Below, piece by piece: positions 1-64,000 of a DNA stretch of 64,000 nucleotides; within the stretch, counting starts at the first letter, position 1; each line of letters starts with the position of its first letter. A model generated the notes under the pieces. The model was not told the DNA's origin, did not search any database, and saw nothing but the letters and a program-made list of their open reading frames with translations. The DNA comes from Botryllus schlosseri (lineage: Eukaryota). The position numbers and the translations under genes were made by a program. The stretch spans positions 3,844,001 to 3,908,000 of the forward strand of contig CM119375.1 of NCBI GenBank assembly GCA_051294905.1, in the 5' to 3' direction.

Positions 1-1162
1 TTTCCTTTCTCCCCTATGTGTTCTGTGTGCTCTCTATTCAATCTCACCACCGAACTCTCAAGCTCACATTCAGCGATACCGGTCTCCGTATTCGGTTGTT
101 TTACAAATAAAACAGATTCCTTACTGGTATGTTTTGAATTGGTTTCAGATGCCGTGATATCGATTTCAGTGGGATCGACAATGTCCGAGGCCTCCAGGCC
201 ACCCGCATTCGATATCCATTGCTTGTATCCAAGAACTTGGTCAAATTCGAAAGACGTGATAGATTTCTCTCGATCCGTTGCCTTTGACGGATGACCTAGA
301 TCGATTTGCTGGTGTTCAGATGAATATGTGGAGGAGATCATGTCGTCAAATGTCGGAATGGATCCTTTGTCGATACGGTTTTCTGGGTTGGGGATTATTT
401 TGGACGATTTGCCTGAATCGGCATTGTCCTTCTCATGAGCAATCGAACGGACCCCACATATCTCCCCATAGTCGGGATCAGGTAAAGGGTAGGAAAATGA
501 CGGAAATGACGATAAGATACCCGTATCTGAACCTTCGCCATCACTTTTCCTTGACCAGGTAGATAGCTCATCATCGATGGAAATACTTCCGGCAAAAATA
601 TCGTATGCAGTAACATGAGCGAACATAAGTGGCGCCTGTTGAACGGGGGTCAACCTATGCAGAATATATTCTGGAAGCCTGAATGGTTTTTCAATACCGT
701 CCATTTCACACCAGCTAGCTCTTGACGCATAATCGTAACTCCTTGGTAATGACGCAGATCTGGTTACACTTTTCAAACTAGATCGTTCATTAGTTAAACT
801 ACGACCGTCGACGCTTGACGCGCGCCTTGTAAGCCTATGATTTGGACCTTTCGAAAGGCATGGATTCCCGGACAGAACTATACTTGCGTGGGATTGATAT
901 AACGTCCGCATCGCGGGTTTGTCTTCACGTGTCCTGGAGCGGCCTTGACGCTGCGTAAGACTAGTTGTTTTATCTTCGGGGGATATTCTAGATATCTTGC
1001 TGCTACTAGGTGTATCAACGTTATTATTTACTCTACAGCGCTCAATGCGTTCGCAGTCATTAGCAGATGTCGCTTTCGTTGTCGATTCCAACAGTTTGCG
1101 GTTTATACGCAGAGCTGGCCTTTTGCGCTGGCGGTTCGTGAACTGTGGATTACGTACCTGGC
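1..1162 (-). CDS. TTN: Titin unique-sequence exon running off the window edge
   Basis: Acceptor tttcatttacag| at 1162 in phase 1; hand translation has no stop to position 1 (GQVRNPQFTNRQRK..RRASSVDG..ECELESSVV..); absent from the ORF track because it has no stop. Confidence 0.82.
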
Positions 1163-1881
1163 CTGTAAATGAAAAAGCTTTATAAATCTCCCTGAATTCC
1201 GTGGCTGATATCTTTACCTCACTTAGTGCAGCAACATTCCACCGTGCGTCACTCAACAAACTCATGCACGGCATACTGCAAATGCGATGTTAGTTTTTAT
1301 ATTTAAAAAAAAACGACACACATACACACACATGTCATGTGCTGAACCCAAGCTGAAAACTTTGATCTTAAACGTCGTCCCTTTATACTTCCACGATTTC
1401 AGGCTCAAATTGTCGAAGGCACTCACGTAATAGACATTCCTTCTCTTTACACTTACAGAGCTACATTCAATTCCAAACATGTATTTTTTCCAATAAGTAG
1501 GATTCAAACGGTAGCCTACCGTCAACCAGAACTTTGTATGCCATGACAGGCTGTATGGCTTCATGGATTTATTAGGGATTAGGACAATAAAGTGTATGTA
1601 AAGTGTAATATACGGAAATATCAAAGACATAAAGTATAGGAGTAACAAGATGCAAAAAATTGTATGGATCGTTATTCAACCTCATGCTTTTTCAAAACGC
1701 GTGACAAAATGAGAGAAAATTCGTGCAGAACAATACAAAATATCGATATTTCGCGAACTTGATCGCAATCATACATAATATACAAATGAAAACGAAGCAA
1801 AACAATCAATGTAGTTGAACATTGACTTCACTCATGCAATGCAGTGTTGTGTCAAAAATACAAACATCGCTCACATCTCAC

Positions 1882-2905
1882 CTTCGCAAGGCAGTACCGT
1901 GACTTTGGAAGTGCTAGACGCGTCGCCGGCAATATTTAACGCAGAAAATGTATACACCCCCGAATCGGCCGCGGTGGGACTTTTAATTGTCATGGAGAAC
2001 ACATAACCGCTTTCGATGTCACCGCGATTTTGAAAGATATAATTGTCATTATCTTCGTGTATGAGATCCGCGTTTTTCAGCCACACGGGTTGCGGTTTGG
2101 GCCGGCCTGATACAGTGCACGAAAGGGTGAATTCATTGCCACTATCAACAGTCGCGATAGCTTTCGGGCGCTTTAAAATGCAAGGCGCTTCGTGCTTGCC
2201 AGATACCGACGACCGTCGACTTTCTATGGTATCATCCATCATGAATACGCCACTAGTGCTGGCGGTGGAGTGTGTTATCACACTGTCCGGGTATTCAGAG
2301 TCTACTACAAACGATCTGTTTTCATCTGAAAACCTGCTATCGGATGTAAGATTGTTGCGAATTGGCGAGGTAGATACAATGTTACTATCTAAAAAAGTAT
2401 CGCCATTTGCGTTACCTTCGTTACTAATAGACAGGCTTTCGGTACGGCGACCGCTAAAGGCATGAGTCCGGGATAAAAGGATGTTATTTAGTGAAGATGC
2501 ACGGAAATGAGCTCCAAAGTTTTCGGGTGATCCGTTAAAGGACGATTCAAACGATCGAGTGCGTATAGACTCGCTAGTCAAACTGTTAGCTCGACCATCA
2601 CGCCGTACGCGATCCAAGTACCGCCTTGTAGCTGAGGTAGGAGTTCTCGGGGTGTTAGTACCACTGCCTTTCTTTCTCGCCAGTCGACCGTCGCACTGTA
2701 ATCCATCCAAGTTTAACTTCGGTACTTTCGAATCGATGCTGCACTTGGCTATGTCCACTCTCGCAACGCACTGACATTGGCCTTCTTTGTTCTTCGCCAC
2801 GACTTTATATTCACCGGCGTCTTCAACCAGGCACGACTGTATCTCCATGATAGCGGTGTACGAGAACATGTCTCTCTCCGTGTTGATGAACACGCGAGGA
2901 CTCTT
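1882..2905 (-). CDS. TTN: Titin exon: Ig C-half, R/S-rich unique sequence, Ig
   Basis: ORF 1871..2893; DAGEYKVVAKN..; APCILKRP..CTVSGRPKPQPVWLKN..DSGVYTFSALN; donor G|GTGAGA, so the ORF stop is intronic; phase 0-1. Confidence 0.9.
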
Positions 2906-2934
2906 CTATAAAGAATAAAGTTTATTGTTATTGA

Positions 2935-3430
2935 TACTCATCATCATCATCATTGGTTTATTAGCAATTTTATCAGTTCAATACACCACAAAAATGCGAT
3001 ACAATGAAAAGACAGGAAGATGTCGAAGCGACAAGGAGTAGTCTATGGAATCTGACACCCACCTTGGCCTAGGCGATGTAAAGAGGAAGCATGCACATTG
3101 AATGAAAGTAAAGAAGATAGTATAGAAAAAGAATGCGACAAGAAATAGGGCGGCATGTCATGGGAAGCGAGATCGATAGGTCAGTCGTGGTCCTTTCCAA
3201 ATCACCTTAAGATTAGAATGAAAAGATAGGAATGCGTCGAAACGACTTGGAGTCTTATTTCAAACCAGACCAAAAATCAAATCAGACCAAATCACCCACC
3301 CGGGCCTATACGATGTAAAGAAGATGGATGCACACTGAATGAAAAGTAACAGAAGATAACATATACAAGACAAGTGATCAGGCAGCATGTGTTGAAAGGT
3401 GATGTAGATATCAGATCGTGTCCAGGTAAT
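2935..3430 (-). repeat. Possible retroposon 3' end with internal duplication
   Basis: On - it ends AATAAA..(ATG)n; the block CGATGTAAAGA..TGCAC..GAATGAAA is duplicated near 3074 and 3311. Confidence 0.35.
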
Positions 3431-3465
3431 CTCGGGCACTGACTAGTTATTCACATGATAATATT

Positions 3466-3665
3466 GGTCCATGGACATATGAGCAAGTGACACTTCAGCG
3501 CGCGACAATTAAGCAAGCGACATTTGAGCATGCGGACAAAATCTGCGGTTAGGGCCGGGTGTAGTATAGACTGAGGATTGGGTTAGGGTTCAGGTGGGGT
3601 TAGGATATACATAAGTGCCAAAGTGACGCATGCTAATGTGTCGCATGCTCATATATCGGGCAACC
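3466..3665. mobile_element. MULE-like MITE with GGTTA-rich core (copy 1)
   Basis: Imperfect 27-bp TIRs shared with 26926..27222 in opposite orientation; flanks gataatatt / gacaatatg look like a decayed 9-bp TSD. Confidence 0.7.
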
Positions 3666-3719
3666 GACAATATGACATCATTGATAACACTAGCGGTTAT
3701 TATATCGTGTAGATCCTAC

Positions 3720-3882
3720 CTCCATGACAGTTCCGTTGTGAAGCCAAGTGATTTGAGGTCTGGGGGAAGCGACTAGTTTGCAAATCAATTCCACTGTGTC
3801 GTCGACTTCTGCAGAAGTGGGTTTAAGCTTCTGCGTAAATGCGGGCCGGACAGCGTCGCTCTCCAAATCTACAGCGGTTTTT
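3720..3882 (-). CDS. TTN: Titin exon: N-half of Novex-3-like Ig
   Basis: RPAFTQKLKPTSAEVDDTVELICKLVASPRPQITWLHNG; phase 2-0. Confidence 0.88.
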
Positions 3883-4429
3883 CTGAAATATGAGTGAATT
3901 TGGATGCTTGTGGTATAATACCATTCTATATAGACACACTGTATACTATTAACGAATCTTAAATGTTTCACCTACAGATCGATGTCAAAGTTCAGTATCT
4001 ACGTTCAGCCTGTATTATTTTTATAATCCCTCGAAATCTTTCTCATGCTATGTTAAATATTTGTGATAATAACACATATCGTTTCAACGTCAAAGTGATA
4101 TAAAACGTTCTACTATAATATGGACATTCTGCAACTTACGTGTAACCATAATACCATATTCAAAAACACAAAACATTAATAGTTGTTGAGAAGAGAGAAA
4201 TGTTCCACTTTTACCATAATAATAGTTAAGGCTATTGTAAGGAAAATCGCCAGACGTCGTCAAAATACCACAAGAGATTGACGGGTAGTGTATCAGGTGC
4301 TCGGCATTAATGCAGTTACACCAACGTAAAATAATACCATTCATCTCACGGGTGGCACAGCATATATATAATAATATATTTTAAAGAGTTGAATTATGTC
4401 ATACGACGAAATTTATTTTAAAATCTAAC

Positions 4430-4703
4430 CTCAATAGAATCGGAGTGTCTGCTAATGACGGATCGTATTGGGAGTGTCGAATATAATTGCGCCCAGCGAG
4501 CTGAACGACATTCGATCTCTTTATCGTAAATTCTTTTCCTGTCATGGTGCTTGTGACGAATAGAGTTTCCGCCGAATCCGTTTGTTTGTCATCCGCGTCT
4601 CCGTTGATCACTCCGTTGAGTGCATTCGCGAGATCTTGATTTCTTTCTGTACGGGGTGCGTTTGATACTGCAGCAGTGATTTCCGTTGTTCCTCCGTTCT
4701 GAC
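4430..4703 (-). CDS. TTN: Titin unique-sequence exon
   Basis: GQNGGTTEITAAV..NYIRHSQYDPSLADTPILL; phase 1-2 bridges its neighbours. Confidence 0.72.
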
Positions 4704-5942
4704 CTGGATATCCATGTCATTTTAATTTATGACACATAATGTACTTAGTCACCACGCAATCTTCAAAATTCAATACCAAAACCCGCACAATCCTTACATT
4801 CAGTATAGCAAACGCTTCGGAATCTCCAAAAACCATATCAAATCCCATATTATACATCACACGAAGAAGACATATTCAAGTCAGTAATTGCACACCACGA
4901 AGTTTGTACCAAAAGCAACTATTCTATCTACAAACTATTGCAAAATTTCAGTCTAACTATAGGGACCTATTGTTCTTCTATTTGGATTACAGTATTATTA
5001 CAAAAGTGCATAATTACGTTACTCACCACTGCATCACAGTGCGCTACGTGTGCTACCGGAGGACTACGCCGGACCTTCCTCTTCTAACGGCAACTACTGT
5101 GTTAACCGAGTGCTTAGCACAGTTTGATTAGATGGAATGTAGTGGGATAAATATTCACATGATGATTGTTAGACATGAATTGCGATGGAACGTACAATGG
5201 CACATGCATATCATCTACAACGGAACTTCAAAATTACGTTACAACTGAAATTGCATAACAACAGTATACAAATTAGTACCGTACAATTCGGCATTATATT
5301 GGTCACGCATTTTCTCTATACATCGTGAATTGATGTTATGATTGCGCAATTATTGACTTGGAATACAATAAGTAAGCATGCACAATGCACATCACAAAGA
5401 GAAAATTGCAATTGAAAGCATAGCTGAAATCACAGAACATTGCAAGTTCACTATAATTCGTCATGCAACACCAAAACGAACGCTAAGCGATATTGCTAAA
5501 ACGACATCTAGCTACAACCCTAATATACGTGAAAATCCTAACCTGCAGTCGGAGCATTGTCTTGCTGTGATGCCGAGTCGAAAAGGCCTGTAATAAGGAT
5601 GGTGGCATATGTAAGAGATGCTCAAAATTGAGTAATGGCTTGATGTTGGAAAATATGTTAACGCCCTTACGTCGTGCAGTGTAAACATGCAAATGAATCT
5701 TCTTTCCTATTGTATCTATCCAACCCGAATAGTACTACGATAGATATTTATTTTCTGCTTGGTTGCATAATAGATATAAGAAAACAATTTGATTATTAAA
5801 TGTCTGCTCATTATTTTTGCAGATCGCGGTTCCAGGTCATCATGCTTATGGATATTTTTTAGTGTCACGTGGTATGTGACAGCATGGAAGGAAAAATGGT
5901 AACGTAAATTATTACTGTTGAATGATATATTCTTATTGAAAC

Positions 5943-6036
5943 AAACCCGAATACTTTCGACTCGCATTCGTCAGTGATAATCTTCAGCAACTAGTAGATT
6001 AGCTGTGACGAATTTCAGCCGAAAATATTCGGGTTT
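5943..6036. repeat. Small palindromic MITE family (CAGCAACTAGTAG core)
   Basis: TIR AAACCCGAATA; related pieces near 24740-24810, 30345-30430, 35940-36000, 42575-42735, 48245-48290, 53280-53365, 60565-60680. Confidence 0.7.
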
Positions 6037-6459
6037 ACTCCATTATGAATATTATTCAATTGTATATCGAGGTTCTGTACCCCCAAGATGTTCTCTAAAT
6101 TATTACTTTTTTCTAGTTTCTCAATAGAATATTATTCAACATGAACGCAATAGATTTTAGAATGTAACAGACTCATTACCGGAAGACATTGTATTTTAAG
6201 CAAAGATCCATTATTTCTACGCATTATTGTATATTCAATAATTTTACTGCATGTTGCTACTAGGTGCGCTTCTTTCAGGCAATGTATAAGTATACCTGAC
6301 ATGACTTTCAAGGTTGCCATAATCAACCTGAACAAGTGGACATCCATCTATTGCCACGCGATATTATGTATTCAATAATTATAATGTACGTTCCGATACG
6401 ATGCGCTTCGCTCATGCGATGTATGACTGACATCACTCCCCACACTGTCATAAGCAAAC

Positions 6460-6804
6460 CTCGTTTCTTATCGTAGTGCTGTGACTTCCTCACAGCAACA
6501 CTGGCACTGGAAACGCAAGTTCCACTCTCATTAACAGCTTTACACTCATAGACGCCCTCGTCGTTCACTGCTGATTTCTCAATCACCAGCCTGCTCGTTA
6601 GGACTCCGTTCTCGTATTGCGTACCAACAGAAAGTCCACCCTTTTGAGCGCGTAAAGGTTTGCCGTCTCGGCTCCACAGTATTTCCGCGAATGGTCGGCA
6701 TGAAACCTCGCACCTCAGTCGCAAAGGATGACCTTCGTCAACTTCAATCGGACTTAAAGGCGATACAAACTCTGGAGCGATTACATCCGTTTTCCCAATA
6801 ATCC
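6460..6804 (-). CDS. TTN: Titin exon: Ig domain after the giant exon
   Basis: APEFVSPLSPIEVDEGHPLRLRCEVSCRPFAEILWSRDG..DEGVYECKAVN; phase 1-1; donor position less certain. Confidence 0.85.
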
Positions 6805-7146
6805 CTAATAACAAAGATGTTATGACACTAAGAATAGATTGCTCTGTTGAACCGATAGCAGGCAATATATGCCAAAGACCTTGCTACGTTTCACACCGTA
6901 TTTAACGTCCACTTACAAATTACTATAACTTCGCACAGTTCGTTACATGACAAAAATAAGGTGTCAAAGCTACCACGGTATTAATAAGAATAGATTGTAC
7001 GATATATAGGACAGAAATCAGTCAAGGCTGGGACAAGTCCGAAAGAATGATTTGTCATATCTAATGATGTAAATTTTTGAAGTACCTTCCCCGCGAATTA
7101 CTTTCATGACGCCTAGATCTTATATTTAAACACCCTTTTCACTCAC

Positions 7147-10100
7147 TTTCTTTGGGATTATCATCGATTGTATTGATTTCAGTAACAGCATCAGTGGACG
7201 ACACCTCTGTTTGTGATTGTCGTCTAATAGTCGAAGGTTGCTTATTCGTGTCGAAAGAATCGCTTTTAGATTTCTGCTGTTCAATAACGACTGCGTCGAA
7301 TTTGCGGGTGCGCGGATTCCAAGTACGTTTTGTTGTCACAGTCTTCTCTTCTACAGACATCTTTGCCTTAGCGTCCACCAGCTCATTTCTCTTGGGAACA
7401 CCCATGCGACTATCAGAAGTATCTTCCGAGACGGCTGTTTGTTCCGGTGATGTCCCATGTAATTCTGACTCCAGCTTCCTCTCAGGCGCGATTTTCGTTT
7501 GAGATAGGGATACTGTCTTTTCAGATTGCTGATCTTCTTCTACGTGCTGTCGCTGTGCTTCCACTCCTATAGTTGGTTTGCTCGTGTCACTCGTTGACAT
7601 CTTACTAAGTGAGGATTCATCCGCAATCTCGTGTTCAGACTTTCGTAAAGGACTTTTTGGTTCTGTCTTCGGTATCTGTAAACTTTGTTGTAAATGAATA
7701 TTCTGTTGCTCGTCACGCGTGGATTTAAGTTTGAGGTCTTTGTCAACATTTTCATCCCCTGTAAGTCGTGTAATTTCGGATACAGATGATTTCGTAATTG
7801 ATTCAATGGAAACGAGTTCCTTACTTGGAATCGTGACTTCTATTTCATCGCTGGGAACCTCATCCGAGCTTTCCAAAACTTCAAATTGTATATTGCCAAC
7901 CAGAGACGGCTGATCATCAGAAGCCGGTGTTCCAGCTGTTTCATCTATATCAGTGTTTGGTCTATCTTGGTCACTTGCTTCGGTACTGCTTTTGAGAGCT
8001 GACGGTACATCGACAGATTCTTTCGTTAACTTTTGACTGTGCTTCATTTTACCATCGACAGGAGTGTCTTTAGATGGTGTTTCTTGTTTCGGCTGATCAG
8101 TCTCAATAACAACTTCTTCAAAACATCTTTTTCGGGGATTCCATTTACGCTTTGTCTTCGTAGTTTTGGGCTGTATTGAATCTTCAGAAATTCGAGATGA
8201 TTGCTTTTTCGGGAATCCATCTATTTCTTCAACAATTTCAGGAGCAGGTTCCGACCTTTCAGATGCTCTAAGAATGTCATCGTCAATGTTCTCACTGTCT
8301 ACTGGTTCTATATCACGTTTGTCGGTTACAGCCGATGCTGTCAGTGATATGCCTGGCTTCTCTTGATTTTGCGAAGTCTCTGTTAATATCTCTGTGACTT
8401 TCTCATCCAATGATGTCACATCAGTTACGTGCGACGGGCTGGGTGTTTCCAAATCAGCGCTGTCTTTTACCGTAACGACATCGCGGTGTTTTGAAGCACT
8501 GCGTCGCTTATCCTTTTCCGGCATGTTCACTTCAAGTTCTTCACTTATAAATTCGTCCAGGATTTCAAACTCAACTTTACCAATCAGTGCAGGACTTGAC
8601 GTATCTTGAATCCCGCCAATATCACCTTCGGAAGTGGTGTCAGGAAGAGCAGGATGTTGAGAGGAGATGTCATCTTTGCTATCAGGAACGTCACAATCTT
8701 TTGTCATTATAGGTTCATAAGTCTTCGTTCGCATAACGTCATCAGATTCATCTCGACTCGGAGACTTCTTGGTAGGAAGTTTATCCTTCGCCTGTTTGAG
8801 GGTTTGTTTTGGCTCAACTTCATCAACTGGAATTTCATCAAAACATCGTTTCTTTGCATTCCATTTTCTCGTCGTCTTCTTGTGAACAACAGGTTTATCT
8901 TCGACTGATTTTTCCTGTAAGGATGGTTTCATTTTAACAGTGCTATCATCGTCACCAGTGGACTTGGATGTTTCTATAATAGGAACGCCCGGTGTTTCTT
9001 GAGCAAGTTCTCTTGTCCGACTAGCAACCTCGCCACGAGTACCTTTTGCCATTTCAGCTACTTCACGAGTGCCCGCATCTGCGTGCACGGGGACTTGAGG
9101 TTTTTCATTTGCAGCCTTTGTAGCAGTTATGTCGGACAGCTCTTCTTTTTGGGATGTCTCTGACAATGCTTTAGTGACTTTCTCGTCCAACATCGTCAAA
9201 GCAGTTCCGTGTGTCTCTTTCTCCGCATCGAGCCGAGTTAGATCTGTCGTTGACGACCTGGGTGTTTTCAAATCAGCGCTATCTTTCGCCGTAGCAATAT
9301 TTTGATCGCCCGAAGTGCCTGTATGCCTTCCCTTTTGCGGCATAGTTACTTCCAGTTCTGCACTCGCAAATTCATCCAAGATTTCAAACTGAACATTGCC
9401 GATGGGAGGCTGGTCTTCATCTGGACTTGAAGTATCTGAACTGTGTCTATGATCGCGTCTAAAAGCATCAGGAACAGTTGTAATTTTAGATGTGATGTCC
9501 TCATTGCTATCACGAACATCACCATCCTCTTCATGTAAAATATTGAAAGTCTTTGGTTGTGCAACTTTATCAGATTCATTTCGACTAGGAGACTTCTTGG
9601 CAAGAAATTCATCCTTTGCCTGTTTCGGTGTAGCTTTAGGCTTAGCATCATCTACCGGAATTTCTTCGAAGCGGCGCTTCTTTGCATTCCATTTTCGCAT
9701 TGTCTTCTTCTGAACAACAGGTTTGTGCTCTGGCGTTTCTTCTGTTAAGGATCGAGTCTTTTTAATACCTGAACTCGACTGGGTTTCATCAAGACTTTGA
9801 GATTCGTGTGTCACTACCACAGTATCATTATCAGTACGGGTGCTGATTTGACGGAAACCGATGTTTCTATCTGCATTGGCTAATGCAGCATCAGCATCGA
9901 ATTGTGCAGGCACGACTCCGATAGCAGGTGTGATTGGAATCTCCTCTATTGCGTTCTCAAGGCTGGATATCGGACCTTCAGTATCACCAGTTTCATTCAG
10001 GTCCTCAGACATAAGCTGCACAATATTGGATGTGGATCCAATTTCGTTTCGTGGCTTCACGATTGCTTCTCGACTAACGGTAATCGGCTCAATTGCATCT

Positions 10101-13100
10101 TCAAGCCCAACTTTCGTAGTATGTACCGGTACAGTAGGTGATATTTTCATTTTATCATCAGCTTTACCATCTGCGTCAGGTCCGCGCGACCCTTGATCCG
10201 CATCGCGCCGGGTTTTATCCGTCATCGACGACTTGGGTGGTTTCAAATCAGCTGCTGTAACAATAGTTTGGTCGCTTGAAGCATGCGAAGGTTTTCCCTT
10301 TTGCGGCATAGTTACTTCAAGTTCGTCAATCACAAATTCATCCAGGATTTCAAATTGAACATTGCCGATCGGAGCCTGTTCTTCTTTGGGAGTTGATGTA
10401 TCTGGAACATGTTTGATATTGTCTTCTAAAGCTGCGGCAGGAACAGTTATATTTTTTGATGCAATGTCATCATTGTTATCAAGAACATCAACATCTTCTT
10501 CCTGTAACGGTTTGGAAGTCTTCGGTGGCATAACTTTATCGAGTTCATTTTGACTCGGAGTCTTCTTGGTAGGAAGTTTATCCTTCGCATGTTTAGATGT
10601 TGCTTTAGGCTTAACATCATCAACCGAAATTTCTTCGAAACAGCGCTTCTTTGCGTTCCATTTTCTCACCGTCGTCTTCTTAACTACAGATTTATGCTCG
10701 GACGATTCTTCTGTCAAGGATGTAGTATGTGTAATACCTGAACTCGAATGGACTTTGTCTATCTTTTGAGATTCGGGCGTCACTACCAAAGTATCATTAT
10801 CGGTGCTAGTGGCGATTTGTCGCAAACCGACGTTTTCATCTGCATTAGCTAATGCAGTATCAGCATCGAAATGCACAGGCACATCGCCGATAGCAGGCGT
10901 GATTGGCATCTCCTCAATTGCGTTTTCAAAGCTGGAAATTGGACCTTCAGTATCACCTGTTTCTTTCAAGTCCTCAGCCATAAGCTGCACAATCTTGGAT
11001 GTGGATCCAATTTTGTTTCGTGGCTTCATGATTGCTTCTCGACTAACGGTAATCGGCTCAATTGCATCTTCAAGCCCTGCTTTTGTAGTAGGTACCGAGA
11101 CAGTGAGTGATGTATCCATTTTGTCATCAAATTTTCCATCCACATCTGGTCCGCGCGTCCCTTGATCCGCATCGAGCCGAGTTGGATCCGTCATAGACGA
11201 CATAGATGTTTTTATATCAGCACTATCTTTGACTGTAACGACATTTTGGTTGTTTGCAGCGCGGGAATACGTTTTCTTTGGCGGCATAGTTACTTCCAGT
11301 TCTTCACTCACAAATTCATCCAGAATTTCAAACTGAACATTGCCAATCAGGGGTTGTTCTTCGTCTGGACTGGAAGTATCTGAAATATGTTTAAGATTGT
11401 CTTCAACAGCTGCGTCAGTAACAGTTTGAGTTTTAGGTGCGATGTCAAGAATATCACTGTCCGCTTTCTGTAGAGGTTTGGAAGTATTTGGTTGTGTAAC
11501 TTTGTCAGGTTCATCTTGACTAGGAGACTTCTTGGTTGGAAGTCCATCCTTCGCTTGTTTCGGTGTTGATTTAGGCTTAGCATCATCAACCGGAATTTCT
11601 TCGAAACAGCGCTTCTTTGCATTCCATTTTCTAACTGTCTTCTTCTGAACAGCAGGTTTACGCCCTGCCGATTCTTCTGTGAAAGACGTAGTCATTTCAA
11701 TAACTGAACTCGAATGGGCTTCGTCAACCTTTTGAGCATCGTTATCAGTGCGAGTTGTGATTGGTCGCAAACCCACGATTTCATCTGCAGTAGCTAATGC
11801 ACTATCAGCATCGAACTGTACAGGCGAACCTCCGATAACAGGAGTGATTGGAATCTCCTCAATTGCGTTTTTAAGGCTAGATATCTTGGGTTCAGTAGCT
11901 TCAGTATCTTTGAGGTCATCAGACATAATCTCCACCATCTTGGATGTGGATCCAACTGCGTCTCGCGGCTTCACGATTGCTTGTCGGTCAACGGTAATGG
12001 GTTCAATTGCATCTTCAAGTCCCACTTTTGTAATAGGTACAGAGACAGTAGGTGATACTTCCATTCTATCTTCAGGTTTTTCTTTGACATCAATCAACGT
12101 TGTCCTCGATGCAGTAGATTTGTGTTCGTCGGAAATTTTCGATTTGGAAGTCGAAACACGCTTCGATGTTTTGGTTCTAATCGATGTTTTCATAGTAACC
12201 GGTGTGACATCCTCGCCTGGTTTCTGATCTGATTCAACTTCACTTTTCGAGTCACTGGCAGCTTTACTGCGTATTTTTGCATCTGGTGTACGTTTCATTT
12301 GACTAGATTCTGGCTCGACGGGTACTTCTTCGAACATTTTCTTCGTGGGATTCCATTTTCGTTTCATCTTTATAACTGCTTTTGAATCACATTCCTGCCG
12401 GGTCAGGAGATTATCGACCTCCGCGACTTCCTTCAGGGCATCCGCAGCTTCTGGAACAATTTCTGATTTAGTAGCGTCAGATGAGTCCGAAGTACCTGGT
12501 AGAGTGTGCTCAGAGTCTAATTCCGATTTTGCATTCACTGGCAGGGCTGCCTTATCTGCGACCTGGGGCTTCTTACTAGGCAGTTTTCTGGATAGCGTTT
12601 TGTCGCTTACCTGCACAGTTGGCGGCACAATTGTCTCGACGGGGATTTCTTCAAACATCCTCTTCGCAGGATTCCATTTTCGTTTGGTTTTATTTGCAGG
12701 AATATCATCTACTTTCGTATCAGTGAAAAGTTTCTCAATATCAATATCAGATGGTCGCGAGGACGAGGTAGATGCTTCCACAGAAGGTTCCACAACTATT
12801 CGAGCACTGTCGACTGATGTTTCCCCGATAGCTTCTTTGGATTCAACGCTTGCACTAAGACGGGCGACTAGCTCCGATGTCAGTTCGGGTTTAGGGGCTG
12901 CTTTACGTGCATCTGTATTTTCAATCATGATGGGTATCACAGGCCAATCCGTGTCGTGACCATCAGGTATAGAATCAGGGACCTTTTCCAGTTCGAGAGT
13001 CGATTTTGCGTCATGTTTCTTCGGAATATCCTGCTGCTTCTCAACGGAGCGTTTCAGGCTATCATCAACATGTGTTGCGGTTTTCTGATCCACTTCGATG

Positions 13101-16100
13101 ATCTTCGTTTCATGTTGGTCTTTTCTGCTGATCAGCGGTGCATCTTTATCACCAACAGGTTCAGTTCCTTGTTTTTCCTGAAGACCCTGCCTCGTTTTGT
13201 CTTGATTGGTGCGTACAGTTATTGAGACTTCTTCGAATTTCCGCTTCACCGGGTTCCATTTTCTTTTGGTGGCAGGTTTCGTAGAATCTTCCTTCTCTTG
13301 TTTGCGCGCATCTGCATTGGATGACGGAGCCTTTGCGGCCTCAATGTTTTCCTGTATCTTGTCGGTTGATATATCAGCAGATGGGAATTTGTCCTCATCG
13401 TTCTCGATTACTCTCGACTTTGATGATACAAGCACGATTTTCTCTTCAACTTCATCTGAGCATGCAGATCCACTCGCTGGAGATTTAATTGGTGCAGGCA
13501 GGCTCTCTGATAGTCGTTGAATCAATCTATTTTTTATTCCTGGATTTGGTTGCCTTCGCCTGGTAAGTGTGTTTCCTACGTTGACAGGAGCTATTTCCTC
13601 GTCGATATCATGTACTGATACACTGATATCTGCAGTACCCTGCCGTTCCTTCGCTGGTATATCAGGTTTTGAATCCGGATTTAGCATCTTTTCAGATTCT
13701 ACAGTTTTGGACTGCATGATAGTCGACTCCTGTTTATCTTCCTGTATATTTTGCATGCCATCCACAGCAGATTTCGGCAAGGCAGTGCATGCAAAAGACG
13801 CATCCTTACTTTGTGTGCTTTCCTCTGTAACGCTCTCGATTGTTTTATCTTCTCTCGTTACCTGAGGTTTCTTATCGTCCTTTGATAATTTGGATCGAGG
13901 CTTTGGAGATGGTTTGTTATTAGAAGATTGGGTATCTTCAAGAACAATATCTTCAAAGCACTTTTTCGAAGGATTCCACCTCCTCTTCGTCTTTGATTTC
14001 GAATCCTTCGTCATAACATCCCCATCTCTTTTGGTTCTCTTAACCTCCTGGGATGCATTTTCGAACGAGATTTCAGTCGAAGATGCCAAAACAGTTGTTT
14101 GAGCAAGTTTGGCTGTAGCATCCTCCGATTTCAAGTAGATTTCCTTGTTAATCTGGTGCATTTTGCCAAGATCAGTTGGCACTGCCGCATCAGATTGGTG
14201 GGAAGGTGATTGCGCTGTTGGTGATTTGTCATCAATCCTTGACTGTTGGTAATCTGACCGGGAAGTCTGTGTTGACGAGGTTTCAGTATCATCCTTAGTT
14301 TGCACAAGCGACGTGGGTACCAGTTTTCTTTCGACCCCTGTTGGAGTGGTCTGCGTTTGTCCGACATCTGTCTGTAGTGTGAGCGAACCAATATTTACGG
14401 TATCGGTTTGAGTATATGTAGTGTCCCTTTTATTGTCAGCTTGGGATTGTGCAGGCTGTGCGGATGATTCAGTTTGAACACGTACCGAGTTATCTCCAGT
14501 AGACGGGGTCGCGGTTTGCGAATGTGTGGCGCCTGTTACAATTCTTGATTTCGTTTGCGCAGAGGTAGTCGTACGGGGTATAGATTCGGTTTGAGTTGTA
14601 AAAGATTCCCGACTTTGGAAGGTCTGAACTTGGGTATGCCGTGCAGGTTTCGCAGGTTCGTACGTCTGCGTTTCCCTGACAGCAAGGTCCAAATCATCGG
14701 ACTGTATCATTGTTGAATTCATCGCCACGGGTTCAGTTTGCACATTGAAATCGCTTCCGCTCTGTTCTGTTTGATTGGACGCAGATGAAGATGCAATTTT
14801 CTGAGTATCGGTTTGAGTGCTTTCTGTCGAGATTTCGTGCCTCGTTTGGGTGTCACTAGAGATCGATATATGCTTTTGAATGACATTCGAATCGCTGCTG
14901 CCGCGATCTTGCTTGGTTTCAGACGTCGGACGTGCACCATCGTACTCCAAATCATATGTTGTAGTATCTGGTCCGTACAGTAGCGATCTTCTATAAGTCG
15001 GCTGCGAAATGCCCGATAAAAAATCATCTGCTGATTCGTAAGAGACAGTAAGATCTTCTGGTACTGCAGTCTTGAGTTCAGCATGCCTATCTTTTCGAAG
15101 CTGAAATTGTAACACGACCGGCTCCGTAGCTACCGACTTACGATGCATTGCTAATTCGGTGACCGTTGGAGGAAAGACATCTGCATCTTCTACACTTGCG
15201 TCTTCCACGTCTTTAATTGGAGGTGGGCGATTAATTCCTGGTCGACTATCAAATACCAGAGAATACTTGCTGGTATCAGCTCCATAGAGAAGCGACCGTT
15301 TACGTTCTGTTTTCCTCATCGGCAAATCATTGAATTCATGAGCATACTCGATGGTTGTTTCAGATTCTTGTATTTCTTGAGCCCCCGTGACAACATCGGA
15401 ATGCCGATCGGTTCTGGTCGCAAACTTTTGCACCTTTGTATCATAAGCGATTGATTTTCGTGGTTTTGCGACAGCCCTGGGGATCTCCTCAAGTTCATGT
15501 ACTGTCTCTAGATCTGAATCAACTTTCGTTAGAGTTGCTTCCTTCATGTTGAGCGTCTGAATTGCGATCGTTTGACTAGCTCGCCAGGTTTGCGAATCTG
15601 CATCGGTGACATTGTCAGTTTGAGTTTCAAAGGTTTTCGTACGCAATACACTCGTCTGTTGCGACTGTACCAGGCTAATTTTTCTGGGCTCCGTTGTACT
15701 TGTGGAACGTCTTTGTGACGTCTGAACGGAAAAGATGTCTACGGATTTCTGATCGCGATCGATATGAGTTTGAGTCGAAACGTATCTGGTATCTGCTGGA
15801 ATTGTTTGAGTAACAGCAAATGATTCCAATTCTCCAGTCTGCGTTTCCATTTCTGATTCAGGCACATTTTCCCTTGCAGTGTTTACAGACACCGTGCTAC
15901 CGTAGCTGTCTGTTTGTGTGTCGACGCCTTTTTGTACAACTGAATCTGAGATTGTAAAAGAAGATTTCTTCTTAGCCAATGTCGTTTGAGTTATTCTGCT
16001 AAAATTCCTCTCTTGTGACGTTGTTTGGGTTTGCGCAAAGCTCCCAATAACAGTCTGCGTACTAGAACCATTATCAGCCCGGCTTGGTTTGCGAGTCTGT

Positions 16101-17712
16101 GTGCTTGTAACAGACTTGTTCATGGATTCAGTTTGAGTATCACCATGATATGTATCAGGTCCCTTAGTTTCCGTGCTGGCATCTGAGAGGATACGTGAAT
16201 CATGTGTGTCAGCACCATAAACATTCGTTATTGATCGCCTTGCTAACAGAGATTGGGTGTCAGCGCGACGAGACGGCCTTTCAGCCAGTGTCGTGATGTC
16301 TTTCAGTTCGCCTGTTACTAAATCAAGTGTCTGCGTGCCAGACACCGCCTTGCTATCTTTGGTTTGAGTATATCCGACTAGTGTTAACTTTTTGATAGTT
16401 TGAGACGAAGCCATGCTTTTCTGCATCTCAGTTTGTCCGAGAAAATCCGAACTGACCGGTGCTCCGGTTTGAGTGCTATAAGATGGAGTAGACGCTCCAA
16501 CTGATTTATCTTGTCGCATTTCCGTTTGTGTCTCTGTTGCCAGCTGCGTGTCTATGGTCTGTGTAGGACCAGTGACACGAACAGGAACACGTTGGGAACG
16601 GGTCTGCGTTGATACAACCCTATCCGAAGATTCGGTCTGAGATGCCCCGGAAACTTTACGGGCATGCCTTGTCTGTATTTCGGTACTTGATGTAAATTTG
16701 CGAGTCTGAGATTCAGTATCAGATTTGTCAGAAACTACCGCTCCAGGAGCCCGTGTACTACCTTCCGAAGTAGTGCGACTAACTGTCTCATTAGTACGGA
16801 CTGTCTTCATTGGATTTAGATTCTTAGGCGTGCTGAGAGTAATTGTACGCTCAGAGAAGGTCTGCTGCTTGCCGGGAAGTTGCAGATAAGCCTCGCTTCT
16901 TTTCTTTTCGTCCATCAGATTATCTTCTGAAATCTCTCCAAGGTCTATATCTTCCGTACGGTGCGATTCCGCTTCAGATATATAATGTGGCTTCCCGTCA
17001 ACTGATTCCCCTTCGGACATATAAGAGGACTTTTCCGCGACTGTCTCCAATTCACCCTGTCCGGCCAGTTTCACTACTACTTCTGGGTACTTTCTTTTGT
17101 TTTTCACGTCCATGGTATACATCGAAATTCCTGATCTTTTGGATTCGGGTTTCTCCTTCCGTCGGTAAAGTTCTATAAATTTTCTTTTCGGTTGCGTCGA
17201 AATACCTTCCACAAAGAGTGGCGATGCCACGCCGTCCTCTCTGTCACTCAGGTCACTTCCAAAGTCAAAACAAGAGTCCGTATCTGATGTCAGTGCAGGA
17301 GATATCAATTGATAGTCATCAGTTTCTGAGAAAGATACCTTTTTGCGAAGTCGCAATTCTGTAGATACCGATCTCTGTGTAGTTCTTGAAAATGGAGATA
17401 TTGGTGCCTTCTCACTTATGCTACGGATTTGTCGTTTCGGACTACTCTTTCTTTTGGGCATTATAAAGCGCATGTTAATACCGCTTTTGCCCGGGGAAGG
17501 TGGCCGCATGACCAATTCCTTACTCTTTTGCGACATTTGAATCGGAGTTACAGTTCGCGCTGGGCTGGTCGCTGGAGATTTAGACCTGACTAGTCTAGTA
17601 GTTACGTGGCTTAGATGTCGTCTTTCTTGCACGGATACTTCGCGTGAGTGCTGCGCCTCGATCGCGTCGTGCTTCGCCTGGCGTGGATCTACCTGATACG
17701 AAGGATCTTGGC
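7147..17712 (-). CDS. TTN: Giant 10,566-nt titin exon: about 3,520 aa disordered S/T/D/E/K-rich segment
   Basis: ORF 7139..17632 extends to acceptor ccgcag| at 17712 and ends at donor A|GTGAGT at 7147; length divisible by 3; phase 1-1; no Ig or Fn3 signature. Confidence 0.9.
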
Positions 17713-18366
17713 CTGCGGTGGTTGTGGTAAGTGGAAGGCGAATAAGGGAGATGAGAGGTGAAGCAAGGGTATGAAATGAAGTGAAAGTTGTGATGAAAGA
17801 GAAAATAAAGATAGTTAGAATTGAAAAGTAAAAATTAAAGATATTACGAGAGTGAGAAAGTTGGGAATACCTATAACGTTAAAACCCATACCCATGTCTA
17901 CCCATACTCAAAGTATGGCAAGAATCGATATGAAGTTACGTAGGAATCGTTGGGTGACGTTTTTACAATGCTGCAAATCACTCAAGTGTTCTTCTGGCGA
18001 TATCACTGTCAAGAATCGTTAATGTGAGCTAAATAAATATACGTACTCTCCAGATATTTTATGTATTCAACAGTGTCGCAGCTAAATGGCATTGGATAAA
18101 TCCAGCACTGTGGCCGCTGCTACTGTAAATACTATGGTATACGATGAAAGAAATGATCGATCACCAAAGAATAGAAACTTTTCAGGACTACAGTTGAATC
18201 ATGGAACACTGTACTGTCGAAATATATAATATATAATATGTGGATACTAGGCAGGTAAGGTAGACGTGAGCAGCGTCAAGAAGATTGTGTTGATCATAAA
18301 TATATAAACACATGATTGTGTGGATTATGATATATGATGGAATGATGTAAAGAAATCAATTTTCAC

Positions 18367-18679
18367 CTTCGACATTCAAAGAGGCCGAACAAGATACGCG
18401 GCCCAATTTATTCCAGGCTCGCACTTCGTACTGCCCTATATCACTATGTTTCACGTCAGTTATCACAATGCCACGGGTGTGACTGTGCATCTTCGTCCGG
18501 TAATAGAATTTGTATTTCGCCGAGCCCTGTTCCGGGCCGATCGGAGTCCCGTCCTTAAACCAAGCCACTTGCGGTTCCGGCATGGACGCCAGCCGAACTT
18601 GGAAATGCGCTTCCTCGCCTTCTTCCACAACGGTATTTTTACACGGTTCTGCTATCATGGGCGAGAATTCAGTCACCAC
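18367..18679 (-). CDS. TTN: Titin exon: Ig domain preceding the giant exon
   Basis: EFSPMIAEPCKNTVVEEGEEAHFQVRL..VAWFKDG..DIGQYEVRAWNKLGRVSCSASLNVE; phase 0-1. Confidence 0.9.
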
Positions 18680-18744
18680 CTGAACGTAATAGGATATATA
18701 TGAAAATACACTACCATGTAAGTCAGTTTTATCATTGTGTAAAT

Positions 18745-19160
18745 CAGGGGGTTCCAACCTTTTTTACACTGTGAGACTGAAAATTCTGACAAATCAATGC
18801 CCAACCCACCCTATATTTATCAACCTTTTGAGAAACTAAGAAACCTTATTTCAATTAAAAACGGGTTTATACAGTTACCGGTAGTTAGAATCATGAAATG
18901 ATATAAATCCAACACACAATACGCATGGTAGATTGCATATTTAGTTAATGCGATGATTGAGCTCGTTTTTTCTTTGGTTGCTGATCAATTGCTTAAGTCA
19001 GCTCAAGAGCAAGCAGTAGCCTATTGCCGTAAAGGTATATTCGTTGAATTTTTATTTATTTTTGTTGTTACAGCAAATTAGACTATGACAATTTTTCAAA
19101 GCCCGCCTGAAAAAGGCTCAGGGACCCTACGAGACGTGGACTCCAAGTTGGTAACTAATG
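18745..19160. mobile_element. Degenerate hAT-type MITE
   Basis: Left end CAGGGGGTTCCAACCTTTTT; decayed right end near 19140-19160. Confidence 0.4.
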
Positions 19161-19381
19161 TTATACATCATACAATTAGCGAAAGACAGTGTGGAATTTT
19201 AATTTTTATAAATAGACCTACCACGTAAGAGTTGAATCCTTGCAGTTTATAGCTACAACAAAGCAAATGATGACAATTCAAAACAGCGATACCAGATTAC
19301 ATCATAAAGCTGCCCCGTCGAATGAACCTGATACCGGACCGTGAAAAACGCACAATGGCAGAGGATTTAAAACAGACTTAC

Positions 19382-19491
19382 GTTCTTTTCTGGCACCGGT
19401 ACAGTAATCTCGTAAAATCCAGGATTTTTCTCCAATTGCATCTCTATCTGATTGAGGTACGTTTTCCGCTTATCATCCAATTGCGATTTTT
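19382..19491 (-). CDS. TTN: Titin short linker exon (exon-47-like)
   Basis: EKSQLDDKRKTYLNQIEMQLEKNPGFYEITVPVPEKN; GTAAGT donor; the only phase 1-0 candidate I found bridging 20245 and 18679. Confidence 0.7.
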
Positions 19492-20244
19492 CTGCATGAA
19501 GATCGTTCGTTACAGGCGAATCCGTATATATTTCACAGATCAATTGCAAATATTCAGCCAGGTGTAATGCTTTGTTTAATAAATGCGAGAAGTGATTTCC
19601 AAGCGTCATGCTTCAGCATTCAGATACATTCAGTAAAACGTCGCCAAGGCTGATAATGACCCCAAATATTCTTAATGTAGCATACAATACACAACGCCGT
19701 ATTAGTCCATATAAAATGCGTCCACTCACCAGGTATTCGATGAAACAGGATTTTCATACAAACAACACGAGAGTCCATCCAACATGCTTCACTATAGACA
19801 CATCATCCCAGGCGGTAATCCACAGATCACATGCAGACATCGTGCGCCATTCAGCGAGCAGTATGTCAATTTTCAAGGCGACATGCTACGCAATATTTAA
19901 TTTTCTTGCGATTTTAGAACGCGGAAAGGTACATCCGGTATTATCACGATTCAAAGTACTCGGGACAATACCACTGCATAACGTTGTTTCTAATATTAGT
20001 GCTGCATGTTTTTATGTTTTGTGAAAATCAATATGATCATAGTTTTCCCGGTAGATGCCTCGACACCATAACATGCAGGTTATATCTTCAGAACATTGAA
20101 ATATATTCAAAACATTTAATGATTAAAGCAGCCACCATAATACCAAGAGCCTAAGAGACTTTCCGAAGGAGGTAAAGATGAAAACAGCAAGCCCCATGCA
20201 TCGAACATCGATTGTTGATATGTATTAACATTTATATGACTCAC

Positions 20245-20377
20245 CAGACACAATTAGATCAGTGGAGCAAACGGCTTCTCCCGCAGAGTTTGAGCAGTAA
20301 CACCTAACTTCACCCGCGTCACTTCTTTGGCATTTGCCAATCACCAGCCAGCATCGTCCATTTTCTTCCATTTTGCA
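20245..20377 (-). CDS. TTN: Titin exon: C-half of post-I15 Ig
   Basis: CKMEENGRCWLVIGKCQRSDAGEVRCYCSNSAGEAVCSTDLIVS; GTGAGT donor; phase 0-1. Confidence 0.85.
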
Positions 20378-20544
20378 CTGTGGAACAGGGGATATAAAGA
20401 ATCAGTGACCAAGCTCGATGAAACATACGTCTAAATAATAAGCTCTAGATATCGAATGAAGCGGATGCACATTGTACTGTAGTCTGTTCTGAGTTCAGCA
20501 GGGGTGGGGCAGTATTTGGCAAGGATAGACTATATAATTCATAC

Positions 20545-20693
20545 CTGGTAATTTTGATCTTCCGTGACATCTCGGCCAGACAGGTACCATTTTACATCAA
20601 GTCCATCTCCGAGAATAATGCATTCAAACTCAACTGGACTTCCTTCAATAACGTGTGCTGGTTGCAGAGGTTCCATTACTTTGGGCGGTGCAA
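20545..20693 (-). CDS. TTN: Titin exon: N-half of post-I15 Ig (Novex-1/2-like position)
   Basis: APPKVMEPLQPAHVIEGSPVEFECIILGDGLDVKWYLSG..; phase 1-0; not in ORF track. Confidence 0.85.
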
Positions 20694-22011
20694 CTAGAAC
20701 GAGTATAACGCTTCAGTTTGTGAAATGACAAAATTTCGTTTCATTCACGTTATTTCATATTACAGTACATTACTTGCTAAATATGGCCTACATGAGAATT
20801 GAGCGGAAGGTAAGTTTCAAGTGTTGCTTTACACTAAACAACTTAGTATATGCAGGTAAAACATAGCAAAAGCATGAAAAAAATATCATAAAATGTACCT
20901 GATGGAAAGAGAATGTTGAAGATGGAGTTAAGGCAGAAATGAAGTTGAAGTATCCCAGAAATGGTGAATGAAGAAGGATAGTGGTAAGTTCGAATGAGTG
21001 ATTCACCATAGAGGAACGAATGAGACGCGGACCGACATTCGCACGCAAGCCAACCGTATAACGGAAATATAATGTCAAATGCAGCCGCACCTAACCGCCT
21101 ACCAAACGATATGAGAAGCATTCCATGATAGCATCGACATATCAATGCTTTTTTTGTAAAATGACATCAATAAATACTGCATCGAGACGGGACGCCCAAC
21201 CGCATCGTTAAATTAGGTAACTGTAAATACTAGTTTTATTGCGTTAGGCAATTCAAGTGCGAGTCAAATAATTTAGAGCCCAGAATTTCTGTTCAAGTGT
21301 CGTATATGTTTATCTAAGCTCATATCCTCATCGCCACCCGATTGGCGTCAGCTAAGTACCTTACAAGAAGACCCGAACGACAGCGGGCCGTGCTGGCAGT
21401 CGTCAGATCAGGAATCCTGATAAAATGACCAATGTATAATCGAATACCGTGACCACAACAATAACAACATCCTATCAAAATCATCGCCAGTCCTGCTTCA
21501 CTAAACTGATCTTAGTACATGGGACGCCAACAATACCTGACTGTTGTAAATTAGAAAGTGCCTAAAGTGACGTACGATATTATTAAAACGACAAGGCCAT
21601 ATAATAATTCATAGCAAATTTGTTCGTAGTTAGCTTGTGTTTATTTACGTGACAAGGTGAAATTGAACATGCGCAAACAATAATATATGCATATAGTTTG
21701 TATACGGATTCCATAATTCAAATAAATATATCTTCAGCCCTCATGCCTGGACAGGATTAAGACATAATTCATGCATATGACAAGCGTTGGCTTGTCTGCT
21801 GAAATCGACAACGGACAGTCTGAATTCATAACGTGTACACACCGTGCTCAAGCTCATGCCGCGGCTCAAAGGTCAAAGTCAATGACCCGCAATCCCAAAG
21901 TACGCTCCACGTCACATATAAACTTTGATCTATATCTGTTGCACACCGCGACGGCTGGATCGCCACTGGCCACATCGTCACCATCTTCGCCAAGGGTAGA
22001 TTGACCGATAC

Positions 22012-22440
22012 CTTCTGGCAGGTTTGATAAAGGTTCGGGACGTATCATTACAGACGCAATGCCGTTTTGGGCTCTTATTTCGCTAGTTTCGGATTGTACG
22101 AACTTGCTTTCTGACATTGTCATTGTCATGGAGGTTGATTGACCATCCATATCATCAACACACCAAGTCGGTATAGAAACGACACTACGCTCAATATCAG
22201 ATATTGATGACAAGGAATTTTGTGCGTTAAGACTCTCCCTATACGCTACTAACTTCCGTGGGTCCGACATTTTCCGTAAAAAATCACGCACCGGGACAGG
22301 GTCTACGACATCAAGCGTACTTTGGGATTCTAGCCGCGCTTGAGCGGTGTTTATACTAGCAAGAGTCGATGTGGCGTCCGATGTGACTTGTTGTTGGCCA
22401 GCAGCTACACAGCCGTCCACAGAGGCCGTGCTGAACTCAC
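22012..22440 (-). CDS. TTN: Probable alternative 3' extension of the I15 exon (unique S/T-rich sequence)
   Basis: Frame stays open for about 190 codons past the GTGAGT donor; candidate phase-1 donor GAAG|GTATCG at 22012/22011; stop at 21866. Confidence 0.6.
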
Positions 22441-22629
22441 TGTCAAGCCGCAGTTTAGCGCTACTAGACACTTCGCCTTTTGAGTTGCTGACAACAGCCT
22501 TGTAAACGCCAACATCTTCCGGGTAAGCTTCTGTGATTTCGAGCTGGTGTACTCCGTGGAATTGAGAGATTTTGAAATAGCGCGAGGGCCGGATGCGTTT
22601 GTTGTCGATAAACCAAGATACGGTGGCAT
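22441..22629 (-). CDS. TTN: Titin exon: C-part of Ig I15 (short donor form)
   Basis: DATVSWFIDNKRIRPSRYFKISQFHGVHQLEITEAYPEDVGVYKAVVSNSKGEVSSSAKLRLD; GTGAGT donor at 22440; phase 1-1. Confidence 0.92.
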
Positions 22630-23152
22630 CTGTGTCGCGGAAAAATTCAGAATGCGAGAGACAAGCAGAAAAGAGAGCAGAAGTCAAGTTTTATAGCAAA
22701 AGAGTTGGAAGCAGTCAGAAGGACTATAGCAATAACTTATTGCGAGACAACAGTCACGGAATCTACGAAATATCACTAAGCTACTCTCGTATAAGTGATA
22801 ACAACATTTCTATGAAAAGATCAATCTCCAACATTGTCTCAAAGTGCAATGATATAGTTACTATCGAAAAATACCAAATTGTATGTAATGTGATATGTAA
22901 CTGGCGTTATTGCCTTTGTGGGCGTATGAACGAAACATATTTCAACTTTTCGCATCATCCAGACCGTTATAACGTCACACTGAATGATACGTGAACACTC
23001 GACTCGAATTGAAACCAAATACGGTAATCAATTCAGAATCGAATCAATCGAGATAGATTTTGCTCAGCCGTGCCAACAATCAACTTTAATTCGGTCTTGA
23101 AAATGCTTTACTCGGTTCTAAATATCCTTGGTTTTATTGATGACACGCTTAC

Positions 23153-23278
23153 CGGTTCCGGCGACTTTACATTGGAATCTCGCGCTTTGTCCTTCTCTGG
23201 TAATGAAATCTTGAATGGGCTCCAGTATCTCCGGAGGAGCGAGGTCCGGTTGGTGAATGGCTGGCATTTTGTCTTTGT
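23153..23278 (-). CDS. TTN: Titin exon: linker and N-part of Ig I15
   Basis: KDKMPAIHQPDLAPPEILEPIQDFITREGQSARFQCKVAGT (a different frame from ORF-track 23108..23305); phase 1-1. Confidence 0.9.
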
Positions 23279-23897
23279 CTGGAACAACACCCACGTTTTG
23301 TTCATGTCAACATGAAATCATAATTAACCGTAGTGTAGACAGAGGTGCTCAGAGTCGTCAGAGTTGCTACTCAAGCGAAATTAAAAGTTATGCCGTAAAT
23401 TTATAGTCAGTAACAAGCAAAAGAAGCGATTTCCAATACATTCAAACACTAATTCAGGGGGAAGTAGAAAATGAACGTTAGAAGTACTCAATTAAGTAGT
23501 TTCAGAGTAGATTTGGTCGCGGGTCGCATTGGAGATAGCTTATTTTGAAACTGCAGGGTTAATATCTGCCATTGACTCAAAATGACTGATGTCACTACGA
23601 ACAGGAGCAGTTTTCGAAGATATGTTCAGATACTCTGAATAGGCTATTTCACCAGGTTTTTATGACAATTTCACTTGAAAAAGTGATGAAAGCCTATCCT
23701 CAAACTATCTTTTACTTTCTAAAATATACAGAGTGTAAAAGGTAGAGAAAGTATTTCGTTACTGGCCGCCTTTGCATATAGGCTTGTGCTATATAGAGAT
23801 AGTCATGTATCAGAGTCAAAACATTGCATAGCCTACGTGATAAGATGTAGAAAAGAAACAGGACCCATCCGTTTGCGGATACAGCTTATAAACTTAC

Positions 23898-24041
23898 TGT
23901 CGACTTCCAAATCAGCCGCACTCTTCAAGACTCCAAGTTCGTTGCGAGCTTCGCAAACGTATCTCCCAGCGTCCGATTCCTCCACTCCGATCACGACCAA
24001 GGTGTGCTGATCTTCGTCGTGCAGTACCTTGTATTTGAAAC
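23898..24041 (-). CDS. TTN: Titin exon: C-half of Ig I14
   Basis: FKYKVLHDEDQHTLVVIGVEESDAGRYVCEARNELG; GTAAGT donor; phase 1-1. Confidence 0.92.
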
Positions 24042-24172
24042 CTGAACGAATCAAACTTGAAACGTTAACCCCAGCAATAAAACACATGGTGAAAACATCA
24101 TATGAGAATATGACATGTAAAACAGCACATGACAAGTCTCTGCAATTGTCAAAAATGTAAACTTGTATATAC

Positions 24173-24313
24173 TTGGTTTGATTTCGATTCCTTCCCTGTA
24201 CCACTTGATGGTTGGATCAGGCCTTCCGCTGATTCGCACCGTGAAACGGGCCTGTTCGCCTGCTATTACTATGCAGTTGCGAAGTTCTTGAACAAATCGC
24301 GGAGGTTCGGGAG
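24173..24313 (-). CDS. TTN: Titin exon: N-half of Ig I14
   Basis: PEPPRFVQELRNCIVIAGEQARFTVRISGRPDPTIKWYREG; phase 1-1. Confidence 0.92.
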
Positions 24314-24963
24314 CTGAAGGGAAGGTGTAGGTAAGAGTTATACAACTCAGTATAGGTCGGATCTGAATTTTAAAATACTGATATGATTGTCCGATGGCCA
24401 TAAAGTGCCACTGCGTTTTAAATATGACGTGGTCTTAAGTTGAAGAAAGAAGGGTGAAAAACTATCAGGCAGCAGCCATTGTACTGTAGCTGCAGCTATA
24501 TACCTCTGTGGTATTGAAGCTGATTAGTCGACTATCGAATACTTGAAGACAAACAGAAAGTTGAATAGAAATCGTAACGAAGAGAGAAATGGTGATGCCA
24601 GAAATTGCTATAACAGGTTTGTGACAGCAGAGGGAGTTCGTGTATAATCTAAAATTGAACTCGATTATTCGAATTTCATGCCTAGTGACGTCCTATTAGA
24701 TGATAAAAATGTTGATAAACAACGTTCTTTGCAATTCTCTACTACTTGCTGAGGATTACCCATGACGAGTGTTTGCGGCAAAAAAACGGGTTTATTTCAA
24801 TCCGAATATATCATTCACTATATATTGAAATTCTGCACCTCCAATAGTATCTTTTAAACCAAATTCCCCGCTTAACAAGCGCGGTATCTTATAACGCCGT
24901 TAGATATAATTCTCTAAGTATATTGTTTATATTTATATATGTCTAACGTGGAAATCTACTCAC

Positions 24964-25088
24964 GCTGCACGTAAAGGAAAGTCGTTGCCTTCTGATTCCC
25001 TGCTTGGAACGTATATTCCCCTTCGTCGGCGAATGTCACTTCTTCCACGTAAAGTCGGTGAGACCTATCGTCTACGAGGTATTGATAT
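24964..25088 (-). CDS. TTN: Titin exon: C-half of Ig (approx. I13)
   Basis: YQYLVDDRSHRLYVEEVTFADEGEYTFQAGNQKATTFLYVQ; phase 2-1; not in ORF track. Confidence 0.9.
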
Positions 25089-26925
25089 CTGAAAACGAAA
25101 ATTGAATCCATCACACAACTCTGATTACTACATTGGCGTGATGAATTGTTAACTTCACCGTATCATAAAACTTTATTCCCGTATTTTAATGAAACTATAA
25201 AAGTATCATTCTCGTATGGATAGTATATCTATAATGCTTCCTGTTCGAATGCTAACCGATACAATGCAGCGGAGGAGCATTGCAGAAAGCGTTATAGCGA
25301 TCGTTAAACACGCTATTCAAATAATCTTACAAAAAAGTCAGTTAGCTAGAAGGAATCACGATTCACCTCAATAGCCCGCGTTCGCACATTTAAATATGTA
25401 CGCAGGTGAAGGTACACACTACACAGCCTTACATTTGCGAACAAGCAATCACAGTCAAGTATAATAGGTTCAATATTGTATTACGGGACACTAGATCGTT
25501 CGTAAGGACGGGGGATTTTCACGTCGCTTGTTACCCGAGACAAGGCTGCGACTTTCATTCTGATAAAGATCAGTATTTGTCTTCGCTAATCGATTTCTAT
25601 GATACAGCGCAAATAACTTTGGAAATCTTCGCCATTGCAATGTGGATTTTGCTATTCTTTGGACTACAATATCGTAGCTCAAGTTAATCATAACGCAAAT
25701 AACCAGTGGACTATACTTCAGATATTTTTATCCAACCAGTTGGCATGGGATGATATTCCGATGCAACACGCCGAGGAACATAGTGTAATATTGTCAATCA
25801 AAACACGAACAGTTTATATCAGGGCTACCGCGGTCCGAATGCGGGATGATTTGTCTGAATTTACCATTATCGTTCATTTGCAAACAGAAATAGCAGCGTT
25901 TTCATTCATTCCGTTCATCCTCACACTATAATGGCGGCGAGTCAGTGTTTTCAGAGACGAACTTTATAAAGAACAAACTTCGCATATGCATGGTCACGGT
26001 CAATTAGGTCATTGAAAACATTCACCAACGCCACTTTAACACCAAGGTTTAAAGAACTAGCAAGAAAAAAACATTTCAATTCACTCACTAGCAATAAATA
26101 CATTTCGCGTATTGCTTTTGGTTTGGTAATACCGCTTTACCGAAATTTGTATGTAGCTATACCGTATTGCACTTGTACGACCGCAAATTATTTCATGAGA
26201 GTTATAACGGATCTAAGCGGACGTTAAACTTTTTTAACTGGACGTTTACTGAAAACAGTCGAGTCAGCCTGGTCTACATTCAATTTATAATGCGATATTC
26301 GTCCGATGAAAGCGAATTGCCTCTTTTGTTTCAGCACATACTGGTACACACAACGCGAGTTCCCGTGATTACTGTAATAATTGCAGAAGTGCCACCCGTC
26401 GTGCCGCGAGTAAAACAATCAACGTTTTAGGACCCACTGTTTGGAAATAGTAATGGAAAGGCGATAAACTTGCTTGCTAAGGAAGACTAATTTACGAATA
26501 AGGAATAGTCATTTACGAGAAGCAAAGTTGACAAGCTATAGTTGGACATTACAAACGCCATACCTGCCTCGCTTATTGCAGAATGCAGATAAGTACGAAT
26601 TAGTTAAGTTTAGGACATCATTCCTTAATTACTAACACTTTATCATTAATATTATTAAAATGCTACAAGGAAATGCATATAATGCGAATCGAGCCAAGCT
26701 TTCTGTAAAGAACTGATACTAAATTAGTTCTAACTCGACCCAGATATTCACAACGCATACCTAGTTCCTTGTGCATAGTGACAGTCACTTGTAATAAACA
26801 TAGCACCAAATATAGGAAGAGCTAACCAATCTCAGCTACGTACGCCCACAATAATACTCGTACGATTGAAAACGCATGTTTTGATCACGACAACCTGTTT
26901 TACAAGCGATTCCAAACAAGAAAAC

Positions 26926-27222
26926 GGTTGCCCGACATATGAGCATGCGACACAATGGAAAACGACAGTTCAGCATGGAACACATCAGCATGCGTCACTT
27001 CAGCATGAGACTGTATAACCCAAAAACTTACCCTAACCCATAGCCTAGCCTAACCTAACCTAACCTAGCCTAACCTAACCTAAACCCTAACCCAACCATA
27101 AATCCAACCCTAACCTACCCCTAACCCGTAATTTAACCCACATGCTCAAGTGCCGCATGCCAAATTGTCGCATGCCGAAGTCTCGCATGCTGTAATGTCG
27201 CATGCTCATATGTCCACGGACC
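26926..27222. mobile_element. MULE-like MITE with telomere-like (CCTAA/CCCTAA)n core (copy 2)
   Basis: TIRs GGT-N5-GACATATGAGCATGCGACA at both ends; perfect 9-bp flanking duplication CAAGAAAAC (26917-26925, 27223-27231). Confidence 0.8.
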
Positions 27223-29096
27223 CAAGAAAACACGTCTTCAAACAGTTTGACAAGTTGATATAGCAAACATAACACAACGTGAAGGCGCGTTTCGATTACT
27301 TAGAACAGCCGTGGTGAAATGTACAAGCGAGAGCTACATTAATTGAATCACGATCGCATATATTAGCGTGTCAGGCCCGGGAATCTACATGCGATTCCGA
27401 CGCCAACAGTTTGCGTTTAGTATAGTGTGAATCAGATTGTAAATATGCGAGTAGTAACAGCGGGGTCTGTTTTTATGAGACTTTAAATCAAACGACGCAA
27501 TTAGGCATAATTACCATTGAATCCAATTATAGAAATCAGCCTGGAAATTACATTTGCAAACTTATATAGCCTAACAGCTAGGACACGAAGCGCACAGACT
27601 TATACAAACTTATGGATTTTGAAAATGCGCTCCTAGAACTTAACTAACGAACGTTAAATCCGCATCTAACTAACTAAAACACAACTGACTCATAAACTGA
27701 AAATGCTGCTTTGCAAATGAAATAAGAAACTTCTGAGTTGGAATCGGCATTTCAAAAGGACGGGGTGCAGGGTTTGAAATGGGAGGGTTTCGACCCCTAA
27801 AACATACCCCTGGCTACGCCACTTTCAGTAGTGATGATGACTCTAAGCTAGCCACAGCTCCAAGAACATCACACAGAAATCGCGATTGACGCCAAACGGC
27901 GACGCGTGCTTTCTAGTTGTTCTAAAACTATTTTTTTTGTAATGCGCAACTAGAACTAGAACTAGAACTGCTCACGATTCAAACTCAAAAGCTAGAACTA
28001 GTACTACTCGTAAAACCACTAGTTAGTTGGCTGTCAAGTAGCTACATAACAGCAGCTTGCACATGTCTTGCAGAGCAAACGATATTACAAATGAGCTACT
28101 TGGAATTAAATCCTTGAGATAACATTTCATCAACTGATAGCATACTGTTCTGAAATCTAGTCTAGATCAAACGGAATGGAACACGACATCCTAGACACAA
28201 AAAACATATAATATTGTAACTATCAAGGCTGTGCTACGCTTTTACCAGCGCAAAATATGATTGTGCCCGTTACTAGATAAACTTACAGCCATATATATGC
28301 CTCAAATATACTCAACGATTAGAACCTCACTTCAAAACAACGCAATTAAAAACGCTTCACTCTCATTCTGTGCAGCTAACACGTCACAACGCTACTCCAA
28401 ATACACAATGCGCAATTTCCGGAACAGGTCAAACAGAAATGACCACTGCGTTCCATGGTGTGCAAACACATTGACCGTATAAGTCACAGCACACGGGTCA
28501 AGCCAATACAGGCACGGTGAGTCATTCTACATTTGCCATCAACGCAAGACCAAACAAATCTTACTCTCGGCCTAAAGTTGAGGCTTTTCTCATACAGTAA
28601 AGCGAACATTTAGTGGCCGCAACAATATTTGCACTGGACCGGGATTTTATTGAAGCTGCGTCAATAGATTTTAAAGCTATTGTTTTCGGATTATCCGTAA
28701 GTTCCTGGCTAATAACATGAGTCATTGCGTAGACTGCCAACTAGCGTAATAAACAACCGGGATTTTTTTAAAGTAAGGTTTCCAATAGAAATTCTTCACT
28801 GCATGGATATCGTGCTTCGTAATTAGTGGTGGTTGTAAAACACTTTAACATAAACGCCTAGGTTGGTTACCACAAGATTAACAGTTAATATGCACGCACA
28901 ATCTCATAAATTTTGACTTCTTATCCAAAATTGATCAATTAGGCTTGAGAGTCAGCTGCAACGCGAACTAAACTTGTTAAGCTGGAACATTTACATACAA
29001 TCATACATATAGAATTTGGGTGAAATCAACACTCGCAATATCATTCTTACACAAACATACGACTCAAACTCGAGATGATCGATTGCAATCACTGAC

Positions 29097-29241
29097 CTAG
29101 GCAAAGTGAAATCGATTTCCACGCCTTGCTTGTACCAATGCGCCTGGACGTTGGGTTTGCTGACGCGGAACTCCAAAACGGCTTTTTGGTTCTCCACGAC
29201 GCTCACGGTCTTGACGCATTTCGTGATGTCAACCTCCAGCA
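29097..29241 (-). CDS. TTN: Titin exon: N-half of Ig (approx. I13)
   Basis: VLEVDITKCVKTVSVVENQKAVLEFRVSKPNVQAHWYKQGVEIDF; phase 1-2. Confidence 0.9.
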
Positions 29242-29780
29242 CTAAAATACACAATACATCACATCCCCAACCAATTGAGGTCTAGAACAGTGGTTCCCAA
29301 AGCGGCCGATATTGGGCCCCTTGGGTCGATTTTGAGAGATAGTGGGCGACAAAAAGAATTAGGCGATTAGTCAATTATATCGAAGTGTCGGTTTGGTTTC
29401 TTGCTAAGTTCCAGTTAAAACCGATCTATGTTGATAGAAGAGGGGTTCAACGCATGACTCATCCCAGTCCGCGAAAGGTGAAAAGAATTACTAAAGGAAA
29501 TGTGCTTCATATCCAAGCTTTGCAGCAACGCTTTGTCAAATCACATTCAAAATCTAGTTTTTCACTTGATAATATCAAGTATGCAAAAATTAGAATTGCA
29601 GCATCAACGAAATTCATAAGTAGGAATAGTGTACGAAAAAACTACTTGCGTAAATTAAGCAAGTAGATAAACCTACTTGATTACTATGGAACAATAAAAG
29701 TACTCCGTCACTGATGACCTTCTACACTATATAGTGATTCTCCATATATTTTCAATCACGATCCTCTTATTAGTCTAAAC

Positions 29781-30082
29781 CAGTGGTGCTCAAACTGGGG
29801 AGCCTGAAGGCATCTGAAGGGCGTGCGCGAAGCCGCGGTCAACCGAAGAAAATTTTTGCGTTACGCGCAATATACATCCAATAAATAGTTATTGCTCTGT
29901 ATATATGGTCCGAATGTCATATTTGAGAATTATCTCATCAACATTCATAACCTTCCATGCAATCAAACTATCCGTTGGGATTTCCAGCGCTCTGGTTGCA
30001 TTTTGTAATATGACGATAAGGGGGGCGCGGAATTCTTCACTATCATAAAGGAGGGCGTGTCGGAAAAGTTTGAGAACCACTG
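29781..30082. mobile_element. hAT-type MITE
   Basis: TIR CAGTGGT(G/T)CTCAAACT; right end shared with 56455-56514; no intact TSD. Confidence 0.6.
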
Positions 30083-30578
30083 TTTCAGGGGGATAAAATT
30101 ATGACGAGCTTGATAATTGGGATTGGGCGATGAGTCAAAAGTAAATGGAGCCACAGGACTCTAATCTACTATGGAACATACACTCTGATTGATTTTACCC
30201 GATATCATTCATTCAAGATAAGTGAGATATAATTTAGTCTCGAATATTTACGCTGGACAAAACGATGACATAATTGACAACATGAATATGAAGAGATTGC
30301 CGAGGTACAGAACTTCACGATACAATTGAATTATTGAAATAAATACGAATATTTTCGGATGAGGTAATCAACAGCAACTAGTAGAGAATTGAAAAGAACA
30401 TAGTATCGATATTATTCAACTGAATATGAACTTGACGACTGTTTATATCTTATGCTATGTTTTTGACATTTGCATACTAATTTCCACCATTAAAAATGAA
30501 TCAAATTTCAATTGAGAGGGTATACAGTTTGAGACGTGCGTTTGAGAAACACTAGTCTAGAGCGATAGCCAAACTAAC

Positions 30579-30863
30579 CTTCCACATGCAGAGTCGATGA
30601 AGTCAGCTCCCGTCCGGCAAACAGCGAGTACACCCCTTCGTCCTCAGCGCCGAGGTCTTTGATTTTCAGCGAGTGCGTCGCGTCTTTGGACTTGGCCTCG
30701 AACTTCGAAGTGGAGTCCGTCATGCGTGACGTAACGTCGATTCTCTGCCCGTCTTTCATCCAGTACGCCTTCACGTCGTCCGCGTCGATTTGAGTCTCGA
30801 AGATCACCGTCTCGTGGGCTTTCGCGGAACGCTTGGCCGACAAGGGCCAAATTACCTTCACGG
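30579..30863 (-). CDS. TTN: Titin exon: Ig (approx. I11)
   Basis: VKVIWPLSAK..VIFETQIDADDVKAYWMKDG..EDEGVYSLFAG; phase 1-1. Confidence 0.92.
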
Positions 30864-31060
30864 CTGGCGTAAGAAAGATTTTTGTTGAGCGTATATGCTG
30901 CACAAGCATACAGTATATCTATTTATCCATTGCATATCTATATATGTGTGTGTGTTTACACCGATTTAACGAGTTGACGCAACTCTTTGGCTGCCAGCAG
31001 TTGTATCATATAATCCTTACGTGTGATTTAGACTTAAAAACTAAGAAAATGTTCAGCTCT

Positions 31061-31680
31061 GCGAAATTAGATAATAATTAGAATTGTAGCTACAACAAAT
31101 TAGATAACAATTTGAATTATAGCTACACGTTGTTTTTTTTCAAATTAGATCATAGTTATAATTATAGCTACACAAATGTTTCCAAATTCGATACAATTAG
31201 AATTATGCATATACAATTTTTCCAAATTAGATTACAATTAGGATTATAGCGAGTGTTTTTTTCAAATTAGGTTAGAATCAGATTGATTGCTACACAATTT
31301 TTTTCCGTATTATATTAGAATTAGAATTATGGCTACAAAATTGTTCGCGAATTATATTAGAATTAGAATTACTAAATTCACAAAAGAAATATTGCAAAAA
31401 CCAAGTTCGGTTACGTCAATTCTGGGTTCAATATCAGTTTCCCCAAATTCGATTAGAATTATACCTACACCGTTTTTTCGAAGTAGATTACAATTAAATT
31501 TACTGAGATCAAAAAAGAAACACAACAAAAAGAAAGTTCAGTTCATACCAATTCTGAAAACATTCTCATAAGCACGAGAAACAAATTACGCCGAGCTTGG
31601 CTGGCTACGCAATACACAATACACAGTCTGCTCTCCTGTAGCATTTTCAGGATACCAGAAATTACACCAGATTTATCTGG
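31061..31680 (+). repeat. Dispersed (ATTAGA)n-rich repeat family, long copy
   Basis: AAATTAGATTAGAATTAGAATT blocks plus shared core TCATAAGCACGAGA..CCAAGCTTGGCT..CTCTCCTGTAGCATTTTCAGGA; boundaries approximate. Confidence 0.78.
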
Positions 31681-31869
31681 TTGTCAGAGTCTGCGATGTA
31701 CAAGTCCACGTCAACAAGACTTGATGATGCATAAATATACAAATATGATGCTTACCCTTTCAATAACCCTACCTAGAGCACAAAACTTGTTGTGTGATTA
31801 GCGGCACTCTGATGATTTTACTACAATTATTAATATTAACAAGCTGCCAATATTCTTCTCATATCTTAC

Positions 31870-32005
31870 CTTGTACATCAAGCTTTGCCTCGGATACATC
31901 CTTGCCAGCTTGAAACGCGTACTGGCCGGAATCTGCGGCCGTGCAGTCCCGTATCGAAAGCGTATGTTTATACCCTTCCACGTTTGTAGAAATTCTGTCG
32001 GTGTT
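31870..32005 (-). CDS. TTN: Titin exon: C-half of Ig I10
   Basis: NTDRISTNVEGYKHTLSIRDCTAADSGQYAFQAGKDVSEAKLDVQ; phase 0-1. Confidence 0.9.
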
Positions 32006-32588
32006 CTATGCAAGGGAAGGTATCCGTTAACAGGAGTGGTTAAAGCAGTCAGACCTGCTACAGCAGTGGGAATAGTCCAAGTAACGCTGTAAATGTCTAT
32101 TCAATTACAAGTATTAGTAGCAATTACGAATGAATGTAAAATCTACTTCGAGAAGAATACGAAGTTCTGAGAAGTATTTAAGTAGGTAGTTTCAAATTGT
32201 ATATTTGGTCGATGGGTTGCGTATATTGTTAGCAGTGAATCCGAGATGATCGGCTTGCCGTTTTGAAAATTGCGTAACGGCTAATGACCAATGACACTAA
32301 AAATTGGTTCAATTTTCCGAAATATACTTATTTGCTGCGATACTGGAGCTCTTTCGACCAATTACCATGACAATTTAATTCCTAAATCGAATGCAAGCGT
32401 ATGTCAAAACTACGTTAAACCTCGCAAAAGCCAAATATATAAAAGTGAGCACGGTCGTCGTAAATGAGGTATCGGTAATCTTGAGCGCATACTATGGTAT
32501 TCATTTAGTAAAATTACCTTTTCTATTCTACAGCTACACCTCACGAATCGAAAAGGAGTCTACAGATAAAATTTATCTATCCCCTTAC

Positions 32589-32840
32589 CTGAATCCGAGT
32601 TCCGTTCTTAGTCCAGCAGTGCATATTCGAGGTAATATCCGGGTGCGATACCGTACATTCGAACACAGCAGTTTGCGTTTCTTTAATCGTAACCGGCTTA
32701 ATTTGGGATTTGATGCTGACCGCCTGCACCGTTAACCTTCCCGATGTCTTAGATCTACCAGCGTGGAAGGTATACTCGCCCGAATCATCCTCGCATACGT
32801 TAGCGATGGTGAGCTGATGCACGCGCCGTTCGCTTTGTAT
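32589..32840 (-). CDS. TTN: Titin exon: C-half of I9 and N-half of I10
   Basis: IQSERRVHQLTIANVCEDDSGEYTFHAG..ETQTAVFECTVSH..WTKNG; phase 0-0. Confidence 0.92.
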
Positions 32841-33130
32841 CTAAACACCGCAAGCCGTCAACTATACAGTTCACAAACTATACATAAAATGGGGATGTGG
32901 AGATTAACGGGTGTGCAGACAAGTTAACATGTCGTAACGCTTTAGTAGATCAGGCTCGTTACGCCGGTGGCAATGTTGTGTACTGTCATTTAAAAATATC
33001 CATGGAGTTTTCTATTACTATATAACATTGATTCAAAAAGCCTTCATTTGTATATGTAGATTGAGGAGCTTCTTGGAAGTACGCCATAACAAAAATAGTC
33101 CACTTTCGCAACTTCCACAAATCGAAGCAC

Positions 33131-33273
33131 CTGGAATTTTTCAGATGACTGCAGAGCCACGCCGTCTTTCGTCCAATACCCAGTGATTCCATCGTTGTCG
33201 ACCTCGGCGGTGAAAGTGGCGAGTCTTTTCTCCATGATATGCTGGTCTTGAAGCTCCCGGACAATATCGATTG
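33131..33273 (-). CDS. TTN: Titin exon: N-half of Ig I9
   Basis: IDIVRELQDQHIMEKRLATFTAEVDNDGITGYWTKDGVALQSSEKFQ; phase 1-0. Confidence 0.9.
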
Positions 33274-34077
33274 CTATAATAAAAGACAGACACTGATAAA
33301 CGACACAAATTCACCGACACAATACAGATATCAGAAGATATACCGAATAAATTTTGTTTAAAATAGTAGATATGTCGATTATTTCAAGTCTTTATTTTGT
33401 AAGTCAACAAAGGAACCCATAGTATACATTTAAAGCAGAGTCGGGCCAGACGGATTTATGGCAGTATATAAAATACTATAGCAGATAAATTTTACTGCCA
33501 TGCCTACTATAATACGTTGATACGATGCAAATTAACACAAGAATATGCCCATACAATGGATTTAGTCTAGTCTAGTAAACATCTAGTCCGGTGGTTCTCA
33601 ACATTGTCGGATCGGGGATAGGCATAGCTTCACAACAAACGTTACGGGCCCGGTAACCTTCAAAAATCGAAATTTAGGCAAAAATGTAATTCCGAAAATG
33701 CGTATGCATCTCAAAAGCGAATGCGGTATCTTAAACTTCAGCTAAATGCAAAATTGGCTGCAACATATGTGATATCACAAGTGTAACACGTGGTTCTGTC
33801 GAAGTTCTCTGCAATGCGAAGTCTTGGTAAAACCACGAAATTGATTTAAGGTTTGTTACGATACGAATACATTATTCAATTGCAGTTCAAAGTTCAACAC
33901 CTCCGAGAGTCTTTTTCAAATCAAAATTTCGTGTTTAATTTCTCCAATAAACGGACAAGCGACAAACTCATTGCATACTGCGATTGAGATATAGCATTGT
34001 GATATATTTGGAGAAGTTGACACTTCTACTAGCCAATAATAAATGTATCGATGAGCAATTTTTCAGTAAGCTTTCAC

Positions 34078-34344
34078 CTTCAACATAAATCCTTCCAGAA
34101 GATTTCGCGGATCCGGCCACGAAGCTGTAAGCCGCCGCATCGCTCTGCGAGACATTGCGCACGGTAAGGGTGCGTTTTCGTCCGTCCTTTCCTATGATGT
34201 ACTTCGCGCCGTCGTGTTTGATCTCGGCGCCGTTGCGCTCCCATTTTACGTTGTCGATGCTTTCCTGAGACAACTCCACGGTGAAGACGGCGTCGGTCGC
34301 GTCCGTTACGTGGATGTTACGCAGGGCTTTGCTAAGTTTTATGC
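34078..34344 (-). CDS. TTN: Titin exon: Ig I8
   Basis: IKLSKALRNIHVTDATDAVFTVELSQESIDNVKWERNG..DAAAYSFVAG; phase 1-1. Confidence 0.92.
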
Positions 34345-35173
34345 CTGTAAAGACAACCAGTTTATCAGATTTGAACAACTGGAAGTTCGATTAGAATTAG
34401 AATTATATCGACGCAGTTATTTCAGATTTAGACTAGAATTAGAATTACGGAGTTAGCAAAAGCTTCGAAATTAACTTTAGGTCCAAATTAGAATGAAATA
34501 CAAGAAAAATCAAGTTCATTTCATATCGAATCAGAGTTCATTATCGTATGCATGAGAATGACAAATGTCTGTAGACCGACCTTCACTCGTTTCGCACTAT
34601 ACAGTTCTCCAGTCGCATTTTCATAGTAACCATAAATTAAGTAAGAATAGAAAATATGGCATAGAAACATCTCACAAATTAGATTCGAATTGGATTATGG
34701 GCATTTGGCTAATTTGCATTACTATAATTAGGAAAAATTGCATAAATGCCAATTCTTAATGATGTGCAGCCAGCAATATTGGTTACCAATATAGCTTATA
34801 ATCTGGTACGCTTGGGCAAATATCGAGGGGCCTAAAAGGTGGGCTAAAAACGTTGACATATGCATATGCAAATGTGAGTGAATAATTTTGATACAATTTA
34901 TTCAATAGCCCGTTGTATCTCAGGCTGAGTTGATACATTGTTATGTATAGTCGGAAATCGAACTTTTGTCGCCATCGCCGTCACTGATTCTAATGAGAAT
35001 ATTAGGCTTGCAAATACTAGAAGTCTATATGCGCGGACATATAAGCTTAGATCACAAGGTTCCCTACCTCTTGTTAAAATTATAGGCTACCGCTACGTAT
35101 TTCACAGGGCCATTAGTAAAAGAGTCACTAAATGGTTTTTCAGTATCACAATCCTAAAACCAAAAGAATATAC

Positions 35174-35585
35174 CTTCAACCTCTACATGACAGGTTGATT
35201 TTGCGGTGCCGAGTTCAAAAGTATACCCGCCAGCGCGGTCTTGATCGACATCCCTCACAATCAACACATGTTTACGTCCGTCTATCCTGTATTCGTCTTT
35301 ACAATCCCGACTGTTGAAGTCGATGTCTGTCCCGTTTCTCTTCCAAGTCCCTCTGACACCGCTCGTGATAACTTCGCACTCCAAAGCCAAGTCCCGCGTT
35401 TCGACTATTCTGGCGTCGTGCAGAGGCTTAGTGATGGAGGCTCCTTGTACGGTAACGTGGCACGAAGACGATTGAGTTCCCGCCTTGAATTCGTAGACGC
35501 CTTGGTCGTCGACTGTCAGGTTTCGGATTTCGAGAAAGCGATACGCGGAGTCGGATCCGAAGATGAATTTATCAGACTCGGAGCC
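35174..35585 (-). CDS. TTN: Titin exon: C-half of I6 and Ig I7
   Basis: ..LEIRNLTVDDQGVYEFKAG..ITKPLHDARIVETRDLALECEV..GGYTFELGTAKSTCHVEVE; phase 0-1. Confidence 0.92.
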
Positions 35586-36050
35586 CTGTAAGTATACGCG
35601 ACATTAGTATATGGTTGTCTGCGTACCGGGCCTGGGTGTATGACCAACAATTCGCTATTCAAAAGATTTGTTGATCTGAGCATACAAGCATATGTGTTAA
35701 AAGTAGAAGTAATGCCCTAAATGTATCTACTCAAGTACATTCCGAAAAAGTAGAAGTTGAAGTAACATCTAACATTTCTATATAATCTATATAATATATC
35801 TACACCCACGGAACACGAAACAAGAATCTACCTCAGACTTACACCACGGTACAAAATCAAACAACATTTTAATCCAAATGATATAATTTTGAGTTGGTCC
35901 GTGTAACACCTTTTGAGTGTGAATAAACACTCTTTTTGCAAAGAGTGTTGTTGCTGACGAGTGTCAGCCGAAAATATGCGAGTTTGTTTCAATATGAAGG
36001 TATTATTCAATTGCATAAGGTTAAATAGACAACAAATTCTATCCCCTAAC

Positions 36051-36442
36051 CTGCAATTGAACTCCATCTTTCCACCAAGTCCCATCCACACTGTCATGCG
36101 AAAGCTTCAATTCCAGCTTCACAGTTTTGGTCTCCGCGGCGTCCACGTCGCGTAGCGGGCTTACGATATGAATCGGCAGCACGAACAGTTTAGCTTCCGT
36201 ACCGGTACCGCTGCCGGTAACGTACGAATAACTTCCCGCGTCGCCCGAAGTTACATTTGTCAGAGTCAGCAGTTGGGTTGTTCCTTTGGTTTCGATGACG
36301 CGTTGGTTTGTGTTGGTGATGATTTGGCCGCTGTGTAGCCATTGGCCGTCGAAGTATCCAGGGACGTCCACTGCGCATTGCAGCACTATAGATTGGGATT
36401 CTAGCACGTTTTCGTCGCGTAAAAACCCGGTGACTTTAATTT
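36051..36442 (-). CDS. TTN: Titin exon: Ig I5 and N-half of I6
   Basis: EIKVTGFLRDENVLESQSIVLQCAV..DAGSYSY..SHDSVDGTWWKDGVQLQ; phase 1-0. Confidence 0.92.
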
Positions 36443-36868
36443 CTGGAAGGAAAACGCGATTTAGCGGATATTTTAGGTCATTGTAAATATACATCATTGG
36501 TGCAAATAGAGTATTATCAATTGTACTGATTCAGATCGAGAAGTCGAACGATATTCTTTTCAAGTAATGGAATTATACCCTTTCTTTCAATGAGAGACAT
36601 ATTATATCAACGGGAATTATAGTTTCGATACTTTCTCCTGCTGCGACAACAAAGTGCAATTATATAAGTGCGGTCGCAAAATACCAAATTATCTTTAATT
36701 TGATGTATTTCAGCTATCAAGAATGATGATGTTGGTCCTTATCGTTGTAATAATAGAAAGTTCGCAGTAGCTTAATATGGATAACATGTATTTTCATAAA
36801 TATACTCTTTGCTATGGCTACGCAAAATCGCGCTTTCTCGAAACACAGCAATCTCCAGGAATCCATAC

Positions 36869-36993
36869 CTTGAACTACTAGCTCAGCCGTAGTCTCGTTA
36901 CTCCCTGCTTTCATGGAGTACTGTCCCATATCGCGCGCTCGGCAGTTCAATATAGTCAATGTGTGAGTTTTCAAATCGGACGATATAGAAATC
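36869..36993 (-). CDS. TTN: Titin exon: C-half of Ig I4
   Basis: ISISSDLKTHTLTILNCRARDMGQYSMKAGSNETTAELVVQ; phase 2-1. Confidence 0.9.
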
Positions 36994-37203
36994 CTACAAG
37001 GCAAATGAAAATGACATTGCAATGCTGGAAACTATTCAGCTATTCCAAATTAGATTAGAAGTAGAATTACTGCTACACCTTTTTTCCGAATTAGATTAGA
37101 ATTAAAAATACTGAAACTCCGAATTAGACTAATCATACAACTAGGAATATCGAGTTTTCAGAGTCTTCACGAATGTAACTGCGAAATTGGCGGGTATACC
37201 AAC

Positions 37204-37345
37204 CTTTCAGATTCTGTTAACGCAATTCCGTCTTTGAACCAGTAACATTTTGCTCCAGACAGGGAAAGTTTAGCTACAAAATTCACAGTGTTGCCTGCGA
37301 AGGCGGTCTGGTCCGATAGAGTTTGCACGATATTGCATGGTAATG
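37204..37345 (-). CDS. TTN: Titin exon: N-half of Ig I4
   Basis: LPCNIVQTLSDQTAFAGNTVNFVAKLSLSGAKCYWFKDGIALTESE; phase 1-2. Confidence 0.9.
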
Positions 37346-37405
37346 CTTTGAAAAGCAATAATCTCATAACACAGCGCGATTATTGCGAGAGGCGGGTTGA
37401 CTTAC

Positions 37406-37541
37406 TGGTAACGCTGAGATACATAGATGTGGCATCGCCGTTATATACAAATTCGTAGACGCCCTCGTCTTCGATCGTTAGGTCGTTGATGTAAAGCCGA
37501 CGTTTGTGGCCGACACTGTTGACTTCATACTTACCAGTTGG
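37406..37541 (-). CDS. TTN: Titin exon: C-half of Ig I3
   Basis: PTGKYEVNSVGHKRRLYINDLTIEDEGVYEFVYNG..; phase 0-1; followed by a 60-nt intron. Confidence 0.9.
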
Positions 37542-38089
37542 CTGTGAAAGTAGATATGCAATTTGCAATAGCCGTAATACCTCAGTGAAAGCCTGTTAAC
37601 GGGATACTATATGAGTATTATCAAGGACGCATAAGAACTCACGACAATAAAAGAGGGCGATTTGCGAAAAAGAGGAGATTTGGGTGTCCTCGGAGGACAT
37701 ATCGGGCTTCTTGAAAAACTAAAAGTACAAATCCTTAAAAAAGAAGACATACGGTATCCCACGTATCAATAAATAGCGCTAATAATATATCAGAATCATA
37801 GTATAAAATTACTATCGAATTTGAAGAATTTTTGTGGGATAACACCATGTCTCGTGGCGTGAAAATATAGAAATAATACAGAATCTTAAACGAACTCTTG
37901 TATTAAACAATATCTGTATGTATATAAAAACGAAACACGCCTCGTAACTGTAGATAAATAGCACTAATATAATTTAATCACAATTATACATTAGAAGCAG
38001 CATATTGAATGCGGCGAGCTTGTGCAGGACGACATCAAGTTTTTTGGCCCGACAAGAGTAATATTTACGATATCCAGCCCCGGGCTTAC

Positions 38090-38220
38090 CGTTAGCACGA
38101 CGCCATCTTTTATCCAAGTCCCGGCGACGTCCTCGTGGGAAACGGTTACTTCGCAGCGCGCTTGGAATCCCTCGCGTGACGTCATATCCGACAGTCTGGA
38201 CGTGATCATACGCGGAACAG
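38090..38220 (-). CDS. TTN: Titin exon: N-half of Ig I3
   Basis: VPRMITSRLSDMTSREGFQARCEVTVSHEDVAGTWIKDGVVLT; GTAAGC donor; phase 1-0. Confidence 0.9.
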
Positions 38221-38588
38221 CTGCGCAAAGGGATGCAGGAATTTAAAGGGAAAGAACGCAATAGTTGCGTGTATATTTGTAGACGCTGTTCAATATGTCA
38301 AGCCCCACAGAGTGGTATCATGATTATGGTTGGGCGCAATGATTTGGAGCACTTGAATGCGAATCGAAAATCGATTGTTATCATTCGAGTCGTGTAGTGA
38401 GATACAATTTCTACATTATTATCAACGGTAGTTATTGTTTGGATGGGATTTTTTTCAGACCATCATCGGCTGTGTCGCAGCATCCAAAACATACAGTACA
38501 AATGTACGGGCGGTGATGTAAATGACAATTCCCGTGAAGCCGCGATCAACTTCACATTACTGACCAACTGATAGATACACAACTCCAG

Positions 38589-39089
38589 GTCGTTACGCTT
38601 GGGCAAGCAGTGCCTCTTTTAAGGAGCATTCGAAAGGTAGCGTAATTGGTAGAGCTACAGCTGGCGACCCCAGCGCTGAATTTTAATATATGTGGCCGTG
38701 ATCGAAAGCTAGTGTCGAACTGATTGCGATAATACAAATTCAAATTCTGGCAGGGCAATGGTACCACCTCAAAATATCATTCAAAGTCAGAAATTTGACA
38801 TTGTTCCAAGAATGGAAGCGCCGCAACAGAACGAATTTAACAATGACCAATTTCAGCCCGTGATCGTTCGGAACAAAGCCTGTTTTCAGACTTTGAGGGA
38901 TGTTTCGAGGCGGTTCTATTGCCCTAAAAAGATTTTAATTTGTACTCACGGAATCAGTGCGACACTAGCTTTCTATTTTAACCAGTTATATTAAATTTCA
39001 GCGTTCGGGCCGCCAGCTATAGCACTACTAGTTACGCAACTTTTAGATTGCTCGGCAATAAGAGACACTGCTTGCCCAAGCGTAACGAC
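38589..39089. mobile_element. MITE with ~100-bp imperfect inverted arms
   Basis: GTCGTTACGCTTGGGCAAGCAGTG at 38589 and its reverse complement ending 39089; TSD unclear. Confidence 0.72.
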
Positions 39090-39331
39090 AGGATTTGCGA
39101 GCGATGCGTATCTATCTGCAGTTCAGTAATCTATAGATCCACTCGCACTGCCACAATGTGCATGAAAGAGGCATTGTCGTAAAACTAACAAATTATCTTC
39201 GGGTGATGTAGAAGAGGCATTATGTCCTTTGTGGTATGGCTACATATTTCTATTTTCCACATCATCAACAGTATGGTAATTTTGATAGAGAAACATATAG
39301 TCAGCACGAAAGATACAACAAGTAAACACAC

Positions 39332-39643
39332 CTTCGACCACAAGATCAGCGCGAGACTGTTTGTCATCCTGACCCACGACCACGCAAAAATAAGACCCTG
39401 CGTCCGACATTTTCAAATCCGTTATCCTCAAAAGGTGATGTTTTCCCTCGCAGTTCATGCGATATTTGCCGCCGTCTTTCAACACGGTCTCGTATCCGGC
39501 CGTGTCTCCTTTGGTTCCGGCCGTGGTGCGCCATTCTACTTCCACGTAAGGTTCGGAAAGGGAGCACTCGAATATGCAGGAGCGGTCGTTTTCTTTGCCG
39601 ATTACGTCCTGCGTGGGCTCGGTGAATCGGAGAACGTCTGGCG
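39332..39643 (-). CDS. TTN: Titin exon: Ig I2
   Basis: FTEPTQDVIGKENDRSCIFECSLSEPYVEVEW..DAGSYFCVV; phase 1-1. Confidence 0.92.
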
Positions 39644-39864
39644 CTGGACAGAAAAGGGAAGGCGTTTGCATTACACTTGAAACAGTGGTAAAATCAAACC
39701 TGATTGTTTAGTTAAAATTTTGTTACAAATCGATGCTGAGGGTTGGTCACCCAGCTGTTACAAATGTAAGACTGGGCTCCACGAATCAGAGTTCATTATC
39801 AATTACAATGATCTGGGTCGATTAGCGAGCGTCGAGTTGTTCGAGTAACGAAAGTTGTCTATAC

Positions 39865-40580
39865 GAGTGATTCTCAACCGACGGTCACCGGCAAGTTTCC
39901 TGCCGGTCCGCCAAATCTCTTTTCCAAAATGCAAGAAGTTAGACGCTTGTCCATTAATGAGAAATAAAACATCAACATTTTATTTGATTTAGAAGTATTT
40001 TTCTGCATGATGTCGTAATAGATAGTTATGGTCTACTTTACAGGTACGTCACAGTGTCGCAAGTACTGTACGAAACTGTTGACAAGTAGCACACAGAACT
40101 AGTTCGATGCAGCTGACTGGATAATCCCTAAGTATCATATCACTCCTGCCTGTATTTTATTTTGCAATGTAATTTTTACTCAATAAAAACGGCCTCTCTG
40201 TCTCTCTCTCTCTCAGTTTCGTACAAGTTGTATGTGAAAGCTACGAAGACTGTTAAACAAACTTCGTCAAATTCCGACAGTGCAATTAAGCGACACTTGT
40301 ATTACATTAGAAGCAATAGCAAACAGCAAAATCGCATTTCTCTCAAAGGATACCGAACAATCATAATATAGTTGGTGGTCATTAACGGGACTTCGCGAGC
40401 GGCGTCTTGCAGAAATTTCAAGAGAACCACGTATGAATATCTGATATCAAAAGGGCAGCATCGCATGAAATTTCCAATATTACGTTGAATTTGCATACAT
40501 TTTTCGTACTTAAATTCAGTGTTAATTTAGATTTTTGAATGTTCACTGGCTCGCGAGGTCAACAAGGCTGAGAACCACTG
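39865..40580. mobile_element. Older hAT MITE related to 61857..62920
   Basis: Left end GAGTGATTCTCAACC..CCTGCCGGTCCGCCA, right end GCTGAGAACCACTG; left flank GTCTATAC; TSD not preserved. Confidence 0.65.
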
Positions 40581-40695
40581 GTTTGCAACGCCTTCATATC
40601 GAATTTGTGCACCAAACATTCAATCTTTAAAATCAAACATTTTCGCAGAAAACTATTCCATTTTGGATTAGTAAGGAGAATGAAATCATTCCCAC

Positions 40696-40813
40696 CTTGT
40701 ACCAGCAGAAATCCTTGACTACCAGCTTCACCAACCGAATTCCTCACGACCACGGCAACCGTGCCCGATTCCTGCCGGCTAGCATTTGTGACAGTCATTT
40801 CCGAAACGTAATC
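40696..40813 (-). CDS. TTN: Titin exon: C-part of Ig I1
   Basis: DYVSEMTVTNASRQESGTVAVVVRNSVGEAGSQGFLLVQ; follows a 70-nt intron; phase 0-1. Confidence 0.88.
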
Positions 40814-40883
40814 CTGACAGTTTAAGGTGGTATTGTAGAAGGATTACATTCAAGTTACATACTATTACAAGACGATAGCAAAC

Positions 40884-41069
40884 CTCAATCAGCATGCAAA
40901 AGAATCTGTCGGAGTTTTGAATCGCCTTGCCGTTGATAAACCATATCACTTCTGGTCTAGGTTTGCCGTAAAAGCGAACGGCGAACCTCGCTTCTTTGCT
41001 TTCGACCACGGTCGCGTTTCGAATGTGTTCCAATATCATAGGTGCTTCGGTATCCTCTGCATAGTCGAC
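40884..41069 (-). CDS. TTN: Titin exon: N-part of Ig I1
   Basis: VDYAEDTEAPMILEHIRNATVVESKEARFAVRFYGKPRPEVIWFING..; phase 0-0. Confidence 0.88.
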
Positions 41070-43035
41070 CTGAACGTATGATATATGTTTCATGCGAGTA
41101 GGACATCGTAAAAGTGGCGTATCGCACTGGCATCTACTTCTCCATTGGCTGGTCTTTGGTACCGAATTCCCCGCGCGCAACCTCCCCCCCGCCCAACGCA
41201 ATTTCGCAAAAACCTTGCCCAGTTATGCCCACAAGAATATACCGCGGTTATAATTCCTAGTCTCAGACTGCTATATGTGCCTAACTGCTGAATAGCAGCG
41301 TTCGAACCATACTCCTAACACCAGACTTGGACAAATAAAAGACAACTAGAAAATGGTCATCTTTTCCTCATTGGATTAAAATTAGCATTTTCCAAATGTG
41401 CTTAGAAGTAGAATTTATGAATTCGCAAAAGCTTGGAAATTGTATTAACTTATTAATCAGGAAGAAATACAACAGAATTCAGTTAAATTCATATCAAATC
41501 AAAGTACGGTACATTTACAGAACTGTACATTTCCCCTGTCGAATTTTCAGAAAACCCAGATATTAGATTAGCACTAAATTAGAGCATAGCGACATTTGAC
41601 AAATTACAGTAGAATTAGATTACAGGCATATCGCTCCAATTAGTCAATTAAAACAACCAGAATTATCTAGCTGTACAAGTCTGCTTTAGAGATCTAGCCC
41701 TTGACCCAACGCGTATGTAGTACCACATATTTGATCCAAATACCCGAGCTAGCAATAAGAAGTGACCAATCGTACTCCGTTGCCTATGTTAATGGACCTG
41801 ACCAGTCATCCAATAGATATATTTATGGCGAAACATGGCTTTATTGACATCTAACACACAGCGACTATATCACATGACAGTATAGCAATATGACAGTGCA
41901 AGCAGCGTTAATAGAAGATATACAGAAAGCGAGCTAAATAGTCAAAATGCAGAAATTCGTAATAAAATGTGTATGATTTAAAAATATATGGGCTTCACAT
42001 CGAAAAACGTACTTTTGTAAATGGTGATAACCGAATCATAGTTCTACACTCAAAGCTAATACTGGCAATGCAATTTCCAAGACACAAAACGTAGGAGGTA
42101 TCGATTCATACGATAATGACACATATGTAAATTAATATTGATTAATCTAAACACAGGGTGATGCATGCGAAATGGAACGATATCACTTATTCGGAAGTCG
42201 TTACTATGAATAAATATCCTTTCATTTTCTAAGTTAACCAGATCATCTCAATAACATAACACCAAAGCCCGGTTCACGTATCGTAGTTTCTTGCAGGTTA
42301 ATTTGAATCTATATGTAGCCTGTAGTATATGTATAATATATGATATATATGTAGTACCGTTGACATTATAACTATGATACTGCTGCTGCAATTACCCATG
42401 CCAAATTACACGTAAGGTGCCAATAGGTAACCAGCAGAATAGAACCAAAGAAAGGGGTCACTGAATTTCTTCACGTATCAATATATAGTAAGCCAGGCAC
42501 GATCAATAAAAATAGTTTACTCTATATATTGGATATTGACAATAAAACAGAATTGAACAATACATTCATATTGAAACAACCCCGAATTCGTCAGGGCTAA
42601 TCTTCAGCAACTAGTAGAGAATTGACCAGAACATTGCGTATCAACAATACTATCACCAAATACGACTAGTTGTTGACTATTATCTCTGACGAGTGTCAGC
42701 CAACACTATTCAGGTTTATATCAATATGAATATGTTCTGTACGTCCAAAAGTCTCTTAAAACAGAATGGAAGAGTGTCACATTCAAATTTTAGCAGCATG
42801 CGTCTATTTATCTACTGTACACAAATACGATATCATGCAACATTAAAATACATCACCGTCCAATTTTCGGGAAAGTGTATGCATACACTTGGCTTCCGAA
42901 AGAAGAGTGTGATTCTTTATCAGATAAAGTGAACGTAACATGTGATTGTATATAATAATCAGGCAAGGTTTGTGCGAGAGTGCAATGTGCGAGTGCTCGT
43001 GTGTCAGTCGTGCTTGGCGGTGATTATTTGGTAAC

Positions 43036-43185
43036 CTTGTCGGTTTGAAATCCGCCGACCGTTTCCCGCGGCCTGTCCAGCCAAGGGATCGATTCTTTGT
43101 CGTCTTTTTCTTCGTCCCAGTGCGTTAAGCTGCTACGCGTGTCCCGGATGTGTTTAACATACTGCCGATCGCGAAATTCACTCGG
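43036..43185 (-). CDS. TTN: Titin Z/I junction unique-sequence exon
   Basis: PSEFRDRQYVKHIRDTRSSLTHWDEEKDDKESIPWLDRPRETVGGFQTDK resembles human KTKDELLHW..TFKPDK (recalled); phase 0-0. Confidence 0.82.
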
Positions 43186-44612
43186 CTGTAAAAAGGCACA
43201 TCGGGCCCGGCTATAAAAAGGTGCGTGCAGCGACTGTGTGGCGACCCCGTGGTAAGTATTTTGACAAAAGCGCGGATAAGGTATTCGCAGTAGAAGCTTG
43301 GTATATCTGTGTTCAATATATTTTCACCGCAAAGGATGCGCGTTCGGCAGGTCAAACTATCTGCTCCATACGAGGGCAAATTGTATAGCGTAAATTTGAA
43401 GGAAGGAAATTTATTTTCGTCTGTACCATCGATGTGCTCGGACGATGTGTATGTAAAGGAATCGTAAGGTTATCGGGCAGCACCACTATTATCTTCTATC
43501 CACGCTATCCCGAACTGAGAGCGCGTGGCCGTGTAGCCGAAGATACAAGTCAATGAACTATGAACAACTCTTATCAATATACTATATTATTTTCTATACA
43601 AGCGGATACGGTGAATCGACATTACTGCGATGCTAGCTTTTAAAGAACTTTCGTATGTCACTATAATTTGAGAAGTAGACAGGAAGGTTTCCTGCGCTAC
43701 AAGTGATTAGAATTCTTCCGCCGGTTAATTAATTCAATTAAATATTTTCAGCCTGTCGATGAAATACTGTCCAAACAACGGAGACAAAAGAGAGCTTCAT
43801 TTCGCGCGAAATCGATTGTACTTTGCCATAAAGCGCCACGTGATGCCCAAGAGTTTATCAAGTAACAGTCTTTTGTGCTGCCATCGGTAGTTGTATCGAA
43901 AAAGATACAACGCACTCTCTACGCATAAAAACAACGACTTGAAAGTCACAGAAAAAAACAGGCCGTAGAGGGGCCCACGTATATTGCAGAGATAGAATAC
44001 GAGTAGCAAGAATCTTAAGCACTTTAGATTGTTTAGACCGTAATTCAATAGGATGTGCGATTGGTGTTGATATCCAAAGCATATTTCGATTGCGAATATT
44101 TCCTTCTACAGGCTATTGAATAAAATACATTGCAGTCCAAACATATATCGGAGCCAAGTAACAGGTTATTATTAACTTCATCATTTCAAAAGACGACAAG
44201 ACTGGGACACCATGAAAAAAAAGAAAGACGTCGAAACGACTTGGAGCATAGTCTTTGAAATCAGATATATACATAACATAGCTAATACATAGTATTGAGC
44301 AGGAGAATCTCATTAACAGACTTATTGTCCTTTGCTGCATTAAGCAATGAGCTCGTGATTAAATTAGTTAGCTTTTGTTGCAAGATATCTTCGTTGTTAT
44401 AAGCACCATAACATGATATTAATAATCAATAATAAGAATATGTACCAGAAAGACAATCGCACATTTTAAATGAAACCTCTCAACAACCCAACACTGTTTG
44501 GTGTTCGAAAACACTCTGCACTACACGATGACACCGTAGATACTTCATTGGCAGATCATACAGTGAAAATTCAAGAATTTCAAATAAATCACACGATAAA
44601 TCAAAATCTTAC

Positions 44613-44782
44613 CATTTTCTTCTCCACCTGGTAAGATTTCTTGATGTGCTCTTCTTCTGACAGCTGCTTGAACTTCGTCTTCAGTTCCTCCTGCGTCAGA
44701 CTGCTTCCAGACTTCTTCTGACCGACCAGGCTGGGCTTCTCGACCGTCTTCAATTGAGATACCATCCGCCGGGCGTTTTCCT
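44613..44782 (-). CDS. TTN: Titin Z/I junction unique-sequence exon
   Basis: EENARRMVSQLK..EELKTKFKQLSEEEHIKKSYQVEKKM; GTAAGA donor; phase 1-0. Confidence 0.82.
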
Positions 44783-45418
44783 CTGCGAAGTCAAAGCATT
44801 TCACGTTTAGGCACGGCGCAGACACTCGTAAACGGCCATTTTTACATTGATATAAACTACACAGTTCCGAGAAAAGCATAGTCGAATCTGTTTGATCGCT
44901 TTCTAGGTTTTTATTAACTAAACTTCGGCCACAATCAACCACAAGGAAACGAGACATGCACTTTCAAGCACAGACATAACCAACTGAGCAACGAACAGAA
45001 TCTATATAACCTAGTAAACAAAGTTACAGTAATTAGCTCCTAGACACCATATGTCTTGATCAATCTCCCCACAATCTTCATCCTTAAAACTATAAGGCAT
45101 ACTAGGAATCATCTCGATTTCCGTAATCGTATTCGGTTTGCATTTCCGCAAAGCCGACGTACGATTTACCTTCTCATCATTGTATTATGGCAACAGTAGC
45201 CGTTATATGACACCGCGCTTTCCAAGAATAAACGCATCAGACATATGTAGCAGATATGATATGTGTGGGCAGGACGGTGTTTGGTAATGTGAACTTTCAA
45301 CGGAATCGACCGTATGACTGACAGAAATTCACGGTAACAAATCGCATTAAATTCTGAACCGGAAAGAAATAAACTAAAATCAAGTCAAAATGGACGACAA
45401 AATATGAAAACCCCATAC

Positions 45419-45672
45419 CTCTCATTTGATCTTCTATAGCGCGCGATGTCCTGTATCGTTTCACGGTCAAGTCCGTGTCGCCGTCCGTGATCGGAACCTT
45501 TTCGGCCTGGTGCAAGACGGATCGGAAGTCTTCCGACTGGTAAACCTCCAGCGCGGTGCGGCTCTCCACTTGTCCTTGCGAGTTGGTGGCGACCACGCGC
45601 ACTTCGCCGTTGTCGTATCCGCGCACGTTCGCGATTTCGAAGTAATGGATACCGTCGTACCAGAGACGAAAT
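45419..45672 (-). CDS. TTN: Titin exon: C-half of Ig (approx. Z9) plus linker
   Basis: FRLWYDGIHYFEIANVRGYDNGEVRVVATNSQGQVESRTALEVYQSEDFRSVL..; phase 2-1. Confidence 0.92.
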
Positions 45673-46362
45673 CTTAATATTACATATTTCATGATCACCA
45701 TGTTATCGGAGTACCGAACTTAAATTTGTGCATTAGCAAGATCATGACGTTTCGATAAAAGTAAAACTGACGGACAAAGAAAGCATATAGACTCATGATC
45801 TTGACTAGCAAATGACGAGAGTAGTGGCCGAATGATTCCTCTATAGCTCCAAACTATATCAGTAAAGATGTACCTCTATTTCCACGAAGTACTATATCCG
45901 GAATGAATGGTATGGTAATGGTAGGGCACAAAGATTTGGATTTTTCAAGGATTCAACTATTGTGGGTGATCAAGCTCCTAAATCTACTGAAAATTCCACG
46001 CTGTGAAATGCTAGCATATCCAGCCAAATAGATGCACAAATTGGAACTGGATCTCTAAGTTATACCTAAAGATATATCTACCTACAGCGTTGTCCAAGTG
46101 AATGATGGTACCTTCTGATTCTTTGAAGTTCGGTAAAGATATATAAGTATTTAATCTCCACCAACAGTACCATTAACACATGATATCGCGATACGATCAC
46201 ATAATCAGACAGCAGATAGACACGCGTCCCGGCACATCACGAAATGCCATGTTTGAATACGGCAGCAAGACACACGAAGAACTAATAACTGTCACTTAGC
46301 CTTACACAAACAGAGTCAAATGATTCTAAGGTAGATGCACAAACACATCGGATGAAACTGAC

Positions 46363-46553
46363 CTCTTGCTTTTCCTGATGGCTTGCTCGTTGAGATGCCA
46401 TCCGACTTTGGCCTGCGGATACCCAGTGATCCTGCACCTGAATCTGGCGGGTTCGCCCTCCTTCACCCTCGCGGGGTCGAGATCGAGAACAATCTGGGGC
46501 GCGTGGGGAGTTTCGTCTTCGTCCGGATATCTGGTCGCGTATCTATCACCAAC
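46363..46553 (-). CDS. TTN: Titin exon: N-half of Ig (approx. Z9)
   Basis: ..APQIVLDLDPARVKEGEPARFRCRITGYPQAKVGWHLNEQAIRKSK; phase 0-2. Confidence 0.92.
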
Positions 46554-46599
46554 CTACAACAAAACACATATCAGCCGTAATAATACTTATATGTCAATT

Positions 46600-46990
46600 A
46601 TCCAGAGTCGGAGAATTAAGCAATATTCAGATTTTACAAATTAGAATAGAATTAAAGGTATAGCTACAAGATTTTTTCAAATTGGATTACAATTAGAAAT
46701 ACCAAATTCGCAAAAACTTAAAAATTGAATTCAATTCCTAATTATAAAGAAATGCAACAAAACTCAAGTTCAGCTAATATAAAACCAGAGTTCATCTCAT
46801 AAGCACGAGAATAACATAGGCCTGTACACCAAGCTTGGCTTGTTTCGCGCTACACAGCTCTCCTGTAGCAATTTCAGGAAAGTAATTAGATTGTAATCAA
46901 AATTACAGCACAGAAACACAAACACAAATTGGAATAGAATTACATTACAGGCATTTCGCATTAATTAGTCTAATTACACAGCTAGAATTA
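46600..46990 (+). repeat. (ATTAGA)n family copy
   Basis: Same core as 31061..31680; other same-strand copies near 34385, 37040, 41380, 48490, 50660, 51700, 56760. Confidence 0.75.
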
Positions 46991-47031
46991 TCCGGTTGCC
47001 CAAGTCTACAATTATCCACGCGGTAACTCAC

Positions 47032-47186
47032 GCCTCGGAATTCTCTGTCCCTCTTTTCGATGTTTTGCAGCTGTCGGGTTTCGGGCAGTTGCGTGGCCTC
47101 GACCAGCCCTTTGGTGTCTCGCACCAGCAAGGTGGAAGAGGTTTGGGTTTGGCCGTGAGCATTAGTGGCGCGGCAGCTGACGACCC
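47032..47186 (-). CDS. TTN: Titin exon: end of Ig (approx. Z8) plus linker
   Basis: GVVSCRATNAHGQTQTSSTLLVRDTKGLVEATQLPE..; GTGAGT donor; phase 1-0. Confidence 0.9.
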
Positions 47187-47574
47187 CTGTCATGTTGGTA
47201 CCGAATAAACGTACTCTGTTACATATACTATATATGCTATATATGTTAGATATGCTACATATACCATAGATACCATATATAGTACATATACGACTATGTA
47301 CTATGTTATGCATTTATGGTACTATATGTTCAGTTGTACTCTAATTTTATTTCAAGATATCGCCAACACTCTCATCCAAAGCATTGTGTAATAGCTTAAA
47401 GCTGAGTTAACTGTGGACCACTGTGGTTCTGAGTACATAAGTGTGTTGGTGACACCATAATGATTCCGAGACACCACTTTTGCTGTTGACAACATCCTAA
47501 ATGCCAAGATGTAAGCCTACAGTAAGGGACACGAGATGACTAATCATTGCAATCAGTGATTGCCAGCTCCATAC

Positions 47575-47686
47575 CTGAATCTCTTGGATAGACTGCGTTG
47601 ATGTCCAACGCGCAATATCCAAACTCGTAAGTGATCATAATCCGATTCGCGTATTCGACCGGTTTACCGTCAATCAACCATTCGAT
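47575..47686 (-). CDS. TTN: Titin exon: middle of Ig (approx. Z8)
   Basis: IEWLIDGKPVEYANRIMITYEFGYCALDINAVYPRDS; phase 0-1. Confidence 0.92.
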
Positions 47687-48309
47687 CTGAAGAAAACCAT
47701 TTTAAAATAAAACCATAAAAACTCCTATTACAATAAAGTGAAAAATCACAAAATAAAATCATCATATCATTAAACGGCTTCAGACACAGCTAAACTAATA
47801 AGCTCGTTTCATGCAACTCTTGAGGTTATACAACGTGATACAAAAAACTTATCATACACACCACGGGAACTTAGAGAAAACTTAGTTTCAATAACATTTT
47901 ACACCCGGAATTCCATAATATCGCCAATTCTCTTAGAAGATAATACAATCATTAGTCTTGACATCCTCTTATCAGTTCATTACATGGAATTGTGCTCTGT
48001 GTATCGCATTGTACATTGCGTGTCTCAGGAGGATGGAAATAAAAAACATACGATGATTACGACTATTGTTGTTGTTATTGTTATTTAACAAACAACACAA
48101 AACAATTTAGTGCTTGTCGCCCGACGGCCTATAGCACGGTCAATAAATTGCACCGGTATATCCGAAAAAAGGTTGTATCAAATATCGACCAAATATCAGA
48201 ATAGACTATAAACCCACAGGTCAGGAATGGTGGTAACACGATAATACTTCCGGTAATTCAACAACTAGTAGTCTAGTGGTGTTCGATTTTCTCAATGACA
48301 GAAAGTTAC

Positions 48310-48459
48310 CTTCATTGACGGATCCCCGATGGGCACGATGTGACATTCGAAGTGGGCCGACCCCAGTATTTTCTGTTTGACAGGGGTGAGCTTCTTTTTT
48401 ATTCTGGGCTTCTGCAAACGCTTCTCGTCGTATAGATCGCTTTCGTCGAAATTGTCAAT
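48310..48459 (-). CDS. TTN: Titin exon: start of Ig (approx. Z8)
   Basis: IDNFDESDLYDEKRLQKPRIKKKLTPVKQKILGSAHFECHIVPIGDPSMK; phase 0-0. Confidence 0.92.
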
Positions 48460-48807
48460 CTGAAATTAGGCAGAAATATTTACCTTATCCATCCAGAATA
48501 GATTATGATTAGAATTATAGCTAAAGTTTTTTTCCATTTCAGAATTTGAATTACAGCCTCACAGTTTTGTCCAAATTAGATTAGAATTTGAATTATAGCT
48601 GCACGGTTTTGTGCAAATTTGATTAGAATTAGAAAACTGTAGCATATTCAGGAAACCTTACATAAGACTACAATTATAATTGCAGCCCGAATATATTTCA
48701 AAACTTGCATTAGAATTAAATTGCCCGCATTTCGCTCGAAATAGTCTAATTACTCAATCAGATTTATCTACAGCTGTTCAAGTATCATAATAATGTAGAC
48801 TCCTTAC

Positions 48808-49042
48808 TCTTCTGGTCTCGCGATCCGGAGACGGTTCCGAAGGTAGAAATTTTCTCGCCGCCTTCGGTATGTACAGCTTCCTCTCCGGTTCCGGTTCCGA
48901 GTCTCGGGCGTGAACTTTGACTTTGCATCGCGTAAGGTCCCTTCCTACCTTGTTAACGGCGGTAACTGTGTACCACGCGTCGTGCAATGCGCGTATGGCG
49001 GACGGAATGGTAAGCAGGCCGTGCCCGTCTACGCCTTCAATT
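48808..49042 (-). CDS. TTN: Titin exon: C-half of Ig (approx. Z7) plus linker
   Basis: IEGVDGHGLLTI..DAWYTVTAVNKVGRDLTRCKVKVH..EPEPERKLYIPK; phase 2-0. Confidence 0.92.
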
Positions 49043-49528
49043 CTAAACAAATTCAAACGATCATCATGAATGCCACGACACAAACAAACAGGGCTTTAGA
49101 TTTGTTCACAAATTTAGAATAAAATTTAAAACACTTTGGGTGCATGATGTGCATATGTCGCGGGACAAGGAAGACGCGGATATAGCCTTGTAAGGTTGTC
49201 CAAATATAATTACTATAGTAGAATCCAGCAAACAGTCGCATTTCTTTCAAAAGAAAACCCAACAATCTAGATAGGGTTGGTTGTAATTGAACATCGCCAT
49301 GTAGAAACGTCAATAGAAACATCCTTGACAGGTGTAATATAAAATAGTGGCCGGTTTGTCAGTAAATTAAATTTACAATTCTTTGTCCTAAATTGTATAC
49401 TTGTGTCGTAATTGCGTTCTGGCTAGTTGATTTTGATTTTCGAAATCCACTCGCCCGCCAAATTAATTTTGAAATTTTACTGGTCCCACCGCATGACGAA
49501 AAGGTTGAAATATATCGTGTGATGTTAC

Positions 49529-49697
49529 CTCAAATCTTGGTGCTTATCCGGTATGAGGAGGACATTGTCCTTGAGCCATACGATCTCGGGAGTCGGTCTG
49601 CCGACCGCGAAGACTTCCAAGCGTACCATGTCGCCCTCCAGGACGTTGACGCTCTGCGGCTTTTCCAAGATGCGCGGCCTTTCGGTGCCCTCCTTAG
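49529..49697 (-). CDS. TTN: Titin exon: N-half of Ig (approx. Z7)
   Basis: KEGTERPRILEKPQSVNVLEGDMVRLEVFAVGRPTPEIVWLKD..; NAGNAG acceptor (alternative start 49700); phase 1-2. Confidence 0.9.
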
Positions 49698-50095
49698 CTG
49701 CTCGCGGACAAGAAAGTCCATTAGTGGTGCCACAGACAGAAAAAATATTCACTTTATCATCTGTAGGGCTGGTCAACGGAAAGGGGCGATTAATTTCGGT
49801 ACTCGTAAACCCATTTAATATCATCGTCATCGTCTACTCAAACGCAATCTGCACACATATGGGCCTTACACGACTAATGAATGACGAATTGTAATGATTG
49901 TATTACACTGAGTATACAATATACATATAATATCTAATAGCACTCTGAATTCCTATAATCGCCGATCTAGAATCATGGACAGGATGTAGATGCGATTGAT
50001 GATAAATCCGTGTGGCAAAGTCTTGACTGATGGCTTCGATAATTACTGCTGGCTATCTAGATGGCGTACACATTCACAACCATAACATAACTCAC

Positions 50096-50260
50096 GTATC
50101 ACAGTCAGGGTCACGCTGCTAACAACTTTTCCTGCTTTATTCTCTGCCACAACCGTATATTCGCCACCATCACGCGGGCTTGCCGGAGAGATGATAAGCG
50201 ATCGCACGCCGTCCTCTTTAACCACGACCCGGTGGCTGTAGTCTTCGTGCATCAAGACCC
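50096..50260 (-). CDS. TTN: Titin exon: C-half of Ig (approx. Z6)
   Basis: VLMHEDYSHRVVVKEDGVRSLIISPASPRDGGEYTVVAENKAGKVVSSVTLTVI; phase 1-1. Confidence 0.92.
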
Positions 50261-53200
50261 CTGTTAACAAAAGCCAACAGTTAACAACTATAACATGTAC
50301 TGTATATTTAAGCCCGTTGGAAGTAAGCTCAACACAATATTTACGGGAGCAGTTTCATTTCACGACTCGGGGCCGTGATCTAATAATGTCAGCGGTCTAA
50401 TTCAATTACAGGGTCTATAAATCAGCAGGTGAAAGTCAGTGGATAAAACCAATAAGTTATTGAGGTAAAGGGAGAACGGAACTTCATTATATTAGCGATG
50501 AGCAAATCAAGCATTTAGGCAGCTGTGCCATTGTCTACGGCGCCTGGATTAAATATGAATCAGATAATCAGCGAACTTGAACAAGTTCAAATATTCGGCT
50601 TAGCATGAGAACACAGATATCTAACAATGATTGAATACCTATAAAATTTTAAGCTTTTCCATATTAGAATTAGAATTAAAGCTACTCAGTCTCTTCCAAA
50701 TTAGATTAGAATAAGAATGGCAGAATACGAAATAACTTGGAAATTGAACTAAATTCAGAAATAGAAATAAATACAAAAATATCCATTCAGTTCATATCAA
50801 ATCATATATCATTTTCATAAGTATGGCAAGTTTTTGCAACTTTTTCAACTTTTTTTTACAGCTTCTGGCAGCTTCCTATAGATACTCAGAATCTATGTCT
50901 TATGGTGTTTTAGGCTGTTTGGAGGGATTTTATAGTGCAACTTTTTGCAACTTTTCTCTATTTTTCATGCCAATTTTTACCGCAACTTTCATCAAATATT
51001 GCGTAAAAATGTAAAGGAGTCATTGAAAAACATGCTATAAACTATTTTTAGTATGGTTCTATTATCTTTGATTTGCATGACAAAGAGCTAGATGATGTGT
51101 TAGCTGCATCTCACTGTTATCTATGACACAATGGCTTGTAAGCAAGAAGTTGAACCACCCCTGCCAAGAACGACTGTGCCCGAACAATATATAAATAGAT
51201 CGCTTTTTTTAATTCTGTCGTCTACATTTGAAATAGTTTCCCATTTCACGAAAGCCCGGACGAGGCCGCCGAAAATTACATTTTCACTGGGTCACCTTTT
51301 TCGGGCTATTGACTGTGTTAAAGTCGCCAAGCGTAAGGTTTTATGTAATGCATTGGGTCACGTTTGCAGACCTAGGGGGTTCGGGGTGTGTTAGTCGACT
51401 TCTTTTAGGGAGAAGGTATTATCGCTCTGCTGTTTGGCTTTTTGGGGAAAATTATTCCCGCAATGCCTAATTTTCTTGCTGTGTACCGGGACAAATGTAA
51501 TTTTCGGGGTTTAATCAGACCGTTAAATGGCGAAGTAACAAATTTGACAGCTCTGCAGGAACTAAGTTATACAACGGAACCTTTCGAGTATCTCATACCC
51601 TAATAATTCAACAAAAATTATGAATGCAACTTTTTTAAAAATTAAATGCAGCTTTCTCGCGATTTTAGTGCAACAAAAACTTGCCCTACTCATAAGCATA
51701 AGAATCCCGAATGTCTGTATAACAATCCGGGTTCGTTTCGCACTATACAGTTTTCCTGTGGCATTTTCAGGTAAACCAGATATTAGATCAGAAATAAAAT
51801 CAGAGCACATAAACCTTTCATCAGTTAGAATATAATTAGATTACCGACATTTCGCTTTCATTAGTATGGCTATACAACTTTAATAAGCCAAGTTATACAT
51901 AAGACGCTTGCTAATGCCGTCGCTTACAATAGGTATACCTGTAACGCCGTTATGCGTCATGCTATCTCCCCCATCTTTCACATTACGATTGTAACATTTC
52001 TGTAGCGGTTTCAATGTTTTTTGATACTCTCTCCATTGATTGAGACTATTTACTCCAAACGGCGTACTCGAAGTGGAATCGTCAACGCGGCCTGACATGC
52101 GACGCAAGTAATCCTTAGTTTTAACGTAAGGTCGAAATGGCCCACGATGAGCGAGGATGTTTCGTTCATAGATTCGATGGGAAACAGTATTACGTGATAC
52201 ATGTTCAGAAGATTTTTCAGTCAGTTCTGTTTTACTTTTAAGGATATCATGCTTTCCCATTACAGTGTCTGCCCTCATGCTATGACTGATTGCGGATATA
52301 TAGCCTAATATACACCGGTATTACATAGTAAATCTTGAAACATGAAGCCGTTATACATGATATTCCATTACTTTGTATATCAACTGTATGAAATCTAGAG
52401 TGCTAAAAGAAAAACTTGCACACCGTTATAGCGATAATGATGTTTCTGTTATCATCAAAGTAGTCTCTCATGGAGATTACAACTATGCTTAATATTATTG
52501 CCTTCGAATGATGTTGTACGGTACGCAATCGAAGGATCGCCGTATCTTAATTTGTTGAAGTATCAAACTGGCTAAAACTAAAATAATACAAGTTCCATAT
52601 CGTTATCGGGGGCGTAGACAGGCAACGGGTCACACCCGCTCAAGAACGGCACTGAATAGCATCGCTACCTAGAACTATCAGGAAACATGCTACGGGGCCT
52701 GGCTTATTTCAGCTAACATTATTAACACATTATTCGTATACATCTATAGTAACTCTGGACTTAAGCCCGTATCCCTGCAGTGGAGTTCGATCCTCAAGCC
52801 CTTATTAATATACAGTTGCGTACTACCAATCACTACAACTGAAGCGACTCTGTTTGGCGTGTAAACATGCTTATGGTAACGCAGCCTTTGATGTATTCTC
52901 CCAGTCAATGGGCTTAACATCGGTAGAACAAAATATATTAGGATGCAAAACACATAATGAAAAGGCGTTATCCCGACCGTGCGATATTAATGTGCGTAGT
53001 GACCAATATTGATATATCCACAAGACATGAAGGATATAAGAATACGCAATGTAAAGTAACACTTGCTGACCATAAATTGTTATTATATATTTTTCCATTT
53101 TTAAAAGAACTAAAATTCGGCTGGAATTATATCAATCACGAGTCGATGTAAACCCATGTGTGCTAATGCTATTGCAAAACTAGGCCATAAAGTTTTACGA

Positions 53201-54446
53201 CACTCGCTATATACCGGCAAAGCACGCTAATGAAATAACATCAACTTTAACCCATACCACATAGCTATATTCCTTCTCCACAATGAATTCTCTACTAGTT
53301 GCTGACGATAACCCTTGACGTGTGCCAGCCGACAATATTCGGGTTTACAGCACTTCAATATGAATATGGAATGTCTTCCGTACAATCATAGCTATACCAA
53401 GTAAATTGAAACATCTTAAAACAGGACAAGTGATTGTTTATACAAATCACTCGACTGCTTGTTACTGGATTACAAATGTCGTCAATTATGAGGATGAACC
53501 ATTTAACGTGATACTTATGATAAGCGATCGATTCCAGCGTTAACAAGTCTCTGAGAAACAGTCAACTTTATATATAAATGATCATTACGGCGATTGTCTA
53601 ACGCGTAAATTTCAAGCAATCGTATTAATCTTAGGCCAATTTAATAAAGCTCTTAAGGTCAAGCAATTTATAACGTCACACTGTGTACAGAAGTCCTGTT
53701 GGTTGTTACACTTGACGAACGAAAACGGCAATGCAACAGATTTATATTGGCTTTCCATACCCAACAAGTCATCTCATCGCCATAGAATAGGCTTGACTAA
53801 AATTCTACAATACAGCCCGCGAACAAACATTGTAGCTTGCCTACACGTCTAAGCACGGAATTCTCACACTCTGCATCGTTTTAAGCCACTTGTACGATGC
53901 GATATTTGTCATTCCGTACAAAAATTCCGTAACAATACAAACACAACCGGAAATTACTTTCTAAAATAAGATCGTGCCGCTACACGCCCCCTTTATAAAC
54001 CATGGAAGTTGCCGTGAGTGCGTGTAAATATAAATCTATATAGCGCAAGTATAACAGCTGACGTTAAGAATGACGGATCTGGCCAATACAGTGTAACGAA
54101 ATGTATGACCATTGACCACTCGGATATTCAGAAATACAGGGTTTATGATGTATGAATAACAATGATCAAATGAGTGTCCGGTGTCCCTGTTTTGTATTTC
54201 ATTCAGTGTTCAAAGATAGTCGTCCTCCCCAAGTTGTTAACTTAGTCTTAGTGGCTGCACATTGCACAAGTAAGTTAGCTCACATAAATATAACCTATTT
54301 TTCGATAAGTTTATCGTGTACGTAACGTACGTAGTTGGCCTAATATTCGACCACGCCACTAACCTTCCTACGATTTGTAATTTCAGAAAGGATTAGCCTC
54401 GCAAATTAGCACATCCATGGTGAAGTATTCAGCAAATATGAATGTA

Positions 54447-55115
54447 CAGTAGGGCTCTTCAAAAATGACTTTTTTTCTCAAATCGTACTGGCTACTTGAT
54501 AAAATTGTTAGGTTACCTAATTCAAGCCTACACACAAAATTTGGTTCAATTCCAGCCAGTAACCGCTTTGCTACAGGAGAAGAAAGTTTCTATTTATTAT
54601 ATAAATCTAAATAATAAAAAATTTGAAAATTTTCTGTTCACCCCATGAAAGTGTTAGGGTGTCTATAGAAACGATGCTCACCAAATTTGGTTCAATTCCA
54701 ACCAGTGGAAGCGGAGTTATTGCCTTCGAAAAATTTGGATTTGAATAAAATAGTATTTACGGTGACCGATTCTTTGTTTATTTATTATAGTTGTGCTCAC
54801 CGTAAATACTATTTTATTCAAATCCAAATTTTTCGACGGCTATAACTCCGCTGCCACTGGTTGGAATTGAACCAGATTTGGTGAGCATCGTTTCTATAGA
54901 CAGCCTAACACTTTCATGGGGTGAACAGAAAATTTTCAAATTTTTTATTATTTATTTTTATATAATAAATAGAAACTTTCTTCTCCTGTAGCAAAGCGGT
55001 TACTGGCTGGAATTGAACCAAATTTTGTGTGTAGGCTTAAATTAGGTAGCCTAACAATTTTATCAAGTAGCCAGTACGATTTGAGAAAAAAAGTCATTTT
55101 TGAAGAGCCCTAATG
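54447..55115. mobile_element. Foldback MITE: 319-bp inverted arms with 31-bp spacer (Tc1/mariner-type TA TSD favoured)
   Basis: Arms 54447-54765 and 54797-55115 differ at about 10 positions by manual count; termini CAGTAGGGC / GCCCTAATG flanked by TA. Confidence 0.88.
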
Positions 55116-55199
55116 TACAGTTACGTACATCTTGTATTTATTGGGCTATTATCTAACGTTGGTTACAGCTGATGTGCTACTCACACCAGAGATGGACGC

Positions 55200-55620
55200 T
55201 AGAGCATTTTTAACTTTCCCAAATTACATTCCATAGAATTTTCAATCAGGCGACACAGTTTGTTACAAATTAGATTATAATTATAATTATAGCTAAACAA
55301 TTATCTCCGAGATAGATTAGCATTATTATCTACTGAATTGGCAGCTGAAATGCGACAAAAATCAAGTTCAATTGATATCAAACCAGCAGTTCATTCTCCT
55401 AAGCACGACAATAAAAAATGTATGTACACCAAGCTTGACTCTTTTCACACTATAAAGCTCTCCTGTAACATTTCCAAGAAAACCATAAATTGGTTTAGAA
55501 AAAAAACTTAGAAACATTTCACAAATTGGATTAGAATTAGATTACCGGCATTTCACTTTCATCAGTCTAATTAATAATTATACATTATACAACTCAACTA
55601 CAATTAGTTGTACAAGTTTC
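55200..55620 (+). repeat. (ATTAGA)n family copy
   Basis: Same core as 31061..31680. Confidence 0.75.
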
Positions 55621-58600
55621 TCTCCAATACCTGTTCTGTTATTACGTATATAATGCAGTTATTTCCAACAGAGTTCCTGAGACCATATGCGTGTTGAAAA
55701 TAGGCACCCGTTCCTTTTACACCCTTGTTTTGATTTGGAGATTCAAGTCTGACGAAATACGCTATCGGTATTGTTCACCGCATACATCATGCTACGACAC
55801 ACAATTGGCATCCCCCGTCTAATTCCAATAGGTTACGATTGGAGAGATTTCAAGATATTTCCAGTACGCCAGGAATTTTCAACAACACAACGCGAACCAG
55901 CGTGCAACACAAAAGCGATAGTAAATTACATCGGTTCTGCTATTATGGAGAGAAATATGCGGAGAAATCACGAATCCAGTGGCGATGGAAAGATGTTATA
56001 CAGACTGCTGAATTACGCATATTGTTTACATTTACCGTTCACATCAAATCAAGGTTCAATTTCATAAGCATGCGGTTGGCAATGACTGTACTACACAGCA
56101 AGCTTCACTCGCTTCGCATTGTACCAGGGGCGGGCAACATATGGCTATATACCACTACGCTATCTCGCCACCTATTGAATTGATACCATCGTAAATCGGG
56201 GGTACCGGGCTTATCGCACGCCTTAAAACCGTAATTTAGGATTGCACCTTGTGTTGATTCATCAGAGAGAAGCAGACATGGCGGTGCAGGGTGCATGTAT
56301 GACAGTTCATGGTGATTCCTCTGTCTATTGCCCGAAGTCATATTTGAGAATTCTCTCATCAACAGCCATAACCTTTAATGTCATCAACCTATACGTTGGG
56401 ATGGTTAGCATTCTGATTTATCTCTTCAATATTTTGTGATATCACGATAAGAGAGGCGCGAAATGTTTCACTATCAAAAAGGGGGGCGTGTTTAAGAAAG
56501 TTTGAGAACCACTGCTGTATGACAATGCGGTTCTTAACTCCACCGTGTCTTCGTCATTATTAGCGAGAAATTGCTTTGAAATTACATTGCTGTCGTTAAA
56601 ATACATTCTTCAAATGCGATTTATTCCTTGTATATGTGAATAAATGGCGAATAATCTATCGATTCAGCTATCCGGCCCTCCAAGTACATAATTTTCCAAT
56701 ATCCTGCCCGCCGACTGGAGCAGTTGCCCGCCCCTGCACTATACATTTCTGATGTAACATTAGAAATTAGATAAGAATTAAAATTAAAGCATATAAACAT
56801 TTCACAAATTAGACTACAATTAGATTGCCGGCAATGCGCTGAAATGATTATCTAACTGTCCACATAGAAAGTCAGAAAATCAGATCATCGCGTCGCACCC
56901 ACCAACGAGTGAACGCACAGTCTCACACGCACAGTCACTTACCTTTCTCGAGGGCACGTTCGGCAGCTAGAATCCGTTTCTTTTTCGAAATCATGATTGG
57001 AATTACATGGATGCTTAAATCCCCAGCGTGGTTAACAATATAAAACAGCGGTAGCCTTTCCATTAATAGGTAACACGAAATCGGGCAGAGCCCGCCACAG
57101 AAAAGACAGTAAGCGTATGCCGCCGCGAAAATATCCAAGAGTATAAAGCTCATACGTAACTCAACTCTGTGCACTCACATTTATCCATTCAAGACGCAAT
57201 CTTTATCACATAATTATCTCACAAAGGAGCGAACTCCGCCTACTCTTGTTCAACCCGGACAGTTTTAAACCTCGGACCCGAGGCGTAGCAGCCGTAATTC
57301 TTTACAGCGCGAATCAATACTACAGCGTGACCCGGGTACTGACCTGTGCTGAGCGACAAGACGGCAGATGTTCTGATGGTCGCATTGTACAGATGTATCG
57401 TAATGTGATATCTTACAAAAGTCAATATGCGGGTGTTATTGTAGTATGGAGTGAAACAACACCTCTGTACGAATGTTACGATTCAGGATGTCGTCGGATG
57501 TAACTTTTGTCGTTAGACTCAATAGATCGCAAGGTACGAGATGTGAACTTCGTACCGGCATAGGGATCACGACAGCCAAGCGTCCAAGTCTGCATACACC
57601 ATCAAGCAATTAGATACAACTTCAACTCAAATATGAATGTAGTCGATCTAATGACATTATTCGCCGAAATCGTAACACAAAGTACGGCAATGCTTGAGCA
57701 GAATACTCTGTCTATACCAGTGCTTCTTAGCCGGAGTTTGTTAGTGGTATTCGTAGTGTTTGTCGACTACCATGGTCAACTGGTCATCTAAACCAGGCCA
57801 AATAATTTCCTTCATTATTCCATAGCTGCCGACTTGTAGCACGGCCCACTGATAGGCTTTTTTTTTATATGACACCGCTTGCACGGATGAGATGGCGCCC
57901 GCAACCCATTGGTGTTGGAGCTGTGGATTATACTTGTACCACTACGCAATCTCGACACCTTAGCCGGAGTTCACTAGAGAGCAAGACACATTCAACAGAT
58001 GTAACACTGATTTGAAGTGTATATTCATTATGATCTTTTTGTTTTTGTGTGAAAATCATGTTTATTGGCCCTATGTTTAAACACTGTTGTTGATGCACAG
58101 TACACTTTACGTACTAGTATTCCACAGTGATGTGATATTTGCAGTTAGCCGAAGGCTTGTGGATTATCGTAAGTGTTCGCCAAGGTAGCAATGGTTAAGA
58201 ACGACTGACCTAGACTATTTTACCTTCATTCACCCATTCATTTACATTTATATTGTGCCAAAGCCAATACGGTCGTAAGTTCAATCTGAGGGACTGGCGT
58301 AACTAGCACCAAACCTATACCTAAAAGGTGGAGTACTGAGCAAGCCTCTACCAGACAACTGAACATTACGATGAGTTGTGGGGAAGGCTTGTGAGTAGAC
58401 GAGATCTCTATTAAAATCAAGCATAACTGTATGGATGAGTGGGGCACAAAACACATCAAAACACATAGGTTCGCAATGCTACGCTATAATAGATTCAACA
58501 ATTACACTCTCAACTAAGCACATATATTACAGTTTGACCCACCACGCGACTGATACATGGGTCAGCGAACACTTCGGTGAAAATAATCTACGAATTCGGA

Positions 58601-59025
58601 AGGTCATACTAAAAAGCGCTCCGCCGCTACACAGAATTCGCGACCGTAACGAATAATAAAGGTGCCCTCTCGTGCTCAAGATTGATCCGGCGTTACGTGA
58701 TACGTTTGTAAAGAATATCAACGCTATTGTGTAACACTTCGTAACTACACGTACGATTAGAAAGGGATTGTAACGAAGCGAGTATTAACAATATTGAGGA
58801 GGGCACTTATCGTGTTCGATAAAAAAGGCAGCCTCTCCCGTTTACGTTCGAGTAAAGAGGACCGTTTTTCCTTTCCGCTATTTTTAGCGCACTTCGGAAA
58901 TATATATATTTAAAATTGCTGTACGTACACTCGTACAGTGTGCAGATTATACTCACAATATTGACTAATACAATCCAATTCGAATACGCGATATTCCGTA
59001 CGCCTGATCTCGACTACATAGTGTA

Positions 59026-59378
59026 CATTAGGGATGTTCAAAATGACTTTATTTCTCAAATTGTACTGGCTACTTGATAAAATTGTTAGGTTACATAATC
59101 TATGCATACGCACCAAACTTGGTTCAATTCCAACCAGTAGCCGCATTGCTACAGGAGAAGAAAGTTTCTATTTATTATATAAAAATTACTAAAAAAAAAT
59201 TTCAAAAGTTTCTGTTCACCCTATCAAAGTGTTAGGTTGTCTATACAAACGATGTTCACCAAATTTGACTCACTTCCAACCGGTGGAAGCGGAGTTATTG
59301 CCGTCGAAAAATTTGGATTCGAATAAAATAGTATTTACGATGGGCACAACTGTAATAAACAATTGGCCACCGTAAATA
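59026..59378. mobile_element. Truncated, diverged copy of the foldback MITE
   Basis: TA then CATTAGGGATGTTCAAAATGAC; one arm, the spacer and the start of the second arm. Confidence 0.82.
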
Positions 59379-59493
59379 TAATAATATAATAAATATAAAT
59401 AAATAAATATAATAATAAAAACCGCACATAAACCCCGCATATACCGGCGAATACAATCGAGTCAAAACACTGTACCATCGCATATAGACTCAC

Positions 59494-59606
59494 CGTTATG
59501 GTGCCACATGACGTCTGGCATCGGCCGTCCTGATATCTTGCAGTCGATTCTGACAGCGGTGCCTTCATTACATTCGACACTTTCCGGCTTGCGAATGAAT
59601 CTAGGC
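59494..59606 (-). CDS. TTN: Titin exon: N-half of Ig (approx. Z6)
   Basis: PRFIRKPESVECNEGTAVRIDCKISGRPMPDVMWHHN; GTGAGT donor; phase 2-1; not in ORF track. Confidence 0.92.
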
Positions 59607-59879
59607 CTGCGTAAGGTGGTGATGACAACTCATTAACTCCGACATTCATATACTGGTAAATATCATCACGCAGATATTCAGATAAAATCGCATTATAATT
59701 AGTACACTTGTAGGTATTGCTATCTACTGACAAGCGATAATAATAATCAGTTCATACGCTCGAATTTACAATATGCGTATATGTAAGGCTGTGCGCATTA
59801 CTATCAAGTAAATTATAATCATGGTCGTAACGCAATACCTGATAATTTGATGTCTTAAAAACTCACTAACCTACCAGTC

Positions 59880-60200
59880 TAGGATTACGAGAATTAGAAA
59901 TATAGCTACACTAGACATATTTTCCAAATTAGATTAGAATTAGAATTACTGAATTCGTAAAAACGCGGAAATTGATGTAAATTCCTAAATAAAAAGACGC
60001 ACAGAAATAATCAATTTCATTTCATATCAAACCACACTTTATTCTCACAAGCATAAGAATGGTAAATGTTTGTACATCAAGTTCGACTCAGAATTGCAGC
60101 ATTTTCAGGAACACCGGAATATTAGATTAGAATTGGAGCGTAGAAACATTTGACAAGTTCTAATTAGTCCATTATACAACTAGAATTATATAGCTTTCCT
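59880..60200 (+). repeat. (ATTAGA)n family copy
   Basis: Same core as 31061..31680. Confidence 0.75.
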
Positions 60201-61189
60201 AGTCTGCAATCGACATTACATTTACAATAACGATTATCAGCAAATTCAGATGACAACTCCCTAACTCTAAAACAGCCCTTGGCACAACAAAAAACACCAC
60301 CAGCAAACATATCTCGAAAAGGGTTTGCCCGATGAAACGCTCGATGCTTAAAGATAAACTTGCCCTGCTTAAACGCACTCGAACGTACTTAACCCGAAAG
60401 TATTTGACGGATAGTGTTAAACACACAGCGGTGACCAGGCACATCACAAGTGCTTGGACAAGAGCTTATATTTCGAGTGAGGTAGTTTGTTGTGAAGGAT
60501 TGGAGTAGAATAGGGGAAGGGCAATTAAAAGATTTTTTTCGTGATTTTAAATCGAAGAGCATATTGGTATTGAAGTAAACCCGAATATTTTCGGCGGACA
60601 CTCGTCAGGGGTAATCGTCAGCAACTAGTGGTAAAATGGAAATAACATTGTATATCAACAATCACCAAATATGACGAGTGTCATGTTCTGGAGCAAGTCC
60701 TAGGGGGGAGGTCTGATTTCAAAGACTGCTCCAAGTCGTCTTGACACCTTCCTATCTGTTCATAGTATCGCAGTATTGTGAAGTTTTGGAATCGATAAAA
60801 GTACCAATGCATGAATGGATCACAGATTTTCGCTGAATTAGGATATTGATGTGAACATGGCATTTCTAAAAAATTACAATTTTCATTCGACATTCGAAAA
60901 ACAATCAGCCATGAGTCATGACCGGAGATGGACATGGATTTTACATAATGCGAAATGGTTGACAGATTTAAATTCGGACTCGGATTTTCATGATATATCT
61001 AGAAGAAGATTTGGATTTCAAAATATTAAATCCGCAATCTCTGATGTCTTGGTGTATATACTCGTGAGCAGTGAGCACTCTTTCTGTTTCAGTCATTGGC
61101 ACTAGACTTGAGCAACTATAGATAGTTTTGTGGTCTAATTAAACAAACTGTAACGAAATGACAGTAACATAATTCGAACGTACTATGTG

Positions 61190-61500
61190 AAAAGTTTCTA
61201 TGCTCTAATTTTAATTCTAGCCTAATTTGTGAAATAATTCAACGCTGTAATTCGGATTCTAATCCAATGTCTGGTCTTCTAGAAAATGCTACAGGAGAAC
61301 TACATAGTGCAACAGGAGCCAAGCTTGGTGTACAGATATTTCAGAATTGACATGAACCGAACTTGACTCAACCTCGAAGCTGTCGCGCGATCAGTAATTC
61401 TAATTCTAATCAGATTTGGAAAAAAACTGTATCTATAACTCTAATTCTAGTCTAATTTGGAATAAACTGTGTAGATATAATCCTAATTCGAACCTAATTT
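61190..61500 (-). repeat. (ATTAGA)n family copy, inverted
   Basis: Reads CTAATTCTAAT..AGCCAAGCTTGGTGTACA on +; the only copy I found in this orientation. Confidence 0.75.
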
Positions 61501-61615
61501 GAAAGGGCTGGAGATTTACTAATTGTCCAGCTGTGATCGGCACAGCCAATACTTGGCTGGAACTTGGCTGGTCGAACCAAAGCAGAAAATGATTCAAAAA
61601 TCACATATGACTTAC

Positions 61616-61780
61616 TTGAAATATTTTTCAAGATCCAATTCCTCCACGTCATCGAGTCTGCGTCCCGGGGACACAGACCTCTTCTCGATTACGCCCGGGC
61701 TGAGGCTTGTAACGCGTAATTCGCCGGGCGCCGTCGGCTGTCGCATAGTGGGATGCTGGCGACGGGTATCACCACGCCCT
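61616..61780 (-). CDS. TTN: Titin Z-disc SP-rich linker exon
   Basis: ...SLSPGVIEKRSVSPGRRLDDVEELDLEKYFK resembles human SPGRRLEETDESQLERLYK (recalled); GTAAGT donor; phase 2-2. Confidence 0.87.
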
Positions 61781-61856
61781 CTGTAACAAGGTGTCGTGTT
61801 TTACAGAGGGGGTCAGTGAGGAAGTATTTCCCTTTTTTTCGTAGTATAGTCTAGTA

Positions 61857-62920
61857 CAGTGGTTCTCAACCACCGGTCCGCAACGACATTCCTGCCGGTC
61901 CGCCAGGAATATTACAATTTTACACCTAAATTTCGAGATGCAGTATGTGTATGCTGAAGGCTTGTCAATTGATAAAATAAATATAACATTAACTTTTAAA
62001 CTGAATCAGAACTTCGTGAGGTAACATTAGGTCCATGGAAACATATTCCATTTGACGACATGCGCGCGACAAGTACAAGCTGACTCTCTAGACCGCGCAG
62101 TTTGCGCGATTATTCATTTTCGATTAATTCATTTCATGTGGGAGGGACCGTAACTGCAGCATCCCAAAGCCCCAATTGGAGAGGGGCCGACGTTTAAGGG
62201 CCAAAAATTATTTCGTGAATGGACATAAATTATTGAGTGTTTTTTGAAACTTTATCCAACTTTTTTCGAATTGTCTTGGCGCCTTGCGCGATATAGTGTC
62301 ACTAAATGTCTTAATTATTGGGTGCACTTCCCTCAGTAAATACGCAGGATTTATAGAAATAGGCATTTCAGTGTCAGCCATTACCGCGCCACGACGCACC
62401 CACACATAATGAAGTAAGCTAACATGGGACTCTGAAAGATGTGCCAAAACATTCGGCAGCGAGAAAACCTGGGCCGAATACGACTGCCATTTGTTGACCG
62501 GAAACTTCGATATATATACGTCTAATTGTCCATGGGCGCCTAAATGGCTGCCGCCGATCTCATGACCCTGACAATATGTACCACACAGGACAAATGCCAT
62601 ACCACAGAGACACATTACTTTCAAGTGAAGAAATGCCAACGACTGTAAACGACTCTCGGCGGTAGCACGTTTATTTGGGCAAGGCAATTTTACCCCGACT
62701 CGGCAGACTCACTACCGTAAAATCACGTGGATGCCATCATGAACTGAACATAATTAATTACGATCACCCTCAAAAGGTCACTCTCTAGCACCATATACTT
62801 GCAATAAAACGGTTGTATACTTCACATTGGGTTGATTTCAATTTTAGAAAGGCCACCGGTCCGCCAAATATTTTTTGAAATTTTACCGGTCCGCAAGGTG
62901 AAAAAGGTTGAGAACCACTG
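61857..62920. mobile_element. Non-autonomous hAT (Charlie/Buster-type) element
   Basis: 15-bp TIR CAGTGGTTCTCAACC; perfect 8-bp TSD GTCTAGTA (61849-61856, 62921-62928). Confidence 0.9.
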
Positions 62921-63029
62921 GTCTAGTAAGTATAGCCTGATGGTGATTTAGGATTCAGGTTTTTTTCTTCAAACAGTCCTATTGTAGATTATACTACCCG
63001 CCAAAAACGAAAAGTACTATAATACGAAC

Positions 63030-63102
63030 CTGGATGTCGGAGACTGTGGTGGTCTTAGACTTCTCCTGGCCGACATGTCCTGTTCATACGAAGCGTATTC
63101 AT
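63030..63102 (-). CDS. TTN: Titin linker exon
   Basis: DEYASYEQDMSARRSLRPPQSPTS; tttcag acceptor, GTTCGT donor; phase 1-2 bridges its neighbours. Confidence 0.75.
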
Positions 63103-63349
63103 CTGAAACACATCCTAGTTAGATTGAAGTCATTCCCCTTGCGCCACGACTAATGTAACACTGAAAACTGTTCATTGTGCTAGTTTGATGTAGAATCGTG
63201 GATATATGATGAAATAGGAACATAAATAGGCCTAACAGGTTCTTCACCGGAATCGAAGGAGAAGAACTGTATTCATTACAGTATACCTACACATATAGAT
63301 GCTTCATGAAATCACCTGGCAGGTTCCGTATTTCAAAACTTGCATTTAC

Positions 63350-63463
63350 CTTCCATAACGAGTTTGACAGATTTCTCAATGAATCCAAATCTGTTTGTAG
63401 CGGTGATAGTGTATGTCCCCGCGTCCTCAGCAAATACGACACCAATGGCAAGAGTGTAAGAGC
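63350..63463 (-). CDS. TTN: Titin exon: C-terminal half of Z-disc Ig (approx. Z4)
   Basis: GSYTLAIGVVFAEDAGTYTITATNRFGFIEKSVKLVME; AG/GT flanks; phase 1-1. Confidence 0.88.
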
Positions 63464-63849
63464 CTGTAATATGAAAAAGTTACCTAACCATTGCATAATC
63501 GCATTCACGGATATGGATACATCTACATTCTACAGATGTGCCATAAGGCCATAGTGTCATAGCCACTCAAGTACGTAGTTTCGTAAAGTAGATTTAATCG
63601 AGAAGTCTCATGCCTTTAGCAGTTAATGGGAATTGTCTACTTCCTATATTACAAATTCAATCTTCTCAACTGAAGCAAAATCACCGGTGACGCTGCTAGT
63701 AGGCACAATCCTTGAAAATATATTGTCGTGATACGTGGGCTATTTCATGAAAACGAAGTACTTAGCTTTTGAACACATCTTATTAGGACTTAACTTTGTT
63801 ATATGAATTGGACGTAGTGTATTTTTGTCCTTGGTGTTTTGGCGGCATA

Positions 63850-64000
63850 CACTGACTCATGATGTACAGACACACGATCTGTGCATATGCATACCATGAG
63901 TGCATGATGTGCATATATATACACCATGAGTGCATGATGTGCATATGGCGCTGGACAAGGAACGTGCAGAAATAGCCTTGCAAGGCTTTCTAAGTCTTGC
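63850..64000. repeat. Dispersed repeat shared with 49135-49205, with a local tandem duplication
   Basis: GTGCATGATGTGCATAT..GGACAAGGAA..ATAGCCTTG.AAGG at both sites. Confidence 0.6.

Follow-up and report, generated by a model that had tools for sequence, protein, structure and literature searches.

Apart from a few sites for ligands, the disordered springs of titin are usually regarded as plain entropic chains. Outside the Ig and Fn3 domains, giant muscle proteins carry short, lineage-specific motifs in many copies, such as the PPAK repeats of vertebrate PEVK segments, the Z-repeats, the kettin linkers and the PEVT sequences of C. elegans TTN-1, and some of these spring and anchor motifs dock ligands. 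Likewise, in TQT arrays for LC8 many short conserved elements are irregularly spaced along a disordered chain. Sea squirts are the closest invertebrate relatives of vertebrates, and in a titin-like gene of Botryllus schlosseri, located within a 64,000-nucleotide stretch of the genome (contig CM119375.1, positions 3,844,001 to 3,908,000; hereafter the window), a disordered spring over 3,500 residues long contains a module that is sharply conserved and has a predicted structure. This module is also short and repeated; it differs from the titin-family motifs in its sequence, in being scattered along long linkers where those are contiguous, and in its predicted fold, a beta-hairpin instead of a PPII stretch or helix. 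No Pfam match to the PPAK repeat (PF02818; about 28 aa) was obtained for the exon or for four related proteins described below (P0001, P0002, P0005 and P0007). Compared with the LC8-binding TQT motif, the module is longer, carries far more information (36-51 bits per copy) and lacks the TQT anchor. Its assignment as an LC8 site was rejected, as the TQT array is distinct from the modules and lies upstream in the exon, and no TQT is found inside the module.

The nearest structural counterparts are the C-terminal hairpin of GB1 (residues 41-56) and chignolin, a designed mini-protein, whose core sequences are given in the respective papers as Y-D-D-A-T-K-T-F and Y-D-P-E-T-G-T-W. Common to both and to the module are aromatic residues at i and i+7, D or N at i+1, P or D at i+2, T at i+4, K or G at i+5 and a four-residue loop, which for the module is predicted by AF2. 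The likeness is one of structural class and not of a homology family, as there is no common descent. In contrast to GB1 and chignolin, which have a hydrophobic cluster of four residues, the module has longer and charge-complementary strands, and it is natural and found in 5-22 copies in a disordered animal muscle protein. With the strand C-turn-strand D hairpin of WD40 proteins the module has T-V-R-[LI]-W-[ND]-x-x-T in common, and these are the sole proteins outside the family cross-matched by the module HMM, over about 10-13 profile positions. However, this likeness is limited to the first strand and the turn; the GH dipeptide, the four-stranded blade and contiguous repeats are all absent, and the WD40 repeat (PF00400) was rejected with no Pfam match in the exon at E up to 1.

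A giant exon with ten module copies

Within the window, the giant exon (Table 1) is surrounded by a long chain of I-set Ig exons on the same strand: of nine tested ORFs on the minus strand, eight have I-set matches, and these lie to either side of it. The host is a sea-squirt titin/connectin-like gene, whose kinase and A-band parts fall beyond the window. Translation of window positions 7139-17632 on the minus strand gives a 3497-aa open frame, and the exon is bounded by an acceptor (...ccgcag/G at 17713/17712) and a donor (AAA/GTGAGT at 7147/7146), the latter confirmed by spliced contigs. These contigs, from three studies, link the giant exon to the next exon, and the observed indels preserve the frame. 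In run X6, depth drops from about 122 to about 5 across the boundary with the intron. The giant exon is expressed, and the near absence of reads on it in X23, a raw bulk RNA run, was not taken as evidence of silence. Its product is a disordered polyampholyte with the TQT array in the N-terminal half and the array of predicted hairpin modules in the C-terminal two thirds, and no Pfam domain was detected in it at E up to 1.

Table 1. Features of the giant exon and its 3' surroundings, in window coordinates
Feature	Position	Strand	Details	Basis or context
Giant exon	7147..17712	minus	10,566 nt = 3,522 codons, phase 1-1	open frame and splice sites
Module 1	13937..13999	minus	core 13952-13984; Trp aa 1219; positions -7..+13 around Trp	pattern and profile
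Module 2	13217..13279	minus	core 13232-13264; Trp aa 1459	pattern and profile
Module 3	12635..12697	minus	core 12650-12682; Trp aa 1653	AF2 with 77-row family alignment
Module 4	12314..12376	minus	core 12329-12361; Trp aa 1760	pattern and profile
Module 5	11585..11647	minus	core 11600-11632; Trp aa 2003	in tandem unit 11159-12127
Module 6	10619..10681	minus	core 10634-10666; Trp aa 2325	in tandem unit 10193-11161; AF2 within 323-aa unit
Module 7	9650..9712	minus	core 9665-9697; Trp aa 2648	in tandem unit 9224-10192
Module 8	8822..8884	minus	core 8837-8869; Trp aa 2924	in partial repeat unit
Module 9	8102..8164	minus	core 8117-8149; Trp aa 3164	pattern and profile
Module 10	7280..7342	minus	core 7295-7327; Trp aa 3438	final copy before Ig domain
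Three tandem repeat units of ~322 aa	9224..12127	minus	66-71% identical	each with one hairpin module and one second motif
Intron	6805..7146	minus	342 nt, GT..AG; joint 6803/7146 (cut +1)	absent from RNA-derived contigs of three studies
Next exon, I-set Ig domain	6459..6804	minus		in-frame splice to giant exon

The pattern [KR].WN[PA]..[KR].F[ED] has exactly ten matches in the translation of the exon, compared with about 2e-6 expected by chance from the exon's own composition. All ten lie within about 20 nt of the places given in the preliminary description, whose quoted peptides are correct, and ten of the twelve Trp residues of the exon fall inside the motif, as had been remarked there. A strict degenerate DNA pattern has nine matches in the 495.5-Mb genome, all in the giant exon, and its reversed control has none; the single copy missed has Thr in place of Lys/Arg. 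With the family profile, the ten copies were recovered as the only significant matches in the genome, and hence the module is confined to the giant exon in this genome. Two matches to the GH6 cellulase domain elsewhere in the genomic sequence are in keeping with a tunicate cellulose synthase. The preliminary description had further stated that the motif is conserved even where the flanks are unrelated. This holds for copies 1, 4 and 10, for which no flank similarity is detectable, but not for copies 5-8, which are recent tandem duplicates of ~322 aa (flank z-scores 27-59, with the exception of the weak upstream flank of copy 8, z about 4); because of this, four of the ten copies are not independent. 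Copy 9 is a weaker relative, and copies 2 and 3 show a trace of similarity in their upstream flanks. In the set of copies 1, 2, 3, 4, 9 and 10, identity is 56% over the 21-residue module and 6-8% over the flanks.

The predicted hairpin

That the spacing of the motif is chignolin- or GB1-like, as first suggested from the sequence, agrees with AF2 models in two settings, both of which predict a hairpin in the register of GB1 45-52 and chignolin. In a 323-aa repeat unit with a whole-chain mean pLDDT of 46, strands are predicted at residues 164-169 and 174-179 (TVRKWN and CFEEIS) with block-mean pLDDT values of 87-92, and for module 3 with 77 family rows the same register was obtained with a block-mean pLDDT of 81. 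In both runs the strands span positions -4..+1 and +6..+11, joined by a four-residue loop, and Trp(0) is placed opposite Phe(+7). The confidence of AF2 in a 16-residue hairpin may in part echo learned WD40 or GB1 patterns. The net charge is +3.2 for strand 1 and -2.6 for strand 2, and the predicted cross-strand pairs recur among the 79 family instances: W with F in 75, R or Q with E in 57 and K with E in 41.

The family core W-N-P-K-T-R-K-F is nearer to GB1 and chignolin than the copies of the window are. A strict [WYF][DN][PD]xT[GKR]x[WYF] pattern fits 40 of the 79 family cores, and a relaxed form fits 64, whereas only one of the ten window copies fits the strict form. The match of the window copies to the model turn is poorer than that of the family consensus, as most have Lys instead of Thr at +4 and Ala replaces Pro at +2 in four. 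Nearest to this consensus among them is module 10, whose core wording WNPRTRKFD is also found in P0001, P0002, P0004 and Ciona. A predicted complex of two 44-aa module copies scored 0.03 against a mark of 0.32, and gave no evidence either way on self-pairing. A second motif of the repeat units, IGNVQFEILDEF..ELEVTMP, is lineage-specific and was rejected as a hairpin partner, since AF2 shows no packing against the hairpin.

Relatives in other sea squirts

An HMM built from the ten copies, as had been proposed as a check, was run on 1.84 billion proteins and identified seven real relatives (P0001-P0005, P0007 and P0012), each of which contains 5-22 copies; one of the seven is Ciona intestinalis XP_026691853.1. 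The motif is therefore conserved in related species. Two further matches, P0006 (a Bradyrhizobium hypothetical protein) and P0013, were discarded as spurious because they contain no Trp. The module recurs in the corresponding exon in at least six further species, Ciona included. The five relatives with fetched contigs have giant ORFs between I-set Ig exons, followed as in the window by the same ORF of 345-372 aa. A word-indexed protein search with the 340-aa Ig ORF on the downstream side returned only two matches. In seven of eight proteins a TQT array is found in the same exon as the modules, the exception being the fragment P0007. The Ciona protein was automatically named 'proteoglycan 4-like', an annotation that we correct, as its TQT-plus-module architecture is that of the titin-like exons. 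A word-indexed protein search with exon residues 1700-3497 gave no match, which is attributable to its length window and to low-complexity words, since the exhaustive HMM search found relatives in that length range.

The family consensus is v-K-K-T-K-[RQ]-v-W-N-P-K-T-R-K-F-[DE]-E-[VI]-V-[VI]-E, with Trp and Asn invariant in all 79 instances. Between the window and other species, the module is 45% identical, compared with 8% for the flanks, and it was retained across sea-squirt lineages while the Ig domains, including the adjoining one, drifted to about 25% identity. The copies are 46-765 residues apart, and both copy number and spacing vary freely across the family. The module lies outside known titins and described repeat families, as had been supposed: the exon and a 77-row module profile found no match among PDB sequences even at E up to 10, literature string searches with the motif wordings returned nothing relevant, and papers on titin evolution contain no description of this exon region. 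It is thus without prior description in Pfam, PDB sequences and the searchable literature, and its absence from known titins reflects a lineage-specific insert in the sea-squirt titin-like gene.

What the modules may do

We hypothesize, and give the idea an even chance, that the 21-residue modules are small structured docking epitopes of the GB1/chignolin hairpin type, which form a multivalent array on a disordered sea-squirt titin-like spring. A basic strand 1 (v-K-K-T-K-R/Q-v-W), a turn of four residues after a capping Asn (N-P-K-T-R) and an acidic, aliphatic strand 2 (K-F-D/E-E-V/I-V-V/I-E) would fold, either alone or upon binding, into a two-stranded beta-hairpin, in which Trp(0) would pack on Phe(+7) and the Arg/Lys residues of strand 1 would pair with Glu/Asp of strand 2. 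With 5-22 modules scattered through a slightly acidic disordered chain downstream of the TQT array, the hairpins would stud a floppy spring with small structured epitopes, which would most likely form a docking array for one partner. Docking could be force-sensitive and lost on stretch, because a few piconewtons should suffice to unzip so small a hairpin. The spacing is irregular, which speaks against a ruler-like fit to a filament, and with the module restricted to this one gene, the genome shows no sign of a shared recognition system. Should the peptides fold, they would form the first family of natural, stand-alone hairpins of the GB1/chignolin type that we know of, and would provide an evolved set of 79 sequence variants for peptide-folding research and a candidate multivalent, possibly force-sensitive docking array for muscle biology. 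A stronger version, which we regard as unlikely, is that natural mini beta-hairpins, as counterparts of chignolin, fold autonomously and serve as force-gated docking sites. At low tension the folded hairpin would offer a Trp/Phe/Arg/Glu face to its partner, and a few piconewtons would unzip it, release the partner and expose strand residues (a T-x-R site or an F-x-x-V core), by which the spring would signal its stretch via 5-22 identical switches.

A purely mechanical role is improbable as well. Here, the modules would be marginally stable micro-folds that tune the compaction or stiffness of the spring without a partner, and they might do so as basic 'stickers' against acidic linkers or as small sacrificial structures. 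The charges are in keeping with this, with +1.4 to +4 net per module and neutral to acidic linkers (+0.8 to -6.2 per 100 aa), as are the AF2 hairpin and the free variation of copy number and spacing; folding needs alone could explain the conservation on both hairpin faces, and also that of the W, N, P, T, R/K and F residues and of the charge pairs. However, ten hairpins would hide an estimated 60-70 nm of a contour of about 1.3 um, a small gain, and the strict retention of Trp and Asn next to such divergent Ig domains exceeds what foldability usually needs.

It is distinctly less probable that the module is an extended-strand linear motif which adds a strand to a partner, for example an ATG8-family protein bound via the LIR-like F-[DE]-E-[VI]. 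Of the 79 instances, 75 have Phe at +7 and 65 have V/I/L at +10, which fits [WFY]xx[LIV], and AF2 confidence within disorder often flags segments that fold on binding. Yet the residues ahead of an LIR core are usually acidic, whereas those preceding the LIR-like core, which most copies have, are basic (T-R-K); in addition, an LIR would leave the invariant W-N-P, seven residues upstream, without a role, and both AF2 models place the Phe against the Trp.

A basic patch for nuclear import or for membrane, nucleic acid or actin binding is more doubtful still. K-R-K-W, resembling an NLS, occurs in four window copies, and the LKKT-like v-K-K-T-K lies upstream in the family consensus, but K-R-K-W gives way to K-[RQ]-V-W in the family, and the conserved acidic strand would be left unexplained. 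Minor-groove importin-alpha NLS classes of the form K-R-x-[WFY] were reportedly described by Kosugi et al. in 2009; this assignment was rejected given the restriction of K-R-K-W to four of ten copies, the family consensus and the lack of a following A-F. A WH2/thymosin LKKT motif was rejected as well, since upstream of -8 there are only about 0.3 bits of information and no conserved helix. A SUMO-interacting motif is not family-wide, with V-V-V-E or I-I-I-E in other species and I-P-V or I-S-V in most window copies, and a PP1-RVxF reading of the module likewise fails on family-wide conservation. That the copies are functionless leftovers of recent internal duplication is hardly credible: the duplication accounts for copies 5-8, whereas the remaining copies keep the module between flanks at background identity, as do at least six other species, and within the motif the copies use different synonymous codons (AGG/AGA/CGA/CGT, AAT/AAC, CCT/CCG/CCC and TTT/TTC), which shows that it is the protein sequence that has been preserved.

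The giant exon and its host gene

The modules lie in a minus-strand open frame of 3497 aa contained in a single giant exon, whose acceptor consists of a polypyrimidine tract followed by cag/G and whose donor reads AAA/GTGAGT. I-set Ig exons flank the giant exon on both sides and on the same strand, hence the host is assigned as a titin/connectin-like gene. The giant exon itself has no Pfam domain and no sequence relative in the PDB. The minus-strand joint 6803/7146, with GT..AG ends, is found in contigs of three RNA runs from three studies; one contig of 3,263 nt takes in the Ig exon together with 2.9 kb of giant-exon sequence that includes copies 8-10, and in run X6 the depth is unbroken from 7147 to 12249 and falls in the intron. 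The indels seen in the giant exon are of 3, 3, 3, 6 and 18 nt, together with one +1/-1 pair 6 nt apart (an insertion and a 1-nt deletion at window positions 7529 and 7535, in run X6 only); being multiples of three or mutually compensating, they keep the reading frame. In module 10, the reference has FDAV at position 7293, whereas the RNA-derived contigs of all three runs have FDEV (G>T, plus strand), an allele that restores the family-consensus Glu at +9, counted from Trp(0).

Features of the giant exon and its surroundings (positions in the window)
Feature	Position	Strand	Remarks
Giant exon	17712 to 7147	-	10,566 nt, 3,522 codons, phase 1-1; contains the 3497-aa frame
Open frame, 3497 aa	7139-17632	-	
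ORF aa 5-127	~17250-17620	-	aligns to P0002
TQT/QT array	14260-16720	-	24 TQT; upstream of the modules
IGNVQFEILDEFxSxELEVTMP	11264-11353, 10286-10375, 9320-9409, 8501-8590, 7817-7906	-	second motif
Intron	6805-7146	-	342 nt; between giant exon and next Ig domain

Copy number, independence and conservation of the module

The pattern [KR]xWN[PA]xx[KR]xF[ED] matches exactly ten times in the giant exon, at the places listed in the preliminary description, against a chance expectation from composition of ~2e-6 matches; 10 of the 12 Trp residues of the exon lie inside it, in agreement with the earlier statement that the motif holds most of them. A strict degenerate DNA pattern has nine matches in the whole 495.5-Mb genome, all inside the giant exon, and its reversed control has none. 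Likewise, a family profile of 77 instances recovers the ten copies with 36-51 bits and has no other significant match in the genome. Hence, in this genome the module is private to the giant exon.

The copies had been described as conserved even where their flanks share no similarity, which stands for about six independent islands but not for all ten. Copies 5-8 are recent tandem repeats of ~322 aa (flank comparisons, z 27-59), of which units 5-7 are 66-71% identical; the one flank with weak similarity is that upstream of copy 8. Copy 9 is more weakly related, copies 2 and 3 have a trace of flank similarity in common, and flank comparisons within the exon detected none for copies 1, 4 and 10. 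Among copies 1, 2, 3, 4, 9 and 10, the 21-residue module (-7 to +13) is 56% identical versus 6-8% in the flanks. Synonymous codon differences are present inside the motif.

The consensus of 79 instances is v-K-K-T-K-[RQ]-v-W-N-P-K-[TS]-R-K-F-[DE]-E-[VI]-V-[VI]-E, in which Trp and Asn are invariant and Phe (75/79), Pro (67/79), Lys(-3) (66/79), Arg(+5) and Glu(+9) (63/79 each) are common. The motif is conserved in related species: between the window and other species the module is 45% identical, compared with 8% in the flanks and ~25% in the adjacent Ig domain. Modules are spaced by 46 to 765 residues and differently among species, so no ruler is implied; they are basic (+1.4 to +4 each), and the linkers are neutral to acidic with about one third of residues charged. 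A second conserved motif, IGNVQFEILDEFxSxELEVTMP, follows modules 5-9 at ~100 aa; it was not found in other species by local hmmsearch, and AlphaFold2 models it at pLDDT 51-57 without secondary structure.

Relatives in other species

An HMM of the ten copies, a search proposed in the preliminary description, was scored against 1.84 billion representative proteins and gave 15 matches, of which seven are real relatives with 5-22 copies each (P0001, 22; P0002, 13; P0003, 9; P0004, 8; P0005, 5; P0007, 5; P0012, 7). Two matches without any Trp are spurious, and the remaining ones are WD40 proteins that have only the wording T-V-R-[LI]-W-N-x-x-T in common with the module. Other named animals gave no multi-copy match in the protein library searched, which may lack full-length vertebrate or amphioxus titins.

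Five relatives lie on long eukaryotic contigs deposited as metagenome assemblies, and in each a giant ORF has I-set Ig ORFs on either side, all in the same orientation. In four of the five, the next ORF is an Ig-containing one of 345-372 aa, whose full-length alignment with window ORF 1871-2893 has 25-29% identity. Given the same Ig-flanked layout and the alignable downstream ORF, the giant exons are orthologous across deeply diverged species. Elsewhere in the genome of the window, two GH6 hits are consistent with a tunicate cellulose synthase. The giant ORF of the relatives continues straight into the next Ig domain (Pfam: P0001, P0002, P0007), whereas in the window an intron separates the two; this intron is missing from the orthologous loci L016-L020, where a single ORF reads through, and was therefore gained or lost within the group. 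Three of these loci carry retroelement ORFs (RVT_1, Exo_endo_phos_2, GIY-YIG) in introns that precede the giant exon (L017, 21-2438; L019, 6451-7227; L020, 168-1936).

A TQT array precedes the module array in seven of eight proteins, the exception being P0007, a fragment on a 5.6-kb contig, and this order is kept in every full-length relative (P0001-P0005, P0012). For instance, the Ciona intestinalis protein XP_026691853.1 (P0005) has six TQT motifs and five modules arranged as in the titin-like exons, hence its automatic name 'proteoglycan 4-like' is probably a low-complexity artefact. Once the modules are masked, alignment of the exon to another species is left only for ORF aa 5-127 (P0002, E 2.6e-4). 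RKKVSFSE occurs in this stretch, with KKKTVSFS as its P0002 counterpart, and resembles a PP1-docking RVxF motif.

Predicted hairpin and possible function

For the repeat unit around copy 6 (323 aa), AlphaFold2 (five-row alignment) predicts a disordered chain with a mean pLDDT of 46, except for residues 164-169 (TVRKWN) and 174-179 (CFEEIS), which form a hairpin with block-mean pLDDT 87-92. For copy 3, modelled with 77 family rows, strands at -4 to +1 and +6 to +11 are predicted in the same register (block-mean pLDDT 81; seven residues at least 90). In this register Trp(0) would face Phe(+7), R/Q(-2) would pair with E(+9) and K(-6) with E(+13); the net charge is +3.2 on strand 1 and -2.6 on strand 2. 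Both predictions agree with the mini beta-hairpin proposed earlier, and the module probably adopts this fold, although the WD40 cross-hits show that part of its wording is a common strand-turn pattern.

The likeness to chignolin ascribed to the copies is closer in the family than in the window. The family core W-N-P-K-T-R-K-F aligns with GB1 45-52 (Y-D-D-A-T-K-T-F) and chignolin 2-9 (Y-D-P-E-T-G-T-W), peptide sequences confirmed in published papers, and the pattern shared by the two fits 40 of 79 cores, but just one of the ten window copies, which mostly have Lys at +4 and in four cases Ala at +2.

We favour, at about even confidence, a multivalent array of small structured elements, candidate docking sites that may be force-labile, carried by a disordered spring, since the need to fold would not usually by itself call for conservation this strict, the ten hairpins would conceal only ~5% of the contour length, and the giant exon also has a motif array of a docking kind. 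The first two points weigh against a purely mechanical role of the hairpins, which we regard as unlikely. Set beside the two-stranded models, an extended-strand motif, e.g. an LIR, is improbable, and a basic patch or NLS is more doubtful still. Given the conservation between species, a functionless relic is very improbable.

No described repeat family matching the module was found in Pfam, the PDB or the literature searched. We class the module with the conserved short repeats in spring regions of giant muscle proteins, among which the predicted stand-alone hairpin fold would be unusual. Five of the ten Cys residues of the exon occupy position +6, directly before the conserved Phe (modules 1, 5, 6, 8 and 9), where other species have Lys; they may mark a site for redox chemistry or cross-linking peculiar to this lineage.

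What the first reader, a model, noticed from the sequence alone, without database searches (positions are those of the whole stretch)
14260..16720. Very large TQT array: a candidate multivalent LC8 (DYNLL) scaffold built into titin
Seen: two clusters, about 16720-15550 with 16 literal TQT and about 14860-14260 with 7 TQT, plus about 18 S/V/I/A/L-QT variants (e.g. VVSTQT, ATETQT, KGVDTQT, KTFETQT, VRETQT, RVQTE), many spaced 10-25 residues apart in disordered sequence; QT is sparse in the rest of the exon. Established: TQT-anchored motifs bind the dimeric hub LC8, and tandem sites (ASCIZ/ATMIN, Nup159) zip two chains into a ladder-like duplex. Inference: up to about 40 sites, more than in the multivalent partners I know, could let LC8 pair and stiffen two titin chains, titrate their elasticity or act as an LC8 sink. 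I know of no such system in titin. An alternative reading is an ATM/ATR S/T-Q cluster; phosphorylation at these sites could also gate LC8 binding.
Basis: partly seen in the sequence, partly recalled or inferred. Interest (0 to 1): 0.88.

Follow-up and report, generated by a model that had tools for sequence, protein, structure and literature searches.

The report
Periodic TQT motif array in titin
A disordered 820-residue stretch of a giant, expressed exon in a titin-like muscle gene carries 43 evenly spaced Gln-Thr motifs (23 of them TQT), which look like docking sites for the dimeric hub protein LC8, but only about a dozen of them have LC8-compatible flanks and binding is untested.

Summary
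On the minus strand, window 14261-16723 encodes two clusters with 16 and 7 literal TQT and 43 xQT in all. Shuffling predicts about 2 TQT and 12 xQT. The 230 residues between the clusters have no QT, and the rest of the exon has 8.

The motifs are periodic: the commonest spacing is 11-12 residues. There is no DNA repeat, and the third codon positions of Q and T are fully scrambled. Selection therefore acts on the residues and their spacing.

The stretch lies in a 10,566-nt, phase 1-1 exon (7147-17712) flanked by I-set Ig exons whose best solved relatives are titin. Spliced RNA contigs from three studies include the exon. The region is predicted disordered and has no detectable homologue.

The LC8 reading is plausible but overstated. 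The anchors, the disorder and a spacing equal to the ~4 nm LC8 dimer all fit. The flanks do not: they score no better than those of proven non-binders. Only 13 sites break no published rule, and 6-16 have positive or binder-range flank scores, not about 40.

An ATM/ATR S/T-Q cluster does not explain the invariant Thr after Gln. I put the LC8 scaffold at about 0.42. Novelty: new variant of a known kind.

The parts
7147..17712 (-). Giant symmetric exon of a titin-family gene: 10,566 nt, 3,522 codons, phase 1-1.
   Evidence: Open frame. Acceptor AG at 17714-17713, confirmed by the RNA joint 17711/12 to 18366/67 in contigs of three studies. Donor GTGAGT at 7146-7141, read from the sequence only. 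No Pfam domain.
15551..16723 (-). TQT cluster 1: 27 xQT sites, 16 of them TQT, in runs of 4-6 sites spaced 11-12 residues.
   Evidence: RNA contigs lie on most of it, though none of the pieces listed covers about 16453-16504.
14864..15550 (-). 230-aa spacer with no QT. It is more acidic and hydrophobic than the clusters and holds two copies of an R-[KR]-SLLYG-x-DT motif (15236-15304 and 14927-14995).
14261..14863 (-). TQT cluster 2: 16 xQT sites, 7 of them TQT.
   Evidence: One 2,746-nt RNA contig spans 13302-16047.
17713..18366 (-). Intron (GT..AG on the minus strand) between the upstream Ig exon and the giant exon.
   Evidence: Joint skipping 654 nt in runs X1, X3 and X4.
18367..18757 (-). 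Upstream I-set Ig exon. 18757 is only the limit of the ORF; the exon's 5' end was not mapped.
   Evidence: Pfam I-set, E 8e-18. Best solved relatives are titin tandem Ig, 3b43 and 6fwx, E about 1e-37.
6323..6865 (-). Downstream I-set Ig exon (ORF limits).
   Evidence: Pfam I-set, E 8e-17. Best solved relative is titin 3b43, E 1.5e-38.
7139..7146 (-). Splice donor GTGAGT overlapping an in-frame TGA stop. Splicing continues the protein; intron retention would end it.
   Evidence: Sequence only. The 3' junction was not checked in RNA.

Best explanation
The segment is an intrinsically disordered, Thr/Ser/Gln-rich part of an I-band 'unique sequence' exon of a titin-family protein. It carries a periodic array of xQT short linear motifs that selection keeps at the protein level.

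The most likely reader of these motifs is the dimeric hub LC8 (DYNLL). Each LC8 dimer would clamp the same motif on two parallel titin chains. Runs of sites 11-12 residues apart would then form close-packed stacks of ~4 nm beads. These stacks would hold two chains in register and pre-extended, removing that length from the entropic spring and stiffening it.

Realistically about 6-16 of the 43 sites are competent on their own. Weaker neighbours would be filled only through avidity, as in ASCIZ.

Shown here: the array, its periodicity, its expression, its predicted disorder and its titin context. Inferred: LC8 binding, chain pairing and any mechanical effect.
For: - QT excess and periodicity.
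- No DNA tandem repeat and no internal protein repeat.
- Third codon positions of Q and T are at maximal entropy, while QT survives in 43 of about 51 possible units.
- Of the 62 Gln in the clusters, 43 are followed by Thr. The residue before Gln is T, S, V or I in 36 of the 43 sites in the positional tally (37 in the anchor list), which is the LC8-permitted set.
- Glu/Asp are enriched at +2 and Ser/Glu at -2, as in known binders.
- 13 sites break no published rule.
- Flanks score higher than at composition-matched control positions (p = 0.004).
- Mean pLDDT is 34, there is no Cys, and 48-54% of residues are S/T/Q/N/G.
- The exon is spliced into RNA in three studies.
- LC8 beads are about 4 nm, and linkers of 1-3 residues are tolerated in ASCIZ.
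- Only 37% of PSSM-picked TQT peptides bound in the source study. At that rate it is still unlikely that none of 23 TQT binds.
Against: - Flank quality is poor. The mean flank score is -1.8, against +4.2 +/- 2.7 for the binder model and -0.4 for ITC-proven non-binders.
- Only 8 of 43 flanks fall within 1 SD of the binder mean.
- Val at -4 (7 sites) and Phe at -3 (5 sites) are enriched, although both are disfavoured for LC8.
- No orthologue was found, so anchor conservation is untested.
- My matrix is a simplified, binder-only stand-in for LC8Pred, with a background composition taken from memory.
- Saturating tens of sites on an abundant sarcomeric protein would need very high LC8 levels (inference).
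- The held literature contains no report of an LC8-titin link.
Confidence: 0.42

Rival explanations
1. The segment is a lineage-specific elastic or 'unique sequence' spring element. Its periodic QT motif serves some other purpose: an unidentified QT-reading partner, a transient beta-type self-association between strands or chains, or a modification site. LC8 is not the selected ligand.
For: - The unit's own preferences (Val at -4, Phe at -3, a basic residue about 6 positions before Gln) differ from the LC8 optimum.
- Flanks score no better than those of proven non-binders.
- AF2 gives a weak beta-hairpin (pLDDT 56-71) over three sites with hydrophobic flanks, 16295-16390.
- Invertebrate titins are known to carry lineage-specific tandem-repeat springs (established knowledge, from memory).
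Against: - I know of no other reader of Q-T in disordered chains.
- Pure entropic springs do not need one invariant dipeptide at a fixed pitch.
- No fold is predicted, there is no Cys, and only 15-20% of residues are hydrophobic.
Confidence: 0.35
2. The segment is an S/T-Q cluster domain whose Ser/Thr-Gln sites are phosphorylated by ATM, ATR or DNA-PK-type kinases. This could be its main function or a switch on partner binding.
For: There are 38 [ST]Q in 590 aa. That far exceeds the usual definition of at least 3 in 100 aa (from memory).
Against: - Thr after Gln is the most constant feature: 43 of 62 Gln are followed by Thr.
- 14 of 43 xQT sites lack Ser or Thr before Gln, and 9 of 38 [ST]Q are not followed by Thr.
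- The kinase consensus explains neither the +1 Thr nor the 11-12 pitch.
- Titin is sarcomeric, while these kinases are mainly nuclear (established knowledge).
- ASCIZ's 'SQ/TQ cluster' turned out to be its LC8-binding domain.
Confidence: 0.06
3. The pattern has no function. It is a decayed tandem repeat or a by-product of Thr/Gln-rich composition.
For: No homologue is available to show conservation. Everything in the unit apart from QT is nearly random.
Against: - Shuffles never reach the observed counts.
- Neutral decay would erase Q and T as fast as their neighbours. Yet QT survives in about 84% of unit positions while its synonymous sites are scrambled.
- TRF and self-BLAST find no repeat.
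- The allelic insertion seen in RNA is in frame.
Confidence: 0.05
4. The 11-12-residue T-x-T units fold into a beta-solenoid, like insect antifreeze proteins, giving a flat Thr array.
For: T-Q-T is a T-x-T motif at a 12-residue pitch, as in the Tenebrio antifreeze protein (from memory).
Against: AF2 predicts no fold: mean pLDDT is 34 and 786 of 820 residues score below 50. There are no cysteines and few hydrophobic residues. Unit lengths are irregular, ranging from 2 to 25.
Confidence: 0.03

Closest known systems
LC8-binding domain of ASCIZ/ATMIN
   Same: A disordered Ser/Thr/Gln-rich domain with many TQT-anchored motifs of mixed strength, arranged in two clusters with short and long linkers. 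Many of its sites are weak on their own.
   Different: - Human ASCIZ has 11 verified sites (16 predicted) and was called 'the most by far'. This array has 23 TQT and 43 xQT.
- All ten human ATMIN motifs in the source table have S, D or N at -4. Here only about half of the sites have S, T or D there.
- ASCIZ is a nuclear transcription factor with spacing mostly of 20-35 residues. This is a sarcomeric protein with an 11-12 pitch.
- There is no sequence homology.
Dynein-light-chain interacting domain of yeast Nup159
   Same: Tandem QT motifs that, with LC8/Dyn2, form a rigid, uniformly stacked rod of ~4 nm beads joining two chains. This is the structural outcome proposed here for the 11-12-spaced runs.
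   Different: Nup159 has five sites in a nucleoporin. Binding is proven there and untested here. I could not retrieve Nup159's own motif spacing.
Titin I-band unique sequences (N2B-us, Novex exons, PEVK)
   Same: - A long disordered insertion between I-band Ig exons.
- A phase-symmetric exon.
- An I-band position near a Novex-3-like exon, according to other readers' unchecked notes.
- N2B-us is a precedent for a titin spring that also docks partner proteins (established knowledge, from memory).
   Different: There is no sequence similarity to anything in the libraries. The composition is Thr/Ser/Gln-rich rather than Pro/Glu/Val/Lys-rich. Human titin is absent from the LC8Pred proteome hits.

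Membership tests
Multivalent LC8 (DYNLL) partner / IDP duplex scaffold | A TQT-type anchor ([TVIS]-Q-[TV]) at positions -1, 0 and +1. | tested here: met
   23 TQT plus 14 S/V/I-QT sites. Six sites have poor anchors (A, G, L, N or Q before Gln).
Multivalent LC8 (DYNLL) partner / IDP duplex scaffold | Flanks that fit the 8-residue motif: polar at -4, large or basic at -3, no aromatic at -2, D/E/P and not hydrophobic at +2, and no internal Pro. | tested here: inconclusive
   13 sites have no violation, 13 have one and 11 have two or three. The flank matrix gives a mean of -1.8, against +4.2 for binders and -0.4 for proven non-binders. 6-16 sites have positive or binder-range flank scores.
Multivalent LC8 (DYNLL) partner / IDP duplex scaffold | The motifs lie in an intrinsically disordered region. 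| tested here: met
   The AF2 single-sequence model has a mean pLDDT of 34, with 786 of 820 residues below 50. Composition is 48-54% S/T/Q/N/G with no Cys. Caveat: no alignment was available for the model.
Multivalent LC8 (DYNLL) partner / IDP duplex scaffold | Spacing lets neighbouring sites be occupied together, and the partner chains can lie parallel and in register. | tested here: met
   The commonest spacing of 11-12 residues leaves 1-4 linker residues. Linkers of 1 and 3 residues occur in ASCIZ. That titin chains run parallel in the sarcomere is established knowledge and was not tested.
Multivalent LC8 (DYNLL) partner / IDP duplex scaffold | Direct binding of LC8 dimers that depends on the QT anchors. 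| not testable with these tools
   This needs ITC, SEC-MALS or EM, or a multimer structure prediction. The structure tool takes one chain from the window only.
Multivalent LC8 (DYNLL) partner / IDP duplex scaffold | The anchors are conserved in orthologues more strongly than their flanks. | not testable with these tools
   No homologue was found among 1.84 billion representatives or in two word-index searches. Within-gene evidence points to selection on QT.
Titin/connectin family (I-band region) | Tandem I-set Ig exons of titin type on the same strand, spliced to the exon, with phase-1 symmetric exons. | tested here: met
   Seven minus-strand ORFs carry I-set domains. The two nearest hit titin tandem Ig structures at E about 1e-37 to 1e-38, ahead of Roundabout 1 (8e-16) for the upstream exon and contactin-2 (8e-22) for the downstream exon. 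The kinase and A-band parts lie outside the window and were not checked.
S/T-Q cluster domain (PIKK substrate) | A high density of [ST]Q, with selection acting on the S/T-Q dipeptide. | tested here: not met
   The density criterion is met (38 in 590 aa). However, the constant dipeptide is Q-T rather than [ST]-Q, and 14 of 43 sites lack S or T before Gln.
T-x-T beta-solenoid (antifreeze-like) repeat | Regular coils that fold into a stable beta-helix. | tested here: not met
   No fold is predicted. There is no Cys, and unit lengths are irregular.

The most novel reading that the evidence does not exclude
This is the largest LC8-binding array in any known protein. A dozen or more LC8 dimers would zip neighbouring titin chains into stiff, 4-nm-pitch ladders within the I-band. 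Passive muscle stiffness would then depend on LC8 level, on phosphorylation of the TQT threonines, and on inclusion of this skippable exon.
Probability: 0.25. Interest if true: 0.85.

Novelty: new variant of a known kind. Interest (0 to 1): 0.6.

Why it matters
If LC8 does bind, this would be the first link between the LC8 hub and the titin spring. It would suggest a new way to tune muscle elasticity: lateral cross-linking and pre-extension of a disordered spring by a small, regulated dimer. It would also raise the record for LC8 multivalency above ASCIZ. If LC8 does not bind, the array is still a clear case of a selected, periodic two-residue motif in a disordered protein, and its reader would then be unknown. 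Either way, the claim can be tested directly with short recombinant fragments.

Tried and rejected
- **Homologue searches.** All came back empty: Pfam on the exon, HMMER against 1.84 billion representatives with the 820 aa, two word-index searches covering residues 331-1150 and 1151-3521 of the exon, the PDB sequence search and the ESM Atlas (best score 0.70, uninformative). Conservation of the anchors therefore could not be tested.
- **Repeat searches.** TRF at the DNA level and self-BLAST at the protein level found no repeat. A recent duplication is rejected.
- **Beta-solenoid idea.** The AF2 model does not support it.
- **LC8Pred.** The real program could not be run because its matrices exist only in a figure. 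I used the paper's written rules and a binder-only matrix tallied by hand from its Table S4. My scores are not LC8Pred scores.
- **RNA reads.** Reads were laid on 12950-18900. The exon's 3' junction and any exon-skipped isoform remain unchecked. The list of allelic differences was cut off before the TQT region, so no polymorphism test was possible.
- **Papers not held.** The Nup159 spacing paper and the amphioxus connectin paper are not in the library.
- **Organism.** It stayed coded and I did not establish it.
Full report
**What is there**

The finding lies in a single minus-strand open frame, 7139-17878. RNA contigs from three independent studies carry a joint that skips 17712/13 to 18365/66, which reads GT..AG on the minus strand. 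This joint links an upstream exon to an acceptor AG at 17714-17713.

At the other end, a consensus donor GTGAGT sits at 7146-7141 and overlaps an in-frame TGA. The exon is therefore 7147-17712: 10,566 nt, with phase 1 at both ends. The 3' junction is read from the sequence only.

The two neighbouring exons, and five more minus-strand ORFs in the window, are I-set Ig domains. The two nearest ones hit titin tandem-Ig structures (3b43, 6fwx) at E about 1e-37 to 1e-38. The next families are far behind: Roundabout 1 at 8e-16 for the upstream exon and contactin-2 at 8e-22 for the downstream one. 'Built into titin' is thus supported at the level of the titin/connectin family. The giant exon itself has no Pfam domain.

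**The observation**

There are 16 TQT in 16720-15551 and 7 in 14860-14261, making 23 TQT and 43 xQT in 820 residues.
- Composition-preserving shuffles give a mean of 2.0 TQT (max 8) and 11.7 QT (max 26).
- The 230-residue spacer has no QT. The remaining 2,703 residues of the exon have 8, against 10.5 expected.
- The sites are periodic. 18 of 42 gaps are 11 or 12 residues and others are 22-25. The share of gaps of 10-13 residues beats random placement in both clusters.

**Selection, not repetition**

- TRF finds no DNA repeat and self-BLAST finds no protein repeat.
- With the 43 sites aligned on QT, the third codon positions of Gln and Thr are at maximal entropy (0.97 of 1 bit; 1.96 of 2 bits). 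All flanking positions are close to random.
- About 51 units of 11.5 residues fit in the two clusters, and 43 of them keep QT.
- Neutral decay of an old repeat would have erased Q and T as fast as their neighbours. The dipeptide and its pitch are therefore being kept at the protein level.
- Of the 62 Gln in the clusters, 43 are followed by Thr. The residue before Gln is T (23), S, V or I in 36 of the 43 sites in the tally (37 in the anchor list).

**Context**

- The clusters are 48-54% S/T/Q/N/G, 15-20% hydrophobic, and have no Cys.
- A single-sequence AF2 model has a mean pLDDT of 34, with 786 of 820 residues below 50. The only exception is a weak hairpin at 16295-16390.
- One RNA contig covers 13302-16047 without a break. 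Others lie on most of the stretch up to the acceptor, leaving unlisted gaps of 20-130 nt. No internal joint is seen, so the array is expressed.
- The contigs differ from the window by up to 3.3%, and one carries an in-frame 3-nt insertion. The species is very polymorphic.

**Does it look like LC8 sites?**

I took the published positional rules and the binder and non-binder tables from Jespersen et al. 2019 (PMC6607443).

- *Rules:* 8 TQT and 5 S/V/I-QT sites break no rule, 13 sites break one, and the rest break more or have a poor anchor.
- *Matrix:* I tallied a binder-only matrix from the 79 binders. It gives the four flank positions of the 43 sites a mean of -1.8.
  - This is higher than composition-matched control positions in the same clusters (-3.6; p = 0.004).
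  - It is far below the binder model (+4.2 +/- 2.7).
  - It is no better than 29 TQT-type peptides shown by ITC not to bind (-0.4).
- *Disfavoured residues:* Val at -4 and Phe at -3 are over-represented, although both are disfavoured for LC8.
- *Best candidates (coordinate of the Gln codon):* 14410, 14269, 16528, 15622, 16471, 14815, 15988, 14593, 15841, 14626, 16675, 16708 and 14740.

A fair count is 6-16 sites competent on their own, not about 40. Even so, the source study found that 37% of PSSM-picked TQT peptides bound. It is therefore unlikely that none of 23 TQT in a disordered chain binds.

**Geometry**

Eleven to twelve residues in an extended chain span about 3.7-4.1 nm. LC8 dimers appear in EM as beads about 4 nm across, and Nup159 forms uniform stacks of five (PMC5963919). 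In ASCIZ, linkers of 1 and 3 residues between motifs occur and give lateral contacts between LC8 dimers. Linkers of 6-9 residues give homogeneous complexes (PMC10046861). The pitch of this array is thus the closest packing LC8 allows. That match is the strongest indirect argument for LC8, but it is an inference.

**Mechanism proposed**

Parallel titin chains would be clamped in register by LC8 dimers at the better sites, with weaker neighbours filled through avidity. Bound stretches are held extended and paired. This removes them from the entropic spring and stiffens the I-band segment. Tension runs along each backbone, so it would not directly load the LC8 interface.

Exon skipping (phase 1-1), LC8 level and phosphorylation of the Thr residues are possible controls. 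All of this is inference.

One quantitative objection is that filling tens of sites on an abundant sarcomeric protein would need LC8 at very high concentration.

**Rivals**

- *Unknown reader or transient beta-type self-association.* This stays close behind LC8 because the flanks are not LC8-optimised.
- *ATM/ATR S/T-Q cluster.* It does not explain the invariant Thr after Gln, the 14 sites without S/T before Gln, or the pitch. ASCIZ's own 'SQ/TQ cluster' proved to be its LC8 domain.
- *Neutral decay or composition.* Rejected.
- *T-x-T beta-solenoid.* Not supported.

**Novelty**

- Nothing in the libraries resembles the segment.
- No held paper links LC8 to titin.
- Human titin is absent from the LC8Pred proteome list.
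- Human ASCIZ, with 11 verified sites, was described as having the most of any partner.

**Earlier notes of this scan**

Other first-stage notes had already marked the same exon as a symmetric cassette exon, and my RNA and sequence checks agree with that. They also listed the ten K/R-x-W-N motifs, which I confirmed by pattern. They place a Novex-3-like exon and an N2A element downstream, which I did not check. Another note reports a second TQT-rich disordered arm elsewhere in this genome, also unchecked.

Noticed in passing
window 14927-14995 and 15236-15304, minus strand: There are two copies of an R-[KR]-S-L-L-Y-G-x-D-T-x-x-Y-x-L-x-[FY]-D motif, 103 residues apart. They lie in the QT-free spacer between the two TQT clusters. 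I recognise no known motif in it.
   Followed up: no
window 7139-7146, minus strand: The exon's donor GTGAGT overlaps an in-frame TGA. An unspliced transcript would therefore end the protein two codons after the exon, giving a possible short-titin C-terminus. The 3' junction was not checked in RNA.
   Followed up: partly
window 7327-13984, minus strand: Ten [KR]-x-W-N-[PA]-x-x-[KR]-x-F-[ED] motifs fill the rest of the giant exon, in repeats of about 100-320 residues. I confirmed them by pattern search. Another first-stage note had already listed them.
   Followed up: partly
window 12950-18900: RNA contigs differ from the window by up to 3.3% (90 of 2,746 letters in one contig). One run carries an in-frame AGA insertion behind 15697. 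The species is very polymorphic, which would allow a population test of selection on the QT codons.
   Followed up: no
window 16295-16390, minus strand: This is the only part of the 820-aa model above pLDDT 50 (56-71). It is a beta-hairpin-like element covering three QT sites with hydrophobic flanks that score poorly as LC8 motifs.
   Followed up: no
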